A DNA stretch of 63,023 nt, filler included, from Collodictyon triciliatum (Eukaryota): the NCBI GenBank assembly GCA_043381765.1. It is 23 parts of 23 records of this genome, joined end to end, with 100 filler letters (N's around TTAATTAATTAA, not from the genome) between each part and the next. Parts side by side here need not be neighbours in the genome. Positions count along the whole stretch, not along the records: positions 16,491 to 19,137 come from JBHJMP010008515.1; 22 more parts are not named here. The stretch is one strand, 5' to 3'. Numbering within the stretch: the stretch's first letter is position 1; every line of letters starts with the position of its first letter. This document shows, one piece after another, positions 1 to 63,023 of the stretch. A program made the position numbers and the translations under genes. The notes below the pieces were generated by a model. The model had not been told where the DNA came from. It did no database searches and saw only the letters and a list, made by a program, of their open reading frames with translations.

Positions 1-68
1 TATGTATGTATGTATGTATGTATGTATGTATGTATGTATGTATGTATGTATGTATGTATGTATGTATG

Positions 69-97
<29 letters not shown>
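1..97. repeat. (TATG)n microsatellite at contig start
   Basis: Perfect tetranucleotide array; the ORF-track MYVC-repeat protein is an artefact of it. Confidence 0.97.
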
Positions 98-99
<2 letters not shown>

Positions 100-121
100 C
101 ATAGTGGGGGAACAGACATAC

Positions 122-1270
122 CGCAGAATGTACGTAGCGGGTTTTTGGAGATACAAACTGCTGCAGCATGTAAAAATACTTTTCATCAAAGTATATGGGT
201 TCTGTGACGATCTGGTACTTTTGGAACGGGTTCAACTCGCGCCGATACTTGATTGTTGCAGACCCAACCACGGGTGCAACCAATGTGTTTGTCTTTACAC
301 ACTGCATACCCCAGAGACATGCATTGTATTACGTAATCACACAGAAGATAAATCAAAGACATACTATCCACAAACGAGTTTATTTTCATTTCATATTTTT
401 GGATGGAATTCATTTGGTGATTTCAGTAAAAGATGAATGAAGCTAAACCTTCTCATAAAAGCCCGCACGCACAAACCAGTCAACACGAGCAAAATCCATA
501 TTATACAAGTAACTATCCGTGCGAGTAAAATATATTTTTTTAGAATGGGTAGACATTTTCCTTTCACGCGAGGGTATTAATAACGAAAATGCTTCACATT
601 AAACGAGGGGAAAGGTCTGCATGCGTCGATTGAGCCATGATATAATAATCAGAATTGCAAGCATTCCACTTTTTTCTTTTTTGAAAGGGAAGTCTTGCGG
701 CATGAGATTTTATTTCATTTTAAGAAAGGAAGAAATGTATTCATCTCCGTACCGACTATTATTCATGTGGAAAAACCAGTCAAGGTCGCCTGGAGTCACT
801 GTTTTGTCGAGGGTGCTTCCTTCCCACCAGTTGCGTAGGCTATAACCAATTGGAATTCATAAACAAGTGCAGAATCAGCTTCCTCTCTAGTCCAACTCTC
901 CCTCCATTTCACGCACTTGGAAAAAAGCGCGGCTCCCTTCTTCCGACATACCTCTGGTAAGATATCTCAGGCCGCACCAAGAGAGAAACAAATAACATGC
1001 ACAAGATATATGCAGGTAGAAAAAGAAGAGAAAGAAAGAAGAGGAAGAAAAAAGAGGAAGAAAAAAGAGGAAGAAAAAAGAAGAAGCGGCATTATGGTAC
1101 CGTGGCTTCCAATTGGACGAAAGAAAGACGCGCAATGTGCGGGCGCAATAGCCGATGATCGGAATGTTGTACATGGCAAAGGCGAGGATGACAGCCCACA
1201 AAGCTACAGGGTTGGTTAGGAAGCGGGTGAGTCCTTCGGCCGAGTCGGGCGACGCTGTTCCGGAAGCCAT
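122..1270 (-). CDS. THEM6: THEM6-like hot-dog-fold thioesterase, 4 exons, 3' partial
   Basis: Spliced GT-AG exons read MASGTASPDS...SSNWKPR|LRNWWEGSTLDKTVTPGDLDWFFHMNNSR|YLYNMDFARVDWFVRAGFYEK|CVKTNTLVAPVVGSATIKYRRELNPFQKYQIVTEPIYFDEKYFYMLQQFVS. DLDxxxHMNNxRY and YRRxL are THEM6/4HBT_2 motifs. Confidence 0.85.
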
Positions 1271-1831
1271 GCCACAAGCAAGGAGATGAGGCGCTTTTCC
1301 CGTCCTCTCGTGTCTGAGCCTCTACGACTCCTGCGAGTTTGGACAGTGTGAGGCAGAAGTGGGTTTGAGGAACTTGCGGCTGCCAAGCAGCGTGTGCGGG
1401 ACTAGGAATCGGATGTTGGAGAGGATGGCTGCAGAAACAGATGAAAAAAATGACGCAATTAGAATAGTCAATCAAATGCTGATTGTGGAATATATAATAT
1501 AATTTATATGATAGTTGCCGTTTTTAACGTGTCCACAATGATAGGTAATTCATTTTAGAATGGTATTTTATTCATAAGTGCTGATATACAAACCAAGGAG
1601 TGAATAGAAACTCTGTCTGATTCTGTCATAATTAATTATTTCATATGATATTAGTACAATATTTTGTTTATTTATACCAATTAATAAATGCTTGCTGCTC
1701 ACAAATGCTGTTTATGCATCAATTCCGCATTTAATCAATTAATCTGGAAGCCATTTCTGTCAACAGGCTTGTGTTTGCGTTTGTGGCGCCTTCTAGATGA
1801 ACCACTAATCAATGCGTGCCCTGCCTGACAG

Positions 1832-2521
1832 ATGCGTGGCGGCGAAGCCAACGCGAAGGATCGAAGAAACAAACACGGAAAGAAAGGCTCATACTCCCTG
1901 ATACTCCCTCGCCGAGAGGCTCAAATATGCTGACCACTCTTGCACGGAAGGACGCGGCCTCCGCTCCGGGACAGTGGACCAACCCAGCGACGAGTCGGGC
2001 TGCTTTGGTTGTTGCGGCTGCCGGTTTCTCCAAGCACGAGTAGACTCCTTTGCCCGCTTCACAAAGTATCTTTGCAGCTGCTTCTGCCCGTGGTTCGTGG
2101 ACAATCCATACCAGCAGATGCGCCCCGAGAGCAGACCAGTCTATGATGACGCCCGCGTCGACCAGTCCTTCGTCAACAAAGGCTTGTGCTCTTTCTTTCT
2201 TTCTTTCTCTCTTTGTACACCTGGCTCAAAGGGTCATGCCCGTGTTACACTTATAGGCTTGCTAGCATGGGAGGAAGGACGGCAGAAGTGGACAAGCCTT
2301 CCAAACAGCACACAGCGGTTTGCATTTTCACATTAATGAAACACTCATTCATTTATTATTTTGCATATTTTTGCCCCTTTTTTATTCCGCCTGCTTCATC
2401 CCATCTAAAATACACAATTTATAGAAAAAAGCTCCGGCCGTTCACCAGCGACCAAATCGACGTCCTCAATGATGACCTTTGTACACGCGACGTGCTCACC
2501 GAGAAGGCACCTCTCAACGAG
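1832..2521 (+). CDS. Hypothetical Cys-cluster protein, 3' partial, apparent frameshift at 1891-1909
   Basis: GC-rich exon encoding SDESGCFGCCGCRF...KYLCSCFCPWF, plus a second exon at about 2425-2521. It joins ATG 1832 only if a 10-nt duplication is removed. Confidence 0.4.
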
Positions 2522-2650
2522 GTTAACAAAAAAAAAAAAAACAGAAAAACAGAAAAACAGAAAAAAAAAACAAAAAACCAAAACCAAAACCAAAAAAAAA
2601 GAAAAAAAACAAAAACAAAAACAAAAACAAGAACAAACAAAGAAAAAAAA

Positions 2651-2750
2651 NNNNNNNNNNNNNNNNNNNNNNNNNNNNNNNNNNNNNNNNNNNNTTAATT
2701 AATTAANNNNNNNNNNNNNNNNNNNNNNNNNNNNNNNNNNNNNNNNNNNN
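2651..2750. other. Artificial contig linker N44-TTAATTAATTAA-N44 (first of 22)
   Basis: Identical 100-bp linkers with stops in all six frames start at 2651, 5401, 8149, 10897, 13644, 16391, 19138, 21886, 24632, 27377, 30121, 32865, 35609, 38353, 41096, 43838, 46581, 49322, 52062, 54803, 57543 and 60283. Confidence 0.99.
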
Positions 2751-2973
2751 TTATTATTATTGTTATTATTGTTATTATTATTGTTATTATTATTGTTATT
2801 ATTATTGTTATTATTATTGTTATTATTATTGTTATTGTTATTGTTATTGTTATTGTTATTGTTATTATTATTGTTATTATTATTGTTATTGTTATTGTTA
2901 TTGTTATTGTTATTGTTATTGTTATTGTTATTGTTATTGTTATTGTTATTGTTATTGTTATTGTTATTGTTAT
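2751..2973. repeat. (TTA/TTG)n compound microsatellite
   Basis: Direct reading; the poly-Leu ORF is an artefact. Confidence 0.95.
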
Positions 2974-2998
2974 TTTTTATACCTAATACTCTATACAG

Positions 2999-5250
2999 AG
3001 TCTAACGTTTGCATGTAAGTGATATCTTCCCAATCGATTTGAACATTTAGACGATCCTGACGCAAAGAGACCAGCCTTTATCAACACTACTCCTGCCTTT
3101 GAGTCCTCTGCAGAACCAGTCGAGGAAGTAGACGAAGATCTTCTCCCTGTGATTTCGCCATTTGCGAAGAGAAAGGAAAAGCAAGATGGAAAGAGAACTT
3201 GTCCTTACCTCGATACGATCAATCGTGCTGTTTTAGATTTCGATTTTGAGAAGGTATTTCAAATGAACCATGTTTGCATGGCGTCTTCGTTTCAATATAT
3301 GTACCATAATTTCACGTTTCACGTGGCATTGTAATATATATAGCTGTGCTCTGTATCTCTTTCAAATCTCAATGTCTATGCTTGTCTTGTCTGCGGCAAA
3401 TACTTCCAAGGTTGGTTTATTTATGGTATATATATTCTAATACATGTCGTCTAGCTTGTTTTTATTTACAAGCACTCTGCTTTAATACTGATATATATAT
3501 ATGTGCTTTCGTTCTCTTTGTTCTATTTTCCCTTCTTTTTTCCGTCTTATTTTCATTTTTCATTTTTCATTTTTCATTTTTCATTTTTCATTTTTCATTT
3601 TTTTTTTCATACATCACATTTCAAATCTAGGAAGAGGGAGACATTCTCATGCGTATTTCCACGCACTTCATTGTGGACATCAAGTTTTCATGAATTTGAA
3701 CTCATCAAAGTTTTACTGTCTTCCTGATGACTATGAAATCATAGACTCTTCCCTTGACGATATTAAAGTAGCATTATTTTATATATATATGTGTGTGTGG
3801 TTTACCTTGTATAATAGTAGTCCTTACAATTACTGTGTTGCCACAGTACTGTTTGAATCCGACCTTCACCGAACTTCAAATAGCCCAGTTTGATACTGTG
3901 CCACGTTTCACTCGTGCCCAAGATGGTTCTGAGGTTCACCTTTTATTTTTTAAGACAGCATATATGCAAATAAAACATGTAGCCAATTTTTAATCGCCGA
4001 TGGAGTAATGCCTGCTTCATCACTGCATAAAATCTATTCGTGGACTGCTGATAATTCATTACCAGAAAATGCGCCTTCTTTTCGAAATTTAATCGTGTAT
4101 GATACCGTTATATAACCCATTAGTACCTTCCCGGTGTTGTGGGATTGAATAACATCAAATCCACAGATTATCTCAACGTTATTATACAGGTATTTAGAAA
4201 TTTTATTCAGGCATTTTATATAATTTATTCACATCGTTTAGCACGAATCCTATTTATTATGTCTCACTACTATTTGTATTATACTTTTGTTTAAGAAAGA
4301 ACAATTCCAGTGCTCTTAAAATATATGTAAATAGGCCTTGAACAGAGCATCCGAATTTCGAAATTTCTTTGTGCGTGGGAAGGGTATTTCACAAGTATGT
4401 TGAAGGAGTGGATAATATGTTCGCACTATAATGGTCGCACATGAGTGTCCTTAAATAACTTTTTTTTCTCTTTTCTCTTCTTATTTTTCTGTTATGTAAC
4501 TGTCTATCTCCGTAGTCAACGAATCTCGTGAAATGTTTTGCAGAGCTAGGTTGGTTCGAATTTTAAGCATATTGAAGTTGAAATATTTAGACTTGTTAAA
4601 ATTATTGGTTGAAGATGGAAAAAAAATGTTGAAATCTATTAACATTTATAACAATGACCATGGGTATAATCGTCTAGTTCGAAAGATATGGAATCCTCGC
4701 AATTTCCGAAGCCATGTCAGCCCTCACGAACTCCTCCAGGTATTGTATTCCTAAGCTCTTAGTGCTCCTCATGCTATTCTGATAAAAAAATGAAGCAAGA
4801 ATTTTTTTTAAAAGAAAAAAAACTGGATGGCCATGAGAGTGATTTGACGTACTTTGTGGAATTATAAGCAATATCATTCGGCAAGGTCAATTCCAGCTGA
4901 TTAAGCCATTTGTAATCAAATGAATTCCTAGCTTCAAAAATAAAATGGCATGCTTTCTTCATTTAGGCCATCACAATATCCAGTGGGAAGAAATACAGTT
5001 TTGGTGCTCAAAGGTTAAACTTTATGATATGGAACTTTAACTAATGTATACATCAGCAGGGGGAAACACCCGTCATTATTATATGTAGACATTCCACTAG
5101 AAGAGTTTCTGAAGAGTTAAGACATACAATGATAGATATTAATGCTTATCCCTGAACTGGATATGTATATTAGTGACCCCATCGAGTTCCTTTCGTGGCT
5201 GCTGAACACTATCCATAAAGATATTGGAGGAACGAGGGCTCCTAACAGTA
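2999..5250 (+). CDS. USP39: U4/U6.U5 tri-snRNP protein USP39/Sad1, internal multi-exon fragment
   Basis: Exons give CPYLDTINRAVLDFDFEK|LCSVSLSNLNVYACLVCGKYFQG|RGRHSHAYFH...KFYCLPDDYEIIDSSLDDIK|YCLNPTF...|YLPGVVGLNNIK...|LVRKIWNPRNFRSHVSPHELLQ|...DPIEFLSWLLNTIH (ZnF-UBP plus inactive USP domain). Confidence 0.96.
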
Positions 5251-5308
5251 GTATGTATCATGCTTTTCAAATATTACATCTCCTTAACTGGGAATCAACT
5301 AAATTTTG

Positions 5309-5400
<92 letters not shown>

Positions 5401-6277
5401 NNNNNNNNNNNNNNNNNNNNNNNNNNNNNNNNNNNNNNNNNNNNTTAATTAATTAANNNNNNNNNNNNNNNNNNNNNNNNNNNNNNNNNNNNNNNNNNNN
5501 TTTTTTTCTCTGTTTCTTTCTTTCCTTTTTGTTTTTCCCCTCCCCCCAAAACCCAAAACCCCCCCCCCCCTGGGGGGGGGGGGGGGGGGGTCACTATCTG
5601 TACATAGCTCATTTTTTTCCAGGAGGCGAAGGCAGTTTTCTCTACTATTTTGGGTCCTGTACTACAAAAAAAAACCGAAAATTGTATGATACATCCTTGA
5701 CCGTACCTTCGGTCCCTTTGTTCCTTGTAAAAGTTGTTTTCCAGCTAGTCGATTCTAAACCAACAGGTAAATGTGAGGAATTTTCGTACCTTCTATGATA
5801 TTTTGACTCAATGTCGGGTGAACAAAATGATAATATTTTGCCTCCTCATTATTGTATTCATGTAAATTTCTCCCTTAGATTTGGGATGAACTCGGGAAAT
5901 CTTATCAAGTGTGCGTGTGGGGCAGTAACTGTTTCTCTAATTGTGCGATGACGATTAAGTTGCTGCAATCTTCCCTCTGAGCGATGGATGCCCAACAATC
6001 AGTTTTCAATTCGGAGGACGAAGAATTTTCTGAAAATGATTTTTTTTCAGAAATAACACAAAATTCTCAATTTCAGGAGGTTTTTAGCAATTGTTTGTCT
6101 TATTTCCTCAATTACATCATAGGAAAATTCTTCGTCATCAGAGTAACCACGACGCATGCGAATGCTGAATCCATGTTAATAATTGTGCGTGGGGACGAAA
6201 TTTCTTGTGGAACACTACCTGCTAAACTTGTATTTACTCACGATTCTAGGTACTTTCCATACAGCACTCACTAAGCT

Positions 6278-7446
6278 ATGAAAAAATTTCGTCTTGTTAT
6301 CGGATTAGCTTTCATTTTTGGTTTGCATTCTTGGGAGTGCGCAAAGTGGGATTTTGCTAACGTGAGTGGCATACGATTTGAAACTGTATTTTCCCTGTTT
6401 CATCAACACTAAATAATTAAAAATTTTGTACTTGCGGTTTTAGCCAGAGCACAGTTTTACTGCAAGAAACAGTACCATGTTGTACAATCAATATAAGTGT
6501 TCAAAGCACCAGAAAATGGGTTTACACTTCAGCTTTTATACGTCAGCATATGTGATTAGAGAATGCGGCAAGAGTAGGCCCTATAGATTTTGAGTAAAAT
6601 CGAAATCCTTATGCAGGAAAAACAGAAGGAGGCTGGATGACTTGTTTAACTCCTAGCCTGGACGAAGACAGTATAGTATACAGCTTTGGCCTCGGTAGTG
6701 ACCCTGCCTTTGATCTAGCGGTAATCGAGAATATTGGAAGTCCTGTGCATGCGTTTGATCCCACCCCTACAGGAGTTGAATGTTATCAAAATACACGGTA
6801 AAGATTTACATTGTGCACTATGTCTAGCCCAAGATTAACTCAAACGGACAGAGATAAACCGACTCAGTGGATCTTTCACCCTTGGGGGCTATACGGCTCC
6901 GACGGAAATGTCAGTTTCAAAGTGCCAGGGAAGGGAAATAACCAATTTGGGATTGACAACATTCATGCACCAGACGGAGAGCACTACATTGAATTGCCAG
7001 TGTATGTAGACGGAGTGTTCGTGTCTTGCAGTTTATTAATCAATTTAATTTAGGTACCGACTATCAACCATAATGAAAAAGTTAGGCCATACCCACATAG
7101 ACATATGCAAGGTTGACATCGAAGGGAGCGAATGGAAGATATTGGACGACATCATAGATAATAAGATCAACATTGGGCAATTCTTTGTAGAATTTCACTT
7201 CTTTGACTTCGACACTGCTGACAATTACTCCAAAATGGTACATATATATATATTAAATAAGGAGCTGTAGCGGGAAATCGCTCATTGTATTCTGTTTAGG
7301 TGACGGAGTACATCATAAAACTCAACAGCATTGGACTGCGTTGGTTCCACAAGAACCCAATAAGATCCCTTGTATCTCGAGGTGCCGACGGAAAAGTACT
7401 CCGGGCATATTACTACGTTGAATACAGCTTCGTTAAAGTCATATGA
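6278..7446 (+). CDS. FkbM/Methyltransf_22 (METTL24-like) SAM-dependent methyltransferase with N-terminal hydrophobic signal, 6 exons, complete
   Basis: MKKFRLVIGLAFIFGL...; GGWMTCL, IVYSFGLGSDPAFD, VHAFDPTP, IMKKLGHTHIDICKVDIEGSEW, QFFVEFH, VEYSFVKVI-TGA; canonical GT-AG introns. Confidence 0.88.
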
Positions 7447-7870
7447 TTTTGAAACCATATAGATAATTCAAATAAAAAGGGAATAATACAAATATGACTA
7501 AGAAAAGATTCCATCTCCCCCAGAAACAGGAAACATCGACTATAAATACAATGATATTATTTAGTTTAGATATCTTCTATATTGCAAAAACGGATAAAAT
7601 AAGGAAGCAGATATCGCGTGCACCCATACCTATAATGACATTGCATTCGTATTTTTGCGTTAATGGGATGAAGTTGATCGGTGATGGCCAGGTATGTCAT
7701 GGTGCCAGAGAAAGAGAACATTAATGCTAAGGAGTATGTGTGAGACCAATAATTGTGCGAGTATGATAGGCGTGGGTGTGATATGCAAATATGGCATATG
7801 TATGAAATAGAGGACAAGTATGTTAAGGTGTCATTGTGTCGGGGTCAGGCTTTAGCACAGATATGATGTC

Positions 7871-8148
7871 ATGTCCTCTTTCGGCACGCGCCTATTGAAA
7901 GATACAACCTGAGACCGGTCGAAGGCTTTGCAAGTTGCAGCCAGTTCTTCTGGTTCCAACGCTGGTGCGGAAAAACCCCGAGTTGCACGTAAGTCAAGGA
8001 AGCCGCCTGCAAGTCTGTCTGATCGGACAGTATTTTTACACGGGGTCGAGCAAGTCGTTTACAACAAGAACAAGGCCCGCAGGCTCACAGATGCGCTCGC
8101 CTCCTTCTTGAAAGCGAACAAGCTTTGGGAAGAGTCCATCCAATTGCA
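7871..8148 (+). mobile_element. Possible decayed ORF1 N-terminus of a non-LTR retrotransposon
   Basis: Intronless GC-richer frame from ATG 7871 with one TGA (7910-7912), a basic low-complexity stretch, then RTVFLHGV. The contig ends without a microsatellite. Confidence 0.25.
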
Positions 8149-8266
8149 NNNNNNNNNNNNNNNNNNNNNNNNNNNNNNNNNNNNNNNNNNNNTTAATTAA
8201 TTAANNNNNNNNNNNNNNNNNNNNNNNNNNNNNNNNNNNNNNNNNNNNATAATCATAATAATAATC

Positions 8267-8349
<83 letters not shown>

Positions 8350-8362
8350 CTGAAACTCGCAG

Positions 8363-9823
8363 GAGTGATAGACTGACAGAAATACTTGACAATGTTGACA
8401 ATTGGAATTTCGATATTGTTGAATTCAATCAACTCGTTGATGGTAACAAAAGACACTAAATTACTAAATGAATATTTGATGTTGGCGCACATGTACGTGA
8501 AGGTCATTATGTATTCGAGGATGAACCTCCCTGTTCAACTAAACTTGAGGCTAATTTGTGTATCTCGATTCGAAAAGGACACGCACTTTATGTATTGGGC
8601 TCCTTTTTAATGAATCGATATGGCTTCACGACAGAATATGGGATTAGCGATGAGGTGATTTGTTGTGTATCGTATCGTGATATGACTTTCTCTTTATTCT
8701 TTTTTTATTCTTTTTTTTTTTTTACGCATAACATACACGATATTAATACTCCTGGTGGCCATGGTGTTTCCTTTTCATATTAATCATGAAACAAAAGGTA
8801 TTGAAAAAGTTCATGGCAAGTATCGAAGAAGGCTATGTAGATACTCCATACCACAATGCTCTTCACGCTGCAGATGTTTTGCAATCTTTTAATAGCCTTA
8901 TATGTCGCGGTGGTCTAATCGAGTATGTTTTCTTCTGTTGTATTACGTTGTTGTATTTTTGTTTCTTTATTTTTGTTTCTTTATTTTTGTTTCTTTACTT
9001 TGTCTCTTTATTAGAGAATATATCCCAAAAAACAACTAAATCACAACTTCCACTCATGTTTTCGATTATTCAGCATTTTAGAGCCTGCTGAAGTATTTTC
9101 GTGTCTCTTTGCAAGCATCATCCACGATTTCAAACACCCTGGAGTAAACAACAATTTCTTGATTAGCATTGAAGATTCTCTCGCAATCCGATTTAATGAT
9201 ATTTCTGTAAGATTATCCTCGGCATTCAGTAGAAAGACGAATGTTATTATTATATCATGACAATATCATACCTTTGTAATAAAATAATTATTCATAATAT
9301 TTATGTATCCAACATGAAATCATCACAATTTATTATTAAATGACATTCTGCTGATGGTCTGTAAAAAAGGTATTGGAAAACTATCATGTTTCTGAAGCTT
9401 TCAAATTGATGACAGACGAGAGTCACGCAATATTCAAAAACATTCCAAAGGACATGTAACTTTTCAATCATTTTATATCATATTGTAAATTATTTTTCTC
9501 CCACATACAACGGGGTGTTCCTAATACTTCATACATTCACGAAGTAGAATTGATCATGATATTTTATATAAAAAAGTTGATAAAAATAATACAAAGTTAT
9601 TCTTCTTTTAAAATCGAAAATTGTACCGAATTCAGAAAAAAGAAGATTCGTAAACTGACTATCGAGCTCGTTCTGGCTACCGATATGTCGAAGCATGCTG
9701 ATATTATGGGTGCCCTAAAGAACTCCTATAGTGTCGGAGGTAACATAATTTTCTTCAATGGCTTATGAAATGAAGCTAGAGAAAATATTGTTGCTCAGCC
9801 GCACATCTTCTCTTATATCTCTT

Positions 9824-9867
<44 letters not shown>

Positions 9868-10559
9868 TTTCTGCTTTTTATAATACCCTTTGTTTCTTTT
9901 CCTCTTAATTCTTTATATAAATATACGCTTATCATGTGATGCTCTACCAAGACCACCTTCGCCATTATATCCCCCGGAAAGTGCAAATAGTCTATTTTTT
10001 ACAACGTTTTCTGTTTCGATGACGATTTGTAAATATCACGAATCTACCAGAACTGAACGGAGCCACAATCGACAGCCGCATGTTGCTTATGAAAATGGCT
10101 GTAAAACTTTCGGATGTGTCGAACCCAGCCAAACCACCCCACATTGCCCAGGAATGGACGCGTCGCATCACAGACGAATTCTATAATCAGGTTCATCATA
10201 GAGCCTCTCTGTCTTTCTTATCCTTAAAAAGAAAGTATGAAGCAAAGTAAAGAGGGGGGAAAGCAGTGGAAAGAATGAGGGATAAGGAGAAATTTGTTGG
10301 AGAGAGGTCGCTGTTTTGGCGTAGATGAAAGATATTGATAAAATGCAAACACATAAACACTCAGGGAGACCAGGAAAAGGAGCGCACACTCCCCATCAGC
10401 CCCTTCATGGACCGCACCGCCCCAGTTATTCCAAAGTCTCAAATCGGCTTCATCTCCTTCGTTGTCCTGCCGCTGGCTGAGCTGTGGCATTCCGCGCTCT
10501 CCACTGGCGAAGAAAGCCTTCAGAATCTCGCTGCAAACCTCGACTATTGGCGAGCAAAA
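8363..10559 (+). CDS. Class I 3',5'-cyclic nucleotide phosphodiesterase catalytic domain, partial
   Basis: WNFDI, PYHNALHAADVLQ, IIHDFKHPGVNNNFL, VLENYH, LVLATDMSKH, KLSDVSNP, DEFYNQ|GDQEK, PFMDR, SQIGFI across GT-AG exons. Confidence 0.96.
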
Positions 10560-10751
10560 GTTCGCCTTAACTTTTCTTTTTTTTCTTTTTTTTCTTTTTT
10601 TTCTTTTTTTTCTTTTTTTCTTTTTTTCTTTTTTTCTTTTTTTCTTTTTTTCTTTTTTTCTTTTTTTTTTTTTTTTTTTTTTTTTTCTTTTTTTTCTTTT
10701 TTTTCTTTTTTTCTTTTTTTCTTTTTTTCTTTTTTTCTTTTTTTCTTTTTT

Positions 10752-10815
<64 letters not shown>

Positions 10816-11077
10816 TTTTCTTTCTTTCTTTCTTTCTTTCTTTTTTCTTTTTTTCTTTTTTTTCTTTTTTTCTTTTTTTCTTTTTTTCTTTTTTTCNNNN
10901 NNNNNNNNNNNNNNNNNNNNNNNNNNNNNNNNNNNNNNNNTTAATTAATTAANNNNNNNNNNNNNNNNNNNNNNNNNNNNNNNNNNNNNNNNNNNNTAAA
11001 GGACTATTTATGACATTTCTTTTTCTCTTCGCCTGAGGTTGCTGTATTTGATATGCTGAACTATCATGAACTGACAG

Positions 11078-11158
11078 GACGTTGTCACAATTGCACGTCG
11101 ATTCGATACAGAAGGAAAAGGCTTTGTTCCATACAACGAGGTCCTATCACATCTCTGA
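11078..11158 (+). CDS. Terminal exon of an EF-hand-like protein
   Basis: After a CAG acceptor: DVVTIARRFDTEGKGFVPYNEVLSHL-TGA, an EF-hand-like loop DxxGxGxVxYxE. Confidence 0.5.
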   Translation, partial: DVVTIARRFDTEGKGFVPYNEVLSHL

Positions 11159-11568
11159 GAGTGTACACGCTACAAGATAACATAAAGCACAAAGAAAATA
11201 AACCGATTCCCTTTCTGTTGTCACAATTGTTTAACTCGATTTTCGGTACTCTCACGAGAAAAAGAAGAAAAATTCGTAATAAAACTGTTATTACGATTGT
11301 TCTTTGTATTTTTGATTGATTGATTGATTGCTTGCTTCGCTGTGTCCTCGGCTATTCGTTAATCCTCCATTTATACATAGCGGAAATACACAATGAAATG
11401 ACTAGGTGCGATGGTCATCATACCAAGCCATTTTGTGAGAGATTACAAAGTAAACCACTGCTATAGCTGCGATTGCTCACTTCACATTGATTTATTTGGA
11501 GGTTTTGTTAACAACCATTCAGCTGCACTCCAGCACGACAGATGCGGTGTTCTTTCCGCATCGGACAA

Positions 11569-13278
11569 TCAGCGGTCGGCTACCACACCGACCCGTGTAT
11601 ACCTGGCCTCAAAGAAGAGTGCCCAGTTCTCCAGCGTATTCAACTGGCGAGCATCGAGGCCAGTCAAGTCGGCCGTAATCTATATGACCGATTGAGAAGA
11701 TATGTTGCCCCAGAAGAAAAAGTAAGAGAAGAGAAAGAAGCCTTCTACTGAAATAAACGCGGTTACAACAGCGAACGACTTACGTCCTGTTCATCAGCAG
11801 ACATCAAAGCAAAGCCACGACTTCCATCCCTTCCTGCGTACATGCTATATGCACCGCCAGGGGCATAATTGGGCGATGATGTTACATCATACACAACTCC
11901 CTGTGATGAAGATTAATTTTTGTGTGTGTGATTGTGGGGCGCATTGTGAGAGTAAAGCGAGCAGGGTTAGAGCTTTCTGATAGTGCTCAATTCCATTATC
12001 TGCATGGGTTAACAAATATAATCATTCACAAAGAAACGTGCAATCATCCTTCGAATAACAAATATCCTTTGTGAATAGAGGAAAAAGTGTAAAAAGTGTA
12101 TGTTAACATGCATAGTGGAATAGAATAATTTTTTTTTAAAAAAAGCACGCTCGACTCAAAGAGTACCTTTATAGCTAGATAAACAGGGAATCCAGGGATT
12201 TTTCCAGAGTAGTTTGCAAGCTCTGCAGAGGTAAAGCATCTATGGACAGATGAGCCTGCATCTCCACCAGAATACTCACCCGAGGAGGACTGTGTGGCTC
12301 TGGGGTATGGCTTATTCGTCTCTGCTGGAGGCACGGGTGAGCTCTGCTTTGCACTGCTTGCGTCTGTGATACGGCGGAGTCTTGTGAAGTCTCCAAGGGC
12401 ACAGAACATGTACCATGCAAAGAGGACTGCTTTGCCGAGTCCGCTGCCCAAGGTTTGCTTTGGCCAGAGAAGACGGATTCTCTTTCCAATCAAGACTTGG
12501 ATATACACCGTCACTGCCAATCGGGTGTAATTAAGGAGCCCAAATGACGCCGGGTTTGATTCTATTACTTTAGGATGATGATATCATTTATGTGCGCATA
12601 GAGAGCGTTAGTAAGATTTGTGTTATATAGAAAAAAGTCACTGAGAAAATTACCATAGTATTTCTCATTATACACACAAGAACATATTTTTCCCCCTTCA
12701 TTCGATACAAAATACACACAAACATATTGATATTCTTCCATGATTAATATTATTTTTTCTTTTTTCTTTTTAGAAATAAAAAAGTTAAAACAGAGAAAAT
12801 TGGGCTATGTCAATATGAGCATGAATGAACCAGGATATCTGAAATATCCGATGCCGCTTTTATCTTACTGTGTATGCCTTTGCCAAGCGGAGTTTTCAAC
12901 AAAACAACTCGGAGCACTTTCCACGGGAAAGAGAATATGGAGTTTGATACTGTAAAGAATATATTTTTTGAAAATGTCAGAAGTTAGTTGTATGTGTGTT
13001 GCTCACAGACAAAGTGTAGCAGGTTGAGTAGAATTGTAACTCGAAAAAAAAAAAGAAAGAAAAGCGCCCGGGTGTCCTCTGTTTTCCAACTCGATGGAAG
13101 GCATGTTGGCATTGTGCGAGGCACTTCTACATGCAAGGTGAAAAATAGAAAGGGATATAGAGAAGAAAAAAAAAAAAAGAGAGGGAGAGAGAGGAAGGAA
13201 GAGAGGGAGAGAGCGGAAGCGAAGGGGAAATATAACAAGGAAGGTAGGAAAGAAAATACCTCTAGTTGCTTTGTCCAT
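11569..13278 (-). CDS. Cytochrome b5-like heme/steroid-binding (MAPR family) protein, 5 coding exons, complete
   Basis: MDKATR|...|FTSAELANYSGKIPGFPVYLAIK|GVVYDVTSSPNYAPGGAYSMYAGRDGSRGFA...|ITADLTGLDARQLNTLENWALFFEARYTRVG...TGA. Confidence 0.9.
12689..12711 (-). mobile_element. Degenerate short retroposed insertion, family A
   Basis: Reverse complement resembles TTTGAATCGAATAAAGGG(A)n; flanked by ATACACACAA(GA)ACATATT repeats at 12670-12688 and 12712-12728. Confidence 0.55.
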
Positions 13279-13806
13279 GTTTTGAGTTTAGTGGAAACCT
13301 GAAAGAGAAAAGGGTTCTTAGACTTGGCCACGGTTCGATTTTCCGGTGGCGGGCTAAGTAGGCTTGCAACGTGCGAATTGGAAGTGTCTTTTGTTTAATC
13401 TTAATTTTTTCGTCGTGTTTATTATTGGTTTTGCTCTTCTATTTTCCTTTTTTTTTTCTTTTTTCTTTTTTCTTTTTTTCTTTTTTTCTTTTTTTCTTTT
13501 TTTTTCTCTCTTTTCTTTTTCTTTTTTCTCTTTTTTCTTTTTTCTCTTTTTTTTCTTTTTTCTCTTTCTCTTTCTTTTTCTTTTTCTTTTTTCTTTTTCT
13601 TTTTTCTTTTTTTCTTTTCTTTTTCTTTTTTCTTCTCTTACCTNNNNNNNNNNNNNNNNNNNNNNNNNNNNNNNNNNNNNNNNNNNNTTAATTAATTAAN
13701 NNNNNNNNNNNNNNNNNNNNNNNNNNNNNNNNNNNNNNNNNNNATCATTATCATTATCATTATCATTATCATTATCATTATCATTATCATTATCATTATC
13801 ATTATC

Positions 13807-13841
<35 letters not shown>

Positions 13842-13956
13842 GGATACTGGTAACCACGGCTTTTATTTTCTCCTGTTCTTGCCGATGCGACAATAAAACA
13901 CATTTTTGGCTCTTTTTTTTTTTTTTTAAAAAAAAAATGGCGATTTTCTTTCATAG

Positions 13957-15630
13957 ATATCTGAGTCTCTAAGTCCCTCTCAAAAGAGCCAATTGCTAAA
14001 GAAGTTATCCCAGGTTTTTTTTCATCAATTCATGAGATTATTTCAAATATGATGTGTTCTTAAAATATCTCGACCTTTGGGTTTGATTTGATTTGTGATC
14101 TATTTCACATATATCAAGAAAAACAGTCCTCAATATACTCAAGTATATTGCATATCGCTTTCGTCCGTTCTAATCCACCACAGAAATCTTCCTCTCATCA
14201 AACTTTGCTGTGGAAACAAAGTGTCTTGAAAAAATTTGATAGAAAACTGCTGAAGTCGTTGGTAAGAAATCCAATGTTGGGGTTTGTGCAGTTTAGAAAG
14301 ACTATCCAGTTGTTTTTTCGGATTGACGATGGGGTAGAATACATGAGGAAGGTTATATTTATGCTTTTTCTTCTGCTATTCGACATTTATAACATTCCAA
14401 ATCTAAAATATTCATATATGTCCTTTGGCAAACGTTTGAATATATATACGTACGATTTTAGATATTAATGGGTGTAATCGAAATCTTAGGTTCTGTCGTC
14501 TCTTGTTTCGAAAAGCGCAGAGACAAAAATACAGTCACTAACTATCCAACATACATTTACACACATCAAAAATCCATTTGACAATATTAACGGTTGGGTT
14601 CTTTTTAAATTTCTTTTTTTCTTTTCTTGATTTTTTGAACAAAGAACACCATCTCATCCATTTCTGTTGAATTTTTGCAAGATTCTTGTTATGAAATTGT
14701 TTGTGTGATTTTTCGAAAATGTTATCGAGTAGTCCAGTATTCATGAAAATCATGCATATAACGAAAGGTCGCGGAAGAAATACTCATCATATAATCTCTC
14801 GGCTAGGAACGGTATCCTTCACTCGCATTTTTCAATCAAGAGTATTGAGGGATAAAATGAGGTCTTTATTTGAGCAAGGTGGCCCAAGTGGTGCTGAATG
14901 GACGGAGCTTTGGTCAAATATACAGATGTTTTGCCTGGCTAGCAACGAATGCATGGTACAGTAATGGTTCTGAAAGCACGCTGAATCGAATGAGCGCTAC
15001 TTTTACAGGTGGATTCTCAGTTGCTTCCAAACCGATGTAGGAGACCTTGCTTTTGACTCTTTGCATTCTGCAGCCAGAGGAGGATTCCGAGTCGAAGAAA
15101 AGCAGGTCAGATCAACACAATCTTTGCAACCAAACGCTGGTTCGCATGATATTGGAATGGCCAGACCATGCCTTGGAGAGGTTATGGTCTCAACCCCCGT
15201 CTCTTCTCAATATTATATGTGACGAGCATTTGATATTTGCCGTTAAATATGCAGATTACTTGTGTGCTTCCATCAGAGTATGGTATTTTCATAAGATATA
15301 CACATTGGATGATATTCCCTTATATCAATCCTACCCTTAAAATATGTTTGGAGACATATACAATTCGTGTTTCTAGGTAACGAATCATACTGAAATATGG
15401 ATTGAATGCAGAAAATCGCTGTAGAGAATAGCATCTTATCTGAAGAGCACAGAGTCATTCTGCAACCCATTATACTGCGCCTGTTTTCATTGGGCCACAA
15501 AAGTGAGCGCCTCAAAGAATTGACAGACGCTTTCGCAAAAGTCACGCTTCAAAGTCTGCACGTATTATCACGACCATTTGTGTGTGAGCTCATGGAGTTG
15601 TTATCAAAGGACGAACAAAAGGTTGTATGA
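13957..15630 (+). CDS. Helical multi-exon protein, 5' partial; tentative FANCF-like
   Basis: Exons include KLLKSLVRNPML, LWSQPPSLLNIICDEHLIFAVKYADYL and ILRLFSLGHKSERLKE...FVCELMELL-TGA, weakly resembling FANCF segments. Exon boundaries are only partly resolved. Confidence 0.4.
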
Positions 15631-15930
15631 AAAAAAAAAAAAAAAGAGGGGAAAAAAAGCAACTGCTTAGACTGGTCTGACGTTGTTTTATTTCTTTAAT
15701 TCTATAAACTAGATGCAGGTACGTGAAAATAAATCGACCGCAGACTTAACATAGCAGAATGACTTTTTGATGTTATCATATTTGTTTATATGTATATTGA
15801 TATTAGGCCTTCCCATTACATGCTCAATAGATATAATGATAGTAAATGAGCGAAAAACAAAAGATGAAAAGCAAAGAGAAGGTATATTACATCTGAAAAA
15901 ATTGCGGGATTATTCATATTTGATTGCATT

Positions 15931-16191
15931 TTATATCTCTCCTATTTTCGAATGTGGTTTATTTATACGAGGCCGGGGGCGAAACTTCTTACTTATTGGA
16001 GTTAAATCCATGCCGTGTAATATTGGCTCATAGTTGTTATAACTCATCAAACAGGTGCGTTTGTGTGTGGTTTGGGAATCCGACTTTGTTGGGTCTTGCT
16101 GCAGTGTAAAATGAGGGTTGCTCATTTCTTTGGTAGTTGTGGGGTGACTGTGCCGGGATATGCTCCATTTGGTGTTGCTGTATAGAATCAT
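15931..16191 (-). CDS. Probable terminal exon of a hypothetical protein
   Basis: 86-codon hydrophilic open frame convergent on the preceding gene; no recognised motif. Confidence 0.25.
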   Translation of the reverse strand: MILYSNTKWSISRHSHPTTTKEMSNPHFTLQQDPTKSDSQTTHKRTCLMSYNNYEPILHGMDLTPISKKFRPRPRINKPHSKIGEI

Positions 16192-16490
16192 TTCAAAAGA
16201 AGGTCGAACAAAAAAGTAAAAAGTAAAAAGTAAAAAGTAAAAAGTAAAAAGTAAAAAGTAAAAAGTAAAAAGTAAAAAGTAAAAAGTAAAAAGAGAAAAA
16301 AAGAAAAAAAGAAAAAAAGAAAAAAAGAAAAAAAGAAAAAAAGAAAAAAAGAAAAAAAGAAAAAAAGAAAAAAAGAAAAAAAGAAAAAAANNNNNNNNNN
16401 NNNNNNNNNNNNNNNNNNNNNNNNNNNNNNNNNNTTAATTAATTAANNNNNNNNNNNNNNNNNNNNNNNNNNNNNNNNNNNNNNNNNNNN

Positions 16491-16585
16491 TTTGTTTGTT
16501 TGTTTGTTTGTTTGTTTGTTTGTTTGTTTGTTTGTTTGTTTGTTTGTTTGTTTGTTTGTTTGTTTGTTTGTTTGTTTGTTTGTTT
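16491..16585. repeat. (TTTG)n microsatellite abutting the Fanzor-like sequence
   Basis: Direct reading. Confidence 0.95.
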
Positions 16586-18236
16586 TTGTACGCTTTAAAG
16601 ACAGTCAGAGGAGTTTCTTAACATAGACACGCAAGATTAAAAAAAAAATCCAGGTTTGAGTGAAGACCTAATGACTTTTTATCTCAATGATTTTCGATTA
16701 CTTTTGTCCCGAGGAGAGCGCTTTCCGTTGGTTATACTGTCTCATCTATTACTGTACTTGGCGGAGCAAATGTTAACAGCTTATCATAATAACATTAAAG
16801 AACATTCTGTAAAGAGGTTATCGTGCTTTATAAATCAAACAGTACCTAAAGATGAGAATATTACGAAAGCTATTAAAATGCCAGAGTCACGAAAGTTAAA
16901 AAAGCTATCTTCAAGAAACTCGAAATACTGAACACTACGAAGAATGGGCTAAAATACATTTGCATCATATCATTCCCAGCGATATTGTAAATGGTATCGA
17001 ATATGACGGCAAAGTCAATCCAAATAAGTACATTCCATGTCTGATTTACACGAATCGCATTTTTGAGGCCATCAAACCCAAACTGTTTCAACCAATCTCT
17101 ATAAGAACTAACAATATACCATGTCATATTAGTCTAGATACTGCATGTTTAATAGAGGTATTAGTATTATCCGGAAAAACATCATTGATGAAGAATATAT
17201 CAGGATTTGAAGATACCCTATATGATTTCTTTGAAATTAAGAAGAGGGTCTTTCATCAAAGAGACTACAATTTTCAAAATATGATACAAACAGACGGCTT
17301 GGCGGCGTCATTATTGTTTGAAAAGAAAGGTATTTCAAGTTCAAAACCCCAAGATTATGTTTATATAGATGAACTTTCCGAAGAGCAATTATCTTTATTA
17401 GCGACAAAAAAAAAAAAAAAGTCGGAGTGGACGCAGGCAAGTTTAATTTGGTTTAAATGGTGGATGGGACAGGTAAGAAATTACGTTACACGATACACCA
17501 AACAAGACATGATAGCAAATCTCTTTAAAAATCACAAAATACTCTTGCGCGAAAAAAAAAGTACAATGCTCCAGGGATAAGCATGGAAACAGTTTACAAA
17601 GTGTTGTTTCTTTTGTTTCCATGACTTTTGAAGAGAATCAGCAGTTTAAGACATCAAGAGCATCTTTAATCGATTTAGAGACAGAACTGAGTAAACATAA
17701 TTCATGAACGGTCGATTATGAAAAAAAAATCGAAAATATGTATCTATGAAATCAAGATACCAGATAGAATTTTCCGGATTTTATGAACACGTAACTTTTC
17801 GAAAGATGAGATGGAGACATTATGCTAATACAAAAAGAAGTGAACTATTGCGTACGGACAGAATCGAAAAGGCATTTGGCAAGGATGTTGTACTAGCGTA
17901 TGGAGACAGGAGCAGAGAATGTTAGATGAAACATTTTATGGCAACAATCGGAAGAGGATTACGAAAAAAAAAATACTATCCAAACGGTTTGAAACAGTTA
18001 GTGTAGATGAATTTAGAACCTCCAAAATGAGTTGCAACTGCGAAAAAGAACTGGAATATATGACACCGAATGGAAAGTTCAAAAAAGGCGTATAGATGCC
18101 TCATATGTAAATAATACAATCGCCCAGAAAGCAAACAAAGTGTATTCTTGACAAGGGACTTAAACAGCGCTAATAATGCGCTTAACACAGTTCTTTCAAT
18201 CCTTCAAAAAACTCGTACACCTTCCTTTAAAAAAAC
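16583..18236 (+). pseudogene. Fanzor1-type (TnpB-derived, RuvC) RNA-guided endonuclease, degraded, N-terminus off contig
   Basis: Collinear motifs across frames: LLYLAEQMLTAYHNNIKEH, KLFQPISIRTNNIPCHISLDTACLI, MIQTDG, RuvC-I VGVDAG (D 17430-17432), KLRYT, ETELSKHNS*TVDYEK, FRKMRW, LAYGD, RuvC-II VDEFRTSK (E 18009-18011), Zn-finger remnants SCNC/CLICK*Y, RuvC-III TRDLNSA (D 18157-18159). Stops at 17454, 17705, 17923 and 18112, plus several frameshifts, mostly in A runs. Confidence 0.92.
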
Positions 18237-18361
18237 AGGCTGTCGGGTCTTTCCTGGCAGCCTACACCACTACACAATCTTTGTGAAAAAAGTGGTGAGA
18301 CCTTGGATACTAGCGCACCAGGTTTACCAATCGAAAGATTGGTATGCCTCTTCTAGTCTCA
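18237..18361 (+). ncRNA. Putative Fanzor omegaRNA scaffold / element right end
   Basis: Four consecutive hairpins: 18237-18263, 18265-18297, 18298-18325, and 18325-18344 (TACCAATC-GAAA-GATTGGTA). Loop ACTAG (18309-18313) complements CTAGT (18353-18357), giving a pseudoknot; AT-rich flank follows. Confidence 0.75.
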
Positions 18362-19002
18362 CATAAAAGTATCAAAAAATCTATATATATATAAACAAAA
18401 AAGAAAATTAGACTTTATTGATATGAATTACTGCCACACCTGAAAGATGATTTTGCTTGGCGTGTCAAATAAATATGGATAGAATTTTCAATTCATTATT
18501 CGTTGATTTTTTTTTTATTTACTAATCATTATGATTTCGCTGTTTGAGTGAAATCTGCTGCTAGGGACCGAAGATGATGTATCCATGCTCTTCTCTCTCC
18601 ATTCGTCCGAGTCTGTGCGAAAGTGTTGTACTCATAAATTACTGTTTTACAAATTTCTACGAATTTTTTATCAAAAAATTATGGGATTCACATCAACGCT
18701 TAGTTAGTATAATAATTATATTAATTATGAAATTATTAACATTAATGAATGTGGTGGGCAAATAGAAAAGCCCACCTTCAGAATATATTTTGTCCAACCC
18801 ACTGACAGTAAAATTCCATACGAGTCATCGTCTGTGTTACACTCGCACACCTGTTTAACAAGTTAATGGATTATTATCAATTTAGTTGCTCACACACCGT
18901 GGAGCAGGACACATAATTCAGAATAAAAAAGAATAAAAAAGAATAAAAAAGAATAAAAAAGAATAAAAAAGAATAAAAAAGAATAAAAAAGAAAAAAAAA
19001 AG

Positions 19003-19057
<55 letters not shown>

Positions 19058-19237
19058 AAAAAAAAAGAATAAAAAAAGAATAAAAAAAGAATAAAAAAAG
19101 AATAAAAAAGAATAAAAAAAGAATAAAAAAAGAATAANNNNNNNNNNNNNNNNNNNNNNNNNNNNNNNNNNNNNNNNNNNNTTAATTAATTAANNNNNNN
19201 NNNNNNNNNNNNNNNNNNNNNNNNNNNNNNNNNNNNN

Positions 19238-19905
19238 CACAGCCTCTTTTTCGTCACAGATCCACACAAAAGCTCCACTGTGAGTCATACTACAGCGAGG
19301 GAGTCGCTCTGTCGGTTCATTCTCGTGCGTATCCAAGAAGCGTGCCCCTTCTCTAACAGCCCGTATATCGCATGTTTATGGAGTCGCTGAGCGTGCGACA
19401 AAAAAAAAACACCTCAGGTTCACTGCTGGAGGCTGCCGCCACAAGCGAAGCACAGCGCCCACGCTTCTCAAAGTGCTCCGAGCATTTCGCCAGCGACAAG
19501 GTAGAACACAACAAAATAAAAAAAGGAACGCCTTGAAGCAAAAAAGACAAAGAAGCGATCACAAAGGGTTCTATTCTCTTCATCGAAACAAACAAACCAC
19601 GGACATAAAAGAAATAAAAAACAGTCTTGTGTGGAATATCTGCGTGCGGAGGCAAAAGAACAAGCTGTCCGCCTCCCAACCCTCCACTCCCACACAAACA
19701 CCCACCCTCCTTGCTCCGGCCGACCCTACACATGCCGCTCAACAAAAAGCACAGCAAGCGCTGACCCTCAAACATTGGGCACACTCCCCCAACACCCACG
19801 CAGCCCACCCAGACAGCGATCCTTTCCACCGCAACCAACGCCATCTCGCTCACACACTGGCACACAACTTGCGACGCTCTTCCAACAAAACACATTCATT
19901 ATATA
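19238..19905 (-). ncRNA. Candidate structured non-coding transcript (possibly rDNA 5' ETS)
   Basis: G/T-rich minus strand with several hairpins that need G-U pairs (e.g. GGAGGCGGA...TTTGCCTCC), preceded by AGTATATAATG; no convincing ORF. Confidence 0.3.
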
Positions 19906-21304
19906 CTGTCCGCTTATAGATAAAACTGCACCACAACAAAAAAATTATTTTATCCATCTTGGGTGTATGGAGCATTCGTCCTGTTCGGTCTAATTCCATG
20001 AATAGCGGTATCGTAGCGCTCCTGCTATCTTCACAGCATGGCGATCAAAACACACACAGATGCATCATGGCGTCCATACGATGCAGGGTAAACCCGCAGA
20101 TACATATCCTTCCAGCTTGTCTAATGCCTCGGAGTCCCATGTTTTGAAATATGTAATTATTATATTGTGGCATAATATTAATTAATATTGACTTCAAACA
20201 TCCTATTCTAATTCAATAATAAAAGTGATGTAGTCAAATAAACATTATTTTCAGTTCTATTCATTAAGCCCAAATATATTTCATCGTGCACCGAGTCAAT
20301 CGGGAAACTAAATTAAAAAACAGTTCCACCATATGGCAGCACGTAGCTGGCAAACTTTTTAATGAGCTTTGATGACATCAAATAAGTGCATGAAAAATCC
20401 ACACAAATGTGAGCCTTTGTACAGGTTCTTTCCGTTCAAATCCTCAATCCCAATATCACATGGCTCTCCAAAGTCGCAAGTTTGTCTCATAAAGACAATG
20501 ATACCTGATTCCTGAAATCAATGAGACAAAGGCACGTCAATACTTATATAATACAAAATATGATGTGTGCAATCAAATACAGGACTTATATTTACAGATA
20601 TATAGTGTATCAAGCTTCAGCAAAAGTGAAATATTGCATTTCTAATTTAGTAGTCATATCCAAATTATGCTGTGGATATTAACGGGATAACCATCTAATA
20701 GTTCTTTGTTTGCAATGGTTGTAAGATGATAAACTTAATCGGGATTAGGATTGTTTGACCATTTTCAAATTACATAGACATATGAGTTTAAAATATAATA
20801 TAATATTAACTTTATCTTTTCATTTCAATTTGTAATGAAATCAAGAGCACTGAGACAATTATTTGTTTCATTTTGAAATCAATGATATTAAAAAATTTTA
20901 AATGAAAGGTGTTTACTTAATGTATCGACCATCCTAAAAAATTTAATTTCTTGTGTACGTTTATTAATAATGTATTTTATGTCATCACCCTGCTCATTTT
21001 TATCATCTTGTTGAATAATGATTATGAGTATTGAATAGATATGTGAATCATACTAAAAAAATTTTGCACAACTTCAAATCATACCATTGAAAATCTATAT
21101 GAATCACAAAATGTCAAAAAATTATTGATACATAAGAATTATCATATTTACACATGAGAGAAAAGATAAAGTTAATATAAAAATAAAAAATAATTTTTTT
21201 AATGTCATCAAAATTTTCATAGAAATTAAATTTGAAAACAAGAATACTGAGATAAGAATAGTTCTTTTAACAAAAATATTATAACAAATAATAAGTGAAT
21301 ACTT

Positions 21305-21348
21305 TTTTTATTCTAAAAGTCTTAGCTGTTGAGCCCGTCTCAACAATC
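21305..21348 (-). mobile_element. Short retroposed insertion, family B (hairpin + AATAAA + oligo-A)
   Basis: Perfect 18-bp direct repeats AATAATAAGTGAATACTT at 21287-21304 and 21349-21366 flank GATTGTTGAGACGGGCTCAACAGCTAAGACTTTTAGAATAAAAA. Confidence 0.65.
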
Positions 21349-22128
21349 AATAATAAGTGAATACTTGATATTAAATTCGTTTCTTCACCACGATGAATGA
21401 TGTAAAAAACAGTACTGATTTCAATATCTTTTGATTGTAATAAAATTTTAATAATTAATGTACAAGATATTTTTGTTGAGATGATTAAATCAAGGAAAGG
21501 TACTCAAATTTATATATGAACATATAGGTTTCCAATATGGTCACTTCAGTGATTTAAAATAAATTATATCTTACTTTTAAGATTTGAAATGTTCAAAAAA
21601 TCATTAATTTTTCATTTTAGATAGCTAGATAGATTTAAATATAATAGAACGAAAGTATAAATAGTATAAAAATTAAATTATAAAAACTATCCTCTTCGAT
21701 CTCGGCTGGTTTAATTCAACCATCGATGGACTTCAGTGAGACCAGGCGCGAGGCTGGCGCCAGTCAGCCTCGTGCAGGGTCGAGCTTGCATCGGGAAACG
21801 GAACCTCCCGATCGATCATTCGTGGCTGACGTACCGCGATCAAAAAGTGCGATCGAGAACGAACTCTTCAAAGACGAAGACTGCTNNNNNNNNNNNNNNN
21901 NNNNNNNNNNNNNNNNNNNNNNNNNNNNNTTAATTAATTAANNNNNNNNNNNNNNNNNNNNNNNNNNNNNNNNNNNNNNNNNNNNAGAAAAAGAGAAAGA
22001 AAAAGAGAAAGAAAAAGAGAAAGAAAAAGAGAAAGAAAAAGAGAAAGAAAAAGAGAAAGAAAAAGAGAAAGAAAAAGAGAAAGAAAAAGAAAAGAGAAAA
22101 GAAATAGATGAACCGAATTGGTGCTCAC

Positions 22129-22812
22129 CGCAGTTTCTGTAGTCGTCGATGGAATCGAGGCTGCTGCCGATGCTGCATGCGACATACTTGGCGTCGCTGC
22201 GGAAGCAAGTATAGATTTTATTCCTGAACTGACTGTCCTTGGTAGAATCGCATTTGGCGGTATTATCTGACTGGCATTTTGCAGTTCATCATCCTCAGCC
22301 GGGTCCTCTAGAAGAATACTCTTCGGCGCAACTTGTGCAGCGGGCTCCGCATTGTTTTTTGCAATCTGAGCAGATATACATATACATTATAGAGTGGATA
22401 TTACAATAAATCGAACACTTTTTCTATCCTTTATTCGATTGAAAGTGCAAACAAAATATATTTACATATATTTGTGGTGACAAAATTGTGCGGTGATACT
22501 AAATGGACAAGAAGGTATGTGTCAAGAAGAGTAGTTACTTTGAAGGATATCTTTGCTGGTGCAGAGTCGTTTGTCGGAGTCTGAAGCTCTGGGCCTGGCT
22601 GCTTCGAAGGAATCCACATTTCCTTGCTCTTTTGTGACCACTGTTCGATCACCTTCATGGTCTTTCAAATGAAGGAAAGTAGTGAAGATGAAAGTCGAAA
22701 GTATGCGAAAGAAAACGAAAGAAAAATTAAATAGAAATTATAAATAGAAAAAAAGTAGTAGAAAGTAAAAAAACAAAAAAAGTAAAAAACCAAAAAGTAA
22801 ATACCTAAAGCA

Positions 22813-22911
<99 letters not shown>

Positions 22912-24497
22912 CAGAATCAGAAACAGAAAATGGAGATGTGGATTAGAATACTACTGGATATGAAACGATTATATTGATTTTGTTTTACTTTACCTTTTTT
23001 TCGTTTATTGTAAGACCCGATTTCTTTTTCGATATGTGCTCAGATTCATGGCGCTCTACATATTTGAATGAGAGTGGTTAAACTGGTTAACCAAGTTCGT
23101 ATGAAATAATGAAATCCAGTTTCTTTGTGTTTTCCATATTCCCAAATCTAATATAGCAATTTTAATTGAAGAAAACATGGATTACCCATATCTTTGTGTT
23201 GCTCGTGATAGGTCATATGTGCTTCTGTGGTCTTTGGGTATTCTGAATAGGACATCTCTTGTCGGACTGGGTCGTCATTCGCAGGTGTGGCTTCTGTGAA
23301 GTTTGTTGCGAGCGGTAAATCATATTCGCCGGGTCGATTCTTCTCTGCAATTGTCTCATCATCTGGGTTGGCCTCAGCAGGAGCTGCTTTTGCGGCCGCT
23401 TCGTCGTTTATCGCATTTCCTTGGGCTGCATCAGTTACCTGCTGCGATGAACTACAAGAATTTTCCCCGGTTACCACAATCACTGGCATAAAAAATAAAT
23501 CTCAACTTTGGATATGTTTTTAACAGCAGGCTCGAAGATTTGGCATTCATACATCGGAATATATATATATAATATTAATAAATTGTTTACTCATTTCCAC
23601 CAGTGTAGGGAAGATAACTCTGCTGCGCCTCATCATAATAAAAGTAAGACTGTGTCGAGTATTGGTAATAAAGCCCGTATTCAGCCATCCATATCCAATC
23701 CGATGTTTGCTGGTCTATACGCAAACTTATTACTTGTTTGTTCGAATATAACAGCAAATGATTGTTTTCTTTGGGCTACCACTACTGGATGTGTCTTCTT
23801 GTCTGTTGAAGCTATAATTCATGCACATGGACGCAGCGATGGCATCAGAGGCGGCACTGTTTTGCTTCGTGCCCTAACAGTTCATGTGGTATTTATTAGA
23901 GTAATAAGAAGATTCGTTTTGTGAAGCGACATGGCCAGAAAAAAAAACCGATTGGAAAGCTTTTGTTACTTGACTTTGTCCGCCACGAGCAAACTCAACC
24001 CGTGGATGGGTTCCAAGAATCGTAATTTCGTGGTTGTGACGAAATACATGCATAGAATCCTTGATTTTCATTCATAAATAATGTCAACATCAAACTATAT
24101 TAGCAAATAGAATGATTTATTGCAATACCACAGTGCAATTTTCTTTTATTTCTTAGAAATAATGATTGTAAAGTAAAACAAAAACAAGTAAAAAAATGAA
24201 ATGTCAAACAAAAACCTCCAAGGTCGAGAAGTCAAGAAAAGCAAATTCTCGAGACTGGTTCGTGTGTCTATCCTTGATTATCTTTACTTGGAACCGACTG
24301 CAAAGTGGCAAAATAGAAGTATGTATCTGTGAAATGCGCAGGTAAAAAAATAGTAAGTCTTGTTGCAATCCTGACATTAAGATTTAATATAAGATCACAT
24401 ACTTTCGAAACTTAAAAATAATAGAGCATACATCTTGCTCTTTCACGTTTGGAGGAAGGCCGTACAATATTAATGACATGGTAGGATTTGATGGTTC
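22129..24497 (-). CDS. RBM5: RBM5/RBM10-like splicing factor (RRM + OCRE), internal fragment
   Basis: RRM exons SLILYGLPPNVKEQD|...KIIKDRHTNQSREFAFLDFSTLE|...PRVEFARG; AASDAIAAS; aromatic OCRE exon DWIWMAEYGLYYQYSTQSYFYYDEAQQSYLPY; MKVIEQWSQKSKE. Confidence 0.75.
22419..22448 (-). mobile_element. Degenerate family A insertion in an intron
   Basis: Reverse complement GCACTTTCAATCGAATAAAGGATAGAAAAA; no clear target-site duplication. Confidence 0.5.
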
Positions 24498-24548
24498 CTG
24501 TGTTTGTTGTCATATATAAAACCCAGAAATTAAATCCTCTTAATTTCC

Positions 24549-24588
<40 letters not shown>

Positions 24589-24731
24589 CAAAACATTTTT
24601 ATATATGGAAAAATTAAAAAAAAAAAAAAAANNNNNNNNNNNNNNNNNNNNNNNNNNNNNNNNNNNNNNNNNNNNTTAATTAATTAANNNNNNNNNNNNN
24701 NNNNNNNNNNNNNNNNNNNNNNNNNNNNNNN

Positions 24732-52342: not shown

Positions 52343-54672
52343 ATGAAGAAATTGAAAAACACACCATCCTTGTACGAAAATCTCTCTGGCTCTTTGGAAT
52401 TTGGGTTGATGTCTCTCTCTTCGTTCGTCGCTTTTTCTTGCACATTTTCCATCAGGTGTGTCTTACAGAAGTATGACCTAGTATATTATATTTTCCTCTT
52501 TTATCCGATTCTAAAAATATATTGTATAATTTTTGCTTAGATTAAATTTGTATCAAATAGAACGACCCTTTATGTCGGGGAATTTAAGGAGGAGTATTTG
52601 GGCATTTTACAACTGAAAGTTGCATTCGCACTTTTCCAGTATACTTGGATACTCAATACATGTTAAAACACGTGTCTAATTTTTTTTGAACTTTATACAA
52701 GTAGATATCCCCGTTCTTAGTACTCTTTACCTTAACATTGCAATTTTTAATTACAGGACGATGGGGTTTTTTCTGGGGAAATTCCCATCCATCTTGTTCA
52801 TTCCAGATGTCTTACCTGCAAATAGATTTATCCTATCCGTGTCTCTATATGGAGCAGCTGTTTTATTCTTTTGTGGAATCCAGTTGTTCTCAGCTCCAAT
52901 AATGCAATGCATCTCTGTTTTTATCAGCGGACTTTTCATATCCCCACTATGGGGGCTCATAGTAATGTATCTGGAAGGGCGCTCAAAGACAGAACCTTTG
53001 CTTGCTTTTTTAAGCCTCAGTCCTATCCTAGCTAGTGGCTCGGCTCGGTACCTGGGTATATGGCTCCTAAGTTTGGGATTTTCAGATCATTCTATGCCAA
53101 GTGTGGCATCCTTGCTTTCCTATGGTATTTTTGCATTATCCATGTGGTGTCTTCATCAAATGCCGCCGCCATCACCAGCAGATATTGCTCGACGAAGTAA
53201 AAGGAAACCTATCACCCCATCACAGCGCAATCAACTCCTTTCTCAATATGCGCGAGGTATCATCCCAATAACCCTCGTTTACTCTTTTATGACAGCTGTT
53301 CGAGCTTATCGAGACTACTTTGTTTTGGTTCGTTTCTTTATATTCCTTTTCTTTATTGATTGTCTTGATAGTCTTTTACACCATAATTTCACATTTCAAT
53401 TTTTATGGCTTTTCCGTTTGATTAAAAGATTTTCATCATACATAAAACACCCTTTATTTCAATAAATTAGGAAATGATTTCAGAATCACGTTTTCCAAAC
53501 TACGAACCATCTTCGCTCGTATGGACTGAGGTTCCCATAGCATTCTTTTCTCTAGGGATATATGGCTTTATGTACAAAATTCAAGATAATTGGAAAGCGT
53601 TCTCCTGTATGATTTTTGTGATGGTTTGTACCCCTAACTCTCCCTTGTTTTACAAAAAAAAAAAAAAAAAAAAAAATATTTAGTATCAAACAAATACTTT
53701 CCAGCCTTATGTATTATTATCACTATTTTTTACTACTTGAAATTCTACTGATATAAATTGATATCGATACATACTTAATATGAAGTATATATTGATATGC
53801 TAATATACCAAAACTTAAATCGTCAGATATTTGGGAGTTTGGTCGTTTTCATGGCGACTTTTTTATATCAAATGGAAGTCATTTCAACTCTGGTAGCATA
53901 CTTTCATATTCCAAACATGATGTTTTTTGTCAGTTTAACAACCCCATTATTAATCAAAAAAATCTATAGGTATGGTTAAGTATGGTTGGTATAGGCCTTT
54001 ATCTAGGTAAAACATATGGAAACAAAAATTATATACTGAATAATTCATGAAAAGGCTAAAAAAAAACAATGTTATATATTTTTTTATTCTTCCTTTCAAT
54101 TTTGTGCAGGATGGTGGGGATGTTGAAAACAATGTTATATATAATTGTGAATCTAAATCATGGTATATCACTTTGAATCGAATAAAGGGAAAAAATTATG
54201 ACATGTCAATTTTGCATAGCAAATATACCACCGGGTGCTATGCTTTATGATCGATTCATATCGATAATTAGACGCGAATACACATCTGTTTTCTTGATAT
54301 ATATGTCCGATGCAAGTGGGTACATCTTTACAATATCTCTACTACTGTATATTCACTTGAAGGCTGAACATGAAAAGGATGTCCATACGAAGGTCAGTAG
54401 TCGTCACCCCTCTCTGATTGTATTTTCTTCCTTGGGTTATGATTGTGTTTTTTGAAAATTTTGAATGATGCACCGAATGAAATAGTTTACCTCTATCATA
54501 GCGATTTCAGTTTGCAGAGTTTTATCAATACTTTTGCACTATTGTTGGAGTTACGTGTGTCTTGCTGCTGGCCTACTCGTATACATTTTTTAAAAGGGTT
54601 TCAGCCAAGTTTGAGACAAATCCAAGTACTACTGGTCACAGTGCTTACCACACGAAAGAACCTGACGTTTAA
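52343..54672 (+). CDS. DUF5690-family MFS-like membrane transporter, complete, multi-exon
   Basis: LKVAFALFQTMGFFLGKF, WGLIVMYLEGRSKTE, MPPPSPADIARRSKRKP, RAYRDYF, LYDRFI, VFLIYMSDASGY are the motifs I recall for DUF5690; ends KEPDV-TAA. Confidence 0.8.
54080..54125 (-). mobile_element. Short retroposed insertion, family C
   Basis: Perfect 17-bp duplication AAAACAATGTTATATAT (54063-54079, 54126-54142) around CAACATCCCCACCATCCTGCACAAAATTGAAAGGAAGAATAAAAAA. Confidence 0.65.
54171..54192 (+). mobile_element. Family A insertion with an aged target-site duplication
   Basis: Flanks AAATCATGGTATATCA and AAATTATGACATGTCA are 12/16 identical, and all differences are transitions. Confidence 0.7.
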
Positions 54673-55082
54673 GATTTTGGCGCTAGCCATCTCAAACATA
54701 GTAGTTTTTTTTTTCAATACTATGAACGCCAAAAAAAAAAAAAAAAAAAAGAATAAACTTTTTTTTTTAAAAAAAAAAAAAAATAATTAATATTTTTTTT
54801 GTNNNNNNNNNNNNNNNNNNNNNNNNNNNNNNNNNNNNNNNNNNNNTTAATTAATTAANNNNNNNNNNNNNNNNNNNNNNNNNNNNNNNNNNNNNNNNNN
54901 NNCTTTTCTATCTTTTCTATCTTTTCTATCTTTTCTATCTTTTCTATCTTTTCTATCTTTTCTATCTTTTCTATCTTTTCTATCTTTTCTATCTTTTCTA
55001 TCTTTTCTATCTTTTCTATCTTTTCTATCTTTTCTATCTTTTCTATCTTTTCTATCTTTTCTATCTTTCCATTTCTTCATAC

Positions 55083-57465
55083 AGTAAAGGTCTCCGAGCC
55101 CGGGAGAATGTCCTCGATGCTGCAATCCAGTGTGCTGTACTGCGTGTCCAGCGGGTTGGGCGGCAGCGAGTCGTCTGTAGCCTCCTCTTCCTTCGCCTTC
55201 TGCTCGTTCATCATTCCTTGCGCGACTTCGATATCCGACAAGACATTGAGAAGGTCTCGCTTGCTGTGCACCGTGACAATATCCTGTGTGAGAATTTATT
55301 TATTTTTGGTGTCATTGCTGTTCCTATCGTGTACTGGCTTTCGTATACATACGTTTGTATTTAAATGTTTACAATCCATGTTGAGTGTGCAAGCTAAACT
55401 AAGATATAAGCTCTTGAAGATTGCTGTTTTTCAGAGTTCCAGATAGAATGCAAGAGATGCATGCATACCCTGATTAAAGGAGGCACTCTGCGGCCGAACG
55501 CGTGGGGGATGTTAGTGTAGAATGCACTTGTCCACTTGGAAATGTCAGCTTTTGAGTTTTTGTTGATAGCATCTTCAAGTTCTTGAAGAATTTCAAAGCC
55601 TCTGTAAATAAGATAGCTCTTTAGATAAACTTGTCCGGAATCTATGATTCCATGGGTGAATAATAAGGAATTGTAATTACAAGTCGTCTAAAAATTTAGA
55701 TAAAAATTACTGTTGGCTGTGAAATGATGAAAGACAAAAGAAAGTGAGTACTTCAGGATTTGAGACTTCTGAATCTTGCCAAGAGGGAGCTCCTCCGTGT
55801 TGATTTCAAGCTTCTCCATTGAGTGCTAATATATTTGTGTAACTTGTAAATAATCGTATTTCAGAAAATGCTTGAAAAGAATAAATTGCTTTCTAGGTTT
55901 GATATACAGAGAAGCGCAATGCTCCAACTGTATTCCTCATGAATAAAAAACTATTTGGTTTCATAAGATACCTTAAACATATTAACATCAAAGATTAGGC
56001 CGACCATATCTTGAATGCTAGGAGAAAGTATAGACGGGCGATATTTTTTCTGCTTTTTATATTTTTGCGGAAAAAATAGTGTTACTCTTTTGTTGAGGTA
56101 AGAGGTTATTCATTAGTCATGTGAAAAAGTGAAAGAAAGGAATGGGTCGGAATTGGTCTCCTGATTTGCTACCATTTGATTCTTTACATACAGGAGAAAC
56201 GACGACTGCGACCGGCTTTTCTGTGGACTTGCCTCCGACAGGGCCCAAATATGTGTATTTTCCATCAACAGGAACGAAGGAGTCTTTCTTGCTCCAGTGA
56301 TTCTTTGTCTTATGAGTGAGAGGCAATGACATTAAAAAGCAATTCTCTATCCCCTTTTTCATATGAGCGGCATTGATTGCTTTTGGTCTTGAGAAAACAG
56401 ATCGGTAAGTCTAGCGACTCTGGTCACGGAACAAATGAATAGACAACATGAAACATAAAATTCATAATATATTATGCCTATTGAGTACACAAATAACCTT
56501 GTCCAAGAACTTCTTTTCAAAGTCCTTCACTGCAGATGCTAGATCTGTTCCGGTGTCATCAAAGCAGGCCCGCCCTGGCTCGCCCTTGTAAATATTTTTA
56601 ACCAGCAAAATTTAAAAAGGCGTCGACGCCATTGATTGTTTTGGTATGAGAAGAGTGTCAGAGCACATTCTGTGAAGAACAAGCTATGTTATGAGATTTG
56701 GAAATAAAAATAAAATAAAAGGCATTATAAAACAGGACCTATAAAGATATCCACACGAAACGCCATAGTAAAAAGGTTAGGGTGTTGTGAATAAGATGTT
56801 GGACTTACGACTCGCCCCCATCTCGTCCAGACGCCATAGGAGCCCGTAATATCAAGCAGTTGGATTACATAAAACTTGTTATTGTTCTTGCCGACATTGG
56901 TCTGGTTGAGCATGCAGTCCATGTCGTTGACTACTTTGGCATTGCGGGCATGTGGGTAATACCTGTGTCACAATGGAAGATGAGGAAAACAAGTTGCGAT
57001 TGCACAATATACCAGATAATAATATCGATTACGCGCATGGGCAATAACTTACAAATGAAAGTTAAAAAAAAAAGGTTAAAAATAAAAGAACAAAAACATA
57101 TTTCAAATAATGCACTCGTATCTCTGGACTTTGGTCAGGCTATTCAAGAAACAGAAAAGAGAGAAGTAGAGAAGAAATGAGAACAAACTCATCAACTACA
57201 GCTTCACGGGGCTTCTTTACTGCTCCAGCCTTCGGATCAGTGGGAGATGCGCCTCCAGCAGCACCCTGTGTGGCTGAAGCTGAGGCTGCGGTTGTCGTTA
57301 TCGTCTTTGCAGACAGCAATGCCTCGACTGAGGAGGCAGGAAAGCAAGCACCACGAGCATTCAGGCCTTTTCCCCCCTTCCCAGTCGCCAGCCAGTTTCC
57401 GCAAACCACAACCAAGGACCGTGCCAAAAACATACCTGCATCCCAAGGCCCCGCACGAGGAGCGT
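55083..57465 (-). CDS. Poly(ADP-ribose) polymerase, PARP2/3-like (WGR + regulatory domain), internal fragment
   Basis: DCMLNQTNVGKNNNKFYVIQLL, VWTRWGRV|GE, FEKKFLDK|TKNHW, GKYT, LPLGKI, GFEIL, FYTNIPHAFGRRVPPLI, LSDIEVA, NPLDTQY. Confidence 0.94.
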
Positions 57466-57778
57466 AGTTTTGTTTGTTTGTTTGTTTGTTTGTTTGTTTG
57501 TTTGTTTGTTTGTTTGTTTGTTTGTTTGTTTGTTTGTTTGTTNNNNNNNNNNNNNNNNNNNNNNNNNNNNNNNNNNNNNNNNNNNNTTAATTAATTAANN
57601 NNNNNNNNNNNNNNNNNNNNNNNNNNNNNNNNNNNNNNNNNNATACATACATACATACATACATACATACATACATACATACATACATACATACATACAT
57701 ACATACATACATACATACATACATACATACATACATACATACATACATACATACATACATACTCTATCCGCCCAATAG

Positions 57779-58264
57779 CCACGACACCGCTGAAGCAGAG
57801 CAATGCCGCTGTCCATTCCATGATAAAGACAACTCCAACACCCAGAAGTCGAAAATATCCGGGGGTGCAGCGGGGTGGATTCAAAGACTCTGCGTATGAT
57901 GCCCACAACCGCAGACATCGCCATGGACAAGACTTCTCGGGCGATGTAAGCAATCATACTCTTCTTAATTATTAAATAAGTAAATGATTGATTTGATTAC
58001 CATTACTATTATTTTGTTCACATTCTGTTTTTTTGGACTCACTTTCTCACTCAAAAGAACTCATGGGTTTTTGTTGATTCACATCCGCTGTGCAAATTTT
58101 ACAAATGGTTGTGCTTATTCCTTTTCTTTTTGTGGCGGCATCTCTGCCAATAGCTTTGGGACCCTGTCAATCGCGAATTGCCTGAAGATGATTTTAGCGC
58201 CATGTCCTCAACAACCACCGACTTTCATCGCGACCGAAGAGGGGGTCTGAACTTTGATCAGTGA
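57779..58264 (+). CDS. Last two exons of a hypothetical protein
   Basis: TAG acceptor, ...RHRHGQDFSGD|gtaag...tag|LWDPVNRELPEDDF...LNFDQ-TGA, spliced in frame. Confidence 0.45.
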
Positions 58265-58894
58265 CAGGTGATGCATCACGAGCATCCCAGCCATCATAAA
58301 GTAATACCGTTCCGATAAAATGTTCTATTCGACCAAACATGTGGAAAGCAAATGTTTTTTTCTTCAAGTCAGCTAGACATTCAATCTTGTCCAGTTTTAT
58401 TTCCTCTTCCAATACATCCTGATAATCATTCTTTATCGCGCATGCATAGTCGCCACATAATCATAATTCATGCTCTTTTATTCTAAAAATTAATATTGCT
58501 ATCACGGCATTGTATTCTATCGTATATCTTCGTCGAGTTTAGGCAATTATAAACATTTGGGTTCCAAGTATGCCTTGTCTGAACAAAATAATAATAAGAA
58601 TAAGAATAATAAGAATAATAATAATAAGAATAATAATAATAAGAATAAGAATAATAATAATAAATAATCTGTCTACTCATTCGCGCATTATTATTATTAT
58701 GGATTGTCTATGTTTGGAACCTTTTAGTTTTTCAGTGTATTTAAGATATGTGAGATATGATTTAATGAAACGTCGTCGGGAAAGAGACGGGAAAATGAAA
58801 CCAAATCGTATTTCTTTTTAATATTTTATTTTATTTCTTGAGGTTTCTGAACCTGGCGATTTTCTTCCTATGCGGTTGTTTATTTGCTAGGAAC

Positions 58895-60140
58895 TTAGAG
58901 ACCAAGGTAGCTGACTCCGATTTTGTCAGCCTATGAAAAATAATTGTGTTAATAGAACAATCATGGTGCTGAATACATTTTCACTTCTCGTGGTGTAACA
59001 AAAAAATAATAATAATAATTCAAAACCTGGTCAGTGATTGCATCAATGGCCTCTTCGCGGTGGCGTTTCATGAATCCATGGAATGAGTGGTGCTAAATAT
59101 TAAGAGTATGATTGAGCCAGTTAACACAATTGAAGGATATGCGTTTAATTTCTAAGATTTACATATAAGGCTTTTATGACAGTATGAACATCTCTTAGGA
59201 ACGGAGACTTTCGCTCAAGCTTCGCATTAGAAAAAAAAGGGAAAAGAAAAAATTGGAATAACACAAACCTTTCCGCTCTTAAGAATCAGTGTGATTTGGG
59301 TAGGAAAGAGACTAAACTTGTTCGTCTGATTTATACCGAATCGCCGTGATATATAATTGTTTGAATTCACCCATGATGAACAAAGTTAGTCTTCTCTTGA
59401 TACAAATGGTGCTCATGGCCGATTCCATAACCAGATTGTGAGCGTATCAAAACAAAACAAAACAAAACAAAACAAAACAAAACAAAACAAAACAAAACAA
59501 AACAAAACAAAACAAAACAAAACAAAACAAAACAAAACAAAAACAGTCTTACTCGCTCGATCTTGTGTATTTCGTCAAGTCGGTATAATTTCTGTTTCTT
59601 TCCAATCGCCAGAGTGGACACGAAACATAGGTGGTTCGTTGTGAGATAAAGGCGACCAGGGGTGCTAACATCAGAGCGTATGCAACTAAAGTCTATATAT
59701 ATATATATTGCTGTTTTTAGAACTGAGATTGCTGTGTTGGTGTAGTATAATGAAATCGCTTGCAGTGCGGACTAATAACAATCAAGAATCGCCTATGGGT
59801 CGAAAACTCAAAGAGGTCCAAATCATATATTCGATGAAGATTAAGATTACGTCGAATGTAAGCCTCAGAGGTCTTCAACTGGAATCGGCTGCGCAAATCC
59901 TTAATTACACTTTCATCTAGACTCATAGATTCGTCGCACTGTCAAAAGAGAAATAAAGCCATTACAAAACATTCAGCATAATCAACATTTTTATCGAGTC
60001 TACACAAGAGATGCTCATACAGAACATATCAGTAGTGGGGAAAAGTAATTAATGAATACCTTCATGTATTGAGAAATAACCTCTACCAGATCACTCTTAT
60101 TCGATACCCCCGTAAAGGTGAAGTCCTTAGCAATGATATT
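58895..60140 (-). CDS. C-terminal GRAM (PH-like) domain protein, 5' partial
   Basis: LRSRFQLKTSE...|TPGRLYLTTNHLCFVS...YRLDEIHKIER|TNKFSLFPTQITLILKSGK|HHSFHGFMKRHREEAIDAI...|ADKIGVSYLGL-TAA. Confidence 0.75.
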
Positions 60141-60198
60141 TTGGACATATGTTTATACACTTACTTCCATAATAGAAAGTGATAAAAAAAATCATGAG

Positions 60199-60268
<70 letters not shown>

Positions 60269-60657
60269 ATGGAGGGAGAGACNNNNNNNNNNNNNNNNNN
60301 NNNNNNNNNNNNNNNNNNNNNNNNNNTTAATTAATTAANNNNNNNNNNNNNNNNNNNNNNNNNNNNNNNNNNNNNNNNNNNNGAAAAAAAGAGAAGAAAA
60401 AAAGAGAAGAAAAAAAGAGAAGAAAAAAAGAGAAGAAAAAAAGAGAAGAAAAAAAGAGAAGAAAAAAAGAGAAGAAAAAAAGAGAGGGAAAAAAGAGAAG
60501 AAAAAAAGCAACATGAAAATGGCCTCATATCCATTTCTCTCAAAGTACTGATTATCCACCAATTTTATCGTGCTGAACATCATGCCTCCTTTAAAGCAAG
60601 GCGGATGTCGATAGATATAAATAAATCTTGTACTGTTGGGGTCTGTGACGACTGTAC

Positions 60658-61824
60658 CTTGATCTGGCGGCCCTTGAGCTGTGAATCGGAGAGGGTCAAT
60701 GCAATCTCAACAGCCTCCTTGGCAGCAAATTCCACGTAGGCATATCTGTGTGAACGGAACAGTCAGGTGAGAGACATTCATGCATAGATTGTGGTTTTAG
60801 TTACTCGCCCTTTCGGGTGGCCAGTGTGGCGGTCGCACAAGATCGTGACGCGGTTGATTGTGCCGCATGATTGGAAAAGCTCCTGCAGCTCTTCAGGCTT
60901 TGTTGAATAGTCAACCTGGACGTGTGGTTGATAGAGTAGATGAAAGGACGGTAAATTGATGCAGGATGAGTTGTATACAAGAGGAAATGAGAATGCCGAA
61001 GATGAAAAAAAAGAAAAAAGGGTGAGAGAGAGAGAGAGAGAGAACAAGCAGGTGGCCGTACGTTGCCCACGTAGATAGAGCGAGCGTCAGCTTCAGGGCC
61101 CGCTGGGTTGAGAAAGTTTGGTGAGTTCGTTTGTTCATAAACATGGATTTTCAAAATATTTTTTAATTTTTAAAAAAAACGCAATAATTAAAACACGTAG
61201 AGTTGAAGAAGTGTCCAAGTCTGAAATAAAAATAAATGCATCATGAAATATGAGATGGTGGCTGGCTCACCGGAATGTTCCGGATCGTTATCCTCGGCGG
61301 TCAGGGCCTCAAGCTTGTCTTCCTCTGTCAGATGCGCACTTTCGCTATCACCTTCGGTGGCCTCTGTGGCGTCAGCTTTCGTGTCCGTCTCCTATTTTGT
61401 CAATAGTCTTGTTTTCTTCTCTTTTTTCTTCTTTTTTTTTTTTCACTTTTTTCTTTTTTTCTCACTTTTTTTATACGTTTTTTTTTGGAAGAAACAAGAA
61501 CGAAGGAGAAAAGAGTGAAACAAAAGCGATTTTAGAGTCGCGTCAAGGGCGAGAGAGGTGCTTTGGAGTTGAAACAAAATCCAAAAGACAGCAAAGGAAT
61601 CCAGAGGGTTACCGTCAAACGGGCGATCTCAGCATCGGTAAGCGGGGTTTCTTCTGTGTACTCGGTTTCTTCAGGGTTTGAAGACTGAGCGTGTTGTGAG
61701 TGTTTTTTTTTAAGGAGGTATACCAGTAGTAAACAAGAAAAGAAAAGAAAAGAGGACTTAAAAAAGAGATAAATTAAAAACGAGAGAAGGTAGTAAAGAT
61801 ATGCCTAGAATTGAAATCAACCAT
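60658..61824 (-). CDS. PABPN1: Nuclear poly(A)-binding protein (PABP2), 3' partial
   Basis: Acidic N-terminus, then [53 protein letters not shown]...LKGRQIK. Confidence 0.95.
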
Positions 61825-62129
61825 GTTGCGATGCTGTCCACTGCTCTGCTCAGCCCGGCGTTGAAAAAGTCCACGATTATTTAGTTACCATAAGGAGAGA
61901 GTTTAATACAACTCTTCAAAAAGGTCAGAAAAATAGACTTTGCTGATGGAAGACACCTCCCGCTTTGCCTTGACGCCGATCACAGAGCAGAACGGGCTTT
62001 GATCGAACCAAACAGCTGCAAACACACAAGACTCGTCGCAGACCACGTTCGTGTACGTTTTCCACGATGCTGATTCATCTTTTTCAGTTCCTCGCGCACA
62101 AACAGCCACGACAATCGGCATCGGAATCA

Positions 62130-62377
62130 TGGGCATGACAAGCGATAATGAAAACAGGGCGTATTTGTCTGGACTCTGGGTTTTTTGGGCGCCGCTCGCT
62201 GTTGGCGTCCGGTGCATCGGCTCTGGCTTATGGGGCGTGAGCTTGATTGAAGCGGTTCAGCTTGGATACATGCATGGTTCAGATCTATATCTTCATTCGC
62301 ACACTCTCTGCGGGAAGTGATGGCATCATGGGTTGCATAGTTACTTATGATTTACTCGCATCGAACCCGATACTTTT
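62130..62377 (+). CDS. Possible first exons of a hypothetical membrane protein
   Basis: MGMTSDNENRAYLSGLWVFWAPLAVG...LWG|gtgag...cag|IYIFIRTLSAGSDG...|gtaag; divergent from PABPN1. Confidence 0.3.
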
Positions 62378-62513
62378 GTAAGGGTTTCCTTCCCTATCTA
62401 TATTTTTTCGATGATTCTCTTTGAGATGGAAGTGAGAAGGTCACGAAAAAGTTAGTCATGTGAGAGTAATCCGTTCACTATGTATTTCCAGCACCGCCTT
62501 CTAAAACTGCTTG

Positions 62514-63023
62514 ACCGCTCTTTCCGCCCATACCAAGAGAGGCCGCCTCTCCACTCCGCTATCATCGGCGATATCCCCCAGGCTTCACCAAGGCAGACAT
62601 TGAAGAGACCGGCAAAGTATTATATTCGCCTACCATAGTTTACTACGAAGCTGTGGACGGTATCTGGACCAATGACGCGGTGGTCAAGTTCTCGGCATCA
62701 GAACTGCCCAAAGTGCCAGAAAAGAAAATAAACCTGCAAGGATTCCTCGTCCCCTTCATACTCCTCCCCGAACGGAAGGAGAAGCCCAAATATGATACCA
62801 AACATAAGAAGCACCAGGACAAATACCACGGTAAACCCAACCGCAAGCCCTCGCAACCCACGCAGTCCAGGGGTGAAAGACGGGCCCAACCCTCCCGAAC
62901 ACCATTACCCGAAGCCATGGAAGACGAGGACGATGAACCACCTCAGCCCACTACCGCCACCCAACCAAGAAGCTCCTCTCGCAAGGAACTCCCAAAGAAA
63001 GCAAATGAGACTTTGGAAATGCG
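62514..63023 (+). mobile_element. Probable non-LTR retrotransposon ORF1 fragment (RRM-like + basic/Pro-rich tail)
   Basis: C/A-rich intronless frame open from 62581 to the window end (GFTKADIEETGKVL...DGIWTNDAVVKF...VPEKKINLQGFLVPF...), with a frameshift to upstream AIIGDIP. Confidence 0.45.

What the first reader, a model, noticed from the sequence alone, without database searches (positions are those of the whole stretch)
16583..18361. Fanzor1-type RNA-guided nuclease locus in a protist nuclear genome
Seen: a fragmented ORF with all three RuvC acidic motifs (VGVDAG, VDEFRTSK, TRDLNSA), Zn-finger remnants and upstream Fanzor1 motifs (YHNNIKEH, LFQPISIRT, IQTDG, LRYT, FRKMRW, YGD). It is directly followed by a structured non-coding end. 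Established: Fanzors are eukaryotic TnpB descendants guided by an omegaRNA made from the element's right end plus flank. Inference: the motifs resemble the compact Fanzor1 proteins I recall from giant viruses, so this may be a virus-derived or horizontally acquired family. The ORF track misses it because of stops and frameshifts; an active consensus may be reconstructable.
Basis: partly seen in the sequence, partly recalled or inferred. Interest (0 to 1): 0.88.

Follow-up and report, generated by a model that had tools for sequence, protein, structure and literature searches.

The report
Dead Fanzor1 nuclease gene copy
This is a broken, front-truncated copy of a Fanzor1 RNA-guided nuclease gene from a multi-copy jumping-gene family in an unidentified aquatic eukaryote; it is a real but ordinary relic of a kind of element known since 2013.

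Summary
Window 16583-18286 (+) is a Fanzor1 pseudogene. It aligns colinearly with residues 77-642 of an intact 648-aa relative (P0159) at 60.7% identity, but needs 11 frameshifts and holds 5 in-frame stops. The first ~76 codons are missing at a (TTTG)n array and contig end.

A profile of 30 full-length relatives matches solved Fanzor1 structures (SpuFz1, E 1.6e-102). It also matches six colinear pieces of this contig and nothing else in the window. The D-E-D residues survive, but DPG reads DAG and one zinc cysteine is lost.

The ORF's 3' end plus ~60-90 nt downstream is the only strongly folding part of the contig (z -3.5 to -5.9), as in intact relatives.

Relatives whose genomic context I could read lie in giant-virus contigs, inside IS630/Tc1-mariner-type TIR elements. 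Public runs show a multi-copy family, 80-99% alike, ending near 18330-18379. Its other copies lack several of this copy's lesions.

Verdict: new member of a known kind, non-functional here. Host identity is unresolved. Interest is low to moderate.

The parts
16491..16585 (.). (TTTG)n microsatellite at the left end of the contig; the Fanzor homology starts right at its edge, so the 5' part of the gene and the element's left end are missing
   Evidence: TRF 23.8 copies, 100% matches. The alignment to P0159 starts at residue 77 at 16583. The same repeat ends two other contigs of the window.
16583..18286 (+). Fanzor1 pseudogene: colinear with residues 77-642 of the intact 648-aa relative P0159, 337 of 555 aligned residues identical. 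It has 11 frameshifts (near 16640, 16891, 16920, 17408, 17523, 17549, 17590, 17736, 17966, 18075, 18229) and 5 in-frame stops (16619 TAA, 17454 TAA, 17705 TGA, 17923 TAG, 18112 TAA). The family's natural stop is read at 18284-18286.
   Evidence: Frameshift-aware alignment (earlier version against P0002); HMM hits; tblastn.
17421..17438 (+). RuvC-I motif VGVDAG. The catalytic Asp (17430-17432) is kept, but the Fanzor signature DPG reads DAG.
   Evidence: Translation; weak OrfB_IS605 hit, E 2.8e-5, below cut-off; relatives read DPG.
18003..18041 (+). RuvC-II motif VDEFRTSK, with the 'alternative' Glu (18009-18011) that lies six residues before the first CxxC in relatives. Here the first Cys is Ser (SCNC).
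   Evidence: definition of the Ealt motif from passages of PMC10711439.
18097..18108 (+). Second CxxC of the zinc finger (CLIC), kept. It is followed by an in-frame TAA at 18112.
18151..18171 (+). RuvC-III motif TRDLNSA; the catalytic Asp (18157-18159) is kept.
18238..18343 (+). Structured 3' region spanning the ORF end and the non-coding tail, with hairpins at about 18238-18262, 18265-18297 and 18326-18343. This is the candidate remnant of the guide (omega) RNA scaffold.
   Evidence: Fold of 18150-18400: -67.3 kcal/mol, z -5.87, 0 of 200 shuffles as stable. Only the sliding windows 18086-18335 and 18211-18460 are structured, with z -3.5 and -4.8; the other 15 range from +2.0 to -1.4. The last 250 nt of intact relatives behave the same way.
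18302..18379 (.). Interval that holds the right end of the repeated element. Depth of related contigs in run X4 falls from 140 to 43 to 0 across it.
   Evidence: read-laying table 2.
18380..18919 (.). Flank outside the repeat family, with no coding signal found. Identical pieces occur in two aquatic or freshwater metagenome runs.
   Evidence: X2 record 18349-18586 and X1 record 18406-18613, 0 differences each. ORF list.
18920..19137 (.). (AGAATAAAAA)n / poly-A array at the right end of the contig
   Evidence: TRF.

Best explanation
Window 16583-18286 is a decayed copy of a Fanzor1 gene, lacking its 5' part as it stands on this contig, followed by the remnant of its 3' guide-RNA region and the element's right end near 18330-18379.

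In intact relatives the protein is a ~630-650-aa RuvC nuclease. From published work on other Fanzor1 proteins, it binds a structured RNA transcribed from the 3' end of its own gene and the transposon end, and cuts DNA matching the guide. In the relatives whose surroundings I could read, the gene rides in a cut-and-paste element with ~32-nt terminal inverted repeats. Some of these elements also carry a divergent IS630/Tc1-mariner-type DDE transposase; others do not.

Shown here:
- homology and colinearity with Fanzor1;
- the lesions;
- the localised RNA structure;
- the multi-copy nature of the family.

Inferred:
- This copy makes no nuclease. It has no start, and it has 11 frameshifts, 5 stops, a lost zinc ligand and DPG changed to DAG.
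- It decayed neutrally in an AT-rich, microsatellite-prone eukaryotic genome. At least 6 of the 11 frameshifts lie in A-runs of 7-15.
- Its family moved by a mariner-type transposase supplied in trans or from full-length copies.
For: Homology:
- The 16900-17421 piece finds 647 proteins at E <= 1e-3.
- A profile of 30 full-length relatives matches SpuFz1 (1.6e-102), PpFz1 (6.3e-98) and GtFz1 (2.6e-80).
- 15 of these 30 carry PF07282.
- That profile hits six colinear pieces of this contig only.
- P0159 itself matches GtFz1, PpFz1 and SpuFz1 at 2e-28 to 4e-23.

Lesions:
- Four of the five stops are one base from the codon of the residue aligned in P0159: TAA/Tyr, TGA/Cys, TAG/Gln, TAA/Glu.
- A 266-nt contig from run X3 is identical over 16738-17003, which spans two of the frameshifts. 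Those two are therefore not errors of this assembly, unless X3 is its source sample.
- Other copies read TAC (Tyr) at 17454-56: 12 of 12 X4 contigs covering the site. Some lack 1 nt at 17524, 2 at 17721, 5 at 17964 and 1 at 18077, each of which would restore the frame there.

Multi-copy family: 294 contig pieces in X4 and 124 in X1, at 80-99% identity, ending near 18380.

Anatomy of relatives:
- Terminal repeats and element boundaries.
- A DDE_3 transposase is next to Fanzor1 in L003 and L006, and in 32 of 90 loci.

3' structure.
Against: - No left end, target duplication, terminal repeat or transposase can be seen in the window. The type of carrier element is therefore inferred from relatives that are only ~40% identical in protein.
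- A covariance model and a DNA HMM of the viral 3' scaffold find nothing at the window's 3' end. Homology of that RNA is not shown; only position and foldability agree.
- No raw reads of the source organism were available. A-run lengths not covered by identical contigs could still include assembly errors.
- Contig ends break in microsatellites, so the 5' truncation may reflect the assembly and not the genome.
Confidence: 0.9

Rival explanations
1. The gene is intact in the organism, and the breaks are artefacts: homopolymer sequencing errors, unrecognised introns or a non-standard genetic code.
For: At least 6 of the 11 frameshifts lie in A-runs of 7-15, a classic site of sequencing error. Published Fanzor genes in eukaryotes often have introns (passages of PMC10530073).
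Against: - Five stops of all three kinds fall at positions where relatives have Arg, Tyr, Cys, Gln and Glu, so no single reassignment fits.
- Frameshifts near 16920, 17523 and 17590 are not in A-runs.
- The X3 contig reproduces the sequence exactly across two frameshifts.
- The extra segment 17561-17650 that I first took for an intron is a coding insert shared in frame with intact P0159.
- Other ORFs of the assembly are long and open under the standard code, for example 672 aa at 47075-49093.
- The first ~76 codons are absent.
Confidence: 0.04
2. The contig is not host nuclear DNA. It is a piece of a giant virus, or of an integrated giant-virus element, carried in the assembly.
For: Every full-length relative with readable context lies in giant-virus-like contigs, beside RNR small subunit, capping enzyme and the 2-cysteine adaptor domain, on contigs labelled GVMAG. 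On the tree the copy falls in the 34-row clade that holds all 10 IMG/VR representatives.
Against: - The copy is only ~40% identical to those viral proteins.
- It is heavily decayed and bounded by the same kinds of microsatellite that end other contigs of this assembly.
- It belongs to a family of hundreds of contig pieces at 80-99% identity. That is the pattern of an old transposon family in a cellular genome, not of a compact viral genome.
- The viral loci were found with patterns taken from that clade, so their clustering there is partly by construction.
Confidence: 0.08
3. It is a prokaryotic TnpB or a Fanzor2 (IS607-type), for example from bacterial contamination.
For: A weak OrfB_IS605 hit on the RuvC-I piece, E 2.8e-5, below Pfam's cut-off.
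Against: The family profile matches only Fanzor1 chains strongly, plus LaTranC at E ~0.004. No TnpB or Fanzor2 chain appears at E <= 0.01. The long N-terminal half matches Fanzor1 end to end. The glutamate is in the Fanzor 'alternative' position.
Confidence: 0.01

Closest known systems
Fanzor1 RNA-guided nucleases with solved structures: Spizellomyces punctatus (8gkh), Parasitella parasitica (9cf0), Guillardia theta (9cer)
   Same: Full-length profile match covering the N-terminal lobe, RuvC-I, the alternative Glu, the zinc finger and RuvC-III. A structured RNA region lies at the 3' end of the gene.
   Different: Distant in sequence: the single piece 16900-17421 reaches only E 0.0023 against PpFz1. 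This copy is broken and cannot make protein. Its subfamily has an insert of ~31 aa after the RuvC-I strand, shared with P0159.
Fanzor1 carried by Mariner/Tc1-type elements of giant viruses and protists (PGv-1, PUl-1, PUl-4 and relatives; Bao & Jurka 2013, PMC3627910, passages read; 'Fanzor1c with Mariner/Tc1' in PMC10530073, passages read)
   Same: The relatives whose surroundings I could read (L001-L090) have exactly this build: ~32-nt terminal inverted repeats, a divergent DDE_3 transposase or none, and Fanzor1 ending ~47 nt before the right end.
   Different: I did not compare with the PGv-1 sequence itself; it is not in any collection I could search. The window copy shows no such terminal repeat or transposase. 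It is ~40% identical to the viral proteins and sits in a cellular-looking, repeat-rich assembly.
Unnamed intact relative P0159 (648 aa, ENA assembly) with P0001 and P0160
   Same: 60.7% identity over 555 aligned residues; same insert; same C-terminal end KKQAVG....
   Different: P0159 is uninterrupted and reads DPG, CCNC and YGDWS where the window reads DAG, SCNC and YGDRS. Its organism and flanks are unknown to me.

Membership tests
Fanzor1 | Colinear full-length homology to Fanzor1 proteins, and not to Fanzor2 or TnpB | tested here: met
   Profile A1 against PDB gives SpuFz1 1.6e-102, PpFz1 6.3e-98 and GtFz1 2.6e-80, with no Fanzor2 or TnpB chain at E <= 0.01. The same profile hits six colinear window pieces. 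Alignment to P0159 residues 77-642.
Fanzor1 | RuvC D-E-D residues, with the Glu in the 'alternative' position six residues before the first CxxC | tested here: met
   Asp at 17430-32, Glu at 18009-11 and Asp at 18157-59 are all present. Motif definition from passages of PMC10711439.
Fanzor1 | DPG signature at RuvC-I | tested here: not met
   The window reads DAG, while relatives P0002, P0159 and P0001 read DPG. This is a change private to this copy or its near kin; I could not see what other copies have here.
Fanzor1 | C4 zinc finger (CxxC...CxxC) | tested here: not met
   SCNC...CLIC, so 3 of 4 cysteines remain.
Fanzor1 | Uninterrupted gene encoding a ~600-aa protein | tested here: not met
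   11 frameshifts, 5 stops and the first ~76 codons missing. It is a pseudogene of the family, not a working member.
Fanzor1 | Guide (omega) RNA gene overlapping the ORF's 3' end and running to the element end | tested here: inconclusive
   There is strong local structure at the right place: z -5.87, unique within the contig and mirrored in intact relatives. There is no sequence or structure homology to the viral scaffold by covariance model or nhmmer, and no RNA data.
Fanzor1 | RNA-guided DNA cleavage | not testable with these tools
   This needs biochemistry, and this copy could not be tested as it stands.
Mariner/Tc1 (IS630)-type Fanzor1 elements of giant viruses | Terminal inverted repeats of the ...GGCGTTTTAAATG...AAAGGTGTA type, with flanks diverging right after them | tested here: not met
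   The nhmmer model of the 3' region plus terminal repeat gave 127 hits in the loci and none in the window contig. The left end is absent from the contig.
Mariner/Tc1 (IS630)-type Fanzor1 elements of giant viruses | DDE_3 transposase in the element, or in sister copies | tested here: not met
   tblastn of two such transposases against the window gave a best E of 0.58. Present in 32 of 90 relatives' loci. Other copies of the window's own family could not be inspected.

The most novel reading that the evidence does not exclude
The window copy is a dead member of a still-active, high-copy Fanzor1 family in an unidentified aquatic eukaryote. On this reading the family is a host-resident lineage (window, P0006, P0001, P0159, P0160) that branched from the mariner-borne Fanzor1 of giant viruses, gained a ~31-aa insert and evolved a guide-RNA scaffold no longer recognisable by the viral model. 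Intact copies would then be a natural, compact nuclease with a new guide RNA and a case of virus-host exchange of an RNA-guided nuclease.
Probability: 0.3. Interest if true: 0.45.

Novelty: new member of a known kind. Interest (0 to 1): 0.25.

Why it matters
As it stands this is one more Fanzor1 relic. A published survey already lists 3655 unique putative nucleases (passage of PMC10530073), and mariner-borne Fanzor1 has been described since 2013.

It has modest value in three respects:
- It marks a multi-copy Fanzor1 family in an uncharacterised aquatic eukaryote.
- The nearest full-length relatives with readable context are in giant viruses, which bears on how these nucleases move between viruses and hosts.
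- Intact kin such as P0159 exist that could be tested.

The copy itself does nothing.

Tried and rejected
- **Whole genome:** none is held for this window, so no assembly-wide search for intact copies, left ends or target duplications was possible.
- **Viral and phage searches with the single piece 16900-17421:** nothing in viral contigs or phages. The first metagenome scan, with close relatives, also found nothing.
- **Intron idea:** I considered a GT-AG intron at 17561-17633 or 17561-17650. I rejected it because intact P0159 reads an in-frame insert there, which the window matches in two frames, and X4 contigs run straight through it.
- **My first alignment** routed through two extra stops at 17747 and 17765. 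The profile hit on ORF 17722-17922, P0159 and the 2-nt difference at 17721 in other copies show the correct path has none there.
- **RNAalifold on the broad 32-sequence 3' alignment** gave no structure because the alignment is gappy.
- **Covariance model R1 of the viral scaffold:** 16 hits at E <= 10 in the window, best 0.83, none at the expected place.
- **Rfam:** 0 matches in the window.
- **Host identity:** the protein atlas gave only 'Eukaryota' for the JmjN/ARID ORF and nothing for the 672-aa ORF.
- **Sequencing runs:** no RNA holder listed, and no run held half or more of the stretch's words. X4 and X7 are only guessed to be RNA, so expression is not addressed.
- **Earlier findings:** nothing by place or by sequence.
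- **Alternative genetic codes** (for example TAA=Tyr) were considered and rejected, as set out under the rival explanations.
- **Supplementary tables of the Fanzor papers** were not available. They may list this organism or family.

Full report
**What the window is.** The 63-kb window is not a continuous locus. It holds 22 spacers of N44-TTAATTAATTAA-N44, which separate 23 contigs of about 2.65 kb each. Many contigs end in microsatellites. The finding lies on the contig 16491-19137. This contig is bounded by (TTTG)n at 16491-16585 and by (AGAATAAAAA)n with poly-A at 18920-19137. Nothing beyond those limits is context for the finding. A neighbouring contig carries a JmjN/ARID gene fragment whose nearest atlas clusters are all eukaryotic, so the assembly is from a eukaryote. 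No tool gave a finer taxon.

**Checking the observation.** Pfam sees only a sub-threshold OrfB_IS605 match on the RuvC-I piece, E 2.8e-5.

The longest open piece, 16900-17421, finds 647 proteins at E <= 1e-3 among 1.84 billion representatives. Full-length hits are about 600-700 aa, and the query aligns near their residues 200-350. A profile of 30 such proteins matches three solved Fanzor1 proteins over their whole length:
- Spizellomyces punctatus, E 1.6e-102;
- Parasitella parasitica, E 6.3e-98;
- Guillardia theta, E 2.6e-80.

The only other chains at E <= 0.01 are two LaTranC entries near 0.004, and there is no Fanzor2 or TnpB chain. Of the 30 members, 15 carry the Cas12f1-like TNB zinc-ribbon domain.

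I ran the same profile against all 2420 stop-to-stop pieces of the window. It hits six pieces, all on this contig, on the + strand and in profile order, with E from 5.6e-48 to 1.7e-3. The next best hit elsewhere has E 0.14.

**Anatomy of the copy.** A search for longer relatives found an intact 648-aa protein, P0159. It is 56% identical over the query piece and itself matches the three Fanzor1 structures at 2e-28 to 4e-23.

A frameshift-aware alignment places window 16583-18274 on P0159 residues 77-642, with 337 of 555 aligned residues identical (60.7%). The path needs 11 frameshifts and crosses 5 stops:
- TAA at 16619;
- TAA at 17454, where P0159 has Tyr;
- TGA at 17705, where P0159 has Cys;
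- TAG at 17923, where P0159 has Gln;
- TAA at 18112, where P0159 has Glu.

At least six frameshifts lie in A-runs of 7-15 bases: 16639-48, 17406-20, 17552-60, 17721-29, 17964-73 and 18229-35. The family's natural stop is read at 18284-18286.

Homology starts at the very edge of the (TTTG)n array. The first ~76 codons and everything upstream are therefore absent from the contig.

The catalytic Asp, Glu and Asp survive. The Glu is in the 'alternative' position that distinguishes Fanzors (passages of PMC10711439). However, DPG reads DAG, the first zinc cysteine is Ser, and YGDW reads YGDR.

A ~31-aa insert after the RuvC-I strand is shared with P0159. I first took it for an intron. It is not one.

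**Are the breaks real?** No run holds the whole stretch, but laying four runs was informative.
- Contigs identical to the window cover 16738-17003 (X3), 18349-18586 (X2) and 18406-18613 (X1).
- The X3 piece spans two frameshifts and reproduces them. The caveat is that a holder may be the assembly's own source sample.
- Run X4 (coded 'organism A') yields 294 contig pieces and X1 yields 124, at 80-99% identity. They cover 16586 to about 18379, and X4 depth drops to 0 from 18380 onward.

This is therefore a multi-copy repeat family whose right end lies between 18302 and 18379. Other copies lack several of this copy's lesions:
- All 12 X4 contigs at 17456 read C, which makes TAC (Tyr).
- 16619 reads C in all contigs shown there.
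- Some contigs lack 1 nt at 17524 (6 contigs in X4), 2 nt at 17721, 5 nt at 17964 and 1 nt at 18077. Each of these would restore the frame at that site.

One loose-end consensus shows that other copies also carry a stop of their own near 16950, so the family as a whole is old and partly decayed.

No single reassignment of stop codons fits the five aligned residues. Other ORFs of the assembly are long and open under the standard code.

**What relatives look like.**
- *Where they sit.* The best full-length relative from the first search, P0002 (40.5% identical to the read-through with X at the breaks), led to ten metagenome loci. Two of these lie on contigs of 254 kb and 173 kb with dense intronless ORFs. 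These ORFs include ribonucleotide reductase small subunit, a trifunctional capping enzyme, a helicase and a 2-cysteine adaptor domain. A scan of IMG/VR confirmed 409 loci, of which the best 80 were kept. Many are labelled as giant-virus MAGs, and one is the same 254-kb contig.
- *Element build.* Comparison of loci defines the element. It has ~32-nt terminal inverted repeats ending ...AAAGGTGTA, with flanks diverging right after them. A divergent DDE_3 (IS630/Tc1-mariner-type) transposase is present in the long form (3.3 kb). The short forms (2.0-2.3 kb) have none. Fanzor1 stops about 47 nt before the right end. 32 of 90 loci hold a transposase relative.
- *Match to the literature.* This build matches the Fanzor1-in-Mariner elements of Bao and Jurka 2013 (passages of PMC3627910). 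It also matches the Mariner/Tc1 association of 'Fanzor1c' (passages of PMC10530073).
- *Tree.* On a FastTree of 87 rows, the window copy pairs with P0001 (support 99). The pair sits inside a 34-row clade (support 98) that holds all 10 IMG/VR representatives. The viral loci were fished with patterns from that clade, so this shows kinship, not direction of transfer.
- *What the window lacks.* It has no transposase remnant (best E 0.58) and no match to the viral terminal repeat model.

**The 3' end.** In the viral relatives the last ~160 nt are conserved at the DNA level. They contain two helices with compensatory changes: 4 of 13 pairs change on both sides, and the covariation score is 0.215 against 0.056 in shuffles, with 0 of 500 shuffles reaching it. 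This is consistent with a guide-RNA scaffold.

In the window, 18150-18400 folds at -67.3 kcal/mol, with z -5.87 and 0 of 200 shuffles as stable. Of 17 sliding windows over the contig, only the two covering 18086-18460 are structured (z -3.5 and -4.8). The other 15 range from +2.0 to -1.4. The last 250 nt of two intact relatives give z -5.9 and -4.4.

However, a covariance model of the viral scaffold and a DNA HMM find nothing there, and Rfam has no match. Homology of the RNA is not shown.

**Mechanism.** For the family, the following rests on published work on other Fanzor1 proteins and was not tested here. A RuvC nuclease is loaded with an RNA made from its own 3' end plus flank, and it cuts matching DNA. 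It probably helps the carrier transposon persist.

This copy has no activity as a nuclease. At most, its RNA remnant could be bound in trans by protein from intact copies, if it is transcribed. That is speculation.

**Verdict.** This is a genuine Fanzor1 relic and a new member of a known kind. The claims of a working locus and of high interest do not. The earlier notes of this scan on mariner-borne Fanzor1 in giant viruses agree with what I saw in the related loci.

Noticed in passing
window 1-63023: The window is 23 contigs of ~2.65 kb in descending length, joined by 100-nt spacers (N44-TTAATTAATTAA-N44). Many contigs end in microsatellites, and (TTTG)n ends three of them. Features must not be read across the spacers.
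   Followed up: yes
window 34462-35385 (+): A GC-rich open frame encoding JmjN plus ARID domains (KDM5/JARID-like fragment). Its nearest atlas clusters are all eukaryotic. It is followed by a (CAGAGC)n-like Gln-Ser repeat.
   Followed up: partly
window 47075-49093 (-): A 672-aa open frame with many hydrophobic segments and no usable atlas hit; not studied further.
   Followed up: partly
window 45458-46318 (-): A 286-aa open frame of leucine-rich repeats, judged from its translation only; no family search was run.
   Followed up: no
L054, L056, L028 and 25 further loci (alignment A8); e.g. L028:5763-5842: The giant-virus Fanzor1 elements share an ~83-nt block at the ORF's 3' end with two helices. 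Helix 1 shows clear compensatory changes (CG/AU/UA at one pair, UA/AU at the next). This is probably their guide-RNA scaffold.
   Followed up: partly
L004:380-2653, L008:3609-5637 versus L003:4637-7952: The same terminal repeats bound both transposase-bearing (3.3 kb) and Fanzor-only (2.0-2.3 kb) elements. L043 carries an extra ~50-nt structured insert just inside the right terminal repeat.
   Followed up: partly
L005:116 onward: A second long ORF on this locus also matched the Fanzor profile, but sat on a very long branch in the tree (2.45). It may be a second, divergent Fanzor on the same contig.
   Followed up: no
window 17550-17650; P0159 residues ~415-445: The window's subfamily (with P0159) has a ~31-aa insert after the RuvC-I strand that the viral relatives lack. 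The gene model P0001 ends inside it.
   Followed up: partly
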